From Polyangiales bacterium (GTDB lineage Bacteria; Myxococcota_A; Polyangia; Polyangiales; Ga0077539), in contig JBGARZ010000004.1 of the NCBI GenBank assembly GCA_044229975.1, positions 192,001 through 256,000 of the forward strand: DNA of 64,000 nucleotides, read 5' to 3'. Positions 1-64,000 of the stretch are shown here, in pieces (positions within the stretch are counted from its first letter, which is position 1; the number at the start of each line of letters is the position of its first letter). The translations under genes and the position numbers were made by a program. The notes beneath the pieces are model-generated. The model had not been told where the DNA came from. It searched no databases and saw only the letters and a list, made by a program, of their open reading frames with translations.

Positions 1-356
1 CCGAGGTGGGAGTCGATGGCCGCGAGCGAGCGTTCGAGCACCGCGCGGCGCTCGACGACCCACGGGTCACCCGTCGCGGCGAGGGCTTCGCGCACGAAGC
101 GATCGGCGTCGGCCCAGCGGCCGAGGGCCTGCGCGGCGAGTCCCATCTGGGCGCGAGCGCGGGGCGTGTGGGAGAGGTTGAAGGCGGCCTCGAAGGTCTC
201 GAAGGCCTCCTGGTCGTGGCCGTCGCGCCGCATCGCGAGGCCGCGGCGGATCATCTCCTCCACGTCACCGGTCTGCGCGTGGGCGCGCGTCGGGTTGGCG
301 ATCACCGACGACGCGATGAGCACCGCGAGCGCGACGCCTCGTCGGAGTGGAGTCAT
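1..356 (-). CDS. Secreted TPR-containing protein, probably the N-terminal part of a PEGA-domain protein (runs off the window edge)
   Basis: Read manually on the minus strand from ATG at 356: MTPLRRGVALAVLIASSVIANPTRAHAQTGDVEEMIRRGLAMRRDGHDQEAFETFEAAFNLSHTPRARAQMGLAAQALGRW. Signal peptide ends AHA|Q, then TPR-like helices as in 5488-6423. Confidence 0.7.
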   Translation of the reverse strand, partial: MTPLRRGVALAVLIASSVIANPTRAHAQTGDVEEMIRRGLAMRRDGHDQEAFETFEAAFNLSHTPRARAQMGLAAQALGRWADADRFVREALAATGDPWVVERRAVLERSLAAIDSHL

Positions 357-603
357 CTCAGCCGCCAACCATCCTCGTGACTGCAAACATCGCCTTGGGG
401 CCTCGTGGTCGCCCTCGCCAGGTCGCGGACTCTAGCGCCCGGCGAAGAGACCGCTCAACCAGATTCCCCGGTGGTTGCGCCACCACGCCGCGCTCCGTCA
501 GGTGCCCTGAGACGGTGTCAGGGCGGTCGCTCGGAGGGTGTCCGAGCGCTCGTCCGAGACCGGCGTGGCCGTCGGCGCCGCCTGACGATTCAGGTGCATT
601 CAG

Positions 604-1941
604 GTGCCTCCCGCGGTCGTCTCGCCGAGGCTCTGCCTGGTGTTGCGAGAGACCACGCCATCACGCCTCGACGCGACCGACCCCGAGCTCGCTCGCCTCG
701 CCGCCGAGGCCCTCGACGTCGGTGGCGGCTTCCTCCCCACGCGCACGCCCCTGCACGCATTGCCCTCGCCCTTCGCCGCCCACGAGCGCGCGCTCGACGA
801 GCTCGCGGCGCGCTACCACGCCGAGGGTGCTTCGGTGCGCGCGTGGCTCGACGCGACCTTCGCGACGTGGAGCGACGACCAGGCCCGCGCCCGCGACGCG
901 CTCGACGACGCCCACGCCGACAAGCTCATGACGGTGGTGAGCTTCCTCGCGCACGCCTACCGCTGGGACAGCGCTCCGCCACGCGCCGACGAGTACGGCC
1001 GCGCCCGCCTCGACCTGCCCATCGGGCTGCGCGCCCCGTGGGAGAGCCTCGCCCGGCGCATGGACGTCCCGCGCGTGGGCAACCTCTACGCGATGCTGCT
1101 GTGCAACTGGCGCATCCCCGGCCGCGGCGGCGGTGAGGTCTACGCGCACGACCAGCTCACGGGCGATCGCATCGAGCTCTTGCACGCGTGGCTGCGCGGA
1201 CCAGAGGCGGAGGAGATTCGCGCCTTCGTGCTGACGGTGATCGAGACCGAGGCGATGGGCGCGGCGGCGGTGCGCTCTTCCCTCGCGCTGATGGACGCCG
1301 CGGCGCGAAGCGATGCGGTCGAGACGATGCATCTACTCGAACGGCTGCGCGACGAGATCGAGCGCTTCGGGGCGCCGTTCAAGCGGTACATCCAGTTGCG
1401 GCGCATGACGCGCGATCACTTCCTCACGCTGGTGCAGCCGACCTTCATCTGGGCCATCGACGAGGGCACCGGCCTGGGCCCATTGGAGGGCGCGAGCGGC
1501 CCGCAGGTCGGGTGCATCCAGGTGGTCGACTCGACGCTCGGGGTCGCGCGCGACACGCGCATGGGGAGGGCGATCCTGCACTCGCGGTCATACATGCCCG
1601 CGCGACACCGACGGTTGCTCGACGCGCTCGACGCGCGCTCGCACCGGGTGCGGGACTTCGTCGCGGGCGCAGGGGACGAGCGGCTCACCGGGCGCTTCAA
1701 CGCGTGCGTCGACGCGATGCGGGCGTGGCGGAGGGTTCATCACCGACGCGGCGCCTGGTACCTCGAAGGGGACACGAAGGGGGCCGCGCCGCACTACACG
1801 TCGACGGGCCTCGTGGTGCAGCTCGGGGAGAACCGGGTGCAGGCGTTCGATGCGGCCATGACGGAGCGCGCCGAGGAGACGGCTCGCGCGGCGATCGGGG
1901 GGTGTCCCTTCGCCGCCGCGTCGATGCGTCGTTGCGGGTGA
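604..1941 (+). CDS. Indoleamine 2,3-dioxygenase / PrnB-like heme-dependent dioxygenase superfamily protein
   Basis: FLAHAYRW, GASGPQ (IDO GGSAGQ-like loop), YMPARHR, and RxxH proximal heme His (WRRVH). Start uncertain. Confidence 0.7.
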   Translation: MPPAVVSPRLCLVLRETTPSRLDATDPELARLAAEALDVGGGFLPTRTPLHALPSPFAAHERALDELAARYHAEGASVRAWLDATFATWSDDQARARDALDDAHADKLMTVVSFLAHAYRWDSAPPRADEYGRARLDLPIGLRAPWESLARRMDVPRVGNLYAMLLCNWRIPGRGGGEVYAHDQLTGDRIELLHAWLRGPEAEEIRAFVLTVIETEAMGAAAVRSSLALMDAAARSDAVETMHLLERLRDEIERFGAPFKRYIQLRRMTRDHFLTLVQPTFIWAIDEGTGLGPLEGASGPQVGCIQVVDSTLGVARDTRMGRAILHSRSYMPARHRRLLDALDARSHRVRDFVAGAGDERLTGRFNACVDAMRAWRRVHHRRGAWYLEGDTKGAAPHYTSTGLVVQLGENRVQAFDAAMTERAEETARAAIGGCPFAAASMRRCG

Positions 1942-2011
1942 ACTTTTCGCGACCGACCCAAAGGGTGTCTTTCCGCGCCGATCGAAGCGCGGTCGCGCGC
2001 GAGGAGGTCCC

Positions 2012-2560
2012 ATGAGGCGGAGCTGGTGGTGGGCAGGGTTGTCGCTGGTGGTTCTCGGGGGTTGCGCCCACCCGCAGGCGAGACCGCAGGCCCTGCGAGT
2101 TGCGCCTCCCTCGGAGGTGGGCGACGAAGTGACGCCGCCCCACCCGGTGATTCTCTCAGGGCCGTCTCCCTCCGACTGCCCGACGTGGGATGCGCTCGCA
2201 TCGATGACGTTCTCGTCGCTGGAGGGGTGTCCGCCTCCCTCGCCAGGGGAGCGCCCGCCAGGGTCTGTGCGAGCGCCTCTGCCGGCAGGGTCGCTCCCGT
2301 CACGCCCCGACGTGGCGGCCGCGATGCGCGCGTTGGGTCCGCGCATCCGGGCCTGCGGCGATGGTCAACCGTGGCGCGACGTCGACGTCACCATCGTCTT
2401 CGCCAGCGACGGGAGCGTCAGGCGGGTGCGCTTGTGGAGAGGGTTCGGGACGATCCCATTGGGTGAGTGTGTAGCCGCGGTGGCTCGCACCGCCTCGCTG
2501 CCGCCGTTCAGGGTCGACGAGTTCACGGTGACCTTCCCCTTCGCGCTCGGCCCGCGTTAG
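2012..2560 (+). CDS. Lipoprotein with C-terminal TonB-C/AgmX-PglI-like domain
   Basis: RBS GAGGAGG, lipobox VLGGC, Pro-rich linker, C-terminal 'IRAC...VTIVFASDGSV...CV...FTVTFPF'. Confidence 0.6.
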   Translation: MRRSWWWAGLSLVVLGGCAHPQARPQALRVAPPSEVGDEVTPPHPVILSGPSPSDCPTWDALASMTFSSLEGCPPPSPGERPPGSVRAPLPAGSLPSRPDVAAAMRALGPRIRACGDGQPWRDVDVTIVFASDGSVRRVRLWRGFGTIPLGECVAAVARTASLPPFRVDEFTVTFPFALGPR

Positions 2561-2579
2561 CGCGGTGTGCGTCCGTGTT

Positions 2580-2922
2580 CGAGGGAGCGGTTGGGGAGAG
2601 CGCCCACTGCGCGGTTGCGGACGGCCCGCACGCGGGCCTGCAACCGCTGAAGTGGGAGCCTGGAGCTGGGCGTCCCGCCTGCGCGGGACTTCCTGCATGT
2701 GCGCCGGTCGCTGGAGCGACCGTCGACAGGGTGAAGGCGGCCACTCCCGAGCCGTTCGGCGAGTTCCTACCTCCACTCGTCGAGCGCAGCGCGCTCGGCG
2801 CTCCGCCGGCAAGTCCCGCGAAGGCGGGACGTCCAGCTCCAGGCTCCCACTTCAGCGGTTGCAGGCCCGCGCGCGGGCCGTCCGCAACCGCGCAGTGGGC
2901 GCTCTCTTCAACCGCTCCCTCG
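2580..2922. mobile_element. Long fold-back (MITE/REPIN-like) element: ~112-bp inverted arms around a ~119-bp core
   Basis: Arm 2580-2691 (cgagggagcggtt...gcgggactt) is a near-perfect reverse complement of 2811-2922 (aagtcccgc...aaccgctccctcg). Confidence 0.8.
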
Positions 2923-3105
2923 CACGGTGATGCCCATCACGCGGGCCACCGCTCCCTCGCACGGTGATGCCCATCACGCGGGCCACCGCTCCCTCGCACG
3001 GTGATGCCCATCACGCGGGCCACCGCTCCCTCGCACGGTGATGCACATCACGCGGGCCACCGCTCCTCCACACAGTGATGCCCGTTCACGCGGGCCACTG
3101 CTTCC
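2911..3105. repeat. 37-bp tandem array, 5 copies plus a partial one
   Basis: Unit accgctccctcgcacggtgatgcccatcacgcgggcc starts at 2911, 2948, 2985, 3022 (1 mismatch) and 3059 (degenerate). Confidence 0.95.
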
Positions 3106-3112
3106 CCTTCGC

Positions 3113-5494
3113 TCACGCACGCGGTCGGCCCCGGCGCACCGCGGGCGTCCCGATCGAACCACGCACCGTGGTCCCCCGCACGAGCCCCGCGACGCTGTAC
3201 CCGAAGCCGGCGCTCCCGGGCGTCACGACCATCACCGTCGGCGCGACCGCGCTCATGCCATCGGCCCACAGGCTCGCGTCGCCGAAGTACACCTTCACCG
3301 TGCTGTTGGTGTCGCCGAGGTGGGGGATCGCCAGCGCGAAGTCACCCATGCCGTCGTCGTCGTAGTCGCCGACGCCCGCGATGGTCGAGGCCCACGTCGT
3401 CTCGCCGCTCGGCGCGAAGAGCGTGCGCTGCTCGGTCAGCACCGGCGCGGTCGACGACGTCGCGAGCGGCGCGCGCAGCACGATCATGCAGGCGCCGACG
3501 TATGCGAGGCCCACCTCGTCGCCGCCGTCGCCGTTGATGTCGCCCAGGTTGGCCACGCGCCGCTCGGCGCTGAAGGCCCCCGGCGTGCACGGCGACGGGT
3601 CCGTGAAGACGCTCGACGCCGCGATGCCCGTGACGCCGCCGTAGTACACGCGCAGGCCCGCGTCGCCCGCCACCACCACGTCGCTGAAGCCGTCGCCGTT
3701 GATGTCGCCGCCGCCCGTGACCGACGCGCCGAAGCCCACCGTCGACGAGAGCCCGCTCGCGCCGAGCGTCACCCTCACGAACGACGCCACGCCCGACACG
3801 TCCGACGCGAGGTAGAGGTCGGCGTCGCCGCGTGACCCGTGGCCGACGACGAAGTCGCCGCGGCCGTCGCCGTTGAAGTCGCCCGCCGTCGAGAGGCTCA
3901 TCGCCGGGTCGGGGCCCGCCACGGTGGGCGCGAGCTCGACGAAGCGGCCCTCGCGCGCACCGGTATACCCGCGGTAGACGCGCAGCACGCCCGTCGCGGG
4001 GAAGCCCACCACGAACTCCCCGATGCCGTCGCGGTTGGAGTCCATCACCGGCGCCATGCGGAGCGCGTCGGTGGTCGCGGCACCCGCCGTCGAGGGGACG
4101 AGCTCGGGGGTGCGGTCGCTGGAGGTGGTGGTCCCGAGGACGACGTAGACGCCGCTCGATCCGCCGCGGTCACCCGGAAAGCCGGTCGCGAGGCCGAAGT
4201 CTTCGAGGCCGTCGGCGTTGATGTCGCCGAGGCGCGCGGCGCGGCCGAAGTCGAGGCTGGGCTCGGTCACGAACACGAACTGTTCTGCGACGTGAGAGAA
4301 CGGCCGGCCGAGGATGATCGTCGCGCCGTGGGAGGCGCCCGAGCGCGCGTTGACCACGAGGAGGTCGGCGCCCCCGTTGCCGTCGAAGTCTCCCGCCTGG
4401 CCGATGGCGCGGGAGAGCGGCGCGCCCGTGATCGGTCGCATCGGCTGGTTGGCGCGCAGGCGGAAGGGCCACGCCACCGAGCGGATGGTGGCGGGCGCGA
4501 GGACGAGCTTCATGCGCCACCAGAGCGTGTGCCGCGAGCCGATGGGTCCGCCCGAGGCGACGAGCTCGTCGGCGTTGACGGAGGAGAGACGCCAGGTGGT
4601 GACGCCGCCGACGGCCGCGGACGTGGTCACCGGGAGGGTCACCGTCTGCGCCGCGACGAACTCAGAGCTCGGGCTGATCTCGATGAAGGCCGAGACGCCC
4701 GCGGGCACGTCCGTCCCGTGCACCTCGAAGGCGAGGAGCCGCGAGTTGGTGGTCGCTCCCGCCGTGGGCAGGATGAGCTGCGGGGTCGGGAGCGTTCCGG
4801 CGTCGGCGGAGGCATCGACGACATCGGGGACATCGAGCGGCGAAGAGGCATCGACCACGTCGGGCACATCGGGTACGTCGGGCACGTCGAGCGGGGTCGA
4901 GGCATCGACCACATCGGGCACATCGGGCACATCGACCACGTCGGGCGCGTCGAGGCGCGCGACCTCGGACAGCCCGGAGGCGTCGACGGTGGTCAGCCCG
5001 GTGATGTCGGGGAGCGACACGAGCTGGTCGTTGCGACACGTGCCTTCGATGCACGTCTCGTTGGGCGCGCACGTTTCGCTGACACCGAGGCAGGCGCGCT
5101 CCAGGAACATCGTCAGCAGCAGCTTGCGATCGGGGACGAAGCCCACGAGCGCGGAACGTTCGATGTGCCGGTTGGTGCCGACGGTGTCGGCCGTCACGAT
5201 GACCCGCACGCGGCGGCTGGCGTCGCCGTCGACGGGGACGAGCCCGAAGCTGATGGGCAGCGCGTAGGACGCCGGCCGGGGGTTGGCCGACAGGCGGAAG
5301 CTGCGGTCGTCGTAGACGTTCTGGCTCGACGGGTCGTACATCTGGACGTGGATGTTGTTGAGCTCGCCGGGGACCAGCAGGTCGCTGTCGATGAGCACCA
5401 GGAGCTGCGTGGCGGGCACCTCGCGGCAGCTCGCCGTCGAGCCCACGACGCACGCCAGCAGCAACGCCCACAGCTTCGAGCTTCGCGTCACCAT
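3113..5494 (-). CDS. Lipoprotein with Asp/Pro-rich linker and FG-GAP (integrin-alpha/VCBS-like) repeat beta-propeller
   Basis: Start MVTRSSKLW overlaps the upstream stop. Lipobox TASC, DVPDV linker repeats, repeated GDFDGNG/GDINGDG/GDFNGDG motifs. Confidence 0.85.
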   Translation of the reverse strand: MVTRSSKLWALLLACVVGSTASCREVPATQLLVLIDSDLLVPGELNNIHVQMYDPSSQNVYDDRSFRLSANPRPASYALPISFGLVPVDGDASRRVRVIVTADTVGTNRHIERSALVGFVPDRKLLLTMFLERACLGVSETCAPNETCIEGTCRNDQLVSLPDITGLTTVDASGLSEVARLDAPDVVDVPDVPDVVDASTPLDVPDVPDVPDVVDASSPLDVPDVVDASADAGTLPTPQLILPTAGATTNSRLLAFEVHGTDVPAGVSAFIEISPSSEFVAAQTVTLPVTTSAAVGGVTTWRLSSVNADELVASGGPIGSRHTLWWRMKLVLAPATIRSVAWPFRLRANQPMRPITGAPLSRAIGQAGDFDGNGGADLLVVNARSGASHGATIILGRPFSHVAEQFVFVTEPSLDFGRAARLGDINADGLEDFGLATGFPGDRGGSSGVYVVLGTTTSSDRTPELVPSTAGAATTDALRMAPVMDSNRDGIGEFVVGFPATGVLRVYRGYTGAREGRFVELAPTVAGPDPAMSLSTAGDFNGDGRGDFVVGHGSRGDADLYLASDVSGVASFVRVTLGASGLSSTVGFGASVTGGGDINGDGFSDVVVAGDAGLRVYYGGVTGIAASSVFTDPSPCTPGAFSAERRVANLGDINGDGGDEVGLAYVGACMIVLRAPLATSSTAPVLTEQRTLFAPSGETTWASTIAGVGDYDDDGMGDFALAIPHLGDTNSTVKVYFGDASLWADGMSAVAPTVMVVTPGSAGFGYSVAGLVRGTTVRGSIGTPAVRRGRPRA

Positions 5495-6423
5495 CGCACC
5501 ATCGCTCCCTGGAGCACCTGCTGCGTGCTCCCTCCGTCCGGCGCCGCGCTTCGCTCGATGAGCAGCGCGGCCACCACGCCGCCGATCACCGCGAGCCCGA
5601 CGCCGCCCCACAACCACGGGCTCTGGAACCACGGCGTTCGCGCCGACGACAGCGCCACCTCGACCCGCAGGTCACCGCCCGCGACGACGGTCACGGGGCG
5701 GCGGAAGGTGCGGTAGCCGTCCGCCTCGACGCGCACCCGGTGGGGCCCTGGAGCGCCTTGCCAGACGGTGGTGCCGTGGCCCACGACCTCGTCGTCGATG
5801 CTGACGGTGGCCTCGCGCTGATCGACGTTGACCGCGATGCGCCCTGGCACCACCGCGAGGTCGACGCGCCACTGCACGCTCTTGCCCGACTGCATGCCGA
5901 CGGAGAAGTGCTGCGTCGCGAGGCCGGGAGAGGAGACCTCGATCTCCCAGGTTCCGGGGTCGAGGTCGAGCTCGCGGATGGGCTGGTCGCGGCCGTCGGC
6001 GAAGACCGTTCCGCTGACGCGCACCTCCGCGCTGGCCGGCGCCACCACGAGGCGCAGGTGCGAGAGCGAGCGGTCCACCTCGGCTTCGAGTGCGTTGGCG
6101 TCGGCCACGAGGTCGGCCTCGGCGGTCACGCCGGGCATGGCGATGCACTCGCGCAAAACGGCGCGGGCTTCGCGAAAGCGCCCCATGCGGCGCAGCGCGA
6201 GGCCGGCGTTGAAGGCGGTGCGCGGTCGGTCCGCGTGTCGACGCGACTCCGTGAAGGCCTGGAGGGCTTCGCTCCAGTGTTCCTGCTGGGCGAGCAGAAC
6301 GCCGCGCTGGAAGTTGGCGCGGGCGAGCTCGACCGGGGTGGCGGTCTGCGCGTGGAGGGCGCCGACCCGGACCAGCAGCGCGAGGCAGAGCGTGACGACG
6401 GAGGCGCGGGCAGAGGGCATCAC
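5488..6423 (-). CDS. TPR + PEGA domain protein
   Basis: Signal peptide, TPR helices (ARANFQRG...EALQAF), two PEGA-like repeats (PGTWEIEVS, PGPHRVRVEADGY), C-terminal TM segment PWFQSPWLWGGVG. Confidence 0.85.
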   Translation of the reverse strand: MMPSARASVVTLCLALLVRVGALHAQTATPVELARANFQRGVLLAQQEHWSEALQAFTESRRHADRPRTAFNAGLALRRMGRFREARAVLRECIAMPGVTAEADLVADANALEAEVDRSLSHLRLVVAPASAEVRVSGTVFADGRDQPIRELDLDPGTWEIEVSSPGLATQHFSVGMQSGKSVQWRVDLAVVPGRIAVNVDQREATVSIDDEVVGHGTTVWQGAPGPHRVRVEADGYRTFRRPVTVVAGGDLRVEVALSSARTPWFQSPWLWGGVGLAVIGGVVAALLIERSAAPDGGSTQQVLQGAMVRW

Positions 6424-6442
6424 GACACGATCGGCCTACGGG

Positions 6443-7948
6443 TTAGGGGGACCAGGTTGTACGAAGGAGATCGCGCTGCGCCGGTGTAGTGGGCGGCGCA
6501 GCGGGCGTCGGAGCGGCGACCGGCGGAGCAGCAGGCGGCGGCGTGACGACCGCGACGGGTGTCGCGGCGGCGACGGCGGGCGCGTGATGCGAGGAGCCAC
6601 GGCGCACTCGGGTAGGACGCGTCGTGAGCGCGGGCGACTCCGGAGCGACGGGCGCAACGACCACGGGTGCCGCGACGACGGGGAGCGCCGCGTTGGCCTG
6701 GGCGACGGGCAACGGGGTGACGGCGGCGGCCGCGGGGCGCGCGGTGACGGGCGACGGGACGGGTTCGCGGCGTGAACCGACGAGTACGACCGACGCGGCC
6801 GCGACGCAGGCGGCGAGCGTGGCGCCGACGAGCCACGGGCGACGCGGCGGGGCGGCGGAGACGCGGCTCGCGACGACGACGGGCTCTGGCGTGGGGAGGT
6901 CGGGTCGCATCGTGGCGACGTTGGTGTCGCCGAGGCCGCCGGGGTCGGTGGGGGCGAGGGCGGAGAGGGTGACGCCGTCGGGCGGGGACACGTCGGGGTC
7001 GGTGGCCGCGAGGCTGCCGCGCACGCGCTGGAGGGCGCCGATGGGGGTGCGCTTCGCTTCACCGAGGGCGCGCAGCTCGGGCTCCCAGCGGGCGCGCACG
7101 GGCGGCGACGCCATGGGGAGCAGCGCGTGGGCGAGGGCGCGCAGGTCGGGGAAGCGGTCGTCGGGCGCGCGGGACATGGCGCGGAGGATGGCTTCCTCCA
7201 TGCGGGGGTCGATGTCGGGCGCGCGGTCGGAGGGCGCGGGCGGGTCTTCGAGGAGGATGGCCGAGATCATCTCGAAGATGGACGAACGCTCGAAGGGGAG
7301 CAGGCCCGTGCGGCACTCGTAGAGCGTGACGCCGAGGGAGTACTGGTCGCTGCGCGCGTCGACCTTGTGGGCGCTGCGGGCGGCTTCGGGGGAGAGGTAG
7401 CAGGGCGTCCCGACGAGCACCGAGGAGCTGGTGAGCCGGGCGAGCTTGGGGTCGGTGTGAGCGACGTGGGAGATGCCGAAGTCGACGAGCATGGCGCGGG
7501 TGCCGCCGCGGGCGTTGCGCGCGAGGAAGATGTTGTCGGGTTTGACGTCGCGGTGGATGACGCCGGACTCGTGGGCGAGGGCGAGCGCGTCGCAGACGGG
7601 CAACATCAGGTCGGCGAGCTCGGTGTCGGCGAGGCGCCGCTTGCGGGCGAGGCGGTCGGCGAGCGACTCGCCGTCGAGGTACTCCATCACGAGGTAGGGG
7701 GCGCCCTGGTTGGTCCCGACGTCGGAGACGTCGACGATGTGCTCGTGGCGGATGCGGGCGGCGGCCTCGCCCTCGCGGAGAAAGCGCTGCACCGCGGCCT
7801 GGTCGCGGGCAGCCTCGGGGAGCAGCACCTTGATGGCGACGCGCTTGCGGAGCTGGACGTGCTCGGCCTCGAAGACCGCGCCCATGGCGCCGCGACCGAT
7901 CTCGCGGATCACGCGGTAGCTGTGGAAGGACTCTCCGGGGGTGAGCAT
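6443..7948 (-). CDS. Hanks-type Ser/Thr protein kinase, membrane-anchored
   Basis: IGRGAMGAV, VAIKVL, HRDVKPDN, DFGIS, GTPCYLSPE, SDQYSLG, then TM segment and Pro-rich tail. Confidence 0.95.
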   Translation of the reverse strand: MLTPGESFHSYRVIREIGRGAMGAVFEAEHVQLRKRVAIKVLLPEAARDQAAVQRFLREGEAAARIRHEHIVDVSDVGTNQGAPYLVMEYLDGESLADRLARKRRLADTELADLMLPVCDALALAHESGVIHRDVKPDNIFLARNARGGTRAMLVDFGISHVAHTDPKLARLTSSSVLVGTPCYLSPEAARSAHKVDARSDQYSLGVTLYECRTGLLPFERSSIFEMISAILLEDPPAPSDRAPDIDPRMEEAILRAMSRAPDDRFPDLRALAHALLPMASPPVRARWEPELRALGEAKRTPIGALQRVRGSLAATDPDVSPPDGVTLSALAPTDPGGLGDTNVATMRPDLPTPEPVVVASRVSAAPPRRPWLVGATLAACVAAASVVLVGSRREPVPSPVTARPAAAAVTPLPVAQANAALPVVAAPVVVAPVAPESPALTTRPTRVRRGSSHHAPAVAAATPVAVVTPPPAAPPVAAPTPAAPPTTPAQRDLLRTTWSP

Positions 7949-7993
7949 CGGCGACGGAGGAGCGTCGCACGACGCGCGAGGGCGCCGTCAACC

Positions 7994-8929
7994 CTACACG
8001 GCGCTACGTCGGGGGCGGGCCGTCAGCGCCCGCTCGATGAGCCCGCGGACGAAGCGCGAGACCGGGTCGTCGTCGGTGATGCGCAGCCAGAGCAGCTCCT
8101 GCGCTGAGCCCGCGAGCGCAAACGGAAGCGCCGTCTGCCGCAGCTTCGGGTGCGTCTTCCGCAGGTAGCGGGCGTGCGGCTCGGGGACCGTCGCGAGCAG
8201 GCTCGACCCCTCCACCACCTCGCCCACATAGCTGAAGGCCGGAACCGACACCCGCACCCGGCGGGTCTTGCCGAGGGCGTCCTCGACGATGCCTCGAACG
8301 TCCCCCGCGTACGACACGATGACGTGCTCGTGGGCGAAGTAGGCCCGCTCGGTGAGGCGCTTGGGGAGCTTCGCGTGGCGCGGGTCGTACACGCAGACGA
8401 AGCCCGCCGTGGCGAAGGGCTTGCGCAGCACCGAGCGCGGCAGCTCGTCGGCCACGCTCAGCGCGAGGTCGACGCGGCGCGAGAGCAGCGCCTCCTCCAC
8501 CGTTCGAAACTGCACCGCCACGATGACCACCACCATGGACGGCGCCTCGGCTCGCAGCCGCGCGAGAATCAGCGGCAGCGCCCACCCCTCGGCGGACTCT
8601 GGTAGCCCGAGGCGGATGGTCGCCGTGGAGGTCGCGGGTTCGAACACCGACGGCGCCGTCACGGCCTCGACCAGCGGGCGCAGGTAGCGGTGCGACGCCG
8701 CGAGCAGCTCCGACCCGCGGGCGGTGAGCGCGATGCCGCGACCCTGTCGCGCGAAGAGCTCGGCGCCGACGAAGTTGGCGAGGCGACGGAGCGCCGCGCT
8801 CACCGCGGGTTGCGTGAGGTAGAGGCGGGCCGCCGCGCGGGTGACGCTGCCCTCCTCCGCGACGACGGCGAAGACCCGCAGGAGGTTGAGGTCGAGGTCC
8901 CTTTCATAGACGGCGTTCATGTCAGGCAT
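7994..8929 (-). CDS. LysR family transcriptional regulator
   Basis: DLNLLRVF...SVTRAAARLYLTQPAVSAALRRL HTH; divergent from the SDR gene. Confidence 0.95.
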   Translation of the reverse strand: MPDMNAVYERDLDLNLLRVFAVVAEEGSVTRAAARLYLTQPAVSAALRRLANFVGAELFARQGRGIALTARGSELLAASHRYLRPLVEAVTAPSVFEPATSTATIRLGLPESAEGWALPLILARLRAEAPSMVVVIVAVQFRTVEEALLSRRVDLALSVADELPRSVLRKPFATAGFVCVYDPRHAKLPKRLTERAYFAHEHVIVSYAGDVRGIVEDALGKTRRVRVSVPAFSYVGEVVEGSSLLATVPEPHARYLRKTHPKLRQTALPFALAGSAQELLWLRITDDDPVSRFVRGLIERALTARPRRSAV

Positions 8930-8998
8930 GCATCCTATCGCTTGGACTGATCGGTGGTCGACGCCTCATGTTGGGTCGCGAGAGAGGCAGGGAGATCC

Positions 8999-9754
8999 AT
9001 GAAGACCAGCGGAAACACGATTCTGATCACGGGCGGGGCGACGGGCATCGGGCGCGGACTGGCCGAGGCGTTTCACGCCCGCGGCAACAAGGTCATCCTC
9101 GCGGGCCGACGGAAGGAGGTGCTCGACGAGGTCGTCGCGGCCAACCCGGGCATGAGCGCGTACGTGCTCGACGTGGGGGACGCCGTGGCCATCCGCGAGT
9201 TCGCGCGGCGGGTCACGGCCGAGCACCCGACGCTCGACGTGCTCATCAACAACGCGGGCATCATGCGCGCCGAAGCACTGCTGACGCAGACCGACGACGT
9301 GGCCGACGCGGAGGCGACGGTGATCACCAACGTGCTCGGACCCATCCGGCTCACGGCGGCGCTGCTGCCCGCGCTCCAGAAGCGCCCGCGCTCGGCGATC
9401 GTGAATGTGTCGTCGGGGCTGGCGTTTGTTCCGCTGGTGCAGACGCCGACGTACTCGGCGACGAAGGCGGCGCTGCACTCGTACACGCAGTCGCTGCGGC
9501 ACCAGCTCAAGGGGACCAGCACCGAGGTCATCGAGCTCGTCCCCCCGGCGGTGCAGACCGACCTCATGCCCGGCCACGCGGTCAACCCGCGGTCGATGCC
9601 GCTCGACGAGTACATCGCCGAGGTGATGGGCATCTTCGAGGCGCAGCCGGACGCGGAGGAGGTGTGCGTCGAGCGGGTGAAGTTCCTGCGCAACGCGGAG
9701 GCGGAGGGGCGCTTCGGGCAGACCTTCGAGATGCTCAACAGCGCCGCGCGCTGA
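8999..9754 (+). CDS. Short-chain dehydrogenase/reductase (DltE-like)
   Basis: TGGATGIG, NNAG, YSATK catalytic motif; RBS GGAG before ATG 8999. Confidence 0.93.
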   Translation: MKTSGNTILITGGATGIGRGLAEAFHARGNKVILAGRRKEVLDEVVAANPGMSAYVLDVGDAVAIREFARRVTAEHPTLDVLINNAGIMRAEALLTQTDDVADAEATVITNVLGPIRLTAALLPALQKRPRSAIVNVSSGLAFVPLVQTPTYSATKAALHSYTQSLRHQLKGTSTEVIELVPPAVQTDLMPGHAVNPRSMPLDEYIAEVMGIFEAQPDAEEVCVERVKFLRNAEAEGRFGQTFEMLNSAAR

Positions 9755-9803
9755 GGGGCATCGAGGGACGTCGCCCGCCATCGTGAAGAAAATTTCACCG
9801 GCG

Positions 9804-9830
9804 TGTCGATCCCGACAAGGCTGCTTCGTC
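9804..9830 (+). promoter_or_regulatory. Putative ECF42-type sigma promoter (TGTCGA-N17-CGTC)
   Basis: tgtcga at 9804-9809 and cgtc at 9827-9830, upstream of the DGPF/YciI gene; matches the ECF42 consensus as I recall it. Confidence 0.6.
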
Positions 9831-9913
9831 GTGAGGATGGAGCACGGGTCACGGTCGGTACATGACCGTCGATCGGGAGTGCTCTGCCGAACCCCCAACG
9901 AAAGACGACGACG

Positions 9914-10333
9914 ATGCGCTTCATGGTGATGATGCTTCCGGGCGAGCAGGCGGAGGCGGGCGTGCTGCCTGACGAGAAGATCCTGACGGCGATGGGCCAG
10001 TACAACGAGGAGCTGGTGAAGGCCGGGGTGCTGCTCGCGGGCGAGGGGTTGCACCCGAGCTCGAAGGGCGTGCGGGTGAAGTTCGAGGGCGGGAAGGTGA
10101 CGGTGAGCGACGGGCCCTTCGTCGAGGCGAAGGAGGTCATCGGCGGCTTCTGGATCTTCCAGGTGAAGTCGAAGGAAGAAGCCATCGAGTGGGTCAAGCG
10201 CTGCCCCACGGTGGGCTCGCAGCAGATCGAGATCCGCAAGATCGCCGAGGCGGAGGACTTCGGCCCGGCGCTCACCCCCGAGCTGCGCGAAGCCGAAGAG
10301 CGACTGCGCGCGCAGGCGGCCGCGAACAAGTAG
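9914..10333 (+). CDS. YciI/DGPF(AETKE) family protein
   Basis: DGPFVEAKEVIGGFWI signature. Confidence 0.93.
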   Translation: MRFMVMMLPGEQAEAGVLPDEKILTAMGQYNEELVKAGVLLAGEGLHPSSKGVRVKFEGGKVTVSDGPFVEAKEVIGGFWIFQVKSKEEAIEWVKRCPTVGSQQIEIRKIAEAEDFGPALTPELREAEERLRAQAAANK

Positions 10334-10420
10334 CGGGCGATACGCCCACGGGATCGTGACGCCGATCGGGGGGACGGCGCGATGGTCCCGGTTTCGTGAG
10401 GTCGCCGCGCGATCGACGCG

Positions 10421-11215
10421 TCAGCCGAACGCCTCGTCCGCCGTGGCGGCCGTGACGACGCGCACCGCCCAGGCGCTGAGCTGCGCCACATCCCGGCACG
10501 CCTCGACGCGCGCCCACTGCTCGGGCGAGAGCGTCCACCCGCGCGCTTCGATGGTCGCGCGCAGGAGCGAGCGAGCCCCCTCCTCGCGCCCCTCCTCGCG
10601 CCCCTCCTCGCGCCCCTCGGTGCGCACCGCATCGAGGCTCTCGTATCCCTGCCGCTGGAGGAGGTTGCGCAGCGCGGCTTCGTGCGCGACCTCGCGGTCG
10701 TAGAGCGCCTCGATCGCCACCGCGTTGCGCAGCACGCCGGGCGCGGTGAGCGACTGACCCGGGCCCACCACCTTCACGGGCTGACCCTTCTCGTGCACCT
10801 CGACGCGCCGCGGACCGATGAGCCGGACGACCCACACCCAGCGCGTGCCGCCCGTGTGCAGCTCGACGATCTTCTGTTGGAGCGCGGCCTCGTCCTGGCC
10901 GACGGAGGCGTACTCCACGGCGAGCGGCGGCGCGGTGGTGCCCCAGCCCGGTCGCTCGGGGCCGAGGCCCACGGCGAGGTCGGGGGCGCGCAGCGTGTCA
11001 GGGCCGAGCGCGATGCCCGCGTCGACGCCGACGGCGGGCGCGAGGGGGTCGGTGTCGAGCACGAGGCCGCCGCGGAGGTTGGGGCCGGCGCCGTCGTGGC
11101 CCGTCGGAGCGGCATAGACGGCATGCCCCTGCGAGAGCTCGTAGGGGTCACCCGAGGACAGGTGCCACGTGCGGAAGGGACCCGGCGCGTGCTTCGGCTG
11201 CGTCATGGTGGCCAT
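10421..11215 (-). CDS. Uma2 family (PD-(D/E)XK) endonuclease with Rpn/YadD-like C-terminal tail
   Basis: YELSQG, APDLAV, PPLAVEYAS, GTRWVWVV, then (EGRE)x4 and a 'LSAWAVRVVTAATADEAF' tail. Confidence 0.8.
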   Translation of the reverse strand: MATMTQPKHAPGPFRTWHLSSGDPYELSQGHAVYAAPTGHDGAGPNLRGGLVLDTDPLAPAVGVDAGIALGPDTLRAPDLAVGLGPERPGWGTTAPPLAVEYASVGQDEAALQQKIVELHTGGTRWVWVVRLIGPRRVEVHEKGQPVKVVGPGQSLTAPGVLRNAVAIEALYDREVAHEAALRNLLQRQGYESLDAVRTEGREEGREEGREEGARSLLRATIEARGWTLSPEQWARVEACRDVAQLSAWAVRVVTAATADEAFG

Positions 11216-11381
11216 GAGCCTACCACCGTCGACGCGGAGCCACGGGCCCGGGACGGTCGTGGAGTTGGTTCCTCGCGACAACCGACGATGGGCACGTCGC
11301 GTCGTCACGCCTGCTTCGCGTCGCCACGACGTCCACCCCATCGTTGCGCTCACCCGCGGGACGGCGCGATGGTCTCCAGCC

Positions 11382-12632
11382 GTGACGACGGACGACGACA
11401 CCCGCCGCGCGATCGCCGCGGTCTTCCGCATCGAGTCGGTGAAGCTCATCGCCGGACTCGCCCGCATGGTGCGCGACGTCGGCCTCGCCGAAGAGCTCGC
11501 CCAGGACGCCCTCGTCGCCGCGCTCGAACACTGGCCCGCGGAGGGCGTTCCCGAGAAGCCGGGGGCTTGGTTGATGGCGACCGCGAAGCGCCGCGCCATC
11601 GACCGGCTGCGCCACGCGCGCCTCTCCGAGCGCAAGCACGACGAGCTCGCCCACGACCTCGCCGACCGCGACTCACCCGTCGAGGCGATCGACGAGGCGA
11701 TCGACGACCACGTCGGCGACGACCTGCTGCGGCTGCTCTTCGTGGCGTGTCATCCGTTGCTCTCGTCCGAGGCGCGCGTCGCGCTCACGCTGCGCCTGCT
11801 CGGTGGGCTCACGACGGTGGAGATCGCGCGGGCGTTTCTGGTCCCCGAGGCGACCATCGCGCAGCGGGTGGTGCGCGCGAAGAAGACGCTGGCGGAGGCG
11901 GGGGTGGCGTTTGAGGTTCCGCGGGGGGCGGAGCTCGGCGCGCGGCTGTCGTCGGTGCTGGAGGTGGTCTACCTGATCTTCAACGAGGGCTACTCGGCGA
12001 CGGCGGGCGACGACTGGATGCGCCCCGCGCTCTGCGAAGACGCGCTGCGCCTCGGACGCATCCTGGCGGGCCTCGCGCCCGACGAGCCGGAGGTGCACGG
12101 CCTCGTGGCGCTGATGGAGTTGCAGGCGTCGCGGTCGAGGGCGCGCGTCGGCCCGACGGGTGAGCCCGTGCTGCTGTTGGAGCAGAACCGCGGGCGATGG
12201 GATCACCTGCTGATCCAGCGGGGCCTCGCGTCGCTGGCGCGGGCCGAGGCGCTGGGCGGGGCGGGTGGTGCGTACGCGGTGCAGGCGGCGCTGGCGGCGT
12301 GTCACGCGCGAGCGAGGACGGCCGAGGAGACCGACTGGGCGCGCATCGCGGCGCTGTACGAACGACTCGCACCGACGCCGGTGGTGGAGCTCAACCGCGC
12401 GGTGGCGGTGGCGATGGCGTACGGACCCGCGGCGGGTTTGGTGGTGGTCGATGGGTTGGTGAAGGAGGGGTCGCTGCGGGAGTACCACCTGTTGCCGAGC
12501 GTGCGGGGTGACCTGCTGGCGCGGCTGGGGCGTGCGGCGGAGGCGAGGGCGGAGTTCGAGCGGGCGGCGGCGCTGACGCGCAACGCGCGGGAGCGGGCGA
12601 TGTTATTGGGGCGCGCGGCGGGGTGTGGGTGA
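11382..12632 (+). CDS. ECF sigma factor with C-terminal TPR extension (ECF42/DUF6596 type)
   Basis: AEELAQDAL, AWLMATAKRRAID, DDLLRLLFVACHP, EIARAFLV, LIFNEGY, TDWARI, PVVELNRAVA. Confidence 0.92.
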   Translation: MTTDDDTRRAIAAVFRIESVKLIAGLARMVRDVGLAEELAQDALVAALEHWPAEGVPEKPGAWLMATAKRRAIDRLRHARLSERKHDELAHDLADRDSPVEAIDEAIDDHVGDDLLRLLFVACHPLLSSEARVALTLRLLGGLTTVEIARAFLVPEATIAQRVVRAKKTLAEAGVAFEVPRGAELGARLSSVLEVVYLIFNEGYSATAGDDWMRPALCEDALRLGRILAGLAPDEPEVHGLVALMELQASRSRARVGPTGEPVLLLEQNRGRWDHLLIQRGLASLARAEALGGAGGAYAVQAALAACHARARTAEETDWARIAALYERLAPTPVVELNRAVAVAMAYGPAAGLVVVDGLVKEGSLREYHLLPSVRGDLLARLGRAAEARAEFERAAALTRNARERAMLLGRAAGCG

Positions 12633-12803
12633 GGGAGCGCCATCGGCTCGACGCTGCGAGCCAACGAGGAGGTCACTCGCGCGTTCATTCGACCGGTCCG
12701 CCCAACGCGGACCTACCCCAAGGGACGCGCCCGCCCACGCTGCTGATCCAACCCTGGACGAGTCCCTGGACACCCGCATCGCGCGTCACGGATCATCGCG
12801 CCC

Positions 12804-13295
12804 GTGAAGAAGCAGAAGCCACGACGCGCCGCGAAGCGCCGCCCGACGGCGCCCGCGGTCGGCCCGTCGGCGCGGGAGCGCGCGATGTCGCTCGCGCGGC
12901 AGTTCAAGCTCCCCGAGGCCATCGCGATCCTGCGCGCCGCGCAGCTCTCCCTTGAGCAGGCCGTCGACGTGGCGCCCGCCGACGTCGCGTCCGTGCTGGT
13001 CGACCTCGCGCAGCTTCGCGCCGCCACCGGCGACCTCCCCGCGGCCACGGCCGACGCGCTGCGGGCGGTGTCGCTCCTACGACCCGTGGGCGCGTCGCAC
13101 AACGCCGCGCTCGGCTTCGCGCTCCTCACCCTCGCGCGCCTGGAGTTCGCCGCCTCGGCGGACGCGGCCCCGACCACGTTGCGCGAATCTCTCCGACTCC
13201 TCACCGACGCCCACGGCGCCGATCACGCCATCACGCAGCAGGCGCTCCAGATCGCACGGCTGGCGGGCGTCGTCGACGCGGCACCGTCGGGTTGA
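12804..13295 (+). CDS. Hypothetical TPR-like helical protein
   Basis: Ala/Leu helical repeats ending in GADH-like motifs (PVGASH, AHGADH). Confidence 0.55.
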   Translation: MKKQKPRRAAKRRPTAPAVGPSARERAMSLARQFKLPEAIAILRAAQLSLEQAVDVAPADVASVLVDLAQLRAATGDLPAATADALRAVSLLRPVGASHNAALGFALLTLARLEFAASADAAPTTLRESLRLLTDAHGADHAITQQALQIARLAGVVDAAPSG

Positions 13296-13320
13296 TCCGT
13301 CGCGGGGGCTTGGATGCCCG

Positions 13321-14163
13321 TCAGCGCTTCTTGCCCGGCGCGAGCAGCGCGCGTGGCCACTGGCGCGCGCCCTCCGGCGCCACCATCGGCTCGAACACCT
13401 GCGTCGTCAGGTCGGCCACGAGCACGGGCGCGGGTGACGTACGCGCGCGTTCGCCACGCACCTGCTGACGATAGAGGCGACCGGCGTCTCCAAACACGAG
13501 CGTGCCGTCCTGCGTCCAGTCTGCCCAGTCGAGCGATCCGAGCTCGCGCGCCCCGGCTTCGGTCGACCCCGTCACCTGAACGAGACGACACGGCCCCGCC
13601 CTCCCTGGATACTCGTCGCGCTCCAGGACGAGGGACAGATCGCGAGGGTTGGGTTTGCGGTACCGCCGCCCTGCGAGCTGCCAGTATTGCCGCGCCTCGG
13701 GCACCTTGAGGACGGCGTCCCCGAACGTGTCCGGTGACGGCCGCGCCTTGTTGCCGCGCCACGGCAGGTACGACCAGACGTCGGAGACCGAGAGCCGCGG
13801 CGGCAGTGATCCCTCGTCGGGCGGGTGCGTGACGCCGAGGACGACGTGGTCGTTGGCGACGAAGAATCCACCGCCGGGCCACGGAAGCTTCGCCTGCCAG
13901 AACGCGAGCGCCGTGAAGTACGGAGGACGGCTCACGCACGTGAAGGTGCGGCCACCCTTTCGCGCGAAGTAGACGAACAGCTCACCGTTGGGCGAGACGC
14001 TGCACGCCCCGAATTCCACGTTCCCCACGAGCCACTGCCCACCCAGCACGGTGCCGTCGCGCAGGTCCCAGGTCAGGAGCCGCACGTGACGCGTCGGCCC
14101 GCGCCGCAGCACGATCGCCACGTCGGCGTCGCGCGCGACGATGGCGTGTGTCGTCGTCTTCAC
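13321..14163 (-). CDS. Conserved hypothetical protein (possible beta-propeller)
   Basis: Globular-looking 3' part of the long ORF: AIVLRRGP...GQWL...SVSPNGELFVYFA...SRPPYFTALAFW...GGGFF...DWADW. Confidence 0.65.
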   Translation of the reverse strand: MKTTTHAIVARDADVAIVLRRGPTRHVRLLTWDLRDGTVLGGQWLVGNVEFGACSVSPNGELFVYFARKGGRTFTCVSRPPYFTALAFWQAKLPWPGGGFFVANDHVVLGVTHPPDEGSLPPRLSVSDVWSYLPWRGNKARPSPDTFGDAVLKVPEARQYWQLAGRRYRKPNPRDLSLVLERDEYPGRAGPCRLVQVTGSTEAGARELGSLDWADWTQDGTLVFGDAGRLYRQQVRGERARTSPAPVLVADLTTQVFEPMVAPEGARQWPRALLAPGKKR

Positions 14164-14352
14164 TTCCCCGTTTCCATGGTCGGCGGTTTCACGGCGCCAG
14201 TGTACGTCGGACAGCTCGCGATGGACGCCGTGCCCTCCGTCGCGCGATCGAGCACCCGGGGGGATGTGCCGGTGTGTGCAACCCGTGTGGGACCGTCGCG
14301 CGAAACGACGCGCCGACCCGCACGGCACGCGATGTGCGATGAAGGCGGGACG

Positions 14353-15159
14353 ATGAAGACATTGCGTCGGGTCGGGTGGTGGTGGTCGCTCGTGGTGTTG
14401 GGCTGCGGCGCCGGGCCGTTGTCCGGTCAGGTCGACGAGAACGGCGACGAGTGTCCGCTCACCGATCCGCGCGGCGAGGTCACGATCGTGGCCTACCAGA
14501 CGACCGGGTGGGTGGGGCTCGACGTGGTCGGGCGCTTCCAGCGGTCGACGCCTGCGCGCGAGAGCATCGCGTGCCAACGGCGCACGGTGGGCTCGTGCGA
14601 GGTCGTCGCGTGTCGCAACGTCGGCATCGACTTCGTCAACGGCGAGCCCGCCTGCGGCTCGACGAGCGCGGGCTCGGTGCTGGTCACCCGCGGCGCGCAG
14701 GCGCTGCCGGCGGTGGAGTCCTCGGGGCGCCTCACGCTGACGGGCGACCTGGCGGCGGGTGAGTCGTTCGGGGTGCGTACGACCGGGGGCGACGTGCCCG
14801 CGTTTGCGGCGACGGTGCGCCTCCCGGCGCGGGTCGAGGTGCGCGGGCCCGAGGCGCTGTTGCGCAACGGCACGGTCATGGTCGGGCAGGCCGAGGGCGT
14901 GGCGGTGACGTGGGCGCCGACCACGGGCCGCGTGGTGGCGATCGTCACGGGCGACAACGGCGGGCGCTTCACGGCGGAGTGCGCGTTCGACGGAGCGACG
15001 GGGGCGGGGACGGTTCCGCCCGAGGCGCTGCCGGAGCAGACCGGGCGGGTGGAGCTGTGGAGCGAAGACCGGGTCGATCAGCGGGCGGGGGTGTTTCCGG
15101 TCGCGGTGCGCGTGCGGTGGTCGGCGGGCGCAGGGGCCACGCTGGTGCGTGGGTCGTGA
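14353..15159 (+). CDS. Hypothetical lipoprotein
   Basis: MKTLRR...VVLGC lipobox; beta-rich sequence with Cys pairs. Confidence 0.65.
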   Translation: MKTLRRVGWWWSLVVLGCGAGPLSGQVDENGDECPLTDPRGEVTIVAYQTTGWVGLDVVGRFQRSTPARESIACQRRTVGSCEVVACRNVGIDFVNGEPACGSTSAGSVLVTRGAQALPAVESSGRLTLTGDLAAGESFGVRTTGGDVPAFAATVRLPARVEVRGPEALLRNGTVMVGQAEGVAVTWAPTTGRVVAIVTGDNGGRFTAECAFDGATGAGTVPPEALPEQTGRVELWSEDRVDQRAGVFPVAVRVRWSAGAGATLVRGS

Positions 15160-15239
15160 GAAGGGTCTGCCGCAACTCGCTGTAGGGCCAACGCCCAAAC
15201 CCCAGACCCATCTCGTCGTTGAAGAGAGCGAACCCCGCC

Positions 15240-16637
15240 CTACGCAGCCGCCTTCGCGTCACCGGCCTCGCGCGGGTTGATCACGTTGCGCAGCGCGATG
15301 ATGGCGACGGGGCCGATGAGCGTGATGACGCCGATGACGATCCAGAGCATGGAGGAGTGGCGCTCGCCGTGGGGCGGGCAGTACGCCGTGAGCAGGCGGC
15401 CCGAGATCATCGCGACGAAGAACTTCGCGAGGAAGTACGGCAGCACGGCGAGGCTCACGTAGGTGGCCTCGCGGCCCTTCGGCGCGATGGAGACGTTGTA
15501 CTCGTAGCTGCGCGGCGACCAAAGCGCCTCGCCGATGGTGAGCAGCACGATGGCGGCGATCTGTACGGGCGTGGATGGTCCGACGGCGAAGAGGAAGGGG
15601 CTCAGCGCCGTCACGAAGGACCCGATCATAATGACCCGGAAGGCCGACACCTTGCGCGTAAACGCCGTGACGATGGGGACGAAGACGAGGATGAGCACGG
15701 AGTTGAGGCTCCAGAGCACGCCCCAGTCGAAGTCCTCGCCGCGCTCGCGGGTGATGTACTTCGGCCACGTCGAGTGCATGTGCACGAAGATGGCCTTCAC
15801 GAAGACCAGCAGCGCGATGAGGATCATGAAGCGCCAGAACGCCCGGTCGCGCACCACCTCGCCGAGGACGGCGAGGGGGTTCTTGCGAGGGGTTCCGTCG
15901 GCGGGCTTGTCGGGGGCGGTGGCGAGGCCGGCGCGGACGAGGGCCTCGTCGCTGCGGACGAAGAGCGTGGTGACGAAGGCGAAGAAGGCCGTGACGGTGC
16001 CGAGGCCGATGATGGCGCGGTAGGCGCTGAGCGTCGTGTCGCCGACGAAGGGGAGGTCGACGAGGCGGGGCACGAGGCGGTGCGTGATGGGGTCGGCGAA
16101 GAAGGACTTGGTGCGGTCGATGAGCTGCCCCGAGAGCACGCCGCCGATGTTGAGCGCGATGTAGAAGAACGAAAACGCGATCGCGACGGTGCGCTTGTTC
16201 GAGTACTTCTGCACCGCCGTCTGCAACACGGGAGAGCCGCTGGCGAGGGCGAAGGAGTAGGCGATGAGCGCGGGCATCGCGACGGCGGCGGACGACGACA
16301 CGGACATCACCGCGCGCGTGGCCATGGCGCCGCCGAAGGAGAAGATCAGCATGCGCCGCGTGCCGACGACGTCGGCGATGGACCCGACGAGGAAGGCGAA
16401 GAGCGACAGCAGGCCGCTGAACACCCCGAACCAGCTGCTCGCGCGCTCGTCGTCGAAGTGGAAGTCGCTGGTCAGCCACAGCGACAGCACCGACATGAAC
16501 GAATACAGCCCGATGTACTCGAAGATGATCGCGGCGTAGGTGAGCCAGAGCTCGCGGGGGCAGCGGAGAAGCTCCCGGAGGTCATCCCAGTAGGAGCGGT
16601 GTTCTTCGGGTGCGGCGGGGGTGGTGGCGGTGCTCAC
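15240..16637 (-). CDS. MFS transporter (POT/peptide transporter-like)
   Basis: About 12 hydrophobic segments; GSIADVVGTRR MFS motif A; AFSFFYIALNIGG; GEALWSPR. Confidence 0.9.
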   Translation of the reverse strand: MSTATTPAAPEEHRSYWDDLRELLRCPRELWLTYAAIIFEYIGLYSFMSVLSLWLTSDFHFDDERASSWFGVFSGLLSLFAFLVGSIADVVGTRRMLIFSFGGAMATRAVMSVSSSAAVAMPALIAYSFALASGSPVLQTAVQKYSNKRTVAIAFSFFYIALNIGGVLSGQLIDRTKSFFADPITHRLVPRLVDLPFVGDTTLSAYRAIIGLGTVTAFFAFVTTLFVRSDEALVRAGLATAPDKPADGTPRKNPLAVLGEVVRDRAFWRFMILIALLVFVKAIFVHMHSTWPKYITRERGEDFDWGVLWSLNSVLILVFVPIVTAFTRKVSAFRVIMIGSFVTALSPFLFAVGPSTPVQIAAIVLLTIGEALWSPRSYEYNVSIAPKGREATYVSLAVLPYFLAKFFVAMISGRLLTAYCPPHGERHSSMLWIVIGVITLIGPVAIIALRNVINPREAGDAKAAA

Positions 16638-16710
16638 CCGGCGGGAAGGTACTCCAACGCCGCCCTTTCAACGTGCCCGACATGACGATGCGAGGAACCA
16701 GCGACCGTGA

Positions 16711-17148
16711 GGGCGCCGGAACAGAGGGCACCGGCGACAAGCATGGCGATCGCTCCGAGGACATCGTCAGCCCCAACGAGCCCTCCGTTTCGGCGCCCTC
16801 ACGGTCGCCGGTTCCTCGCAGGTGTACCTCGCCGACCGCGCGCCCGCGGTGTCGATCGCGACGAGCGGCGGGGCCGGGTCGTGTGCGTTCAGTCCCGATG
16901 GGAGCTGGTTGGCGGTGCTTCAGTACGACCGTGTCGGGTTCATCGAAGTGGCGACGGGCGTGTTGAGCCTCTCGGCGACAAAGCACACCGCCACCGTCGC
17001 CGCGCTCGCGTGGTCGCGCGCCGCGCCGACGCTGCGGCGTAAGCCCTGGGGACTGCCACCACACGAAGGTCTGCGGCAGGCGCCATCGACGCACGCGGTC
17101 GCACACACGCTCATCGCGCAGCGCTGTAGTAGAACGGCACGACCATGA
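16711..17148 (+). pseudogene. Probable WD40-repeat gene remnant
   Basis: Frame reads LRGH...CAFSPDGSWLAV...HTATVAALAWS. In-frame stop at 16708 and no proper start; only 1-2 blades. Confidence 0.4.
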
Positions 17149-18233
17149 ATACGACCAGCACACCGAAGCGGGTCGCCGTCGTCCTCGCGGGCGCCGTGGC
17201 GAAGGGGGCCTTCGAGGCGGGTGCGCTGCGGGCGCTCGTCGCGCGCGACGTCGAGATCGTGCGCGTCGTTGCGGCGAGCTCCGGGGCGCTCAACGGCACC
17301 GCGCTCGCGGCCGGCATCCGCGCCCGCCGCGCGCGGGAGGCCGTCGACGAGCTCATCGGCCTCTGGCGCAAGGAGGCGAACCTCTGTGGCGCGTTCAACC
17401 CGAAGCCCTTCTCGGCCCTGCGGCTGCGCGGACTCTCCGGCCCCGAGAAGCTCATCGCGCTGCTTCGAGCGCACGTCCCGGTGTGCTCGCTGCCCGAGGC
17501 CGAGCGTCGGCCCATCGACCTGCGCATCGTCGTCTCGCCCCTCCGCGGCGACGACACCACTATCGGCAAGAAGCAGGCGACCACCTTCGAGAAGGTGCTG
17601 AAGTTCGAGGACGGCGCCTTCGATCGACGCGACTCGCTCGACGACGTCTTCCGCGCGGCGGCGGCCTCGTCGGCCTTCCCCTTTGCGTTCGAGGCGGTGA
17701 CGCTGCCGCGCGTCGCGCCCTACGCAGAGAAGGGAACGCGCACCGACGACGTCGGCCCCCTGATCGACGGCGGCACCGTCAACAACACCCCCATCAAGTA
17801 CGCCCTCAGCGATTGGGACAAGGGCGCGTCCGCCGTCGCGGCGCCCGAGGCGGTCGTGGTGGTGTGCCCGACGCCAGAGTACGAGCTGGAGGCCGACCGC
17901 CCGAAGGGACTCCGGGGCGTTGCGTTGCTGGCCCGACTCGTCGACATGCTCATCAACGAGCGGCTCACCCGCGACCTCCACGACGCCGAAGACGTGAACA
18001 CGGCCATCGTCGCCCTCGAAGAGCAGCTCCCCGACAAGAAGCTACGAGCGAAGGTGATGAACGCGATCGGCTGGGCGGGAAGGCGGAAGGTGGAGCTCGT
18101 CTCCATCCGACCGGAGCGCCCATTGGAGGGCAACCCCTTCGCGGCGCTGGCGAGCCGCCGTCTCCGCGACGCCTATCTCGAATCGGGTGAGGAGAGCGCC
18201 CGACGCGCCCTCGACGCCGTCCACTGGCGCTGA
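17145..18233 (+). CDS. Patatin-like phospholipase
   Basis: LAGAVAKGAFEAG (Gly-loop variant), AASSG nucleophile elbow, ASSAFP, IDGG. Confidence 0.88.
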   Translation: MNTTSTPKRVAVVLAGAVAKGAFEAGALRALVARDVEIVRVVAASSGALNGTALAAGIRARRAREAVDELIGLWRKEANLCGAFNPKPFSALRLRGLSGPEKLIALLRAHVPVCSLPEAERRPIDLRIVVSPLRGDDTTIGKKQATTFEKVLKFEDGAFDRRDSLDDVFRAAAASSAFPFAFEAVTLPRVAPYAEKGTRTDDVGPLIDGGTVNNTPIKYALSDWDKGASAVAAPEAVVVVCPTPEYELEADRPKGLRGVALLARLVDMLINERLTRDLHDAEDVNTAIVALEEQLPDKKLRAKVMNAIGWAGRRKVELVSIRPERPLEGNPFAALASRRLRDAYLESGEESARRALDAVHWR

Positions 18234-18239
18234 GCTGCG

Positions 18240-18456
18240 CCTGACCTTCGGAGTAGGCGGGATGGGAGGCAGAAGTCGCAAGGGCGCGAGGGTCGCAAGG
18301 ACCGGAGTTTCAAGAGCAGCGGAGACCAGCGCCATGCGCGTGATGGTGTCTTGGAAGACTGCGGACCCGACCCTCCGCGCTCCTGAAACTCCGATCCTTG
18401 CGACCCTCGCGCCCTTGCGACTTCTGCCTGCCATCCCGCCTACTCCGAACCTCAGG
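18240..18456. mobile_element. 217-bp MITE with ~85-bp terminal inverted repeats and an 11-bp target-site duplication
   Basis: Ends CCTGA...TCAGG; arms 18240-18324 and 18373-18456; GCTGAGCTGCG flanks both sides (18229-18239 and 18457-18467). Confidence 0.85.
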
Positions 18457-18536
18457 GCTGAGCTGCGTCCGTTGACAGCGGGGCCGCGGTGGTGTGAAGC
18501 CAATCGAGGGTCGTCGGGCGGTGGAGGGGGCGACGC

Positions 18537-19256
18537 ATGAGCGATCGGTCCGAAGAAGACTTCAAGCTCTCGTACAAGATCCTGCGCACCTACGTGGGGG
18601 CCCTGGGCTTCATAAGCCCATCTGGCGTCGTGCGCGCGAACCCTTCCATCGGCGACACCCTGACGCGACAGGGCGCCGAGCTCGCGAAGTCCGACGTCGC
18701 GCTGACCCGCGAGCGCGCCGACGACGCGCAGCCTCGCCGCGACCGCGATACCAGTGAGGTGGAGACCCGCGCCCCCATCGAGGACGTCCGCAAGCGCGTG
18801 GTGGGCCTCTACGACGCGCCGATGCTGGAGAGGTTGTTCCTTGCGGGGGCGATGCCGAGAGACCCGGCGCAGCTCGTGAAGTACGCCCGCCGCGCGGCCG
18901 ACCAGATCGAGGGGATGAAGCCCGCGGACTTCCCCGAGGCGCTGATCGACGGCGGCAAGCCCACGCCGAAGAAGTGGGCGCAGGCGATCCGAACGCCCGC
19001 CAACAAGCTCGCCGCCGCCATCAAGACCGTCGGCACCGAGGAGGCCGAGCTCGTGACGGCGCTCGCGGGTCGCGACACCGTGTTCGAGAAGGTCGAGGCC
19101 GACGAGCCGCGGGCGCGGGCGCTGCTCGACGCGCTCCTCCGGTACGCCCGCATGGACGCCGCGGCCGACCGCCTGCCCCGCCCGGTGGGCTCCGCCCGAG
19201 CGGCGTCGACGGAGGGCTCCCCCGACGATCCCCCGGTCACGCCCCCGACGGCGTAG
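18537..19256 (+). CDS. Hypothetical alpha-helical protein
   Basis: RBS GGAGG; GC3-rich codons; 239 aa with coiled/helical character. Confidence 0.7.
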   Translation: MSDRSEEDFKLSYKILRTYVGALGFISPSGVVRANPSIGDTLTRQGAELAKSDVALTRERADDAQPRRDRDTSEVETRAPIEDVRKRVVGLYDAPMLERLFLAGAMPRDPAQLVKYARRAADQIEGMKPADFPEALIDGGKPTPKKWAQAIRTPANKLAAAIKTVGTEEAELVTALAGRDTVFEKVEADEPRARALLDALLRYARMDAAADRLPRPVGSARAASTEGSPDDPPVTPPTA

Positions 19257-19390
19257 GGCCTCCCGAGGCGTTCCCCCGCGGCGAAGGTCGCGTGGGGAGG
19301 CCTCCGGAGGGGACACCCGCGCCGAGGGAAGGCGTCGGGAGGCCTCCCGAGGAGACACCCGCGGCCGGGGATCGCGTGGGGAGGGCCTTC
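19256..19390. repeat. Degenerate 42-bp tandem repeat, about 3 units
   Basis: ggcctccNgagg...cccgcg...gcgtNggg recurs with a 42-bp period. Confidence 0.65.
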
Positions 19391-19488
19391 CTACCCACGA
19401 GATGCGCAACCAGCGTCCGCGGAGTTGCGCGCGTTGTGCACCGTCCCTGTGGCGCCCGCTCCCCGCTGGCGGCGTGCGCGCCGTCGTG

Positions 19489-20652
19489 ATGCGATCGCGC
19501 ATGCTCACCCCACGGCGCCTCACCCTCGTCGCCAGCCTGCTCGCGCTCGTCGGCTGCGGCGCGCGCACGGGCCTCCGCGTCGACCTGCCCGACGCCGCGG
19601 TCGACACCCCCGACGCGCCCGATGTCTTCGATGCCCCCGACGTCTTCGATGCCCCCGACGTCTTCGACGCCTTCGACGCGCCCGACTCCCCCGACGTCCC
19701 CGATGTGCCGCCGCCCGATGTCTGCGTCACGCGCCGCTACATGCTCTCGCCGCAGCCCGCCGAGGCGCTCTTCCTGCTCGACCGCTCGCAGTCCATGAAC
19801 ACCCTCCTCGAAGGCTCCCTGCGCCGCTCCGACGCGCTGCTCGGCGCGCTGCGTGCGACGCTCCCCTCCTTCGCCGCGACCGTCGCGATGGGCTCGATGC
19901 ACTTCCCGTCGGCCAACATCGGCTGCGACGTGCGCCTCCCCCTCGCCGTCGACGTCGCGGTCGGAACCTCCTCCACCATCATCTCGCGCTTCGCCGCCGC
20001 GGGCCTCGCGTCGGGCACGCCCACGACAGCGGCGCTCGACCTCGCGCGCACCACGCTGCTCGCCCGCCCGGGGGTCAACGTGTCGCGATCGATCGTTCTG
20101 GCGACCGACGGCGCGCCCGGCTGCAACGCCGCGCTCGACCCGCGGATCTGCACCTGCGCCGCGCCGACCCCGCCGGCGTGCACCGCGCGCAACTGCCTCG
20201 ACGACGTGCGCGCGCTCGAAGCCATCGGCCGCGCCCGCGACGGTGGCATCGCGGTGTACGTCATCGGCATCGACGACCCCGCGCAGCCGGTGCTCATCGA
20301 CACGCTCAACCGCATGGCCGTCGCCGGTGGCCGCGCTCGCCCCGAGGGGACCGGCCTGCCGCGCTACTACAGCGTTCGGCGCATGACCGACCTCACCGAG
20401 GCGCTCGACACGGTGCGCCGCTCGCTGGCGGCGTGTGTGCTGCGCTACGCCGGACCGCCCTCCGACGAGGGGCGCATCACGGTCGTCGTGGCGGGCGTCG
20501 ACCGACCGCGCGACCCGACGCGCACCAACGGCTGGGACTGGAACAACGACGAACACACCGAGGTGGCGCTCTACGGCGACGCTTGCATGGCGGCGGGCCC
20601 CGACGTGTCGACCGCGGCCGAGGTGCGCTGCGACGTGGTCGCGCCGCCGTAG
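19489..20652 (+). CDS. VWA-domain lipoprotein (CglB-like)
   Basis: Lipobox LVGC, DAPDVF linker repeats, MIDAS DRSQS, GTPT, LATDGAPGC, VYVIG. Confidence 0.82.
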   Translation: MRSRMLTPRRLTLVASLLALVGCGARTGLRVDLPDAAVDTPDAPDVFDAPDVFDAPDVFDAFDAPDSPDVPDVPPPDVCVTRRYMLSPQPAEALFLLDRSQSMNTLLEGSLRRSDALLGALRATLPSFAATVAMGSMHFPSANIGCDVRLPLAVDVAVGTSSTIISRFAAAGLASGTPTTAALDLARTTLLARPGVNVSRSIVLATDGAPGCNAALDPRICTCAAPTPPACTARNCLDDVRALEAIGRARDGGIAVYVIGIDDPAQPVLIDTLNRMAVAGGRARPEGTGLPRYYSVRRMTDLTEALDTVRRSLAACVLRYAGPPSDEGRITVVVAGVDRPRDPTRTNGWDWNNDEHTEVALYGDACMAAGPDVSTAAEVRCDVVAPP

Positions 20653-20662
20653 CGCGAAGCTC

Positions 20663-21103
20663 TCAGCGCGACACGCCGACGGGCAGGCACAGTTGCAGCG
20701 GCAGGCCCGCGCGCACGAGGCAGAGGGTGCCTGCCCCGCAGTTGGCGTCGGTCTCGCAGACCTCGTAGCACTGGCCCACGCCGGTCTGGGGCGTGGCCGT
20801 GGCGCAGCCCACCGGGAAGGTCGAGTGCACGCCCGCGTTGGGGCACGGCGCGGTGCGCGAGCAGTCGCGGGTGCACATGCGCGCCGCGACGCCGTTGGCG
20901 TTGTAGACCGTCGGCAGGCAGGTGGTGCCGCCGGTGCAGGTGTCGCCCTCGAAGCAGCGCTCCCACGGGCCCACCGAAGGGTTGACCGGGCGGTCGATGA
21001 CCACGGAGACATCGGGCCCGGCGTCGCCCTCGCGGAGGCCCGTGGAGGCGCCGCACGCGGAGGCCGCGAGCGCGAGGAGGAGGAGCGTGACGGGTCGCGA
21101 CAT
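20663..21103 (-). CDS. Small Cys-rich lipoprotein
   Basis: Lipobox ASAC and about 12 Cys. Confidence 0.75.
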   Translation of the reverse strand: MSRPVTLLLLALAASACGASTGLREGDAGPDVSVVIDRPVNPSVGPWERCFEGDTCTGGTTCLPTVYNANGVAARMCTRDCSRTAPCPNAGVHSTFPVGCATATPQTGVGQCYEVCETDANCGAGTLCLVRAGLPLQLCLPVGVSR

Positions 21104-21211
21104 GGCGCTTTGACGCTACCGCCCGAGCACGGTCGCGGACAACGAATCTGCGCTGACAACAAGGGTTGGCAGCCGCGACGGCGAGCCCGCGCGTCGCGGC
21201 GCCGGGAGGCG

Positions 21212-23206
21212 CTACTGGAGGTAGGTGAAGTTGTCCCAGCCGATGCCGCCGCCGTCGGTGATGTTGACGATCTCCAGGCGGGTGACGCCGCTGATGCCCG
21301 TGAGGTCGACGGTCACGCCCTGGTTGGAGCCGCCCGGCGCGAGCACGTTGCGCGTCCCGAGCAGCGTCGAGCCCGCGTAGACGTTGGCCACCGCCACGAT
21401 CGAGCCCGCCGCGTTGTCGATGCCCACCCCGCGAAACTGGATGTTGCTCACCGGCGTCGTGAACGTGAGGATCGTCGGCTGCGCGCAGTTGACCGAGCCG
21501 CTGGTCGAGCGCGTGCAGAGGATGTTCGGGGCCGTGCTGCCGCCGCCGACGAAGGAGTAGGCGATGTTCTCCTGGCCGGAGGCGCTCGAAAACACCACGC
21601 CCGCGTACTGGGTGCCGAGCACCGTCAGGTTGGCGAGGTTGTCGAAGTTGATGGTCACCGGCGTGCTCGGGGCCACGCAGACGCCCGCCACGCAGCTACG
21701 CCCGGCCGCACAAGCGATGCCGCAGCCGCCGCAGTGGCTGGCGCTCGTCGTGGTCGGCGTCTCGCAGCCGTTGGCGAGGCTGCCATCGCAGTTGCCGAAG
21801 CCCGTGCTGCACACGATGCCGCACGTGCTGCGGGCGCAAAACGGCGTGCCGTTGGTGCCGTTGCACACGGTGCCGCAGGCGCCGCAGTGGCTCGGATCGA
21901 AGGTGACGTTGGTGCACGAGCCCGAGCAGTTGCTCAGCCCCGCGCCGCAGGTGGTGGTGCACGCGCCCGCCGAGCAGACCTGACCGCCCCCGCAGACGGT
22001 CGTGCAGGTTCCGCAGTGGGTGGCGTCGGTGCCGGTGCTCACCTCGCAGCCGTTGGCCGCCATGCCGTCGCAGTCGCTGTAGCCGGGCAGGCACGCGCCC
22101 ATCGCGCACGTCCCCGCGGCGCAGGTCGCCGTCGCGTTGGGGAAGGCGCAGCGCACACCGCAGCCGCCGCAGTTGCCCGCGTCGGCGGCGCGGACGTTGG
22201 TCTCGCAGCCGTTGCCCGCCATGCCGTCGCAGTCGCCGAAGCCCGCGGCGCACGCGCCCACCGCGCACACGCCCGCGACGCACGTCGGCACCCCGACGTT
22301 GGCCAGCCCGCACGCGCGCCCGCACCCGCCGCAGTGGTTGGTGTCCGTCGCCGTCGCGACGCAGCTCCCGCCGCACGCCGTCAGGCCCGCGCCGCAGCTC
22401 GTGGTGCACGCGCCCGCGCTGCACACCTGCCCCGCCGCGCAGGCCGTCCCGCACGCGCCGCAGTTGGCGTTGTCGGCCGTGACGCTCGCCTCGCAGCCGT
22501 TGGCCGCGTTGCCGTCGCAGTCGCCGAAGCCCGTGGTGCAGGTCCCGCGCACGCAGGCGCCGTCCACGCAGGTCGCCGCGGCGTTGGCGAAGGCGCAGCG
22601 GGTGCCGCAGCCGCCGCAGTTGGTCACGTCCGTCCCGCGGAGCGTCACCTCGCAGCCGTTGGCCGCGTTGCGGTCGCAGTCGCCGAAGCCCGCGGCGCAG
22701 GCCCCGACCACGCAGGTGCCCGCGGCGCAGGCCTGGGCCGAGGCGTTGCTCAGCGCGCACGCGGTGGTGCAGCTCCCGCAGTGGGTGGGGTCGTTCATCG
22801 TGGCGACGCAGGTGCCCGAGCAGTCGGTTAGCCCCGCGCTGCACGAGGTCGCGCAGACCCCGGCCGTACACACCTGGCCCGCCGCGCAGGCCGTCCCGCA
22901 CGCGCCGCAGTTCTGGCGGTCGGTCGCGAGGGTCGCGCACACCCCGTTGCAGACGATCTGCCCGGTGGGACAGCTCGCCGCGCAGGCGCCCGCCACGCAG
23001 GCCATGCCCGCGCCGCAGCGGTTGCCGCACGCGCCGCAGTGGGTCGGATCGGTGGCGGTGTCCACGCAGCTCCCGTTGCACGCCGTGCCGACGTCGCACG
23101 ACAGCGCCGCGTCGACGACCCCCGTGACGGGACCACCATTGCTGCCGCACGCGGCGACCATCGCGCCGAGCAACACGCCCCACGCTCTGTGACTCTTGAG
23201 TTGCAT
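21212..23206 (-). CDS. Lipoprotein with many Cys-rich (Stig1/MXAN_6577-like) repeats and a C-terminal beta-sandwich head
   Basis: Lipobox VAAC; repeated DxxNCGxCGxxC and FGDCDGxAANGCE units; C-terminal TINFDNL...IGWDNFTY domain. Confidence 0.85.
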   Translation of the reverse strand: MQLKSHRAWGVLLGAMVAACGSNGGPVTGVVDAALSCDVGTACNGSCVDTATDPTHCGACGNRCGAGMACVAGACAASCPTGQIVCNGVCATLATDRQNCGACGTACAAGQVCTAGVCATSCSAGLTDCSGTCVATMNDPTHCGSCTTACALSNASAQACAAGTCVVGACAAGFGDCDRNAANGCEVTLRGTDVTNCGGCGTRCAFANAAATCVDGACVRGTCTTGFGDCDGNAANGCEASVTADNANCGACGTACAAGQVCSAGACTTSCGAGLTACGGSCVATATDTNHCGGCGRACGLANVGVPTCVAGVCAVGACAAGFGDCDGMAGNGCETNVRAADAGNCGGCGVRCAFPNATATCAAGTCAMGACLPGYSDCDGMAANGCEVSTGTDATHCGTCTTVCGGGQVCSAGACTTTCGAGLSNCSGSCTNVTFDPSHCGACGTVCNGTNGTPFCARSTCGIVCSTGFGNCDGSLANGCETPTTTSASHCGGCGIACAAGRSCVAGVCVAPSTPVTINFDNLANLTVLGTQYAGVVFSSASGQENIAYSFVGGGSTAPNILCTRSTSGSVNCAQPTILTFTTPVSNIQFRGVGIDNAAGSIVAVANVYAGSTLLGTRNVLAPGGSNQGVTVDLTGISGVTRLEIVNITDGGGIGWDNFTYLQ

Positions 23207-23379
23207 CGTCTGCCTCGCGGGTAAGGCACTCCCACGCGGAGCGACCCTCAAACCCGCGCGCAGTGTCTCACACTGATGCGGCAGTTGGTTCGGCTGCGTC
23301 GACGCATCGCTCCGGCGCGCTCGCGTACGATGGCGGGGATGGACGCCGACGGCGGCCTTGTCCACGGAGGCACCCCCTC

Positions 23380-23811
23380 ATGCACGCCGGTCGCACCTTC
23401 CTCGAAGACCTCGCGCTCGCCCTCTGCGTCGCCGCGGTGACCTCCGTGCTCTTCCAGCGGCTCCGCCTGCCCGCGGTGCTCGGTTATCTCCTCGCGGGCG
23501 TCATCGTCGGCCCGCACCTGCGCATCGTCCCGCTCTTCGCGAGCCGCGAGCGCATCGAAGAACTCTCCCAGCTCGGTGTCACCCTCGTGATGTTCTCGGT
23601 GGGTCTGGAGTTCACCGTCGGTCGGCTGGTGAAGACGCTGCCCACCGCGGGGCTCACCCGCTGCTACCGGGCCTCGGACAGCTCCGGGAGTGTGGCGCTC
23701 CAGGCGGGCGACGTGCTGGCGCTGAGCGGGACGCAGGACGCCGTCGAGGCCGCGCGGGCGCACCTGCACCACGGGGCGCCGACGCTGTCGACGGTCGCGA
23801 CGGAGGGGTGA
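23380..23811 (+). pseudogene. Internally deleted CPA2 cation:proton antiporter (N-terminal TM helices joined to a TrkA-C-like tail)
   Basis: FLEDLALAL...RLRLPAVLGYLLAGVIVGP...LGVTLVMFSVGLEF, then straight to LQAGDVLALSGTQDAVEAA; only 143 aa. Confidence 0.7.
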
Positions 23812-23889
23812 GGCGGGGCGTTGTGTCCGCTTGTGGACCAACCCCGGTCCGCAGGCGGGCGCAGCGACCCGCAAAGGGCTTGGGCGAGC

Positions 23890-24189
23890 TCACCCCTCGA
23901 CGATGGCGACCACGCGGCGGACGGTCCATCCGCGCGCGCGGCCCCACGCTTCGGGGCCGCCCGGGTGGGCCTCGGCCGCCTCGTCGCCCGCGACCATCCC
24001 GAGCTCGGCGAGGATGGCGGCGGGGTCGTCGAGGTCGTCGAGGATCGAGTCGCCGTCGTTGGCCGGATCGAGCAGGTAGAGCCGCCCCGCCGCGACGCTC
24101 GCCGCGAGCTCGACGTCGGTGCACACCCGCTCACCGCGCTGCATCGCCGCGAGCTCCGCCAGGGTGAGGGTGACCACGCCGTCGACCAT
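23890..24189 (-). CDS. Hypothetical acidic protein
   Basis: GC3-biased ORF; no motif recognised. Confidence 0.45.
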   Translation of the reverse strand: MVDGVVTLTLAELAAMQRGERVCTDVELAASVAAGRLYLLDPANDGDSILDDLDDPAAILAELGMVAGDEAAEAHPGGPEAWGRARGWTVRRVVAIVEG

Positions 24190-24550
24190 TGCCCGCAAAG
24201 GCTACGCCCCAACCGTCAGGGGCCCGCAACCCGCCGCGCGCCCGCTCGGCAACGGGTTGCCGGTCGGAGCCCCGGTGATCGCCTCCGCGCGGATATCGAG
24301 AGAACACTCCGGACACCGCCGCGACTCCCCGCACCGGATTGTCGACAATGAAGGCGACCATCGGGCCATGCCCGTTCGAGCGTGGTCGCAACGAAACGCA
24401 TGGAAATAGGTCGTGCGGCGCTCGTGTGAACATCGGCGCACACCGCCGTTCTTTGTGGCATGAAGTCGAGATTGAATGGTGTGGCGTCGGCTCCGTCCGT
24501 GGGATATCGAATGAGTTCGCGCCGGGTGCGGCGTGAGAGGAAGGCTGGCG

Positions 24551-24850
24551 ATGAAGACCATGTGGAAGGTGGCGGTTGTGCTCGGGGCCCTGCTGCTCTC
24601 GGGCTGCACCGTGGGCCTCGGTGACGACTGCCGGGGCGGCGGGAGCTGCGCCGGCGGGCTCTACTGCTGTTCGGAGGGCAAGTGCGGCCGTGGCATGTGC
24701 ACGGCCGGTTGCAGCACCGACCGGGACTGCCCGGGCGGCGCGTACTGCGAGGGGCGCATCTGCTGGCAGCCGTGCGCCGTCGACGGCGACTGCGCCGACC
24801 ACCTGCTCTGCAAGACCAAGGACGGCCGGCGCATGTGCCGGGGGGACTGA
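24551..24850 (+). CDS. Small Cys-rich lipoprotein
   Basis: MKTMWK...LLSGC lipobox; three CxxDxDC-type modules. Confidence 0.75.
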   Translation: MKTMWKVAVVLGALLLSGCTVGLGDDCRGGGSCAGGLYCCSEGKCGRGMCTAGCSTDRDCPGGAYCEGRICWQPCAVDGDCADHLLCKTKDGRRMCRGD

Positions 24851-25270
24851 CGCCCCTTCAGCCTCGCGACATCCAGAGGGCGTGGGCGATGGTCCATGCG
24901 CGGGAGAGCCCCGGGTCGGGCTCCATGGCCATCGGCCGCGCGAGGCCCACCACGTCGTCGATCTCCTCGACCGTGAGCGCCTTCGGGGCCTTGAAGACCG
25001 GCCCCAATCGGCGAGGTGCATCGGGCGCTCCTCCGCGAGGTCCACGAGCGAGCCCACGAGCGCGTCGAGCAGGGCGCCCTGCTGTTCGCGGTCGGGCATC
25101 CCGGTCACGGCTACCAGCTCGTCGCCGACGTCACCAGCGAGCTCGCGTCGCAGGTCGTTCACGGCGTCGCGCATCGCGCTCGACGGCCGCGCGCTCGTCG
25201 GCGTCGAGGCGCTCGCGGGCCACACCGCGATCGTTGAGGCTCGTCGATCGATCTGTTAGCGTCGCGATCG

Positions 25271-26827
25271 ATGCGGTTTTTCAGAGGTTTTCCGGGGACC
25301 ATCGCGCTGCTGACGGTGCTCGCGTCGTGCGCGGGCAACCTCACGGCGGCGCCTGACGCACCGCCCGTCATCCCCGGTTGCGACGGTCAGGGTCGCAGCC
25401 GCTGCGTCGCCTCGGTCTCGGTTGGAGCGCGCTTCGGCTGCGCGGCCCTCGCCGACCAGACCGTCTGGTGCTGGGGCCGCAACGACGAGAGCCAGCTCGG
25501 ATACGAGTCCACCGACCTCTGCCCCGAACGCCTCTCCGGCGGACAGACCCGCGCCGTCGCCTGTCACATGTACCCGTTGCAGGTCGCGGGGCTCGCCGGC
25601 GTCACGGCCGTGAGCTCGGGCGGCGCCCACTCGTGCGCGGTGCTCTCGTCTGGCGAGCTGCGCTGCTGGGGCGCCAACACCCGCGGGCAACTGGGCAACG
25701 CGTCGGTGCTGCCGAGCCGCACGCCAGTGGCAGTCGCGGGCCTCGGTCCGGTCATCGCCGTCGCCGCGGGCGCGGGCCACACCTGCGCCATCGTGGAGGG
25801 CGGACAGGTGTACTGCTGGGGCGCCAACGACCGCGGGCAGCTCGGCGTCGAGACATCGCCCAACCAGTGCGAGGTCAGCGGAACGATGGTGCCGTGCGCG
25901 CGTGCGCCGGTGATGGTCCGCGACATGACGGACGCCGTCGAGGTGGTGGTCGGCGACGCGCACACCTGCGTCCGCGCGACGGCTGGTCGTGTGTGGTGCT
26001 GGGGCAACAACGTCGACGCCCAGCTCGGATCGGGCACCGCGAGCGCGATGCCCACGCCCACTCCGCAAGCGGTTCAGCTCGGCGCGTCGGCGCTGCGTCG
26101 CACCCGCTCCCTCGCGGCGGGCGGCGAACACACCTGCGCGGTGCGCGACGATGGCGCGGTGCTCTGCTGGGGTCGGCACGACCGCGGTCAGCTCGGCGTG
26201 GCGATCCCCGAGCGCTTCGAGCCGTGCGCGCACGCGTGCATCGCGACGGCGGTTCCGATCGTCGGGTACGAGGGCGCGCCGACGGGCGAAGACCCCGATG
26301 GTGGCTTCGAAGACTTCGACGCGGGCTCCGGCATCGTGCCTCCGCTGGACGCCTCCTCGCGGCTCGACGTCTCGGTGCCGCGCGACGTGGCGGACGCTGG
26401 TGCTCCGCGCGACGTGATGGACGCGAGCGTGCCGCGCGACCGACCCGATGTGCCGGTGGTGGTGGATGTCCCCGGCGACTCGGGTCTGCCGGCGGCGCCG
26501 ACGGTGGTGTCCATCTCGGCGGGCGCTGCGTTCAGTTGTGTGTCCTTGAGCGACCGCACGGTGCGCTGCTGGGGAACCAACCGCACCTACGAGCTCGGCA
26601 ACGGTCAGGTGAACGAGGGCGGCGCGCCGTTGACCACGGTGATCGCGTCGCCGGGTTCGGCGGCGACCAACCCCTTGCAGGGTGTCGCGGGCGTGGAGTC
26701 GGGTGGTTCGACCACCTGCGCGCTGCTCGCCGATCGCAGCCTGCGCTGCTGGGGAACCAACGAAAGCGGCGCGCTCGGCGTGGGCGACGTGGCGGAGCGC
26801 AATGGTCCCGTGTCGATGACCTGGTAG
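25271..26827 (+). CDS. RCC1-repeat lipoprotein
   Basis: Lipobox LASC; about 7 repeats of HTCA...VxCWGxNxxGQLG; Asp/Val/Pro insert near the C-terminus. Confidence 0.92.
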   Translation: MRFFRGFPGTIALLTVLASCAGNLTAAPDAPPVIPGCDGQGRSRCVASVSVGARFGCAALADQTVWCWGRNDESQLGYESTDLCPERLSGGQTRAVACHMYPLQVAGLAGVTAVSSGGAHSCAVLSSGELRCWGANTRGQLGNASVLPSRTPVAVAGLGPVIAVAAGAGHTCAIVEGGQVYCWGANDRGQLGVETSPNQCEVSGTMVPCARAPVMVRDMTDAVEVVVGDAHTCVRATAGRVWCWGNNVDAQLGSGTASAMPTPTPQAVQLGASALRRTRSLAAGGEHTCAVRDDGAVLCWGRHDRGQLGVAIPERFEPCAHACIATAVPIVGYEGAPTGEDPDGGFEDFDAGSGIVPPLDASSRLDVSVPRDVADAGAPRDVMDASVPRDRPDVPVVVDVPGDSGLPAAPTVVSISAGAAFSCVSLSDRTVRCWGTNRTYELGNGQVNEGGAPLTTVIASPGSAATNPLQGVAGVESGGSTTCALLADRSLRCWGTNESGALGVGDVAERNGPVSMTW

Positions 26828-26867
26828 CGGGCGCGTGTCGCGCCGACAATCGTCAATGGAGTCGATG

Positions 26868-28484
26868 ATGAGACGAGACTCGGTTGGGCATGATCGGCGG
26901 TCGGTGACGACGCTCGTCGCGCTCTGCGCGCTCGTCGCGGGGTGCCTTCCTCCGCCGAGCTTCGCCGACGAGGACGGCGGGTACGACGAGGCCACCGTCG
27001 CGGGAGACGCCGCCGCGGTGGGGACGTGCGAGCCGGGTCAGGCGTCGGCGCAGTTTCGCGCGCAGGTGACGCCGCCGGAGTTCATGCTGCCGGGCGGTCG
27101 CGCGCAGGTGAGCGTGACCTTCGACAACTGCTCGGGTGGTCCATGGCGCGCGGGGGAGTTCGCGCTCGTCCCGGCGCCGAGCACGGTGGGGGTGTTCGGT
27201 GTTCCGCGCGTGGCGCTGGCGGAGGACGTGCCGGAGGGCGGTCGCGTGACGATCCCCTTCGAGGTGCAGGCGCCGCGGGAGAGCGGGGTCTTCGCGTACT
27301 CGTGGGCCATCGCGCGCAACGGCACCGAGACGCTCCAGCAGTACTCACCGCCGGGTGAAGTGACGGTGCAGAACTCGGCGGACTGCACCATCAACGGACC
27401 GGCCGCGCGCTTCCGGAGTCAGGTGGCGCCGGGTCCCTTCATCGGGTTGGGCGAGACCATCCGCGGGACGGTCACCATCGCCAATTGCAGCACCGAGACG
27501 TGGACGCGCGAGGCGGGTTTCCATCTCGCATCGGCGCTCCCCAACGGGCTGTCGCACTGGCGCACGACGCGGGTCGAGCTGCCGCGGGATGTTCCGTTCG
27601 GGGCGGAGGTGACCATCCCCATCGAGGGCGTCGCGCCGGGGGTGCAGGGTCGCTACGCCTATACCTGGGTGATGCAGAAGGGCAGCGATCGCGTGGGCGA
27701 GGCGTCGCCCGAGGTGCGCATCACGGCGCTGCCGCGGGGCAACTGCGAGGGCGCCGGGACGCCGTCGCGCTTCGTGTCGCAGAACGCGCCGGGCACCCTC
27801 GACCCCAACCAGGGCGCCGACGTCGACATCACCTTCGCCAACTGCTCTACCGACGCATGGAACTCCGAGTACCGCATCAACGCCGCCGCGCCGGCGAGCG
27901 ACGGTCGATGGGGCGCCGGCAACATCGCCTTTCCGTTGGACGTGGGGCCGGGGTTTCAATTGACGGTTCCGTTTCACATCCGGGCGCCGGGGGATGCGGG
28001 CAGCTACGCGTATCGGTGGGTGGTGACGCGCGGCGCGACGGACATCGCGCAGCCGTCGCCCGAGCGGAACATCACCGTGCGCGTGATCGACACCGCGGGC
28101 CCGTGCATGGCGCGCCCGGTGGCGGGCGGCGTGACGAGCCCGTACGGCTGGCGGGTGCACCCGATCTCGGGCGTGTGGCGTCTGCACACGGGCATCGACT
28201 TCGGGGCGCGCTCGGGGACGCCGATCTACGCGTGCCGCGGCGGGACGGTGGTGCGCGCGAGCTGGTACGGCGGCTACGGCAACGCGATCATCATCGACCA
28301 CGGCGGCGGGATGCAGACGCTGTACGGGCACCAGTCGGGCTTCGCGGTGGGCTACGGCGCGCGCGTGGTGGCGGGCCAGCACATCGGCTACGTGGGCAGC
28401 ACGGGCAACTCGACGGGGCCGCACCTGCACTTCGAGGTGTACATCAACGGCAGCACCGTCGACCCGGCGCGCGGCTACCTGTAG
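26868..28484 (+). CDS. Lipoprotein with three Ig-like (NBR1/FW-like) domains and a C-terminal M23 peptidase
   Basis: Lipobox VAGC; 3x 'VTFxNCSxxxW...AP...Y.W'; M23 motifs HTGID, YGH, STGPHLHFE. Confidence 0.9.
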   Translation: MRRDSVGHDRRSVTTLVALCALVAGCLPPPSFADEDGGYDEATVAGDAAAVGTCEPGQASAQFRAQVTPPEFMLPGGRAQVSVTFDNCSGGPWRAGEFALVPAPSTVGVFGVPRVALAEDVPEGGRVTIPFEVQAPRESGVFAYSWAIARNGTETLQQYSPPGEVTVQNSADCTINGPAARFRSQVAPGPFIGLGETIRGTVTIANCSTETWTREAGFHLASALPNGLSHWRTTRVELPRDVPFGAEVTIPIEGVAPGVQGRYAYTWVMQKGSDRVGEASPEVRITALPRGNCEGAGTPSRFVSQNAPGTLDPNQGADVDITFANCSTDAWNSEYRINAAAPASDGRWGAGNIAFPLDVGPGFQLTVPFHIRAPGDAGSYAYRWVVTRGATDIAQPSPERNITVRVIDTAGPCMARPVAGGVTSPYGWRVHPISGVWRLHTGIDFGARSGTPIYACRGGTVVRASWYGGYGNAIIIDHGGGMQTLYGHQSGFAVGYGARVVAGQHIGYVGSTGNSTGPHLHFEVYINGSTVDPARGYL

Positions 28485-28501
28485 CGGGCGCGTCGGTGGT
28501 G

Positions 28502-29152
28502 ATGGTGAGCACCGCGCGATGCATCGTCGGGGTGGCGGTCGGGGTGGCGGTCGCGTCGTGGGCGAGCGTCGCTGGCGCGCAACTGACGCCGGAGGTGCGC
28601 GCGGCGGCGCAGCGGGCGTGCGGGAGCAGCGAAGAGCCATCGAGCGTCGCGGGTCCGTGGCGTCAGGGAGCGGGTGAGTTTTCGGCGGCGGTGTTCTGGC
28701 GCGAGGGGGCGGAGCGCGCGTGCCTGACGGTGGTGCAGCGGCGCGCGGGCGTGGTGTCGGTGGTGGCGCAGGGGGCGCTCGATGCGGGCTGGTCGGAGCG
28801 ATACAGCGAGCGGTACGCGCCGGGGTTGCGACCGGACGCGTTGTGGCTGCCGGGGCGCCCGCCGCTGCCCGTGACGGACACGATGCACATGGGGGCTGGC
28901 GGCGGAGGCGGTCACCAGACGACGGTGTGGCTCGCCGCGCGGGGTCGATGGGTCACCGTGCTGGCGCTGACGCTGGACGGCGCGATGAACATCAACACGG
29001 TGGTGGAGACACCATGCGACGCACCGGGTGCGATCGTGCAGCGGGGCGGGGTGCTGGTGGCGAGCGAGTGCTTCGATGGGAGCGTGACGGAGCGGAGGTT
29101 CCGCTTCGATGGGCGACGGTTTGTGGCGATGGGGGCGGCGGCGCGGCGGTAG
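28502..29152 (+). CDS. Hypothetical secreted protein
   Basis: Signal peptide ending AGA|Q; C-terminal 'RRFRFDGRRFV' beta strands. Confidence 0.55.
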   Translation: MVSTARCIVGVAVGVAVASWASVAGAQLTPEVRAAAQRACGSSEEPSSVAGPWRQGAGEFSAAVFWREGAERACLTVVQRRAGVVSVVAQGALDAGWSERYSERYAPGLRPDALWLPGRPPLPVTDTMHMGAGGGGGHQTTVWLAARGRWVTVLALTLDGAMNINTVVETPCDAPGAIVQRGGVLVASECFDGSVTERRFRFDGRRFVAMGAAARR

Positions 29153-29161
29153 GGGGCTGCC

Positions 29162-29198
29162 AGGGCCCACGCCGCGGCGTCAGCGCGGCGCGCGACGG
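29162..29198. repeat. REP-like palindromic repeat, copy 1
   Basis: agggcccacgccgcggcgtcagcgcggcgcgcgacgg, just after a stop codon. Confidence 0.8.
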
Positions 29199-29258
29199 CT
29201 ACGCCTGCGGTCACCTGAGTCAGTTGCCGCGGTCAACGTTCTGGTAGCGTGCGCGCGA

Positions 29259-30176
29259 GTGGGTCGCGTCCCATCAGCCCTGGGTCTTGTAGCGTTGGCG
29301 CTGCTCGCGGCGGGGTGCGAGCGACCACGCACCGAGATCGTCGTGAGCGTCGACTCCGAGCTCCCATGGGGCGACGGTCAGATGGTGCAGTCCGTCGTGC
29401 TCACGGTGCGCCGAGGCGGGCACACCGGTCCGCTTCGTAGCGTGCGCGCGACGGCGTTGGGTGTCGGGCGCGAGCGGCTGCCGCTGTCCGTGGGCGTGAT
29501 CGCGGCCGACGACGACACCGACACGCCAGTGTGGATCGAAGCGCTGGGATGCAGCGGCCCCAACGGGTGTACGACGGACGACGCGCGGGTGGCGCAGCGC
29601 GCGCTGGTGCGTTTCGTGCGCGGGCAGACGATGGAGCTTCCGCTGCTGCTCGCGGCGGCGTGCACCAGGGCGTCGTGCGCAGGTGACCAGCGGTGCGCGC
29701 CGACGACGGGGCAGTGCGAGGCGGCGACGCGGGCGCAGGAGGAGGTGCGGCCGTTCAATGGAATCGACGCATCGGTGGGGACGGATGTGGCGGTGCACGT
29801 GGATGGGGTGGTCGTGGGTGATGACGTGGGCGCGATCGACGCAGGCGCGGACGTCGCGACGATCGTCGATGCGTCGTTCGTGGACGTAGGCGCAACGGAC
29901 ACTGGACTGGTAGACGCCGAGAGAGCGGACGTTGGGCCAGTCGGCGGCGACGTGCGGGATGTGGGCGTCGTCGACACGGGGGAGGCAGGAGCGTCTGTCA
30001 CTTGCGGGAGTGGCTTGACGATTACGACCTGCGCTGGTCGCTACGCGTGTTGCGTCAACGTGTCTATACCGACGGACGGCGGGTCGATTCCGTTCGCTTC
30101 GCTCTGCGGTTGTCAGGTGCGCGCTGGACCCACTGTGTTGTCCTGCGCGCCGAGTGGGATCGCGAGCTGCGACTGA
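29259..30176 (+). CDS. Hypothetical lipoprotein, paralogue of the N-terminal domain of 3113-5494
   Basis: Lipobox AAGC; TEIVVSVDSEL...LPLSVG...RALVRFV...L...C aligns with TQLLVLIDSDL...LPISFG...RSALVGFV...L...C. Confidence 0.72.
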   Translation: MGRVPSALGLVALALLAAGCERPRTEIVVSVDSELPWGDGQMVQSVVLTVRRGGHTGPLRSVRATALGVGRERLPLSVGVIAADDDTDTPVWIEALGCSGPNGCTTDDARVAQRALVRFVRGQTMELPLLLAAACTRASCAGDQRCAPTTGQCEAATRAQEEVRPFNGIDASVGTDVAVHVDGVVVGDDVGAIDAGADVATIVDASFVDVGATDTGLVDAERADVGPVGGDVRDVGVVDTGEAGASVTCGSGLTITTCAGRYACCVNVSIPTDGGSIPFASLCGCQVRAGPTVLSCAPSGIASCD

Positions 30177-30181
30177 CCCGC

Positions 30182-30310
30182 GGCGACTGCGGGCCTGACC
30201 GTTGCGCGCCGCGCTGACGCCGCGGCGTGGGCCCTGGCGACCGCGGGCCTGACCGTTGCGCGCCGCGCTGACGCCGCGGCGTGGGCCCTTGCGACCCTCG
30301 CGCCCTTGCG
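30182..30310. repeat. Two tandem 54-bp units, each containing the inverted REP-like repeat, plus 24 bp shared with the 18240 MITE
   Basis: Units 30182-30235 and 30236-30289; ccttgcgaccctcgcgcccttgcg at 30287-30310 equals 18396-18419. Confidence 0.85.
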
Positions 30311-30330
30311 GCCTCTCCTCCCCCAACCAC

Positions 30331-31194
30331 TCACCCTCGCTCGCGTTCTCTCCTCCGTCGTCGCACCAGCGCCGCGAGCCCGACCGCCCACCACCACCCG
30401 ATCGCTCCCTCCTGCCCGCGCGTCCCGCTCGCCACGCACGACAGCCCGCTGCCCTCGTACGTCAGCCGCCCCGGGTCCGGCTCGCACACCGCGCGCACGG
30501 CCGCCGGGTACACCGCGCACAGCCCCGCGCGATCGTCCTCCGTCGGAACCCTCCGCCGCTCGCCCCGCCCCGCCGAGTACCACATCACGGCGCTCCGTTC
30601 GGCCGAGTGCGCGAGCCCCTGCGTGTGCCCGAACTCGTGCGTGATGATCGTCGCGAGGTCGGCCGCCTCGGCGCCCCCGTCCGTCGCGAAGAGAAAGCCG
30701 CCCGGGTTGCGCGGCCCGCGCAGGTTGAGCTCGGTGTCGGCGTCGAGAATCGACCCGCTCGGCGACGAGAACGTCACGATGGTGATCGCCGCCGCCTCGG
30801 GCGCGTGGAAGACGTCGTCGCCCCAGTGGTCGCGGAAGGTCACCGTGTTGAGGTTGGCCCTGCCCTCGAAGTACCCGACCGGCGCCGCCACGTCGTCGAG
30901 CACCGTCATCACGAAGTTCGCGCCCAGCGTCGACCCCGGGCACAGCGACGACGACCACGCCGCCGCCGCGTCCACCACCTGCTGGTGAAACGCCGCCGCC
31001 GTGAGGTCGGTCGGAAGCACTCGATGATCGGGCCGCAGCGACGTACACGCGCGCTGCCACGCGATGGGGGTGCCGCCGGGCGGGCATGCCGTGGGGTCGT
31101 TCTGCGCGCCGTTGGTGGTCGTGCGGCAGTAGGCGTGCGCGACCGTTGGCAGGGACAGCAGGGCGGTCATCAAGAGGGGCGTCGCGCGCTTCAC
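30331..31194 (-). CDS. Matrixin-family (M10-like) zinc metalloprotease with MYXO-CTERM sorting signal
   Basis: AHA|YCRT signal, ILDADTELN, HEFGHTQGLAH, AVMW Met-turn, C-terminal GLSC...hydrophobic...RRRRR. Confidence 0.88.
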   Translation of the reverse strand: MKRATPLLMTALLSLPTVAHAYCRTTTNGAQNDPTACPPGGTPIAWQRACTSLRPDHRVLPTDLTAAAFHQQVVDAAAAWSSSLCPGSTLGANFVMTVLDDVAAPVGYFEGRANLNTVTFRDHWGDDVFHAPEAAAITIVTFSSPSGSILDADTELNLRGPRNPGGFLFATDGGAEAADLATIITHEFGHTQGLAHSAERSAVMWYSAGRGERRRVPTEDDRAGLCAVYPAAVRAVCEPDPGRLTYEGSGLSCVASGTRGQEGAIGWWWAVGLAALVRRRRRERERG

Positions 31195-31213
31195 GATGGT
31201 CGATGGTGGCGCG

Positions 31214-31813
31214 TCAGCGGGGCATCGCGCGCACGAGCGCGGCGAAGGTTTCGAGGCGCACCCCACCCGACGGAACCTCTCCCAGCACAGCCCCCACCAC
31301 CGGCGCGGGAGTGCGCGGGTCGGCGATGAGCGTGACGCCCTCGGTCGAAGCCGGTCGCACCATGGCGAGGTGGGTCACCGGGTCGAGCGTGACCGGGAGC
31401 TGACCGAGGCACAGGCCCGCGACGGTGAACTCACCCGCAGCAGTGCGGCGCAGCAGCACGACCCACGCGCCGCCGGGCCCGAAGTCGGGCGCGCCGGGGA
31501 GGTGCTGGGTGATGCCACCGATGGTTCCGCCGGGCAGTGACAGCGTGAGAGAGCCGGGTGCGAGAGAGCCGCGCAGCGTCTCGACGACGGTGACCTCGAC
31601 GCGGGTGACGATGCGCCCGTCGACCCAGCGGGCCGTGCGAACCGGGGCGGCGCTGGTGGTGATGACGGCGACGGCGTCGGCCTCGCGCACCATCACATCG
31701 AGCGGGCGCGCGACGAGCGTGGTGCCCGACGCGGACGGCGCGACGGCGGACGAGAGGGCAGCGCAGAGCGCGGCGACGAGCCAGCGGCGGCGGTGGGGGA
31801 GGGGGAGCGGCAC
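31214..31813 (-). CDS. Secreted hypothetical protein, upstream partner of the matrixin
   Basis: Signal peptide; 'RIVTRVEVTVVETLRG...LPGGTIGG...PGAPDF' pattern. Confidence 0.7.
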   Translation of the reverse strand: MPLPLPHRRRWLVAALCAALSSAVAPSASGTTLVARPLDVMVREADAVAVITTSAAPVRTARWVDGRIVTRVEVTVVETLRGSLAPGSLTLSLPGGTIGGITQHLPGAPDFGPGGAWVVLLRRTAAGEFTVAGLCLGQLPVTLDPVTHLAMVRPASTEGVTLIADPRTPAPVVGAVLGEVPSGGVRLETFAALVRAMPR

Positions 31814-31973
31814 CGGCAGAGCTTCTACGATGGTTTCGGGGTCGGATGGATGTCGGCGCGGGGCGACAGAATCACTACGCAGCGCGTCGGAGAACACCAT
31901 CGCGAGGGGTCATCGCACAACCCTCCATCGACTCCGTTGACATCGACCGTGCAATGGGACTAACCCCGTCGCC

Positions 31974-33029
31974 ATGCGACGATTTCACACGGGGTTTCTG
32001 GTCGCGGCCATCGCGACCGGGCAGTTGGGCTGCGCCAAGATGATCGCTGGTTCGACGGCGCGCGTGATGAACCAGGCTTCGCCTGCCATCCAGGCGTTTG
32101 CCGACCCGGCCATCGCCGAGGCGTCGCTCCCGTACTCCATCACCCAGATGGAAGGTCTCCTCCTCATCATTCCGCAGAACCAGATGCTGCGCACCAACCT
32201 GGCGCGCGCGCTCGGTTCGTTCGGCTTCGGGTTTCTCGAAGACCGCATGGAGGAGGCCGAGGTCGCCGACGACGAGGCGCGCATCGAGTACTACCGCAAC
32301 CGCGCGACCATCTCGTACCTCCGCGGCAAGGAGGTGGGCATGGAGTCGCTCACCATCGAGGAGGACGGCGACGGCGGCGCCAACGGCGCGTACCACCGCG
32401 GCATCGAGGCGTGGCGCTCGTACCTCCAGCGCTTCGACGACGTCGAGCAGACCGGCATGGTCTTCTGGCTCGGCTACAACTGGGCGCGCCACATCAGCCT
32501 CAACAAGGACAACCCCGACGTCCTGGCCGACCTGCCCTTCGCCATCGCGTGCTTCGAGCGCGTCTTCCAGCTCGACCCGACCTTCAACAACTACGCGCCG
32601 TACGTCGCCATGGGCTCGTACCACGCCCGCGCTGCGGCCTCCCTCGGCGGCGACCCGGTGCAGGCGCGGCAGATGTTCGAGACGGCCATCCAGCGCACCG
32701 GCGGCAACTTCCTCACCTACAAGGTGATGATGGCCCGCGTGTACGCCGTGATGGTGCAAGACCGCGCGCTCTACACCCGCCTCCTCCAGGAGGTCATCGA
32801 CGCGGGCGACGTGATGCCCGAGCAGCGCCTCGCCAACCAGATCGCCAAGCGCCGCGCGCGCCGCTACCTCGCGCAGGTCGACGACCTCATCGCCCCGGCC
32901 GACCCGGCGGGCGATGCCCCCGCGGGTGACGCTCCCGCGGGTGATGCCCCGGCCGACCCGGCCGCGACCCCGCCCGCCGAGGGCGCCGCCCCGGCGACGC
33001 CCGCTCCCGCTGCCACCCCTGCCCCGTAG
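31974..33029 (+). CDS. TRAP transporter TatT-like lipoprotein
   Basis: Lipobox QLGC; DPAIAEASLP, LGGDP, NQIAKRRA; directly upstream of a DctP-like gene; ttgaca at 31937. Confidence 0.8.
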   Translation: MRRFHTGFLVAAIATGQLGCAKMIAGSTARVMNQASPAIQAFADPAIAEASLPYSITQMEGLLLIIPQNQMLRTNLARALGSFGFGFLEDRMEEAEVADDEARIEYYRNRATISYLRGKEVGMESLTIEEDGDGGANGAYHRGIEAWRSYLQRFDDVEQTGMVFWLGYNWARHISLNKDNPDVLADLPFAIACFERVFQLDPTFNNYAPYVAMGSYHARAAASLGGDPVQARQMFETAIQRTGGNFLTYKVMMARVYAVMVQDRALYTRLLQEVIDAGDVMPEQRLANQIAKRRARRYLAQVDDLIAPADPAGDAPAGDAPAGDAPADPAATPPAEGAAPATPAPAATPAP

Positions 33030-33100
33030 TGAATCAACGTCCCGGCCGGCTACGTCTGGCTTCGGGATTCGCAAGCCTCTCTTCCTCAGGAGTACACACC

Positions 33101-34120
33101 ATGAAGCGCTATCGATTGGCTCTGTTGGCGGTCGGTTTCGGGGCCCTCGGCGCCCTCTTCGCGGGTCGCGCCGTCGAGGCGCAGCCGGCGCCGGAGCCCG
33201 CCGCCACGCGAACGCTCTCCCTCGCGACGCTCGCCCCCGCGGGCTCCACCTGGATGCGCGTGCTCGAAGCGTGGAACCGCGAGCTCCGCCGCCGCACCAA
33301 CAAGGCCCTCTCGCTGCGCATCTACCCGGGCGGCGTGCAGGGTGACGAGTCCGAGGTGGTCCGCAAGATCCGCGCGGGTCGCCTCGACGCGGGCTCGGTC
33401 ACCGCCGTCGGTCTCGCGCAGGTGCACCGCCCGTCGCTGGTGTTCCAGATGCCGGGGATGTTTCGCTCGTACGCGCAGCTCGACGCGGCGCGCGCGGGCA
33501 CCAACGCCGACATCGTGCGGGCCTTCGACACGGCGGGCTTCGCGTTCATGGGCTGGGCCGACGTGGGCTTCGGGCGCATCTTCTCGCGCACCGCCATCCG
33601 CACCCCGGCCGACATGCGCACCACGCACCCGTACGTCTGGCGCGACGACCTCGTGATGCCGGCGTTCTACGAGGCCGCCAGCGTGCAGCCCGTGCGCATG
33701 CAGCTCCCCGAGGTGCTCACGGCGCTCCAGACCAACCGCGTCGACTCGTTCATCACCTCGCCGGTCGCGGCGGTGTCGTTGCAGTGGACGACGCGCGCCA
33801 CGCACATGCTCGACATGCCCACCAACGTCATCGTGGGCGCGACCATCTTCGGGAAGAACCAGCTCAACTCCCTCCCCGCCGACCAGCAGGCCATCCTGCG
33901 CGAGACGGCCACGCAGTTTCACCAGCTGCTCATCCAGAACCTCCGCCGCGACGAGCAGGCCGCCGTGCGCACCATCGGCAGCCGCGGCATCACCGTGACC
34001 ACCGTCGGCGACACCGAGCGCGCCCAGTGGAACGAAGTCTTCACCCGCACCCGCGCCCGCCTCGTCGGCCGCATCGCCGACCAGGCGTTCATCTCGCGCG
34101 TCGAAGGCCTCGCGCACTGA
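33101..34120 (+). CDS. dctP: TRAP transporter substrate-binding protein (DctP/TatP type)
   Basis: LATLAPAGSTW, YPGGVQGDE, KIRAGRLD, EVLTALQT. Confidence 0.88.
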   Translation: MKRYRLALLAVGFGALGALFAGRAVEAQPAPEPAATRTLSLATLAPAGSTWMRVLEAWNRELRRRTNKALSLRIYPGGVQGDESEVVRKIRAGRLDAGSVTAVGLAQVHRPSLVFQMPGMFRSYAQLDAARAGTNADIVRAFDTAGFAFMGWADVGFGRIFSRTAIRTPADMRTTHPYVWRDDLVMPAFYEAASVQPVRMQLPEVLTALQTNRVDSFITSPVAAVSLQWTTRATHMLDMPTNVIVGATIFGKNQLNSLPADQQAILRETATQFHQLLIQNLRRDEQAAVRTIGSRGITVTTVGDTERAQWNEVFTRTRARLVGRIADQAFISRVEGLAH

Positions 34121-34187
34121 CCCCGAGAGGGTCATCCACCCTCTCCACCTTTCCCTCCTCTCCACCATCAGATTGAACGGTCGCGGA

Positions 34188-34220
34188 TGCGCGCCGCGCT
34201 GACGCTGCGGCGTGGGCCCT
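34188..34220. repeat. REP-like palindromic repeat copy
   Basis: tgcgcgccgcgctgacgctgcggcgtgggccct, 1 mismatch to the 30182 unit. Confidence 0.8.
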
Positions 34221-34319
34221 GCCGGGCGTCGACGTGGAACGTTGCCCACCCTTCGTGTCGATTGTGATAGTTCAGACGACTCCCGGGGTCTCCGGTGCGA
34301 CCCCACACAACAGGTCCTC

Positions 34320-34994
34320 ATGGCGAGCAACGACAACACCCCCGAGAACAACTCCACCGACGCTCCTGGCAACGCGCCGGAGACCCCGGAGACCGCCGCG
34401 ACCACCAGCCCCGCGGGCGCCAGCACCCCGCCCCCGGCCGCGCCCGCCAGCGTGATTCCGCCGCCGGTCACCCCGAGCGCCGCGCCCCCGGCCATCGACC
34501 CGCTCGTCGCCATGACGGCCGAGCGCGACAAGATGAAAGACCAGCTCCTTCGCACGCTCGCGGACTTCGACAACTACCGCAAGCGCAGCAAGCGCGACGA
34601 GGCCGACGCCCTCAACCGCGGCCGCGAGAAGGTGTTCACCGAGCTCCTGCCGGTGTTCGACAACCTCGAGCGCGCGGCGAGCTACGCCAAGACGGGCGCC
34701 GACGCGAAGGCCATCGCGGACGGTGTCGGCATGGTGCACAAGCTCTTCGAGGACACCCTCGTTCGCCTGGGCGGTCAGCGCCTGAAGAGCCTCGGCCAGC
34801 CCTTCGACCCGAACATCCACGAGGCCATCCAGCAGGTGGAGAGCGCCGAGTACCCCGCTGGCATCGTCGCGCTCGAACTCGTGGCGGGCTACCAGCTCGG
34901 CGAGCGGCTGCTGCGGCCTGCGATGGTGGCGGTGTCCAAGGGCGCGCCCGCCGCGGCGCCCGCGCCGAGCGACGACGACAGCAACGCAAACTGA
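34320..34994 (+). CDS. grpE: Nucleotide exchange factor GrpE
   Basis: RTLADFDNYRKR, LLPVFDNLERA, FDPNIHEA, GYQLGERLLRPAMVAV. Confidence 0.97.
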   Translation: MASNDNTPENNSTDAPGNAPETPETAATTSPAGASTPPPAAPASVIPPPVTPSAAPPAIDPLVAMTAERDKMKDQLLRTLADFDNYRKRSKRDEADALNRGREKVFTELLPVFDNLERAASYAKTGADAKAIADGVGMVHKLFEDTLVRLGGQRLKSLGQPFDPNIHEAIQQVESAEYPAGIVALELVAGYQLGERLLRPAMVAVSKGAPAAAPAPSDDDSNAN

Positions 34995-35009
34995 GGGGGC
35001 GAAACAGTC

Positions 35010-36821
<1,812 letters not shown>

Positions 36822-36907
36822 CAGCCCTCGCCCGCCTTGACCAGCCGCGGGGTTCCGGGCTACGGCCTCGGGCCGTGCGCAGACCCGTCCAACACTGGTT
36901 GCCTGCC

Positions 36908-37990
36908 ATGGTCGTGGGGCTGCTCCTCACGGCCACCGCTCCGTCCCCCGCGCGCGCCCAGGTGACGGGCACCGCCGACCCCACGGTGCACGTCGTCCAG
37001 CGCAACGAGTCGCTCTCCCTCATCGCTGCGATGCACCACGTCCGCGTGGCCGACCTCGCGTCGCGCAACCACCTCCACGAGCCCTACGCCCTGCGCCACA
37101 ACCAGCGCCTGCGGCTCCCCAGCAACGCCACCACCACGGCCGCCGCTCCGACCACCGCCGCCGCTCCCGCGACGCGCGGCCACGGCGAGAGCATGACCGC
37201 CGTGCGCCCCGCGCTGCTCTCCTCGCGCCCGGCTCCTGCGCCCGCGCCCGTTCGTCCCGCGCCCGTCGTGCGTCGCATCGTCGACCCGCCCCGCGGCAGC
37301 CGCGCGTGCGGCCGATGGGGGTGTCCGCGTCGCCCCGGCATCGTCAGCCTCTCGCGCCTCGCCACGGGCCAGCAGGTGACCGCCAACCTCCGCCGCCCCG
37401 GCCGCAACGTGCTCGGAACCATGCGCAGCTTCCTGCGCTCCACCGACGGGCGCACCCACAACATCGACCCGCGGCTGCTCCGTCAGCTCGCGCTCTTCAG
37501 CGACCACTTCGGCGGGCGCGTGCTGGAGGTCATCTCGGGCTTCCGCCCGGTGCGCCGCGGGCAGCACACGGCCCACTCCAACCACAACGTCGGCCACGCC
37601 GTGGACTTCCGCGTGCGCGGCGTCCCCAACCACGTCACCCGCGACTTCTGCCGAACCATCCCCAACACGGGGTGCGGGTTCTATCCGCGGTCGGTGTTCA
37701 TCCACATGGACGTGCGGTCGTCGTCGGCCTATTGGGTCGACTGGTCGCGCCCGGGGCAGCGTCCCATCTACGGCCGCGAGGGGCACCCGCCCCCGGAGCC
37801 CTCTCGCACCGGGTCCGCTCCCGCGCGCGACACCACCGCGGATGCTCTCCCGCCCGCGGGCGCCGACCCCGAGCTCGACGACGTCATCGCCGACGCGCCC
37901 ACCGTGCGCGACGCCACGCCCGACCCCGACGACGAACACGACACCGCCCCGGCGCCCAACTCCGCCCCGGCGGGCGCGCCGTCGCCGTGA
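36908..37990 (+). CDS. LysM + YcbK/DUF882 (peptidase M15A-like) cell-wall endopeptidase
   Basis: Signal ARA|Q; LysM HVVQRNESLSLIA; IDPRLL, ISGFR, SNHNVGHAVD, GFYPRSVFIHMD. Confidence 0.85.
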   Translation: MVVGLLLTATAPSPARAQVTGTADPTVHVVQRNESLSLIAAMHHVRVADLASRNHLHEPYALRHNQRLRLPSNATTTAAAPTTAAAPATRGHGESMTAVRPALLSSRPAPAPAPVRPAPVVRRIVDPPRGSRACGRWGCPRRPGIVSLSRLATGQQVTANLRRPGRNVLGTMRSFLRSTDGRTHNIDPRLLRQLALFSDHFGGRVLEVISGFRPVRRGQHTAHSNHNVGHAVDFRVRGVPNHVTRDFCRTIPNTGCGFYPRSVFIHMDVRSSSAYWVDWSRPGQRPIYGREGHPPPEPSRTGSAPARDTTADALPPAGADPELDDVIADAPTVRDATPDPDDEHDTAPAPNSAPAGAPSP

Positions 37991-38084
37991 CATAACCCGT
38001 CCGACGCTCTCTCCTCCCCTCGTTGCGTGGGCCGTGCGGCGCACGCATGGTCTCGCGCTGACTTCACGCGCACCCTGAAGACGA

Positions 38085-40196
38085 ATGGCACGCACCAAGA
38101 CCGCCCCGACCCGGAAGACCCCCGCGACCACCACCACACCCTACGACGTCGTGGTGCTGTGGACGGCGAGGGCCATCGTGCACACCGACACGTTCCGGTA
38201 CTTCCTCCACGACGACGGGGACGACCGCTCGCCGCTCGACGTCATCGGGCTCGCGCACCTGCGCGACGAGGCCGTCACGCCCGCGCGGGCCAAGCGCGAG
38301 ATTCGCGATCGGCTCAAGGTGTTGGAGAAGGCGAAGGTCACGCGGGAGGGCGTTCTCTTCCGCAACGTGGAGACGCTGGGGCGGCTCCTGTCGCTCACCG
38401 TCGCCGAGCAGGAGGTGCTCGCCTTCGCCATCGTGCTCGACATCCAGAAGTCGCTTCAGGCGTGCTTCGAGCGGCTGGAGGGACTCTCGCTGCGCAAGCT
38501 CCACGAGCTGCTCGGGCAGGTGCTGGGTCTGCCCGAAAACGACGTGCGCGACGCCCTCAAGCGAACGGCGCCGCTGGCCTCGACGGGGCTCGTGCGCGTG
38601 GCGACGGACGTGCGCCGCACCTGGGACGATCCCTTCGAGGTGATGGACGGCCTCGAGAACATCCTGCTCACCGAGTACGAGACGCCCGAAGCCATCCTCG
38701 CCAACTTCTTCCGTCACTCGCCGCCGGCGAAGCTCACGCTGGAGGACTTCCCGCACGCCTCGCAGGACGTCGGGATCCTGGTTCGCTTCCTTCAAGGGGC
38801 GATCGAGAAGCAGGTGTCGGGGGTCAACGTGCTGCTGCACGGGCTGCCAGGGACGGGCAAGACCGAGCTCGCGCGCGCCCTCGCGGCGCACCTGAAGGGG
38901 CAGCTCTACGAGGTCAACGTGGAGTCCGACGACGGGTCGGCCATCTCCGGGACGGGGCGCTTCGCGGCGTACCAGTTGTGCCAGCGCATGCTCGGTCGGC
39001 GGTCGCAGACCGTGGTGCTCTTCGACGAGATCGAGGACGTGTTTCCCGACCGTTGGTATCCGTTTTTCGGGCGGCAGAAGCGGTCGGGCGAGGACAAGGG
39101 GTGGACCAACCGCCTGTTGGAGGGCAACGCCGTCCCGACGCTGTGGCTGTCCAACGAGATCGGGCAGATCGACTCGGCCTTCCTGCGGCGCTTCGACTTC
39201 ATCTTCGAGCTGCGTACGCCGCCGCTCGCGGTGCGCCGGAAGATTCTCGAGAAGCAGTTGGGTCCGTTGCCCGCGCGCCCCGCGTGGACGCAGCGCATGG
39301 CCCACGACGAGCGGCTCACGCCCGCGCACATCGAGCGCGCGGTGCGCGTCGCGCGGCTGGCGGGCTACGAGAAGGCCGAGGAGGTGGAGCCGTGCCTCAC
39401 GCGGGTGCTCCAGAACAGCCTCGCGGTGCAGTCCCCCGAGCGACCGTCCGCGCCGTCGACGCCGGAGGTGTACGACCTGCGCTTCCTCAACGCGTCGGAC
39501 GACCTGTCGGCCCTGGTGGAGACCCTGGAGCGCCGCGCGCGTGACCAGGGCGCGCTGCACGGATCGATCTGCTTGTACGGGCCGCCGGGGACGGGGAAGA
39601 CGGCCTTTGCGCATCACCTCGCCGAGCGGGTGCAGCGGCCGCTGTTGATGAAGCGCGCGTCGGACATCCTCGGCCCCTTCGTGGGGCAGACGGAGGGCAA
39701 CCTCGCGGCGATGTTCCGTCAGGCGCGGGACGAGGGCGCGGTGTTGTTGCTCGATGAGGCCGACAGCTTCTTCCAGAACCGCCGCGGCGCGAGCCAGAGC
39801 TGGGAGGTCACGCAGGTCAACGAGCTGCTGGTGCAGATGGAGTCCTTCGAGGGGTTGTTCATCTGCTCGACCAACCTCTTCGAGCATCTCGATGAGGCGT
39901 CGCTGCGGCGCTTCACGCTGAAGATCAAGTTCGACCCGCTGCGCCCCGAGCAGCGCATGGCCCTCTTCGAGCGCACCCTCGACGCGCTCGGGCAGTCGCT
40001 CGCTCCCGACGCTGCGGCGGCGACGCGCGCGGCGCTCGACCAGCTCGCGACGCTCACGCCGGGCGACTTCGCGACGGTGCGACGGCAGGCGCTGCTGCTG
40101 GAGACGACCGTCGACGCGCGGGCGCTGCTCACCGCGCTGGAGCGCGAGTGCCGCAACAAGCCCAACGCCACGCGGGGGCGGTTGGGGTTCAACTGA
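38085..40196 (+). CDS. Double AAA+ ATPase (SpoVK/Vps4-like, two AAA domains)
   Basis: Walker A GLPGTGKT and GPPGTGKT; Walker B VLFDE and LLLDEAD; Arg fingers FLRRF and SLRRF; C-terminal LGF. Confidence 0.92.
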   Translation: MARTKTAPTRKTPATTTTPYDVVVLWTARAIVHTDTFRYFLHDDGDDRSPLDVIGLAHLRDEAVTPARAKREIRDRLKVLEKAKVTREGVLFRNVETLGRLLSLTVAEQEVLAFAIVLDIQKSLQACFERLEGLSLRKLHELLGQVLGLPENDVRDALKRTAPLASTGLVRVATDVRRTWDDPFEVMDGLENILLTEYETPEAILANFFRHSPPAKLTLEDFPHASQDVGILVRFLQGAIEKQVSGVNVLLHGLPGTGKTELARALAAHLKGQLYEVNVESDDGSAISGTGRFAAYQLCQRMLGRRSQTVVLFDEIEDVFPDRWYPFFGRQKRSGEDKGWTNRLLEGNAVPTLWLSNEIGQIDSAFLRRFDFIFELRTPPLAVRRKILEKQLGPLPARPAWTQRMAHDERLTPAHIERAVRVARLAGYEKAEEVEPCLTRVLQNSLAVQSPERPSAPSTPEVYDLRFLNASDDLSALVETLERRARDQGALHGSICLYGPPGTGKTAFAHHLAERVQRPLLMKRASDILGPFVGQTEGNLAAMFRQARDEGAVLLLDEADSFFQNRRGASQSWEVTQVNELLVQMESFEGLFICSTNLFEHLDEASLRRFTLKIKFDPLRPEQRMALFERTLDALGQSLAPDAAAATRAALDQLATLTPGDFATVRRQALLLETTVDARALLTALERECRNKPNATRGRLGFN

Positions 40197-40209
40197 CGTT
40201 GGCGCCCGG

Positions 40210-40233
40210 TTCCGTGGCCTTCAGGCCGCGGAA
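40210..40233 (+). terminator. Possible hairpin terminator after the AAA ATPase gene
   Basis: ttccgtggcc-ttca-ggccgcggaa stem-loop; no U-tract. Confidence 0.35.
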
Positions 40234-40306
40234 GCGAGACCTCGCCCACCCCCTGCTCACTTCTGGCCATTGATGGATCCATCACCTCCGGGGGACGGTG
40301 GCGCCC

Positions 40307-42217
40307 ATGAGGTGGAACCATCTGTTCGCGGCGCTCTTCGTCGCGCTCTCTGCTGGCTGCGTGGGTAGCGACGAGCCGCCGGTGTCCGACGGCGTCGAGA
40401 CCTTCGCCAACCCGCCCGAACTCACGCCCGACGCCGAGGGCTTCTACCAGCTCCGCTTCGGCCCCGGCGCCGTCGAGATCGCGGGGCAGCGCTACTGCCT
40501 GCGCACGTACAACGGGTCCGTTCCGGCGCCCACGCTGCGCTTCCGCGCGGGGGCCGATCGTCGCGTGCACGTGCGTCTGCGCAACGAGTTCACCCGACCC
40601 AACGGGCGCGAGGTGTCGGGCATGGAGGGCCGCGAGCGCCCGACCTGCCACGACTTCAACATCACCAACCTGCACTTCCACGGCGGTCATGTGCAGCCCA
40701 ACCACGCGACGCCCGACCCGGCCGATCGCTGCTCGGGCGAAGGCTGCGCGCCCGACGGTCGCTACTACGGCGACAACGTGCTGCGCGAGGTGCGCCAGGG
40801 CGAGACCGCCCAGTACCGCTGGGACCTCGACGAGGACGGCCCCCACCACGAAGGAACCGACTGGTACCACCCGCACACCCACGGCTCGACGGCCATCCAG
40901 GTCGTCAACGGCGCCGCCGGCGCGATCATCGTGGAGGGTCCGCTCGACGCCGAACCCACCGTCGCCGCGACGCGCGAGCGCGTGATGATGCTCAATGAAA
41001 TCCCCTTCAACCACGAGACCACCACACCCCTCGCCGCGGGCGAGGCGTGCACCGAGAACAACCTCTCCATCGACAACTTCCTCGCGGTCACCGAGGGGAT
41101 GCCCATCGTCATCAACGGGCGCGTGAAGCCGCGCCTCGTCACCGCGCCCGGACAGGTCGAGCGCTGGCGGATGATCTACGCCGGAACGCCCGACGAGATG
41201 GGCATGACCCTCCACCCCGGCCTCGACGCCAATTGCACCCGCTACAACCCCCTCGAGCGCATCGAGCTCACCCAGTACGCGCGCGACGGCATCACGCTCC
41301 CGCACTACTACCGCAACCCCGTCGCGTGGGTCTCACCCGGCTATCGCATCGACGCCTTCGTCCCGATGCCCGCCACCCCGCAGACCCTCTGCCTCGTCGG
41401 CCGCCGCACCCACGACCTCGCGGGCTCGGTCATCGCCATCGTCGAAGTACGCGCCGACGCCCCGCGCGCGACCAGCACCGCCATCCCGCCGGAGTCCGTG
41501 GTCACCGCCCACGCGCCGCCCATCACCTGGGCCGGTCGCGTCGACGGCGTCTCCACCCAGGTGAGCTGCGAGTCCGTCACGCGCATCCACCAGCGCGTCG
41601 GCCTGCTCATGCCGCCCATCCCGACGGGCAGCGCGTCGCAGCTCTCCCACGGCGGCCGCTGCGAGGCCGATCACGGCCGTCATCCGCGCGACCCCGACGC
41701 GCCCGTGTGCCAGTGCCCGGCGCCCAACATCAACTGCCGCAACTTCGAAGACCGCCGCTTCCGCAACTACCGCAGCGACCGCGTCGCGGTGCTCGGGCAG
41801 AGCGAGAAGTGGGAGGTCGTCGCGGCCGACGGGCACCCGTTTCACATCCACATCAACCCCTTCCTCGTGTGCCCCAACGACTCCAACAAGGAACCCAACT
41901 TCGCCCACTGGCGCGACACCCTCTGGGTGCAGATCGACGACCGACCGCGGCAGCTCCTCATGGACTTCCGTCGCTTCACCGGGACCTTCGTCGCCCACTG
42001 CCACAAGCTCAACCACGAGGACGAAGGGATGATGGAGCTCGTCGAGATCTGCGCCGAGGGCGACCGCGAGTGCCAGTGCCAGCGCACCGACGCGAGCGGG
42101 CGATGCGTCAGTCAGGCCGCCTGCCAGGAGGACGATCGACAGTGCCAGTTCGCCGCCCTTGCGACGGCGTCGTTTCCGCTGCCTCCGCCGCCCAACCCCG
42201 CGCTGTGTCGGCCCTGA
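40307..42217 (+). CDS. Multicopper oxidase lipoprotein
   Basis: Lipobox SAGC; TNLHFHG, WYHPHTH, HPFHIH, HCHKLNHEDEGMM (all four Cu motifs). Confidence 0.93.
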   Translation: MRWNHLFAALFVALSAGCVGSDEPPVSDGVETFANPPELTPDAEGFYQLRFGPGAVEIAGQRYCLRTYNGSVPAPTLRFRAGADRRVHVRLRNEFTRPNGREVSGMEGRERPTCHDFNITNLHFHGGHVQPNHATPDPADRCSGEGCAPDGRYYGDNVLREVRQGETAQYRWDLDEDGPHHEGTDWYHPHTHGSTAIQVVNGAAGAIIVEGPLDAEPTVAATRERVMMLNEIPFNHETTTPLAAGEACTENNLSIDNFLAVTEGMPIVINGRVKPRLVTAPGQVERWRMIYAGTPDEMGMTLHPGLDANCTRYNPLERIELTQYARDGITLPHYYRNPVAWVSPGYRIDAFVPMPATPQTLCLVGRRTHDLAGSVIAIVEVRADAPRATSTAIPPESVVTAHAPPITWAGRVDGVSTQVSCESVTRIHQRVGLLMPPIPTGSASQLSHGGRCEADHGRHPRDPDAPVCQCPAPNINCRNFEDRRFRNYRSDRVAVLGQSEKWEVVAADGHPFHIHINPFLVCPNDSNKEPNFAHWRDTLWVQIDDRPRQLLMDFRRFTGTFVAHCHKLNHEDEGMMELVEICAEGDRECQCQRTDASGRCVSQAACQEDDRQCQFAALATASFPLPPPPNPALCRP

Positions 42218-42365
42218 CGCGTGCTGCCCTGCGCCACACCTGCGGTCTGACAGGTCTATCGGCGCTCCACGCGCGGTGATAGACCACTGCCTTCCGAAGG
42301 TGGGCCGAACATCCGTGCGCCAGAGATAGGGCGCGCCGCAGCCCGCCGATCCATTGAGGAGGCGA

Positions 42366-45300
42366 ATGATGAGAGATCCTTGGGCAAGACGTGGCCTGCT
42401 GATCGCCGTACTGGCGGCGGTGCAGGCCTGTGACAGCGATCCGCCGGCGGCGGGCGCCGACGTGCCGGTCGTCAACAACGACACGGGCACCACCGACGAC
42501 GCGGGCACCACCGACGACACGGGTACGCCGGGTGACACGGGTACTCCGGGTGACACCGGCACCCCCGGCGACACGGGCACGCCCGGTGATACGGGTACGC
42601 CGGGCGACACCGGCACCCCCGATGACACCGGAACGCCCGGTGACACGGGCACCCCCGTCGACGCGCCGAGCTGTCTCAGCGGGCAGACGTCCTGCGCCGG
42701 GTCGTGCGTCAACGCGCAGACCGACAACGCCAACTGCGGGACCTGCGGCACCGTCTGCGGCACCGGCCAGACCTGCACCGCCGGCGTGTGCACCTGCATG
42801 ACCGGCCAGACGCTCTGTTCGGGCGCCTGCTTCGACACGCAGAGCAGCGACGCCCACTGCGGCGCCTGCGGCACGGCCTGTCCGTCGGGCCAGACCTGCC
42901 GCGCCGGCGTCTGCGGCGCCGCCTGCGCCGCGCCCCGCACCGTCTGCGGCACCACCTGCGCCGACACGCAGACCGACAGCGCCAACTGCGGCTCGTGCGG
43001 CACCGCCTGCCCGACCGGCCAGACCTGCCAGATGGGCGCCTGCGCCTGCGCCGGCGGCGGGCGCGTGTGCGGCGGGGCGTGCATCAACGCGCAGACCGAC
43101 AACAACAACTGCGGCGACTGCGGCGTCGTGTGCCCGAGCGGGCAGACCTGCACCGCGGGCACCTGCGCGTGCCCCGGCGGTCAAGCCGCCTGCGGTACGG
43201 CGTGCGTCAACCTCCAGACCGACGGCACCAACTGCGGCTCGTGCGCGACCGCGTGCGGCGCCGGCCAGACCTGCACCGCGGGCGTGTGCACCTGCCCGTC
43301 GGGCCAGGCCAACTGCGCGGGCACCTGCGCCAACCTCCAGACCAGCAACACCAACTGCGGCACCTGCGGCACCGCCTGCTCGGCGGGCCTCACCTGCATC
43401 GCGGGCTCGTGCGGCTGCCCGACGGGCCAGGCCAACTGCGGCGGCTCGTGCATCAACGTGCAGACCGACAACGCCAACTGCGGCACCTGCGGCGCCGCGT
43501 GCCCGGCGGGTCAGACCTGCGGCGCGGGCGTGTGCGGCTGCCCGGCCGGCCAGACGGCCTGCGGGGCGACCTGCGTCAACGTCCGCACCGACAACGCCAA
43601 CTGCGGCGCCTGCGGGACGGCGTGCTCGGGCGGTGAGACCTGCATGAACGGCGTGTGCGCCTGCGCGGCGGGTCAGACCTCGTGCTCCGGCGCGTGCGTC
43701 AACACCCGCACCGACAACACCAACTGCGGCACGTGCGGGACGGCCTGCGTGACGGGCCAGAGCTGCACCAACGGCGTGTGCGCGTGCCCGGCGGGCCAGG
43801 CCCTCTGCTCGGGCGCCTGCGTCAACCAGCAGAACGACAACAGCAACTGCGGCATGTGCGGCCGCGCCTGCACCGGCGGATCGTCGTGCAACGCCGGCGT
43901 GTGCACCTTCGCGCCGCCCGCCAACGACACGCGCGCCGCCGCGGTGGACGTCAACATGACCGCCGCCGCGTCGACCTTCACGGTCAACACGACCATGGCG
44001 ACCAACAACACCACCGGGCCCGCGTCGTGCGGCTGCACCAACGGGCGCGACGTGTTCTATCGCTTCGTGCTCACGGCGCCGGAGCTGGTCTACGCCGACA
44101 CCATCGGCTCGGCCTTCAACACGTCGCTCTTCTTCCAGGACAGCGCCGGGGCGAACATCGCCGCGGCGGGCGTCACGGGCGGGGCGTTCTGCGCGGACGA
44201 CGGCGGCCTCGGCTGCACCATCGGGCAGCAGAGCCAGGGGCTCGTGAGCCTCGCGGCCGGCACCTACTACCTCGTGATCTCGGGCTGCGACCAGGGCGCG
44301 GCCACGGTGCACTTCCAGCACCTCCCCGTCGGCGGAGCGACCTTCCCGCTCGTTCGCACCGAGGGCGTCACCACCACCACCACGGGCACCCTCACGGGCA
44401 CCAGCCAGTTCGCTGCTTCGTGCGGCAACAACGGCGCGGGCCCTGAGCAGACCGGCTGGCTCGTCACCTGCCCGACCTACGCGGGCGGGGCGTTCAACCT
44501 CACGACCGCGGGCGACCAGCGCACCGACACCGTGCTCGACCAGCGCAGCGCGGCGCGCACCGTCGTCGGCGCCTGCAACGACGACACGAACTTCTTCCAG
44601 TCGGCGCTGGGCACCACCCTGCCGGCCGGGGCGGGGCTCCACACCGTCTACGTCGACTCCTTCAACGCGATGCTCCCGACGGGTCAGGGCGGGTACACCC
44701 TGCGCTACACCCTCGGCGCCTGCGCCGCGGGCACCACGCTCTGCACCAACCGCTGCGTGAACTTCCAGACGGACAACACCAACTGCGGCGCGTGCGGCAC
44801 CACCTGCACGGGCGGTTCGGCCTGCACCGCGGGCGTCTGCGCCTGCCCGGCGGGCCAGTCCTACTGCGGCGGTAGCTGCATCGTCACCACCGGGGACGTC
44901 AACAACTGCGGCACCTGCGGCAACCGCTGCGGCTTCGGCCAGGTCTGCGGGCGCGGCGGCTGCGTCAACGCGGTGACCGGGCCGTCGTTCCAGGTGACGG
45001 GCCTCACGGCGACGGCGTGCTTCACGGCCGACGCGCTGGCCCTCGTCGGCGACACCACTGGCGGCATCGCCGTGTCGGCGACGCAGGTCTTCGACGGCGG
45101 CAGCTTCACGAGCCGCTTCTCGGCGACCAACCTCACGGGCGGCGCGCGCGTGGGCACCAACTACGACGGCCTGCTGTCCAACCTCCGCACCAACGAGGTC
45201 TACGCCCTCGGCACCGCGTCGGGCTTCCTCACCCGCGCGACGGGCGCGCAGACCATCACCCGCCTCGTGCGGCTCGACCCGGCGACGGGCGCGGCGACCG

Positions 45301-46565
45301 CCACGGTCATCCCGCTCTCGGTGACCATCCCGGTGAGCACCTCGTCGAACATCGGCGGCGTGTACTCGGGCTACGACCGCGCCGTGATCGTCACGGGCAC
45401 CAACGCGTTCCACATCGAGCTGCCCTCGGGCACGACCCGCGACCTCGGCGACCAGGGCATCCCCGACTTCCGTCGCGGCTGCACCGGCACCTGGGCCAAC
45501 TGGGGCGTCGTCGAGGCCATCAACGGCGTGCTCTACCTGGACTACCTGACCACGACCAACCGCGTCTTCCGCGTGCAGGTCGGCGCCACGGCGGGCACGG
45601 TCATCGGAACCCAGGCCTTCCTCAACCTCGGTGATGCGTGCTCGTTCACGGTCTCGCCGACGCTCAACCGCTGGTACTTCTCCACCGACGCGGCGTCGCA
45701 GTTCCGCGTGGGCACCGACACCCTGGTGTCGTGCAGCGCGACCTGGAGCCGCCCGAGCGACACCTTCCAGGTGAGCTCGCTCGCGGCCACCGGCTGCGGC
45801 ACCGCTGAAGTGGGCATCGGGTCCAACCGCGCGGCCATCTCGGGCAACGACGTGGGCGGCGTGGCGCTGTCGACGACCAACGTGTTCTTCGGCGGCGAGA
45901 CCTCGGCGGTGCGCGCGTCGGCGGGCGATCTCGGCGGCGTGGCGCAGGTCACCCCGGCGCGTCGCCTCGACGTCCTGGCGTCGGACCTCCGCTTCGGGCG
46001 CGTCTTCGCGCTGGGCAACGGAACCACCCCGGCGTCTGCCAACTCGACCACGGCGATCAACAGCCTGATCGAGATCGACGGCAACACGGGCACGGCGACG
46101 GGTCGCACCATCGCGCTCTCGCAGGCGCTCACCCTCACCGCGGGTGCGGGCGTCTTCTCGGGCTGGGACACCATCGGTCTCTGGACCGGCGGCCGCGCCT
46201 ACGAGATCGCGCTCCCGACGGGCACCGTGCGCGACCTCGGGGCCGTCACCGTCTCCGGCTTCGGCTGCGAGGGCGGGTACTTCTACGGCATCCTCGAGTT
46301 CTTCGGGGGCAACTACTACTTCGTCAACCGCAACGGGACGACGGGTAACAACCAGCGCATCACGCGCACGCTCATCCCGACGGGCACGGTCACGAACATC
46401 GCGACGTTCACCAACCTCGGTGACATGTGCAGCGTGAACTTCGCGCCGGGCCGCAACCGCTGGTTCTTCCACGCGGAGACGACGAACCAGTTCCGCACGC
46501 CGGCGGCGGCGGAGCAGCAGATCCAGACCCTGGGTTACTGCTCCGGCGCGTTCGCGCGGCCGTAG
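42366..46565 (+). CDS. Large Cys-rich repeat surface lipoprotein with a duplicated C-terminal domain
   Basis: RBS GAGGAGG; lipobox VQAC; (PGDTGT)n linker; about 13 TDNxNCGxCG repeats; two homologous ~260-aa C-terminal domains. Confidence 0.88.
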   Translation: MMRDPWARRGLLIAVLAAVQACDSDPPAAGADVPVVNNDTGTTDDAGTTDDTGTPGDTGTPGDTGTPGDTGTPGDTGTPGDTGTPDDTGTPGDTGTPVDAPSCLSGQTSCAGSCVNAQTDNANCGTCGTVCGTGQTCTAGVCTCMTGQTLCSGACFDTQSSDAHCGACGTACPSGQTCRAGVCGAACAAPRTVCGTTCADTQTDSANCGSCGTACPTGQTCQMGACACAGGGRVCGGACINAQTDNNNCGDCGVVCPSGQTCTAGTCACPGGQAACGTACVNLQTDGTNCGSCATACGAGQTCTAGVCTCPSGQANCAGTCANLQTSNTNCGTCGTACSAGLTCIAGSCGCPTGQANCGGSCINVQTDNANCGTCGAACPAGQTCGAGVCGCPAGQTACGATCVNVRTDNANCGACGTACSGGETCMNGVCACAAGQTSCSGACVNTRTDNTNCGTCGTACVTGQSCTNGVCACPAGQALCSGACVNQQNDNSNCGMCGRACTGGSSCNAGVCTFAPPANDTRAAAVDVNMTAAASTFTVNTTMATNNTTGPASCGCTNGRDVFYRFVLTAPELVYADTIGSAFNTSLFFQDSAGANIAAAGVTGGAFCADDGGLGCTIGQQSQGLVSLAAGTYYLVISGCDQGAATVHFQHLPVGGATFPLVRTEGVTTTTTGTLTGTSQFAASCGNNGAGPEQTGWLVTCPTYAGGAFNLTTAGDQRTDTVLDQRSAARTVVGACNDDTNFFQSALGTTLPAGAGLHTVYVDSFNAMLPTGQGGYTLRYTLGACAAGTTLCTNRCVNFQTDNTNCGACGTTCTGGSACTAGVCACPAGQSYCGGSCIVTTGDVNNCGTCGNRCGFGQVCGRGGCVNAVTGPSFQVTGLTATACFTADALALVGDTTGGIAVSATQVFDGGSFTSRFSATNLTGGARVGTNYDGLLSNLRTNEVYALGTASGFLTRATGAQTITRLVRLDPATGAATATVIPLSVTIPVSTSSNIGGVYSGYDRAVIVTGTNAFHIELPSGTTRDLGDQGIPDFRRGCTGTWANWGVVEAINGVLYLDYLTTTNRVFRVQVGATAGTVIGTQAFLNLGDACSFTVSPTLNRWYFSTDAASQFRVGTDTLVSCSATWSRPSDTFQVSSLAATGCGTAEVGIGSNRAAISGNDVGGVALSTTNVFFGGETSAVRASAGDLGGVAQVTPARRLDVLASDLRFGRVFALGNGTTPASANSTTAINSLIEIDGNTGTATGRTIALSQALTLTAGAGVFSGWDTIGLWTGGRAYEIALPTGTVRDLGAVTVSGFGCEGGYFYGILEFFGGNYYFVNRNGTTGNNQRITRTLIPTGTVTNIATFTNLGDMCSVNFAPGRNRWFFHAETTNQFRTPAAAEQQIQTLGYCSGAFARP
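42480..42660 (+). repeat. 18-bp coding tandem repeat (PGDTGT), about 10 units
   Basis: ccgggtgacacgggtacg-like units. Confidence 0.85.
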
Positions 46566-46658
46566 TCCCCATCGCCTGAAAAGGGAGGCCCCGGCCGGGT
46601 GCCTCCCGCTCTCCCTCTCTCGTCATCCCGAACCGCATCCTCCGCTACCATCGCGGGC

Positions 46659-48062
46659 ATGGAGATCGAGTTCGTCGGCGCCGCCCAGACCGTCACCGGG
46701 TCGATGCACCTCGTGCGCACGCCGCACGCCACGCTGCTGCTAGACTGCGGGCTCTTCCAGGGGCGCCGCCAGGAGAGCGCCGAGCGCAACCGCAAGCTCC
46801 CGCTGCCCGTCGGGTCCATCGACGCGGTGGTGCTCTCGCACGCGCACATCGACCACTCGGGGGCGCTGCCGCTGCTGGTGAAGCAGGGCTACGACGGGCC
46901 CATCTACGCGACGCACGCCACGCGCGACCTCTGCGCCGCCATGCTCGTCGACGCGGCCTCCATCCAGGAGGCCGACGCCCGCTACCTCAACAAGCAGATC
47001 GACCGCGGCGAGCTCGACGCCGACCGGGTCGAACCGCTCTACACCGAGGCCGACACCATGAAGGCATTGGAGCGCTTCGTGGGCCTGTCGTACCGCCGCA
47101 CCCACGAGATCGCGAAGGGCGTGCGGCTCACCTTCTTCGACGCGGGCCACGTGCTCGGCAGCGCCGTCACCGCGCTCGATGTCGAGGAGGGCGGCCGAAC
47201 CCGCCGGCTGGTGTTCACGGGCGACCTCGGGCGCAACCGCATGCCCATCCTGCGCGACCCCGAGGTGGTCCCCGACGCGGAGGTGCTCATCAGCGAGAGC
47301 ACCTACGGCGACCGGCTCCACGACCCCATCGCCAAGATGGACGACGACCTCGCCGAGACCATCAAGCGCACCTTCGCCCGCGGCGGAAAGGTCATCATCC
47401 CGGCCTTCGCCCTGGAGCGCGCGCAGGAGATCGTCTTCGCCCTCAAGGCCCTGCGTCGCGAAGGGTCGCTGCCGCCCGTCCCGGTCTACATCGACTCGCC
47501 GCTGACGGTGAAGATCACCGAGGTGTTCAAGATGCACCCCGAGTGCTTCGACGACGAGGCCCGGGCGCTGCTGCGCGCCAACGACTCGCCCTTCGACTTC
47601 GACGGGCTGCGCTACGTCGGCGACGTGGAGGACAGCCGCGCCCTGTCGCTCGACCCGACCCCCGCGGTGGTCATCTCGGCCAGCGGGATGTGCGAGGCCG
47701 GCCGCGTGCTCCACCACCTCCGCGCCACCCTCGGCGACGAGAAGAACACCGTGCTCATCGTCGGCTTCCAGGCGCAGCACACGCTCGGCCGGCGGCTGGT
47801 CGAGCGGCGCGCGAAGGTGCGCATCTTCGGGGTGGAGCGCGAGCGCCGCGCCGAGGTGGTGGTGCTCAACGGATTCAGCGCCCACGCCGACCGCGACGAC
47901 CTGCGGCGTTATACCCAGGCGTGTAAAGAGCAGGGCGACCTGAAGACCGTGGCGCTGGTGCACGGCGAGCTGAAGGCCCAGTCGTCGCTGCGCGACGCCC
48001 TGCTGGGTGACGGGGCCCCGCGCGTGATCATCCCCGAGGCGGGGGACCGCCTGACGGTCTGA
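46659..48062 (+). CDS. MBL-fold beta-CASP ribonuclease (Ysh1/TTHA0252-like)
   Basis: VTGS, DCGLFQG, SHAHIDHSG, AGHVLGS, FTGDLG, ESTYG, SASGMCEAGR, FSAHAD, VHGE. Confidence 0.93.
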   Translation: MEIEFVGAAQTVTGSMHLVRTPHATLLLDCGLFQGRRQESAERNRKLPLPVGSIDAVVLSHAHIDHSGALPLLVKQGYDGPIYATHATRDLCAAMLVDAASIQEADARYLNKQIDRGELDADRVEPLYTEADTMKALERFVGLSYRRTHEIAKGVRLTFFDAGHVLGSAVTALDVEEGGRTRRLVFTGDLGRNRMPILRDPEVVPDAEVLISESTYGDRLHDPIAKMDDDLAETIKRTFARGGKVIIPAFALERAQEIVFALKALRREGSLPPVPVYIDSPLTVKITEVFKMHPECFDDEARALLRANDSPFDFDGLRYVGDVEDSRALSLDPTPAVVISASGMCEAGRVLHHLRATLGDEKNTVLIVGFQAQHTLGRRLVERRAKVRIFGVERERRAEVVVLNGFSAHADRDDLRRYTQACKEQGDLKTVALVHGELKAQSSLRDALLGDGAPRVIIPEAGDRLTV

Positions 48063-48080
48063 GCGGTTGCGGGGCGTACC

Positions 48081-49694
48081 GTGCTAGCGTGGCCGACGGT
48101 GAAGGCGCTGGCGCGCAGTCTCGTGATCGCGGCGATGTTGGCGGGCTGCGCCGACGAGCGGCCACCGGGGCTCACGACGAGCGACGCTTCGTACTCCGAC
48201 CTCGGCGGGTGGAGCGACGCCGCGCCGCGCGGTGACGGGTCGCTCGGGCCGCGCGGGGCGTCGACGTACCCGGCGTACGACCTCACGGTGACGCTGCCCT
48301 TCAACGGCCCCGAGGTGACGTTCGAGATGCAGGCCGAGCCCCGCGCGACGAGGCTCGACGTGCACCTCAACGTCGACACCACCGGGAGCTTCAGCGGCGA
48401 GATCAACAACCTGAAGAGCGCCCTCGGCAACACCATCATCCCGGCGCTGCGGGCGCGGGTGGGCGACCTCGCCATGGGGGTGTCGCGCTTCGGGGAGTTT
48501 CCGGTGGCGCCCTTCGGTCGCAACACCGACCATGCCTACAACCTGTTGACGCCCATCACGGTCGACCTCGCGCAGGTGACGACGGCGGTCAACTCCCTCG
48601 ACCGACCGCTGCAAAACGGCGGCGACCCGGCCGAGCCTTGGGGCGAGGCGCTCTACCAGATCGCGACGGGCGAGGGGCTCTCGGGATTGGCGATCGGCAA
48701 CATCGCGCGCTTCACGCCGCCCGCGGGGACGGCGCCAGGGAGCGTGTTTGGCGGCGTCGGGTTTCGGGCGGGCGCGGCGCGGGTGGTGATCAACGTGACG
48801 GACGCGCGCTCGCACGAGCCGTCGGACTACGGCGAGGCGGTGCCGGGGACGCACTCCACCACGCAGGCGACGGCGGCGCTCCAGCTCATCGGGGCGCGGA
48901 TGATCGGCATCGCGTCGGGGGACGGGTCGCGCGCGCAGATGGAGGCCATCGCGATCGGCACGGGGGCGGTGGCGCCCGCGTCGGGCGGACGGTGCCCGAC
49001 GGGCATCTCGGGGTCGTCGCGCGGGGCCGTCAACGGGATGTGCCCGCTGGTGTTCGACATCGCGGAGGACGGCACGGGGCTCGGGGCGGCGCTGGTCGAT
49101 GGGATCTTGAGGTTCCTGGACTCGCTGGCGTTTGCGCTGGTGGACGGGCGGGCGTCGGACGACCCGCGCGGGTTCGTGCGGGCCATCGAGGCGGCCTCGG
49201 CGGTGGCGCCCGAAGGGGCGACCGCGCCGCGCCGGGAAGACCGCTCGCCGACGACGATGCTCGACGGGGTGCCGGACACCTTCGTGACGGTTCCGACGCG
49301 GACGCGGCTGACGTTTCGGGCGCACCTGCGCAACACGACGACGCCAGAGACGGAATACCCGCAGCTGTATTTCGTGCGGGTGACGCTGGTGGGCGACGGC
49401 GTGGTGGTGGGCGAGCGGATGGTGCGGGTGATCATCCCAGAGGGCCCGAAGGCCGACGCGGGAGACGGTGGAGACGCCGTGGTGCCAGCGGACCTGGTGG
49501 TGGCGACGGACGTGGGGATGGACGCGGGTACGGACGCGGGCGTGGTGGATGCGGGGACGCGGGACGTCGGCGTGGCGGACGTGGGCGCGGTGGATGCGGG
49601 GACGCGGGACGTAGGGACGCCGGACGTGGGCGTGGTGGATGCGGGCGTGGTGGATGATCCCGACGCGGCGGTCGACGCGGGCGTGGAGGACTGA
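48081..49694 (+). CDS. VWA-like lipoprotein with C-terminal Asp-rich tail
   Basis: Lipobox LAGC; DTTGS MIDAS-like motif, GGDPAE, EALYQIATGEG, GGVGFR, VTDA; DAG/DVG tail. Confidence 0.75.
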   Translation: MLAWPTVKALARSLVIAAMLAGCADERPPGLTTSDASYSDLGGWSDAAPRGDGSLGPRGASTYPAYDLTVTLPFNGPEVTFEMQAEPRATRLDVHLNVDTTGSFSGEINNLKSALGNTIIPALRARVGDLAMGVSRFGEFPVAPFGRNTDHAYNLLTPITVDLAQVTTAVNSLDRPLQNGGDPAEPWGEALYQIATGEGLSGLAIGNIARFTPPAGTAPGSVFGGVGFRAGAARVVINVTDARSHEPSDYGEAVPGTHSTTQATAALQLIGARMIGIASGDGSRAQMEAIAIGTGAVAPASGGRCPTGISGSSRGAVNGMCPLVFDIAEDGTGLGAALVDGILRFLDSLAFALVDGRASDDPRGFVRAIEAASAVAPEGATAPRREDRSPTTMLDGVPDTFVTVPTRTRLTFRAHLRNTTTPETEYPQLYFVRVTLVGDGVVVGERMVRVIIPEGPKADAGDGGDAVVPADLVVATDVGMDAGTDAGVVDAGTRDVGVADVGAVDAGTRDVGTPDVGVVDAGVVDDPDAAVDAGVED

Positions 49695-50097
49695 GTCCCG
49701 ACGGGGGGTGACGCGTCGGGAGCGCTGGCGGGCCCTTCGGGGGTGTGGTGCTGGTTCGATCGGTGGCGTGACATCGCGATGGCACCTCCGCCGCCATGGC
49801 GGCCGCCACCTGCCGCCACCCCTCGACGTTCGCGATTCATCGGTAGAACGTGGTCTTTCGGCGCGGCACACGCGTCGCTCTGCGCGCGGGCACGCCCATG
49901 GCCGACGGCGGTGGACACGCCCAGGTAGGATCGCGCGACCCCGTTCGCGACGGGGTGCTCGAGCTGCGGGGGGAGGCGCATGAGCGAGACGGCAGCGACG
50001 CAGTGCGACCGGGTGCTGCCCGCGGTGCCGACGGGAGACATGGATCTCGACGCGCCTTCGCCCTGACCCGCGGCGAGCGCCCGCGAGCCGTCGCGCC

Positions 50098-50162
50098 CTG
50101 CGCTCCGTGGATAGCGCTTCTGCGCTCCGTGGATAGCGCTTCTGCGCTCCGTGGATAGCGCT
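50098..50162. repeat. 22-bp tandem repeat, 3 copies
   Basis: ctgcgctccgtggatagcgctt at 50098, 50120 and 50142. Confidence 0.92.
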
Positions 50163-50230
50163 CGCTCGCTGTTGGTGCGAGCCTCCCCGCATCGGCGGCA
50201 GTCCTTCCCGTCCGACTCCAGGAGTCCACG

Positions 50231-51178
50231 ATGCGATCCCTTCTCGTCCCGGTTGCCCTGCTGGGCGTCGCTTGCGCCCCGGTGCCCGACGCCGTCTCCG
50301 AGCGCGAGGGCGGCGTGCCCGCGCTCGACGACTCCCTCCCCGAGCACGTGGCGCAGGCCGCGCAGGCCGCCACCGTGTGCCCGAACGGCGTCCTGCTGCG
50401 CAAGGAGGTGCGCGACCTGTCCTCCACCGAGTGGAACCGCTTCGTCACGGCGGTGCGGACCCTCATGAGCGGCACGAGGCCCACCGCCTACGACCGGGCG
50501 GTCAAGCCCTACGCGGACAACTACGGCTTGACGCATGGCGTCTCGCCGTTCTTCCCCTACCAACGCGCGTTCCTTCGGGATTTCGAGCGCCAGCTCCAGG
50601 CGATCGACCCCAGCGTGACAGTGCCCTACTGGGCCCTGTCGTTCGATTCCCAGGCCCCCGAGGCGTCGTCGATCCTCTCCGCGAGTCGATTCGGCGGGAA
50701 CGGAACCGGCACCTCTCACTGCGTCACCAATGGGGCCTTCGCAGGTTGGCAGCCCTTCTACGAGAGGTTCCACTGCCTCTCGCGGCAGTACAACCTGGGC
50801 AGTCGGATCGGCGCGTTCTACTCGGTCGAGGCCATCAACCGGGTCATCAGCACCAGCACGACGTACGACCAGTTCCGGCAGGCCATCGAGTACACCCCGC
50901 ACTCCCTGGTGCACACCAACATCGGGGGCGACATGGCGACCCGCTACTCCCCCAACGACCCGCTCTACTGGGTCGCCGAAGCCTATTGGGACAAGGTCTG
51001 GTCGGACTGGCAGCAGGCGAGGGCCGTCAACCGGACCGCCTACGGCGGACGGAACGCCAACGGCACCACCGCCCTCCCGACCGACCTCCTGCCGGGCTTC
51101 CCGATCCGCGTGCAGGACACGTTTGACACGAGCGCTCTCTGCTACCGCTACCAGCGCTTCAGCTGGACAGGGCAGTGA
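50231..51178 (+). CDS. Tyrosinase-fold lipoprotein with altered metal ligands
   Basis: RBS AGGAG; lipobox GVAC; RKEVRDLS, FERQLQAIDPSVTVPYW, PHSLVH, GGDM, SPNDP, terminal CYRY. Confidence 0.85.
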   Translation: MRSLLVPVALLGVACAPVPDAVSEREGGVPALDDSLPEHVAQAAQAATVCPNGVLLRKEVRDLSSTEWNRFVTAVRTLMSGTRPTAYDRAVKPYADNYGLTHGVSPFFPYQRAFLRDFERQLQAIDPSVTVPYWALSFDSQAPEASSILSASRFGGNGTGTSHCVTNGAFAGWQPFYERFHCLSRQYNLGSRIGAFYSVEAINRVISTSTTYDQFRQAIEYTPHSLVHTNIGGDMATRYSPNDPLYWVAEAYWDKVWSDWQQARAVNRTAYGGRNANGTTALPTDLLPGFPIRVQDTFDTSALCYRYQRFSWTGQ

Positions 51179-51471
51179 GGGGCTGACGCCGTCGACGCCC
51201 GCTGCGCGCTCCGGGTGATGCTCGACGAGGCCCTGGCGCAGTCGCCGGGGGACGCTCGATGCGCTCGACAGGAGCGGGACGGATGTTCCGGCGGGCGGGT
51301 GTTCGCCGGAGCCGAGAGCCCTGACCGAGAGATCATTGGCGGTTCGCGCGCGCCACCACTCAACCCTGCTCAGGGCACGGCGACGACGCGGAAGCAGCTC
51401 GGGCCGAAGGCGTCGATGCCCGACTGGCGCGGCTCTGCCCGCCGGCGCCGATCTGACCGGCGCCGCAGCTG

Positions 51472-51693
51472 ATGGTGCCGGTGTTGTACTTCGCGGTCTG
51501 GGCCATCTGTAAACCCGAGCGAATCCGGGCCGACGACGGTGCCCCGTTGGACGCCCCATGCGCGGGGTTCGAGCTCACCCCAGAGCAAGAGGCCGGCATG
51601 GAGACCGGGCTTCGTTCGACAAGGGAGGGACGCGTGGTGTCGCTCGAAGAAGCGCACGCCCGGATGACGGCGAAGCTCTCGGCGCTGCGATGA
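51472..51693 (+). CDS. Putative antitoxin-like small protein, possibly decayed
   Basis: ELTPEQEAGMETGLRSTREGRVVSLEEAHARM resembles the C-termini of ParE/RelE partner antitoxins. Confidence 0.4.
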   Translation: MVPVLYFAVWAICKPERIRADDGAPLDAPCAGFELTPEQEAGMETGLRSTREGRVVSLEEAHARMTAKLSALR

Positions 51694-51821
51694 ACCCCGA
51701 CCGGGCGGTGTGCACCGACGACGCCACGATCGACCCGGAGGAGCTGGCGGAGTACCTCGACGCTCCCAACCCCGTCGCTGACCGTCCCGCCCGTTGTTGG
51801 CTCCCGTCGCGTCGTCCCTGA
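51690..51821 (+). pseudogene. Truncated ParE/RelE-like toxin remnant
   Basis: ATGA overlap with the upstream ORF; VCTDDATIDPEELAEYLDAPNPVA resembles a ParE N-terminus; stops at 43 aa. Confidence 0.4.
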
Positions 51822-51833
51822 TACACCCGGCGC

Positions 51834-54563
51834 ATGCCCACGACGCTGCCGCCGCCCGGTGACCCGAAGGCCCTCTACGTGCTCGACCTCTCGGGCTACG
51901 TCTTCCGCGCCTATCACGCGGTCGCGCCGCTCTCCAACAGCAAGGGAGAGCCCACCTTCGCGACGCTCGGCGTCACCAACATGCTGCACTCGCTCGTGCG
52001 CAACCAGCGGCCGCACCTGCTCGCGGTCGCCATGGACAGCGCGTCGCCGACGTTCCGTCACGCGATGTACTCCGAGTACAAGGCCAACCGGCCGCCGCCG
52101 CCGCCCGACCTCTCGCTCCAGATGGCGCGCTGCCGCGAGGTGGCCGAGGCCTACAAGATCCCGGTGCTCCAGTGCGACGGCGTCGAGGCCGACGACCTGC
52201 TCGCCACCTGCGTCGTCGAAGCCCGCAAGCACGGGCTCTTCACCGTCATCTGCTCCGGGGACAAGGACCTCCTCCAGCTCGTCGCCGACGACGTCATCAT
52301 GTGGGACGCGATGCGCTCCCGCATCTACGGCGCCGACGAGGTGAAGGAGAAGTGGGGCGTCCCCCCCAACCGCGTGCGCGACCTGCTCGCGCTCATGGGC
52401 GACAGCTCCGACAACGTCCCCGGCGTGGCCCACGTCGGCGAGAAGACCGCCGCGAAGCTGCTCACGGAGTTCGACACGCTCGACGGTGTGTACGCCAACC
52501 TCGACAAGATCAAGGGGAAGGTCCGCGAGAACCTCCAGCTCCACGAGGCCGACGCGAAGCTCTCGCGCGAGCTCGTGAGCCTCAAGTACGACGTGCCCAT
52601 GACGCTCGACGTCGACGAGCTCACCTACGGCGGATACGACCGCGCGAAGGTTCGCGCCCTCTTCGAAGACCTCGAGTTCACCCGCCTCGTGGCCGCCATC
52701 GACGCCGAGGACGCCAAGGCCGCCGCGACGACCAGCGCCGCCGGGCCCATCGCGGCGGTGGCCGCGGTGTACGAGCCCGTGCTGACGCTCGACGCGCTCG
52801 ACGACGCCATCGCGAAGTGCCGCGCCGCCGGGAGCTTCGCCGTGGACACCGAGACCACCAGCCTCAACGCGGCGTCGGCGGCGCTCGTGGGCGTCTCGCT
52901 GTCGTGGGCGAGCGGCCTCGGGGTGTACCTCCCGCTCGGGCACCGGGTGCTGGGCGACCCGGCGCAGCTCGACCGCAAGGCCGCCCTCGACCGGCTGCGC
53001 CCGCTCTTCGCCGACGCGTCCGTCCGCAAGGTCGGCCAGAACGTGAAGTACGACGACATCATCCTGCGTCGCGCGGGCGTTCCGGTGAGCGGGTACGACT
53101 TCGACACGATGCTGGCGAGCTACCTCATCGACCCCGAGCGGCACACCCACAAGCTCGACGAGATCAGCAAGAGCGAGCTCGGCTACGAGATGGTGAGCTA
53201 CGAGAGCGTCACCAAGGTGGGCAAGGGCAAGCAGATCACCTTCGACGAGGTCGACATCGCGCGCGCCACCCGCTACGCCGCCGAGGACGCCGAGGTGGTC
53301 ACGCGGCTGCGCGCGCGGCTCGAACCGAAGCTCGATAGCGAAGGGCTCACGAAGCTCCTGCACGACGTCGAGCTGCCGCTGGCGCTGCTGCTCGGGCGCA
53401 TCGAGGAGCACGGCGTGCTGGTGGACGCCGCGCACCTGAAGGCGATGTCCAGGCAGGCGGGCGCCGACGTGGTGAAGCTGGAGGCCGAGGCGCACGCGAT
53501 CGTGGGCCACCCCTTCAACGTGAACTCCCCGAAGCAGCTCGAGACCATTCTCTTCGATGAGCTGAAGCTGCCGGTGCTGAAGAAGACCAAGACCGGGCGC
53601 TCGACGGACGCCGAGGTGCTCGATGAGCTCGCCGCGCAGCACGCGCTGCCCAGGAAGATCCTGGAGATTCGCTCGATCACGAAGCTCATCGGGACGTACC
53701 TCGACGCGCTGCCCGGCCTGGTCGACGCGAACGGCCGCGTGCATTCGAGCTTCAACCAGGCCGTGGCCGCGACGGGAAGGCTCTCGTCGGCCGACCCCAA
53801 CCTCCAGAACATCCCGGTGCGGACGCCGCTGGGGCGCGAGATCCGGCGCGCGTTCGTGGCGCCGCCGGGGTGCCTGATTCTCTCTGCGGACTATTCACAG
53901 ATCGAGCTGCGGGTATTGGCACATCTGTCGGGTGATCCGATCCTGGTGGACGCGTTCAAGTCGGGAGACGACGTGCACGTGAGGACGGCGATGGAGATCT
54001 TCAAGGTCGCCAGGGCCGACGTGTCGAAGGACATGCGCGCGAAGGCGAAGACGACGAACTTCGCGGTGATCTACGGGCAGGGCGAGTCGGCGCTGGCGAA
54101 GAAGCTGGGCATCACGCGCGACGAGGCGCAGGAGTTCATCGAGAAGTATTTCGTGACCTTCGCGACGCTGCGGAAGTACCTCGACGACGTGGTCGCCAAC
54201 GCCCGCACGGGCGAAGGGGTGCGCACGCTGCTGGGTCGGCGGAGGTTTCTGCCCGACCTGCACTCGTCCAACCGGGCGCTCCGTCTGACGGCCGAGCGCG
54301 TGGCGCAGAACACGCCCATCCAGGGGACGGCGGCGGACATCATCAAGCTGGCGATGCTGCGCGTGGACGAGCGGATCACGGCGGAGAAGCTGGCGACGAA
54401 GATGGTCTCGTCGGTGCACGACGAGCTGGTCTTCGAGGTTCCGGTGGGGGAGAAGGATGCCGTGGGGCCGCTGGTGAAGGAGACGATGGAGGGGGTGATG
54501 AAGCTCGACGTGCCCCTGGTGGTGGAGTGCGGCTGGGGGAGCAACTGGGGCGACGCGCACTGA
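51834..54563 (+). CDS. polA: DNA polymerase I
   Basis: 5'-3' exo (EADD, DKDLLQ, GDSSDN), 3'-5' exo (DTETT, YAAED), polymerase motifs ADYSQIELR, IYG, IQGTAAD, VHDE. Confidence 0.98.
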   Translation: MPTTLPPPGDPKALYVLDLSGYVFRAYHAVAPLSNSKGEPTFATLGVTNMLHSLVRNQRPHLLAVAMDSASPTFRHAMYSEYKANRPPPPPDLSLQMARCREVAEAYKIPVLQCDGVEADDLLATCVVEARKHGLFTVICSGDKDLLQLVADDVIMWDAMRSRIYGADEVKEKWGVPPNRVRDLLALMGDSSDNVPGVAHVGEKTAAKLLTEFDTLDGVYANLDKIKGKVRENLQLHEADAKLSRELVSLKYDVPMTLDVDELTYGGYDRAKVRALFEDLEFTRLVAAIDAEDAKAAATTSAAGPIAAVAAVYEPVLTLDALDDAIAKCRAAGSFAVDTETTSLNAASAALVGVSLSWASGLGVYLPLGHRVLGDPAQLDRKAALDRLRPLFADASVRKVGQNVKYDDIILRRAGVPVSGYDFDTMLASYLIDPERHTHKLDEISKSELGYEMVSYESVTKVGKGKQITFDEVDIARATRYAAEDAEVVTRLRARLEPKLDSEGLTKLLHDVELPLALLLGRIEEHGVLVDAAHLKAMSRQAGADVVKLEAEAHAIVGHPFNVNSPKQLETILFDELKLPVLKKTKTGRSTDAEVLDELAAQHALPRKILEIRSITKLIGTYLDALPGLVDANGRVHSSFNQAVAATGRLSSADPNLQNIPVRTPLGREIRRAFVAPPGCLILSADYSQIELRVLAHLSGDPILVDAFKSGDDVHVRTAMEIFKVARADVSKDMRAKAKTTNFAVIYGQGESALAKKLGITRDEAQEFIEKYFVTFATLRKYLDDVVANARTGEGVRTLLGRRRFLPDLHSSNRALRLTAERVAQNTPIQGTAADIIKLAMLRVDERITAEKLATKMVSSVHDELVFEVPVGEKDAVGPLVKETMEGVMKLDVPLVVECGWGSNWGDAH

Positions 54564-54871
54564 TGTTCGCAACGGGTCAGGCCGGGCGCGCGGCCCTCGG
54601 GCTGAGGGGCATCGTGGTGGTGTGGAGCCTCGGGTCGTGCGCGACCGCCAGCGGGAGCTGGGAGACGTTGCCTTCGGCCGAGCAGCGGGCGTTTCAGCAC
54701 TGCCAGAACGCCATCACCCTGCGCGAGTGCCCGCCCGTCCCTGGCGCCGCCGACGAGCAGGAGTGCGTCAGCGCCGCGCGGGCGGTGTACGCCGGCATGA
54801 GCGAACCCGCGGAGCGTCGGCGCTGGCTGGCGGCTCATGGGTGTTCGCGGACGAGCGCGACGTCGCCGTAG
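54563..54871 (+). CDS. Small hypothetical lipoprotein
   Basis: TGATG coupling to polA; lipobox LGSC; Cys pairs. Confidence 0.5.
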   Translation: MFATGQAGRAALGLRGIVVVWSLGSCATASGSWETLPSAEQRAFQHCQNAITLRECPPVPGAADEQECVSAARAVYAGMSEPAERRRWLAAHGCSRTSATSP

Positions 54872-54926
54872 GAGCGCGCAACCGGGCTGCACAAGCCGTG
54901 CAGGTGTGCAGCGGCGTTGCGCAGGT

Positions 54927-56711
54927 TCAGGGCGACAGGTAGCGGAGGTAGACGTGGGCACCCGAGACGCCCGTCACCAGGTCGCCGCTCGCGTTGGACT
55001 GGAACACCACGTAGCTCCCGTCGGGGGTGATGGCGCTGGTGTCGGAGATGCCACCGGAGATGGTTCCGTCGAGGCGGCTCGACACGGTGAAGAGGGCGCG
55101 GGTAGCGAGGTCGAAGGTGAGCAGGTCGCGGCCGCTTCCGGGGTCGCCGACGACGAGGTTGGTGGCCTCGCTGTAGAAGAGAACGCGCCCGGTGGCGGTC
55201 ACCCCCGTGGGCATGGACACCCCGTTGGGCTCGACGCCGTCGGCGCGCAGGCTGACGCGCGTGGTGGTGTGCGTCGTGCGGTCGTGCACGTAGACGTCCG
55301 AGCGCCCGTTGGTGTCGCCCGCGACGAGGTTGGTCGCGTCGGACTGGAAGGCCACGTAGCGGCCGTCGCGGGAGATCATCGGGCGCCGCGATGATCCGTT
55401 GGCCTGCGTTCCGTCGGTGGCCACGCTCACGCGCTCGACGGTGTTGCTGGCGCGGTCGCGCACCATGACGTCGTAGAAGTTCGCGGTGTCGCCGGTCACG
55501 AGGTTGGACGCGCCCGACTCGAAGGCCACGTAACGGCCGTCCGTGCTCATGCACGGAAACGCGCTCTCCCCGTTGCCCGGCTCGCCGGTCGCGGTCTGGC
55601 TGATGAGCTCGTAGGTGCGCGCGGCGCGGTCGTAGAGCACGGCCTGGCGGGCCGTCGCGCCATGAAGAAACGCGGCGCCGTTGGTGCGGAAGGCCACGAG
55701 GCGCCCGTCCGCGGTGACCCGCGCGTTGTCGGCGAACTCGCCCGCCGCGAGGCCCGCGCTGACGTGCACGAGCGTGTGGGTGGCGCGCTCGAAGGCGAAG
55801 ACGTCGTTGTTGGCGTTGACGTCACCCGCCACGAGGTTGGTCGACGTGGAGACGAAGACCACCACGCGGCCGTCGCCAGAGATGTCGGCGTTTTGCGCGT
55901 CGCCGTCGCCCTCGGTGGTCTGGTTGGCGGCGAGGCTGGCGCGCTCCCAGGTGTTGAGCACGCGGTCGCGCACGTAGACGTCGTAGCGGGCGTTGGTGTC
56001 GCCCGTGACGAAGTTGGTCGCGCGCGAGTAGACGGCGACGAAGCGCTGGTCGTCGCTGATGGTGGGGCCGTAGGTGACGCCGTTGGCGAGGGGGTCGACG
56101 GACTCGATGGCGCCACAGGTCGAGCCGAGGCAGGCGGTTCCGGTGGCGCAGGCGGCGCCACACGCGCCGCAGTGGAGGCGGTCGTGGGCGGTGTCGACGC
56201 AGCGGCCGGAGCACACCGTCTCCCAGGCGGCGCAGGCGCAGGCGCCGGCGGTGCAGGTGCCGCCGGTGGGGCAGGCGTTGCCGCAGCCGCCGCAGTGGCG
56301 GGCGTCGGTGAGTGGGTCGACGCAGGCGCCGTCGCAGGTGAGGCGGGGCGCGACGCACGGCGGAACATCGACGGCCGGGGGCACATCGACGGCCGGGGGA
56401 ACATCGACGGGCGAGCCCGCGTCGATGGCGACGACATCGGACGCGACATCGGTGACGACGGGGACATCGGTGGCGACGGGGACATCGGTGGCGACGGGGA
56501 CATCGGTGGCGACGGGGACGTCGGTGGCGATGGGGACATCGCGAGTGGGAGCGTCGACGGTGGCGGTGTCGACGGGAGATCCCGCGTCGGTGGCAGGGAC
56601 ATCAGGCTGCGCGTTGGTATCGGGAGCGGAGGCGTCGAGGGCGGCGGTGGTGCCACCACCACAGCCGATGAGAACGAAGGCGAACGACAGCGAGGAAGGG
56701 GAAAACTTCAT
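54927..56711 (-). CDS. Lipoprotein: DVPVAT linker, Cys-rich repeats, TolB-like (PD40) beta-propeller
   Basis: Lipobox LIGC; 18-bp DVPVAT repeats; HCGGCG units; repeated ISxDGRYVAFxSxATNLVxGDTN. Confidence 0.88.
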   Translation of the reverse strand: MKFSPSSLSFAFVLIGCGGGTTAALDASAPDTNAQPDVPATDAGSPVDTATVDAPTRDVPIATDVPVATDVPVATDVPVATDVPVVTDVASDVVAIDAGSPVDVPPAVDVPPAVDVPPCVAPRLTCDGACVDPLTDARHCGGCGNACPTGGTCTAGACACAAWETVCSGRCVDTAHDRLHCGACGAACATGTACLGSTCGAIESVDPLANGVTYGPTISDDQRFVAVYSRATNFVTGDTNARYDVYVRDRVLNTWERASLAANQTTEGDGDAQNADISGDGRVVVFVSTSTNLVAGDVNANNDVFAFERATHTLVHVSAGLAAGEFADNARVTADGRLVAFRTNGAAFLHGATARQAVLYDRAARTYELISQTATGEPGNGESAFPCMSTDGRYVAFESGASNLVTGDTANFYDVMVRDRASNTVERVSVATDGTQANGSSRRPMISRDGRYVAFQSDATNLVAGDTNGRSDVYVHDRTTHTTTRVSLRADGVEPNGVSMPTGVTATGRVLFYSEATNLVVGDPGSGRDLLTFDLATRALFTVSSRLDGTISGGISDTSAITPDGSYVVFQSNASGDLVTGVSGAHVYLRYLSP

Positions 56712-56918
56712 GGATGGGCCTCCGCCGGGATGAGGGCGTGCGGGGCCTCTCGCGCCGTGGAAAGCGCGCTGCGCTGAGAGGACCCATCGACTCCATGAGC
56801 AATCGACGGGCCACGGTTGGTGCGCGATCAGTCGTTGGCGAAGACGTCGTCGACCGAGCGAACGGAGAGCACCCGCGCCGCCCACAGTCGGCGGTGCCAC
56901 GCCGCGGCGTGGGACCCA

Positions 56919-57572
56919 TCACGCCCGCACCCTCAGCGCCAGCAGCTCCGTGCGCCCCAACAACGGGAACCACCGCGTCGCCGCCACGCTCACCGACCAC
57001 GCCGCGAGCTCGCCCGCGTAGCGCTCCTGGTCGATCCTCGGGACGATCAGGTACATCGCCCCGCCCTCTGCGAGGTGCCCCGGCGCCTCCGCGAGACACC
57101 GGCGCACCACGCTCCCGCCGCACCACGCGCGCTCGTCGTCGGAGCCTGCCTCGTGGTCGTGGAAGGGCGGGTTGAAGACAATCGCGTCGAACCGCTGCCC
57201 CGCAAGCTCCGCGAAGAGATCGGAGTGCAGCAGCCGCACCCGCACGCCCATCCGCTCCGCCGCCGTCGCGACCGCGTCGAGCGGAACGTGCGGCAGGTCG
57301 GTGGCCGTCACCTCGAACCCGCGTCGCGCCGCGGCCAGCGCCCAGAAGCCGGCGCCCGTCCCCAGTTCGAGCACCGTCGCGTTCGCCGGCAGCAGGTCGA
57401 GCGCGGCCTCCTGCAACGACCCGACGCCCACACCCATGAACGGCGCCGGGTGATGCACTCCGGGCGCGACGATCAGCGACACGCCGCGGTGCTCGACCGG
57501 GCCCGACCGCGCGAGCGCCCGCTGCGCCAGCACCAACGCCCGCGTGCGCAAGCTGTATAGAATGCCGTTCAA
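56919..57572 (-). CDS. Class I SAM-dependent methyltransferase (HemK/PrmC-like, NPPF motif)
   Basis: TTG start overlaps the upstream stop, with GGAGG RBS; VLELGTGAG, SDLF, FNPPF. Confidence 0.82.
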   Translation of the reverse strand: MNGILYSLRTRALVLAQRALARSGPVEHRGVSLIVAPGVHHPAPFMGVGVGSLQEAALDLLPANATVLELGTGAGFWALAAARRGFEVTATDLPHVPLDAVATAAERMGVRVRLLHSDLFAELAGQRFDAIVFNPPFHDHEAGSDDERAWCGGSVVRRCLAEAPGHLAEGGAMYLIVPRIDQERYAGELAAWSVSVAATRWFPLLGRTELLALRVRA

Positions 57573-58897
57573 GCCTCCTCCAGCGCGGCGACGAAGCGGC
57601 GCATCAGCGCGTGGGCGCCGTCGTCGGAGAGCCGCGGCACCTCGTACGCCAATGCAGCGGTGACCGACCCCGGCAGCGCGGTCACGGTGAGCCCCACGCC
57701 CGGCTGTCGCGGCAACCCGCTCAGGCAGTACACGCGCCGCACGCGCACGCTCGCCGGGAGACGGAGGCCCTCCGGCACGCGGATGTGGCTGAACAAGAAC
57801 GAGTACATGAACGACGACCTCCGCTCGTCGAGCCACCGGAAGAACGCCCGCATCGCGAACGGCGGCAGCGTCGCTCCCAACAGCGCGAGGGCTACCGGGG
57901 TGGCGAGGGCGAGCTCGGGGTCGCGACCGGCCCGCAGGCGATCGGCGAGCCGTCGCACGAGGTCGTCGCCATCCACCTCCGCCGCGGTGAAGTCGGCCTC
58001 GATGACGCCGATGTGGTTCTGGAGCGAACGCCCGACGCCAAACTCGCCGCGCAGGTCGACCGGGACCAGCGCCCGGAAGGTCTCGTCGCCCATCCCCCGC
58101 TCGCGCCGCCACGCCGCCGCCGCGCGCAGAAACGCCGCCAGCAGCAGGTCGTTGCGCGTCGCCCCGAGTCGCGTGGCCCGCTCGCGGAGCCGCGCCCAGA
58201 CCGTCGGGTCGACGTCGACCACCGCGCAGCGCAGCGACTCGCCGCGGGCCTCGACGCGCTCCAGCAGCGCCGCCCGCCGCTCGCCGAAGCGGCGCGCCCC
58301 GGCGACGTTGGCGCGCAGCAGCGACGCGGTGAAGCGCAGCCCGCGACGTGCGAGCAGCCGACGGAGGCTGGCGCCGCTCGGAGCGACGGGATCGGGGACG
58401 ACCGCAGGCTCGCCGTCGAGGAGGCAGTAGCGGGTGAGGAGCGCGTCGAAGAGCGCGAGCGCGCCGACGCCGTCGGTGACGCTGTGGTGCAGCGTGAACA
58501 CGAGCTGGTACCCGCCGCCCGGCCGCGGCGCGTGCAGCAGGCGGACGGGCGCCGTCGTCGCGAGGTCGAGGGTGCGCCCGAACCAGTCGGCGTCGTTGAG
58601 GTCGATGGGATCGTCGCTCCAGGTGAGGAGGCCGTCGGCGCCGCTCCACGAGGTCGCCGGGGCGGCGAAGCGCGTGAGGCCGACGGGTGACTCCTGGACG
58701 TAGCTGCGCAGCGTCGGCACCGACGCGACGAGTCCGGCGAGGGCGCCGTCGAGGATCGCTCGGTCGAAGGGAGCGTCCGTGTCGACGACGTGGTGCGTGG
58801 TCATCGGGCGACCCGGGTAGGTCTGCGCGACGATGGCGCGGTCCATCCAGTTCATCTCCAGCGCGTGCGGTGCGGGCGCGCGGCGGGGGAGGTTCAT
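57569..58897 (-). CDS. Stand-alone condensation-domain / CoA-dependent acyltransferase
   Basis: HHSVTDG (HHxxxDG), ATRNDLLLAA, VPVDLR. Confidence 0.82.
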   Translation of the reverse strand: MNLPRRAPAPHALEMNWMDRAIVAQTYPGRPMTTHHVVDTDAPFDRAILDGALAGLVASVPTLRSYVQESPVGLTRFAAPATSWSGADGLLTWSDDPIDLNDADWFGRTLDLATTAPVRLLHAPRPGGGYQLVFTLHHSVTDGVGALALFDALLTRYCLLDGEPAVVPDPVAPSGASLRRLLARRGLRFTASLLRANVAGARRFGERRAALLERVEARGESLRCAVVDVDPTVWARLRERATRLGATRNDLLLAAFLRAAAAWRRERGMGDETFRALVPVDLRGEFGVGRSLQNHIGVIEADFTAAEVDGDDLVRRLADRLRAGRDPELALATPVALALLGATLPPFAMRAFFRWLDERRSSFMYSFLFSHIRVPEGLRLPASVRVRRVYCLSGLPRQPGVGLTVTALPGSVTAALAYEVPRLSDDGAHALMRRFVAALEEA

Positions 58898-59028
58898 GCG
58901 GTGCGACCGTACACCTCGACGCGGGCGCCGGCCCCAACGCATCCGGCGAGTACGACGTGCTCCCGCTCGGCGCGACCGCGGTCCTCGAGCGGCTCACCCG
59001 CTGAGCGCGGAGGGGCGTGGGTTGGCGC

Positions 59029-59057
59029 TTGACGCGCCATGCTCGATGCGACACAAA
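59029..59057 (+). promoter_or_regulatory. Possible sigma70-type promoter for the ncRNA-abi unit
   Basis: TTGACG at 59029-59034; weak -10 (CACAAA) 17 bp downstream. Confidence 0.35.
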
Positions 59058-59121
59058 CCCATCCAACACGCCCGCCTCGCCTCTGCCGAAAGGCACGCGC
59101 ACTAGGCGGGCTTTTTCATTT
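59058..59121 (+). ncRNA. Candidate AbiF-associated structured RNA (RNA antitoxin or attenuating leader)
   Basis: Outer stem GCCCGCCT 59070-77 with AGGCGGGC 59104-11; inner TGCC-GAAA-GGCA hairpin 59084-95; T-tract 59112-16; directly 5' of the abi ATG. Confidence 0.6.
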
Positions 59122-59139
59122 CTTCGGCGTGGGTCTGCG

Positions 59140-60045
59140 ATGGGGACGCGCTACGACAAACCGGCCCTGACGATCGACCAGCAGCTGGCGTTGTTGGTGT
59201 CTCGCGGCATGACGGTGGCCGACCCTCAGCGCGCTCAGCGCGTGCTCTCCAACATCAGTTACTACCGACTCAGCGGCTACTGGTATCCGCTCCGCAAGGT
59301 CGACGCCGCCGGGCAGCGAGCTGACGACTTCCGGCTGGGCAGCAGCTTCGAGTTGGCCGTCGAACTGTACGAGTTCGATCGTCAGCTTCGCCTCGAGTTG
59401 CTCGACGGAGTCGAGCGGGTGGAGGTCGCGCTCCGCACCAGCGTGACCTACCGCTTCGGGCTAGCGGCGGGAGCTTTCGGCCACACCGACCCGACGAAGT
59501 TTCGCGCCGGTTTCGAGCACGCAGACTGGCTCCGACGGGTCGAGGAGGAGATCGAGCGTTCGCAGGAGACCTTCGTCGAGCACTACCGGCGGCGATACGA
59601 CGGCCACCCCCGACTGCCGCTGTGGATGGCGACGGAGGTGATGTCCTTCGGCTCCCTCTCGCGCCTCTTCAAGAACGTCGCGGCAGACGTCCAGCGCGAG
59701 ATCGCGAAGCCCTTCGCCGTCCACCACAGCGTGCTCGCGAGCTGGCTGCACGTGATCACCGTCGTCCGCAACGTCTGCGCCCACCACGCCCGGCTCTGGA
59801 ACCGCGAACTCGGCGTCCGGCCCAAGTTGCCCCAACACGACCCGAGCTGGAGGGTTCCGGCGTCGGACCGACTCTTCGCGGTGCTGCTCATCCTGCGCCA
59901 TATGCTCCGTGCTCTGGGCGAAGGCAGCGGCTGGGCCACGAGGGTCGAGCAACTCGTGAATCCGATCGCACGGAAGGGGGCCAACGGCACCTCCATGGGT
60001 CTTCCGCCACGCTGGAACGATCACCCCATCTGGGCCGGTCGCTGA
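59140..60045 (+). CDS. Abi family (Abi_2; AbiD/AbiF-like) HEPN ribonuclease
   Basis: KPALTIDQQLALLVSRGM, ISYYRLSGY, LYEFDRQLR, ERVEVALR, PLWMATEVMSFG, HEPN RNVCAH (RxxxxH), RLWNR. Confidence 0.92.
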   Translation: MGTRYDKPALTIDQQLALLVSRGMTVADPQRAQRVLSNISYYRLSGYWYPLRKVDAAGQRADDFRLGSSFELAVELYEFDRQLRLELLDGVERVEVALRTSVTYRFGLAAGAFGHTDPTKFRAGFEHADWLRRVEEEIERSQETFVEHYRRRYDGHPRLPLWMATEVMSFGSLSRLFKNVAADVQREIAKPFAVHHSVLASWLHVITVVRNVCAHHARLWNRELGVRPKLPQHDPSWRVPASDRLFAVLLILRHMLRALGEGSGWATRVEQLVNPIARKGANGTSMGLPPRWNDHPIWAGR

Positions 60046-60082
60046 CCCCACCGCGCAGACCAACGGCGTCGGCGAGAGCCCG

Positions 60083-61357
60083 CTACGGCAGCGACGCCAG
60101 GATCTCGCGCTCGATGGCGGCGTAGTCCACCGTCACGTCGAGCCGCGCGAGCAGCGAGTAGAACCCGAACTGCAACCGGTTCATGAAGGTCATGTGCGGG
60201 GGCATCCCGAAGAACTCCGCCTCGGGCAGCGTGCGGCTCTCCTTGGCGACGACCTTCATGCCCTCGACGAGGCTCGCTGCGTACGGCCGGGTCATGTTCC
60301 AGGGCGACTCGAAGAGGGGCTTGAACGCCACCCGGATGTACTCCCAGCAGAGCACCTCCATGCCGCCCGGCTTCGCGCCCAGCATCCGCCCGAGCGCCGC
60401 GCGAAACTCCTTCTCGTCGCGCGCGATGGCCGCCCGGTGCATGGCCCGCGCGTTGTCGCGGTTGTCGTCGGGGATGCGCTGCACGCAGCCGAAATCGAGC
60501 ACTCCCACCGCGCCGTCGGGCAGGAAGATGTAGTTGCCCGGGTGCGGGTCGGCGTTGAAGCGACCTCCCGCCAGGATGGCCGTGAACACGTAGCGCCAGA
60601 GCGTCTTCGCCCACGCCTCGCGCTGCGCGAGCGGCGCCGCCACCGCGTCGTCGAAGCTCCGCCCCTCGATGAACTCCATGGTCAGCACGCGCCCCGTCGA
60701 GCGGTCGTCGATGACCGCGGGCACGGTGACCTTCGGGTCGTCGCGAAACATCTCCGCGAAGTGCCGCTGGTTGTCGGCCTCGTGCTGGTAGTCGAGCTCC
60801 TCGCGGAAGCGCTCCTTGATGACCGCGAACACTGCCTTCGGGTCGTGCCGCCCGAGGCCCATGCTCGACGCCATGCTGGTGAGAATCCCCCCGTTGGAGA
60901 GGTCGCTCTCCACCGCCGCCGCCACGTTGGGGTGTTGCACCTTCACCGCCACGGCGCGTCCGTCGTGGAGCCGCGCGCGGTGCACCTGCCCGATGGAGGC
61001 GCTCGCGATGGGGGTGTCGCTCCACTCGGCGAAGAGTGTTTCGGGCGCGGCGCCGAGCTCGGCGACGATGAGCGCGCGCACCTCCGCGGGCGACGACTGC
61101 GGTGTGGCGGCGCGCAGCCCCTTCATGGCGAGCTCGTAGTGCTCGCGCTGGCCTTCGGGGATCACCCCGTCGACGTAGCTGGCCATCTGACCGACCTTGG
61201 CCGCGAGGCCGCGGAGCGTCCCGAGCACCTCCGCGGTGTGCATGGCCGCGGCGCGGGCGTCCTTGTCGAGGAGCATCCCGGCGCCGGCGCGGAGCCCGGT
61301 CGAGGCGAGGCGGGCGAAGCGTCCGAGGCGTCCGGTGGGGAGGTCGCGTTCATCCAT
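60083..61357 (-). CDS. ABC1/UbiB (AarF) atypical kinase family protein
   Basis: AKVGQ, ASASIGQVHRA, VAVKVQHP, EELDY, NADPHPGN, LDFG. Confidence 0.93.
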   Translation of the reverse strand: MDERDLPTGRLGRFARLASTGLRAGAGMLLDKDARAAAMHTAEVLGTLRGLAAKVGQMASYVDGVIPEGQREHYELAMKGLRAATPQSSPAEVRALIVAELGAAPETLFAEWSDTPIASASIGQVHRARLHDGRAVAVKVQHPNVAAAVESDLSNGGILTSMASSMGLGRHDPKAVFAVIKERFREELDYQHEADNQRHFAEMFRDDPKVTVPAVIDDRSTGRVLTMEFIEGRSFDDAVAAPLAQREAWAKTLWRYVFTAILAGGRFNADPHPGNYIFLPDGAVGVLDFGCVQRIPDDNRDNARAMHRAAIARDEKEFRAALGRMLGAKPGGMEVLCWEYIRVAFKPLFESPWNMTRPYAASLVEGMKVVAKESRTLPEAEFFGMPPHMTFMNRLQFGFYSLLARLDVTVDYAAIEREILASLP

Positions 61358-61478
61358 TGGGTGGCGCGGACCAATGGGGGTAGAAACGGCACCGGCGTCA
61401 AGCGCCGGGAATCCCGCAACGACGCCAACCCCAGGAACCGGCGACCGCGAGGGCGCCGGACCAGCGGGCGCGCCTCCC

Positions 61479-62048
61479 CTACGGCGTCGCGGCCGTATTC
61501 GCGAGGACGACGTCGATCACCGGAGCGTAGGCCCGCCACGCCAGGGAGAGTTCTTCGATCAGCTTGTCCCGATACTCGTCAAACGAGTCGGGAACTTCCG
61601 GCCCGGGCAGCACGTAGCCGAGAGCCGCATACCATGAGGTGGTCCGGTGGTTCCGCGCCAACCGGGCTGTCTTCATGGCATCTGAGCTACGCAGCGCCAA
61701 TCCCAGGGGATCAGCGTTTCGACAGACCACCCCGACGTAGGGAGGCTCTCCCGGGCCGAGGGTCACCGACCAGCGGTGCCATTGAAGTGCGACGCACACG
61801 CGAGGCTGCCCGGAGTCGTGGAGAGGCCACGTCGGCCGAACGAGCTGGTAGGTCGGCCACTCCTCGTCGGGGTCGATGCGAGCGTTGAGCTGGACGCCCA
61901 GCGCCTGCGTCGTCTCCGCGATCATCGGGCGTAGGCCGTCCAGCCACTCGTCGAGCGCCGCGGTCGCTTCCTTCTTCAATGCCGCCCACTCCTCGATGCG
62001 TTCCCGGTGGCGGAGGTAGAAGCGGACCCGCTCGTCATGGATGGTCAT
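61479..62048 (-). CDS. Hypothetical protein coupled to the PD-(D/E)XK nuclease gene
   Basis: TGATG overlap with the upstream nuclease gene; atypical codon usage. Confidence 0.7.
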   Translation of the reverse strand: MTIHDERVRFYLRHRERIEEWAALKKEATAALDEWLDGLRPMIAETTQALGVQLNARIDPDEEWPTYQLVRPTWPLHDSGQPRVCVALQWHRWSVTLGPGEPPYVGVVCRNADPLGLALRSSDAMKTARLARNHRTTSWYAALGYVLPGPEVPDSFDEYRDKLIEELSLAWRAYAPVIDVVLANTAATP

Positions 62049-62788
62049 CAGAACTCCCGGTCGAGGGTTCGAAGGTAGGACTCAACGACGCGCCGACCCT
62101 CCGTGATCCCGCTGCGTGGCTGGGGCGCATCGACCGCTCGCAGCGAACGAGAGAGCACGTCGTGGAGCTGTCGGTAGCTCATGGATCGGAACGCCTTCGC
62201 CGCCTCGCCGGTTGCGCTGACCGGGGGACGACCCTCGGGCGTGAGGAAGACGAAGCGGGCGCCCGGGTCTGACTTGAACGCTTCGAAGTACGCATCGCAT
62301 TGACGGTGTCCCTCCGGTGCGTCGACCTTGTTCTCGACGACGAGGGTGAGCTCGTAGCCCGCGCGCACCACCACGTCGATGCGGCAGTCCCCTCGCTGCT
62401 CTTCGCGGCGTGTCCGCGCGTGAGGCAGCGCGAGGACGAGCGCGTCTGACAAACCCTCGGGGTACGCCTCGCGGAGAAACTCGCGGAGCCCGACGGGGCC
62501 GAGGCCGTGACGACCGCAGGGATCGAGCAGCCACGCAATCATCGTCGAGTGGGGCAACTCGTCCCTGCGCAAGCCGAGGACGCCGAAGGTGTCGTCGGGG
62601 CCGTGAAGCCACTGCCCGCGGGCCCGCAGGGCATCCTCTTCGGCCGCGATGACGTTGTAGCCATGACGCCATTCCGAGAGGATGTCGGCCGAGCGCGCCT
62701 CGATGACGAGCCACTGCGCCAACAGACTCTCGAACTCCTCGTCGGAGCTTCGCAGGTGCGACGCCGTAATCCGCCCGGACGAGGACAT
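62048..62788 (-). CDS. PD-(D/E)XK nuclease family protein (PDDEXK_4-like)
   Basis: ELPHSTMIAWLLDP..HGLG, RIDVV, VVENKV, Q..AY, FLTPEG. Confidence 0.85.
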   Translation of the reverse strand: MSSSGRITASHLRSSDEEFESLLAQWLVIEARSADILSEWRHGYNVIAAEEDALRARGQWLHGPDDTFGVLGLRRDELPHSTMIAWLLDPCGRHGLGPVGLREFLREAYPEGLSDALVLALPHARTRREEQRGDCRIDVVVRAGYELTLVVENKVDAPEGHRQCDAYFEAFKSDPGARFVFLTPEGRPPVSATGEAAKAFRSMSYRQLHDVLSRSLRAVDAPQPRSGITEGRRVVESYLRTLDREF

Positions 62789-62940
62789 CTCGATGCGGCT
62801 ATCACCGGGCAGGCTTTTGCTGCAACGGAAACGTGCGCTCCGCGGATCGGTCGCCCAGCCTCCATCGGGACACCCCATGCCGGGCGGCACCCGAGCACGC
62901 AGCGACGACAGCATCGCGACGCTCGCGGTACGGTCGCGCG

Positions 62941-63918
62941 ATGGGCTACATCCCGCCGGACGCGAAGTGGTACCTGGCCGACGTGGTGGAGGTGATACGG
63001 GTGGGCGACGACCCTCGGCAGGTGGTGCACGTCAACCTGCACCTCGTGCGCGCCGACTCCCCGAGCGAGGCGTACGAAAAGGCGCTCGCGATCGGGCGGC
63101 AGGGTGAGCAGCGCTACCTCAACCCCGCTGGACAGGAAGTGCACACGGAGTTCGTCGGGCTGCGCGGGCTCAACGTCATCCACGAGCCGTTGGAGGATGG
63201 CGCCGAGCTGATCTACGACGAGCGCATCGTGTCGTCGCGCGCCGAGGCGGAGGCGCTCACCGTGAAGCGCTCCGAGCTCGCGGTCTTCGCGCCCATCGAG
63301 CCGGGAGACCATCCCGACTACGCCTGTGCGGAAGTCCTCGCGGAGGTCTACCAGCGCGTGCAGTCGATGCGCGACGCGATGCGTCTCACCACCCCGCGGC
63401 TCGTGCTCGAACCGCTCGTCCCCGACCACGCCGACGCCCTCTTCGCGGGGCTCTCCGACCCGCTTCTCTACACGTACATCCCGGGCAACCCGCCGGTCTC
63501 GGTCGAGACGCTGCGGGCGCGATACACCCGCCTGGAGTCGCGCTGGTCGCCCGACGGTCTGGAGCGCTGGCTCAACTGGGCGGTGCGCCTGTCCGATGGT
63601 GCGTACGTCGGGCTCGCCGAGGCCACGGTGCGCGCCGATCAGCGGGCGAGCGTCGCGTACTTCGTGTTCGCGGAGTTCATGCGACGGGGCTACGGCGCCG
63701 AGGCCACGGGCGCGGTGGTGCGCTACCTCGTCGACGAGCTCAAGGTGCGCGGCGTCGAGGCACAGATCGACACCCGCAACGCGGCCTCGCAGCGTCTCGT
63801 CGAGCGCGTGGGCTTCGTCCGGGTGCGCATCGAGCGCGACGCCGACACCTTCAAGGGATCATCCAGCGACGAGTACATCTACGAGTGGCCGATGGACGCG
63901 CTCACGGCGTCGCGATGA
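62941..63918 (+). CDS. DUF4288-like domain fused to a RimJ/RimL-type GNAT N-acetyltransferase
   Basis: N-terminal WYLAD...LVRADSPSEAYEKA...FVGLRGL...LEDGAEL; C-terminal TPRLVLEPL, RRGYGAEA, NAASQRLVERVGF. Confidence 0.78.
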   Translation: MGYIPPDAKWYLADVVEVIRVGDDPRQVVHVNLHLVRADSPSEAYEKALAIGRQGEQRYLNPAGQEVHTEFVGLRGLNVIHEPLEDGAELIYDERIVSSRAEAEALTVKRSELAVFAPIEPGDHPDYACAEVLAEVYQRVQSMRDAMRLTTPRLVLEPLVPDHADALFAGLSDPLLYTYIPGNPPVSVETLRARYTRLESRWSPDGLERWLNWAVRLSDGAYVGLAEATVRADQRASVAYFVFAEFMRRGYGAEATGAVVRYLVDELKVRGVEAQIDTRNAASQRLVERVGFVRVRIERDADTFKGSSSDEYIYEWPMDALTASR

Positions 63919-64000
63919 GCCGCGCGCGCATGATGCGGTGGCCCCGGCCGATGGCCTTCGCGGCGGCTCCCCTAGACGCCCGCGCTGAGGTAGTAGTTAC

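What the first reader, a model, noticed from the sequence alone, without database searches (positions are those of the whole stretch)
50231..51178. Tyrosinase homologue with three of six copper histidines replaced (Y, Q, E) but an intact scaffold
Hand alignment to the tyrosinase consensus: CuA YDxFVxxH reads YDRAVKPY (H to Y), the second His is kept (LTHG), and FLPWHR reads FFPYQR (H to Q). CuB PHxxVH is kept, but DPxFWLHH reads DPLYWVAE (HH to AE). PYWD reads PYWA. The rest (RKEVRDLS, FE..L..IDP.V..PYW, GGDM, SPNDP, YxY) is intact with no frameshift, and there is a lipobox. Inference: the replacements are O-donor residues, so this may be a remodelled metal site (mononuclear, or Fe/Mn/Zn) or a non-catalytic ligand-binding pseudo-tyrosinase on the cell surface, not simple decay.
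Basis: partly seen in the sequence, partly recalled or inferred. Interest (0 to 1): 0.7.

Follow-up and report, generated by a model that had tools for sequence, protein, structure and literature searches.

The report
Fungal-type tyrosinase without its copper pair
This bacterium carries, inside the remains of a mobile element, an intact gene for a likely fungus-derived tyrosinase-fold protein that has lost three of its six copper-holding histidines, so it likely no longer oxidises phenols and is predicted to keep a single metal site made of two histidines and a glutamate.

Summary
Observation confirmed. The 315-aa ORF is a tyrosinase-fold lipoprotein with CuA = Y94/H102/Q111, CuB = H224/H228/E250, and no seventh His. 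The three replacements have two different histories.

The CuB His-to-Glu/Asp change is shared by 5 lineages. All 5 keep HisB1, against 1 of 33 other ligand-altered lineages, and trees suggest the change arose at least twice. Y94 and Q111 are private to this genome among the nearest relatives. They belong to a cluster of changes on the CuA side, while 40 of 44 scaffold positions are kept.

The nearest six-His relatives (52-55% identity) are fungal-type secreted forms with a C-terminal domain. The gene lies in a 2.1-kb insertion bounded by IS91 remnants; three congeners have the empty site.

Best reading: a non-oxidase surface lipoprotein keeping one 2-His-1-Glu metal site (0.42). Rivals: early decay (0.28) or a metal-free binder (0.2). 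Y and Q acting as new ligands is unlikely (0.06). Metal content, geometry and expression are untested.

The scan earlier noted a His-less tyrosinase in the fungus Basidiobolus, on other DNA, but not this variant.

The parts
50231..51178 (+). Gene for the 315-aa tyrosinase-fold lipoprotein (P0001)
   Evidence: GC3 0.92, codon adaptation at the 43rd percentile of 4877 genome ORFs
50231..50275 (+). Predicted lipoprotein signal, Cys15 as lipidation site
   Evidence: sequence; Cys in the same setting in P0002; lipidation and location inferred, no predictor run
50276..50374 (+). Flexible linker, residues 16-48
   Evidence: pLDDT 54-60 over residues 1-50
50375..51157 (+). Tyrosinase core domain, with no C-terminal domain; Cys50, Cys164, Cys182 and Cys304 kept (disulfides inferred)
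50510..50512 (+). Y94 at HisA1 (codon TAC); private among the nearest relatives
50534..50536 (+). H102, HisA2, kept
50558..50563 (+). Y110 (Trp in 94% of six-His relatives) and Q111 at HisA3 (CAA, the only one of 15 Gln codons in the gene; genome use 9%)
50888..50890 (+). E220, water-keeper glutamate, kept
50900..50914 (+). H224-x3-H228, HisB1 and HisB2, kept
50942..50944 (+). R238, Met in 87% of six-His relatives; aligns to G204 of 1WX2 (that this is the gate-keeper position is recalled)
50975..50980 (+). A249-E250 replacing the seventh His and HisB3; shared as [A/T][E/D] with P0002, P0044/P0179/P0180, P0090 and P0186
49695..51787 (.). Lineage-specific insertion (approximate ends). The gap between the upstream gene and polA is 2139 bp here against 95, 67 and 337 bp in G002, G008 and G004
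49788..50094 (+). Remnant of the left end and zinc-finger part of an IS91-family transposase, with a deletion of about 200 bp and frameshifts
   Evidence: matches G000:C14:204770-205300, whose ORF hits PF04986 and PF14319
50098..50162 (+). Three identical 22-nt tandem units, 68 bp upstream of the start codon; found nowhere else in the genome
51477..51555 (+). Distal piece of a short repeated element found at about 10 other places in the genome, two of them just downstream of IS91 transposase ends (C14, C15); likely the element's right end
48081..49694 (+). Upstream flanking gene, conserved in 7 of 8 congeners; no Pfam match (vWA-like look is recalled)
51834..54563 (+). Downstream flanking gene, DNA polymerase I

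Best explanation
The gene encodes an intact tyrosinase-fold protein, likely of fungal origin and predicted to be a membrane-anchored lipoprotein, which has lost three of six copper histidines, likely cannot work as a phenol oxidase, and is predicted to keep one metal ion at the old CuB position through His224, His228 and Glu250. Proposed history: (1) a secreted fungal-type polyphenol oxidase core lost its C-terminal domain and entered bacteria (inferred); (2) HisB3 became a carboxylate and the seventh His was lost, giving a 3-His / 2-His-1-carboxylate site, which is the state seen in P0002, P0044 and P0090 (shown by alignment); (3) this copy also gave up the CuA half (shown: changes cluster there), and P0186 lost two other CuA His on the same background; (4) it reached this site as cargo between IS91 remnants (empty site shown, transport by the element inferred). 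Working mechanism (inferred, untested): a single Zn, Fe, Mn or Cu ion with the retained water-keeper E220 binds phenolic, catechol or quinone-type ligands at the cell envelope or carries out non-redox Lewis-acid chemistry on them, instead of activating O2 at two coppers.
For: Acidic residue at HisB3 in 7 of 245 aligned rows, i.e. 5 lineages after merging rows at 80% identity. In these 5, HisB1 is kept 5 of 5 against 1 of 33 in other ligand-altered lineages; HisB2 5 of 5 against 18 of 33; E220 5 of 5 against 23 of 33; seventh His 0 of 5 against 21 of 33 (kin are not independent). One clade for the 5 is rejected with ligand columns masked (AU p=0.0036, mixture model, 22 rows; p=0.049, 30 rows), because P0090/P0186 group with six-His forms P0018/P0187 (support 91-98), so the change likely recurred. 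CuA His were lost twice and differently on this background (YHQ here, LQH in P0186). The query's private residues cluster at 86-112 (8 observed, 2.6 expected, p about 0.001-0.003) and not at 219-254 (4 against 3.1). Scaffold kept: 40 of 44 columns. Of 33 private residues 32 have G/C-ending codons, and W110Y and M238R need two or more base changes, so most changes are not fresh. The adjacent IS remnant has a 200-bp deletion and frameshifts while the ORF has none. Single His replacements abolish or nearly abolish activity in three characterised PPOs (PMC11608171 passages). Zinc in this fold has precedent in TYRP1 and TYRP2 (abstract starts; passages).
Against: No metal, geometry, activity or expression was tested; model coordinates could not be read. 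P0002, the nearest relative, has the shorter Asp rather than Glu. Three of the five lineages keep all three CuA His, so their function may need both sites and this copy may be a broken version. Only 5 lineages, and the hosts of P0044 and P0090 are unknown (short contigs); P0186 is labelled 'bacterium' on a 1880-bp contig. A clade of P0001, P0002, P0044 and P0179 was not rejected (p=0.55), so independent origins may be only two. The CuA window tested was chosen knowing the two His changes, which count among the 8. Q111 (CAA) looks recent. The gene is absent from 30 of 30 same-family genomes, no sigma-70-type promoter was found, and no shared gene neighbourhood was seen. No DNA of a close relative was obtained, so dN/dS could not be computed.
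Confidence: 0.42

Rival explanations
1. Early decay: the ancestor with three CuA His plus His/His/Glu was functional, and this copy, stranded in a dead IS91 remnant, is now losing function, starting with single-base changes at two His codons.
For: Y94 (TAC) and Q111 (CAA) are each one base from a His codon; CAA is the only one of 15 Gln codons and is used 9% of the time in the genome. Single genome of 31 in the family. Flanked by a broken element. No promoter match. Three relatives keep all CuA His.
Against: Changes cluster on the CuA side rather than spreading evenly; 40 of 44 scaffold columns kept; no stop or indel over a terminal branch of 0.3-0.5 changes per site; most private codons are host-preferred.
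Confidence: 0.28
2. Metal-free pseudo-enzyme: like the many other short relatives that lost ligands in varied ways, the protein is kept as a secreted or surface binding module, and His/His/Glu persists for structural or chance reasons.
For: 44 of 66 short-tail rows have altered ligands against 1 of 103 rows with the fungal-type C-terminal domain; some have lost all six while keeping most scaffold columns, and some are fused to Ig-like or lamin-tail domains. An earlier scan note describes a His-less copy in Basidiobolus (e1-9836542, not checked here).
Against: The usual route to ligand loss removes HisB1 (32 of 33 lineages), which all 5 carboxylate lineages keep, and an acidic residue at HisB3 occurs only together with both HisB1 and HisB2.
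Confidence: 0.2
3. One reading: Tyr94, His102 and Gln111 form a new O-donor site, giving a dinuclear Fe or Mn centre with His224, His228 and Glu250.
For: Tyr and Gln can bind metals (established chemistry, recalled); H102 is kept; the fold is intact.
Against: No other row of 245 has this six-residue set; Y plus Q recurs only in P0071 and P0158, whose CuB is destroyed. Neighbouring CuA residues have also drifted (A90, P93, A95, Y110).
Confidence: 0.06
4. Still an active copper oxidase using alternative ligands or a different alignment.
For: Water-keeper E220, F107, R112, E119, D254 kept; Pfam score far above cut-off.
Against: No spare His near the ligand columns, seventh His also lost, and single His mutants of characterised PPOs are inactive or nearly so.
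Confidence: 0.04

Closest known systems
Secreted polyphenol oxidases of early-diverging fungi (types d and e of PMC11803259; e.g. Basidiobolus, Syncephalis, Neoconidiobolus entries)
   Same: PF00264 core, short HisA1-HisA2 spacing, export signal; 41-44% identity to named Basidiobolus proteins and 52-55% to unnamed six-His forms that share the fungal C-terminal domain. Best Atlas cluster is 59% eukaryotic, commonest Zoopagomycota (a lead only).
   Different: Bacterial host, lipoprotein anchor, no C-terminal domain, three of six Cu ligands and the seventh His replaced. The paper reports no characterised member of types a-e and lists bacterial PPOs only in types b, h, k or unclassified. Placement on its tree was not tested.
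Bacterial tyrosinases (Streptomyces MelC2, 1WX2; Priestia megaterium TyrBm, 3NM8)
   Same: Same fold: Foldseek probability 1.0, TM-score about 0.7; HisB1-x3-HisB2 and water-keeper kept.
   Different: 26-29% identity, six His in those enzymes, no caddie gene beside this one (no such ORF in the insertion).
Zinc-using tyrosinase-related proteins TYRP1 and TYRP2 (dopachrome tautomerase)
   Same: Show that this fold can hold zinc and do non-oxygenase chemistry (abstract starts; passages).
   Different: They keep the His ligands and bind two metals; 15-16% identity. Here a ligand is a carboxylate and the CuA half is lost.
2-His-1-carboxylate metal sites (non-heme iron facial triad; gluzincin HExxH plus Glu zinc sites) - recalled, not from a call
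   Same: Two His at i and i+4 on one helix and a Glu 22 residues later on another helix.
   Different: Unrelated folds; no catalytic Glu directly after the first His (S225 here); geometry and metal untested.
Cargo genes of IS91-family rolling-circle elements
   Same: Gene lies between collinear left-end/transposase and likely right-end pieces; empty site in three congeners.
   Different: The transposase is deleted here; exact termini were not defined.

Membership tests
Type-3 copper protein / tyrosinase | PF00264 domain | tested here: met
   88.7 bits, cut-off 22.6
Type-3 copper protein / tyrosinase | Tyrosinase helical fold | tested here: met
   AlphaFold2 model pLDDT 91, pTM 0.84; Foldseek TM about 0.7 to TyrBm and MelC2
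Type-3 copper protein / tyrosinase | CuA motif H-xn-H-x8-H | tested here: not met
   Y94, H102, Q111
Type-3 copper protein / tyrosinase | CuB motif H-x3-H-xn-H | tested here: not met
   H224, H228, E250
Type-3 copper protein / tyrosinase | Seventh His before HisB3 | tested here: not met
   A249
Type-3 copper protein / tyrosinase | Second-shell anchors: Phe, Arg, Glu of CuA; water-keeper Glu; Asp four after HisB3 | tested here: met
   F107, R112, E119, E220, D254 kept; Phe four before HisB3 is Tyr246
Type-3 copper protein / tyrosinase | Two bound coppers and phenol oxidation with O2 | not testable with these tools
   needs ICP-MS and assays
PPO types d/e (early-diverging fungi) | HisA1-HisA2 distance 7-9 residues and export signal | tested here: met
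   positions 94 and 102; lipoprotein-type signal
PPO types d/e (early-diverging fungi) | Placement inside type d or e on the published tree | not tested
   supplementary tree and tables of PMC11803259 not read; own trees place it among fungal-type forms with weak deep support
2-His-1-carboxylate mononuclear site | Two His and one Glu/Asp at ligand positions | tested here: met
   H224, H228, E250; same in 5 lineages
2-His-1-carboxylate mononuclear site | Side chains converge on one bound metal | not testable with these tools
   model coordinates not available; no metal data
Bacterial lipoprotein | Basic N-terminus, hydrophobic stretch, lipobox Cys | tested here: inconclusive
   MR, hydrophobic run, LGVAC; Gly at -3 is off the recalled consensus; Cys shared with P0002; no predictor available
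IS91-family cargo | IS91 transposase sequence beside the gene | tested here: met
   remnant matches the C14 copy with PF04986 and PF14319
IS91-family cargo | Intact transposase and defined termini | tested here: not met
   deleted and frameshifted; termini only partly recognisable
IS91-family cargo | Empty site in relatives | tested here: met
   3 congeners (G002, G004, G008) have the two flanking genes adjacent; the other 5 could not show it (flanks on separate contigs or not found)

The most novel reading that the evidence does not exclude
Fungal-type tyrosinase cores that moved into bacteria have, more than once, converted the CuB site into a 2-His-1-carboxylate centre and can then discard CuA, turning a type-3 dicopper oxidase scaffold into a mononuclear Fe, Mn or Zn protein with new chemistry; this lipoprotein would be the furthest-evolved example, within a wider undescribed radiation of ligand-altered tyrosinase-fold proteins.
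Probability: 0.25. Interest if true: 0.8.

Novelty: new variant of a known kind. Interest (0 to 1): 0.55.

Why it matters
A recent review calls the six copper histidines perfectly conserved in type-3 copper proteins (PMC11608171). Here 38 lineages of one subfamily break that rule, almost only after loss of the fungal C-terminal domain. Five of them share a specific His-His-Glu/Asp site that likely arose more than once. These give a natural series to test how a dicopper oxidase fold changes metal and function: six-His (L009), five-His plus Glu (P0044, P0090), and CuA-less (this protein, P0186). It also means that 'tyrosinase' annotations of such bacterial genes are likely wrong about activity. 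If this copy is only decaying, the single gene is ordinary, but the His-His-Glu group remains worth testing.

Tried and rejected
Orthologues in kin: none in 30 same-family genomes. In 400 same-order and 400 same-phylum genomes the other matches scored at most 140 bits against 511; the five of these whose sites were read (L002, L017, L018, L058, L059) are six-His proteins. In 400 further genomes of the genus of G401 there was no match at E 1e-58. No relative in viral contigs. In plasmids only one record of this subfamily was read (H1, site HHH/FHA).

dN/dS could not be run: no DNA of a close His-His-Glu relative was retrieved by the genome or metagenome scans.

Sequencing runs: only two small-share DNA holders and no RNA holder listed; this says nothing on expression or habitat.

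Fused His-His-Glu forms: none among 40 longer hits (weak evidence).

Shared gene neighbourhood: none across four actinobacterial loci (26 of 48 candidate ORFs scanned) or the plasmid locus.

The rare GAA codon of E250 as a sign of recent change was dropped, because Glu is present in relatives and GAA may be synonymous.

A host-type linker motif after the lipobox was looked for and found in only 3 of 357 lipobox-like frames; not informative. A primer-motif look for 16S rRNA found nothing, so the host group (myxobacterium-like, from genome size, GC and STIG1-repeat proteins) is an unconfirmed inference.

The careful mixture-model tree did not finish; quick trees were used. No complex prediction was run, since a metal cannot be scored as partner.

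Literature searches listed no report of bacterial His-His-Glu or His-less fungal-type PPOs; the library lacks most subscription papers, and supplements of PMC11803259 that may list such proteins were not read.

Full report
Observation. The ORF at 50231-51178 (+) encodes 315 aa without breaks. It hits PF00264, is the only such gene in the 10-Mb genome, and its AlphaFold2 model (150-row alignment, pLDDT 91, 96-99 across the core) matches solved tyrosinases at TM about 0.7. Alignments give CuA = Y94/H102/Q111 and CuB = H224/H228/E250, with the seventh His replaced by A249. The register is fixed by published anchors, F107 and D254 and the x8 spacing (PMC3658974 passages; PMC11803259 section 10), and by the pairwise alignment to 1WX2 at CuB. 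PYWA is shared with six-His relatives and is not a defect.

Two layers of change. Among 245 aligned rows (all ligand columns filled, at least 200 columns, at most 1100 aa), 188 have six His and 7 have an acidic residue at HisB3: the query, P0002 (Asp, 58% core identity), P0044/P0179/P0180, P0090 and P0186. All have Ala or Thr at the seventh-His position. P0002, the P0044 cluster and P0090 keep all three CuA His; P0186 reads L/Q/H. So the CuB change is shared, and the CuA losses are separate and different in two lineages. Y94 and Q111 are absent from the 12 nearest relatives tested.

Is the CuB state selected? After merging rows at 80% identity, 49 ligand-altered rows give 38 lineages. The 5 carboxylate lineages all keep HisB1, HisB2 and the water-keeper Glu; of the other 33 only 1 keeps HisB1. 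Kin are not independent, so the Fisher value (1e-5) overstates. With ligand columns masked, P0001 and P0002 are sisters (85-92), while P0090 and P0186 group with six-His long forms P0018/P0187 (91-98). One clade for all five is rejected (AU p=0.0036 on 22 rows with the mixture model; p=0.049 on 30 rows), but a clade of P0001, P0002, P0044 and P0179 is not (p=0.55). At least two origins are therefore likely. These were quick trees on subsets that I chose, with weak deep branches.

Is this copy decaying? It keeps 40 of 44 non-ligand conserved columns; 108 six-His references, which define the consensus, change a median of 3. Its four changes not shared with P0002 at conserved columns are H94Y, W110Y, H111Q and M238R; R238 aligns to G204 of 1WX2, which I recall as the gate-keeper position above CuA. 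Private residues cluster at 86-112 (8 against 2.6 expected) and not around CuB; the window was chosen knowing the two His changes. Codon use is host-like (GC3 0.92, 43rd percentile), 32 of 33 private residues have G/C-ending codons, and two need multiple base changes. Against this, Q111 uses the rare CAA and looks recent, both His replacements are single-base steps, no promoter match was found, and no expression data exist. Decay remains a serious rival.

Origin. The nearest six-His relatives (L009, P0188, P0185, P0003, P0042; 52-55% core identity) are unnamed. They carry a C-terminal domain that matches named fungi (Syncephalis, Basidiobolus and others), most have dibasic sites before it, and L009 looks like a single transcript, so I infer they are fungal. 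One six-His form with bacterial Ig-like domains is equally close (P0269, 52%), so the immediate donor may have been another bacterium. The subfamily fits PPO types d/e, described from zoopagomycetes and chytrids with no characterised member (PMC11803259 passages). Of 188 subfamily rows, 102 of 103 with the fungal-type tail have six His, against 22 of 66 with a short tail (the tail profile was built from 10 of these rows, and the short six-His group includes truncated and ascomycete entries). Named ligand-altered hosts are Streptomyces, Nocardia and Yinghuangia; most others are unnamed. The direction fungus to bacterium is inferred from this distribution and from sporadic bacterial presence, not from a rooted tree.

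Genomic setting. The gene is missing from 30 of 30 same-family genomes. In G002, G008 and G004 the two flanking genes are 95, 67 and 337 bp apart, against 2139 bp here. The extra DNA starts with a deleted, frameshifted copy of the left end and zinc-finger region of an IS91-family transposase whose intact copy lies on C14 (PF04986, PF14319). It ends with a piece of a short repeat that follows IS91 transposase ends at two other places. The order and orientation fit cargo replacing the transposase; that the element carried the gene is inferred. There is no caddie gene or operon partner in the insertion.

Mechanism. Single His replacements abolish or nearly abolish activity and lower copper content in characterised PPOs (PMC11608171 passages), so with three ligands and the seventh His gone, dicopper O2 activation is very unlikely. 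What remains is H224-x3-H228 plus E250 and the water-keeper E220, a 2-His-1-carboxylate arrangement like mononuclear iron and zinc sites (recalled). The fold is known to take zinc in TYRP1 and TYRP2 (listing and abstract starts; passages). I commit to a membrane-anchored, one-metal, non-oxidase protein that binds or non-oxidatively converts phenolic or quinone-type ligands (0.42). Rivals: early decay 0.28, metal-free binder 0.2, new dinuclear O-donor site 0.06, active tyrosinase 0.04. Shown: residues, their distribution, fold, insertion. Inferred: fungal origin, lipidation, metal, ligand, function.

Novelty. Seven literature searches listed no description of this His-His-Glu variant or of the ligand-altered bacterial group; the library is incomplete and the supplements of PMC11803259 were not read. 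The scan's earlier notes hold one related case on other DNA, a His-less tyrosinase in Basidiobolus, and nothing by sequence or by a second word search. Verdict: new variant of a known kind, interest 0.55.

Noticed in passing
P0005, P0008, P0017, P0023, P0050, P0061, P0064, P0071, P0075, P0113, P0139, P0150, L005, L008, L057 and others: A wide set of short, mostly signal-bearing relatives with different ligand losses (33 lineages, 32 lacking HisB1, some lacking all six His), some fused to Ig-like or lamin-tail domains; possibly a separate class of non-catalytic tyrosinase-fold proteins.
   Followed up: partly
window 50098-50162: Three identical 22-nt tandem units, each with a short inverted repeat by eye, at the junction between the IS remnant and the gene; unique in the genome.
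   Followed up: partly
G000 C14:206500-206620, C15:183188, 189483, 192187, C10:164982, C1:26307, C24:4909, C32:661084, C19:371778, 378060: A repeated element of about 120 bp at about 10 sites, two after IS91 transposase ends and the rest orphan; may be a non-autonomous IS91 derivative. The genome has 7 PF04986 matches.
   Followed up: partly
L006:10110-10733: A cofilin/ADF actin-binding domain (PF00241, E 6e-12) in Streptomyces sp. NPDC001717, 4 kb from its fungal-type tyrosinase and near an ISL3 transposase piece: a second eukaryote-like gene in the same region.
   Followed up: no
window 40298-42217: Lipoprotein-like multicopper oxidase gene 8 kb upstream; no link to the finding was tested.
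   Followed up: no
window 42354-46565 (+) and 54927-56900 (-): Large secreted proteins with STIG1-like cysteine-rich repeats and collagen-like or acidic linker repeats.
   Followed up: no
window 59017-60045: Abi_2 (abortive-infection-like) gene with lower GC3 (0.83) than its neighbours.
   Followed up: no
P0063, P0069, P0088: Very long multidomain proteins with repeated tyrosinase domains that also lack several copper His (probably animal; not checked).
   Followed up: no

Follow-up and report, generated by a model that had tools for sequence, protein, structure and literature searches.

The window analyzed here, a 64,000-nucleotide stretch of a Polyangiales genome, contains a compact folded RNA element and an Abi_2 gene, both on the plus strand and in the same order as in known abiF modules. 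The features of this locus are as follows.

59029-59034, + strand: -35 box TTGACG of the predicted promoter, 42 nt ahead of the outer stem
59051-59069, + strand: AC-rich run
59052-59057, + strand: predicted -10 hexamer CACAAA, non-consensus, with a 17-nt spacer to the -35 box
59065-59116, + strand: predicted abiF-type antitoxin RNA, also a predicted terminator, about 52 nt with inferred ends
59070-59077 paired with 59104-59111, + strand: outer stem P1, 8 bp
59078-59080 paired with 59097-59099, + strand: inner helix P2, 3 bp
59084-59087 paired with 59092-59095, + strand: inserted variable hairpin P3, 4 bp, absent from the Rfam consensus
59088-59091, + strand: GAAA tetraloop of P3
59100-59103, + strand: 3' bulge
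59112-59116, + strand: T tract (T5) directly 3' of P1, predicted intrinsic terminator
59140-60045, + strand: abiF gene, 301 aa, with its ATG at 59140 and its stop at 60045
59767-59784, + strand: RNVCAH motif, residues 210 to 215, within the abiF open reading frame

The stems, the GAAA hairpin, the T tract, the TTGACG box, the Abi_2 reading frame, and the RNVCAH motif all lie where the original prediction had placed them. It had also stated that no protein antitoxin adjoins the gene, and none was found among the immediate neighbors of abiF, because one of these is a condensation/acyltransferase-like gene in divergent orientation and the other an ABC1 kinase gene in convergent orientation. The leader is spanned by Logan contigs of three sequencing runs (X1 to X3), of which X2 and X3 belong to one study and X1 may be the source sample. 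Two differences were listed for X2 and X3, at 59023 and 59059, and both fall outside the -35 box, the -10 position, and the RNA fold. In all, four DNA runs were compared as contigs, and no RNA run was listed for the locus.

Judged by its domain matches, the 301-aa product is a member of the AbiD/AbiF HEPN family and is predicted to cut RNA. Abi_2 was its only Pfam match (PF07751, E = 1.6e-59, 201.8 bits against a cut-off of 25.6), PADLOC assigned it to AbiD (E = 9.7e-75), a match that it has in common with the lactococcal AbiD, AbiD1, and AbiF proteins, and the gene is the single Abi_2 match in the genome. The sole significant match in a PDB search was chain A of 8VZ6 (E = 1.2e-47, residues 5 to 298), which is PbAbiF, the protein of the PbAbiF-AbiFr pair from a Prevotellaceae bacterium. 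The two proteins are of the same family and nearly the same length (301 versus 300 aa), and in both cases an RNA element lies upstream. An intact R-phi-x3-H motif occupies the catalytic position of the Abi_2 protein: R210 and H215 align onto the catalytic R210 and H215 of PbAbiF, and both residues are invariant in 37 of 37 aligned proteins, picked from among the 120 matches listed of 3,567. PbAbiF carrying both R210A and H215A has been reported to be inactive (10.1101/2025.04.15.648962). A full-length relative with 89% identity, P0002, exists among the matches listed.

The sequence from 59058 to 59120 folded with a free energy of -26.8 kcal/mol (z = -4.56), and none of 200 shuffled sequences was as stable. 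Pair probabilities were 0.97 to 1.0 for the outer stem and the hairpin and 0.71 for the inner helix. In a scan of a 71-nt segment, all 37 positions of the Rfam abiF model (RF03085, positions 1 to 37) aligned to 59071-59111, so the comparison with Rfam abiF that the original prediction had proposed was borne out as a full-length alignment and fell short as a score, which reached 19.2 bits and not the gathering cut-off of 37. Other weak matches in the same scan (STnc310, CRISPR-DR28, and others) were far under their cut-offs and generic terminator-like, and they were set aside. No abiF match was returned by an Rfam scan of 56000-63000 or by an RF03085 scan of the genome. The RNA shares with RF03085 the outer stem, the 3-bp inner helix, the CUCU loop start, the 3' bulge, and the position 5' of an Abi_2 gene; in contrast to that model, covariation supports one extra pair at the top of P1. 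The low score is explained by the GAAA hairpin inserted in the apical loop, which has 12 nt compared with 7 in RF03085. Since it stays below the cut-off, we term this RNA a loop-extended homologue and not a formal Rfam hit. Models built from the leaders of related genes recognized it readily. Model R2, whose 98 rows include leaders that pass the Rfam cut-off and exclude this locus and L002 (although R1 was used to align them), found one site in the window, namely, this RNA (50.9 bits, E = 2.3e-11). Model R1 found one site in the 10-Mb genome; in one set of 100 loci it matched 93, many of which had served to train it, and a second set of 100 yielded 77 matches. By comparison, the RF03085 cut-off was passed by 2 of 20 loci in one set and by 10 of 20 hand-picked loci in another, those that passed having mostly short loops.

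We fetched 240 related loci; 33 of 243 loci were left out of the survey of leaders on account of a short upstream region, a duplicate leader, or no usable match. A pattern finder detected the same architecture in 149 of the 210 distinct Abi_2 leaders, this locus included, compared with 8 of 470 shuffled sequences and 5 of 216 controls taken from downstream. Dropping five weak matches left 144 leaders, and dropping four more rows with a shifted register left 140; L002 and L108 were re-parsed by hand. It should be noted that the finder required pairing of P1 and that the rows of alignment A2 were chosen with it. Independent support therefore comes from the enrichment over controls and from two pairs that the finder did not require. 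The first pair of P2 forms in 136 of 144 leaders (C-G in 74, A-U in 37, G-U in 17, U-A in 6, and G-C in 2), and the innermost pair of the 8-bp P1 stem is Watson-Crick in 90 of 140, with 53 expected from shuffles. In A2, a sequence-only MAFFT alignment of 83 leaders, 86.9% of the cells pair, compared with 73.2% after shuffling and 32 to 46% with slid partners, and two-sided changes occur at 11 of 14 pairs. A model-fitted alignment, which leans to structure, yielded 91% pairing cells and changes on both sides at 13 of 14 pairs; these covariation counts rest on related sequences. The original prediction expected the stem to covary among homologue leaders, and this is what was observed, with the fold present in 144 of 210 distinct loci and compensatory changes within it. 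Unpaired bases are conserved as well, the loop starting with CUCU in 98 of 144 leaders and the first bulge base being C in 114 of 140, which is more than a bare terminator would need.

The finder missed 61 of the 210 leaders, some of which are variants recovered by R1 and others of which have no such RNA; the abiF RNA is therefore not attached to every Abi_2 gene. No abiF-type leader was detected for the Abi_2 genes in the groups of L150, L151, L160, L146, L185, and L188, some of these genes lying directly behind another gene. Other loci carry the element more than once or in a different place. In L030 (47-302), three complete tandem units, 99 nt apart and each consisting of promoter-like boxes, an abiF-type RNA, and a T tract, precede one Abi_2 gene, and two RNA copies are present in L005 (2711 and 2899), in L111 (2182 and 2323), and, weakly, in L121. 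In L107, an abiF-type RNA on the minus strand (3861-3932) is convergent with the Abi_2 gene and follows directly after its stop codon; no abiF motif was found upstream of that gene.

The position of the promoter relative to the RNA is nearly fixed among the homologues. Measured from P1, the 144 leaders most often start TTG[AC] at -41 (53 leaders), -42 (25), -40 (13), or -43 (12) and TAnnnT at -18 (65) or -19 (21), and an A at -6 is conserved in 90%. This spacing, together with the A at -6, places the -10 hexamer at 59052-59057 and the start near 59065, so that the RNA probably runs from 59065 to 59116 with a length of about 52 nt. The start at 59058 that the original prediction proposed is, by the same spacing, likely about 7 nt too early. 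Its AC-rich run was correctly located, although most of the run would be -10 and discriminator DNA of the promoter and not a leader within the RNA. A simple consensus scan called neither a promoter nor a terminator at the locus, because the -10 is not TATAAT-like and the enclosed loop exceeds the limit of the scan, and a genome-wide TTGAC profile gave no signal. Of the tRNA upstream regions in this genome, 21 contain TTGAC[AG]; T occupies hexamer position 6 in 3 of these and position 1 in 14. The tRNA promoter-like sites combine a strong TTGACA/G with a -10 that reads TA[GC]A.., the final T being mostly missing. A weak-looking -10 is normal for this genome, and this likeness weakens a reading of the promoter as dead. 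No clear Shine-Dalgarno sequence lies ahead of the abiF ATG and the ribosome-binding site is weak, so that with its non-consensus -10 this copy could be weakly expressed.

At the 3' side, P1 leads straight into a T tract, the 8 nt that follow the stem including at least 5 T in 140 of 144 leaders, and the RNA therefore likely doubles as a terminator. This arrangement would also suit an element that acts in cis only, as a terminator or protein-bound attenuator that holds abiF expression low without any antitoxin action in trans. A described case bears on both sides of this question: Clostridioides difficile AbiF is toxic and is co-transcribed with RCd22, an RNA of two RF03085 motifs, which was shown to repress it in cis by termination but also to neutralize it in trans by RNA binding and to co-purify with it (10.1101/2025.04.15.648962). 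The conserved unpaired bases and the covarying inner helix count against an action confined to cis, and the convergent downstream copy in L107 and the three tandem units in L030 fit a product that is needed as RNA. We consider the cis-only explanation unlikely and favor an RNA that acts as antitoxin.

The apical loop is the variable part of the element, ranging from 11 to 38 nt across the 144 leaders. Loops of at least 14 nt occur in 105 of them, in many phyla, and 84 of these 105 fold into a hairpin (736 of 2,100 for shuffled loops), capped mostly by GCAA, GAAA, or UUCG. The very hairpin inserted at this locus recurs in L098, L046 (labelled Phycisphaerae), and L029 (labelled Planctomycetaceae). 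The score below the Rfam cut-off and the variable loop length could be taken to indicate a distinct, lineage-specific RNA class, as the original prediction had suggested for myxobacteria, or a hairpin that serves as a guide and aims the RNase. Both ideas are extremely unlikely. The RNA core corresponds to RF03085 position for position, leaders that pass the cut-off grade into failing ones through loop length alone, and leaders nearly identical to this one, in some cases with the same hairpin, come from records labelled Planctomycetes, Lentisphaerae, and others, so that the same insert is shared by unrelated taxa. A guide role lacks support in that the long inserts pair with themselves and that no 12-nt match of this insert was found elsewhere in the genome. 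The insert reads as a structural add-on to an abiF RNA, not as a guide. We met no description of it in the passages of the AbiF literature surveyed, although it may have been published; the main text of Weinberg 2017 (PMC5737381) does not mention abiF. Loop-extended, tandem, and orphan forms may already be on record in the supplement of that paper and in Zilberzwige-Tal et al. (2025, Cell). A broader proposal would be that the Rfam model captures only a small part of the abiF RNA family. In this view, a variable apical hairpin is carried by most members near this clade, and the family extends to tandem promoter-RNA-terminator arrays, a convergent downstream gene, and orphans; the variable loop could determine which toxin pairs with which antitoxin, or it could be the site at which guide-like sequence was first accommodated during the evolution of the Cas13 crRNA. 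This proposal is speculative, and we regard it as improbable.

In a survey of 141 genomes of the order, the RNA was found in 6 and the gene in 5, both being adjacent and intact in 4. Three loci depart from the complete arrangement or its usual sequence. In L266 (994-1466, genome G145), the RNA precedes an Abi_2 gene that lacks about residues 78 to 208 of the query. L269 (1501-1555, G147) is an orphan abiF-type RNA with promoter-like boxes, and no Abi_2 match was present in the locus or in the genome searched. L270 (1308-1362, G126) has a variant leader, identified by eye and unscored, in which the near-invariant GC/GC of the inner helix reads GG/CC. The internally deleted gene in L266, a sister locus within the order, as well as the non-consensus -10 and the weak ribosome-binding site at our locus, would be in keeping with a silent or decaying passenger. 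Such a state is very unlikely for the copy described here, as its reading frame and catalytic motif are intact, its -10 resembles the tRNA promoters of the same genome, and P0002 is full length.

Among 61 relatives, the protein occurs in 2, this genome included, and in none of 8 of the same genus. The distance from polA to the ABC1 gene is about 30, 580, and 800 bp in three genomes of the genus, compared with 5.5 kb here, and the abiF module therefore lies at the end of an accessory block. This block (54564-60082) comprises a Stig1/PD40-repeat protein gene, a methyltransferase and condensation-like pair that is found elsewhere in relatives, and abiF. The GC3 of abiF is 0.86, compared with 0.92 to 0.96 in five neighboring genes, which suggests horizontal acquisition. 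Two adjacent reading frames on the minus strand at 61479-62914 of the window are possibly accessory genes too; their translations, one of 189 aa and one of 234 aa that covers part of a 288-aa frame, had no Pfam or PADLOC match. In L246 (990-1240, G002), an extended inverted repeat, about 100 bp in length, was seen by eye between polA and ABC1, and a related stretch is present in L250.

In type III systems of the ToxIN/AbiQ type, a ToxN-type toxin is preceded by RNA repeats in tandem. This type was ruled out by the single RNA copy in the genome and by Abi_2 as the only Pfam match. A CRISPR-Cas13 system, with two HEPN domains per chain and a repeat-spacer array, was likewise ruled out, as the 301 aa contain one Abi_2 stretch and the RNA is present once. 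As in the C. difficile AbiF_Cd-RCd22 system, one promoter is predicted here to serve both a short RNA and a readthrough mRNA, and the R-x4-H motif is shared (RNQCAH there, RNVCAH here). In contrast, RCd22 combines two abiF motifs with a terminator distinct from them, whereas the present RNA has one motif that likely doubles as terminator, and AbiF_Cd-RCd22 sits in a prophage lysis module, whereas this locus is in a non-phage accessory block. With respect to PbAbiF-AbiFr (PDB 8VZ6; Zilberzwige-Tal et al. 2025 Cell), a possible difference is the 4-bp apical hairpin with a GAAA loop in the RNA described here. Antiphage activity has been shown for lactococcal AbiD, AbiD1, and AbiF, where it depends on an upstream segment with promoter and terminator (PMC11381338, PMC13064643); at our locus such activity is putative. 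The structure of PbAbiF with its RNA, the lactococcal segment, and the link to Cas13 are covered in PMC13064643, PMC12737573, PMC12948488, PMC11381338, and PMC12165695.

Sequence and tools establish the protein family, the catalytic motif, the RNA fold, its covariation, the fixed promoter spacing, and the tight linkage of RNA and gene. On these grounds, the Abi_2/AbiF gene behind a conserved abiF-type element very probably works as an AbiF RNA-antitoxin (type III) module. One promoter would give mostly the RNA of about 52 nt, stopping at the T tract, and rare readthrough past this tract would give the toxin; the RNA is predicted to inhibit the RNase by binding to it. The short and long transcripts, direct RNA-protein binding, a homodimer, and growth arrest by the free protein would follow by analogy with PbAbiF and C. 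difficile AbiF. Release of the RNase during phage infection, leading to abortive infection, may be the last step and is the weakest of the scheme. The original prediction of a HEPN RNase held by an RNA antitoxin, with termination and readthrough, fits every sequence test that we applied and coincides with the RNA-antitoxin model already published for AbiF (10.1101/2025.04.15.648962; PMC13064643; PMC12737573).

The locus is a further copy of the known AbiF anti-phage module, in which the sole departure of the RNA from its catalogued form is an additional hairpin of a common kind, and it reveals no new mechanism. The gene is uncommon in this lineage, being present in 5 of 141 genomes of the order, and the locus contributes one more intact module. 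For annotation, the gain is that the Rfam abiF model misses loop-extended members, which a broader model finds. The natural apical loops, with their 11 to 38 nt, are ready variants for testing which regions of the RNA are required by the RNase.
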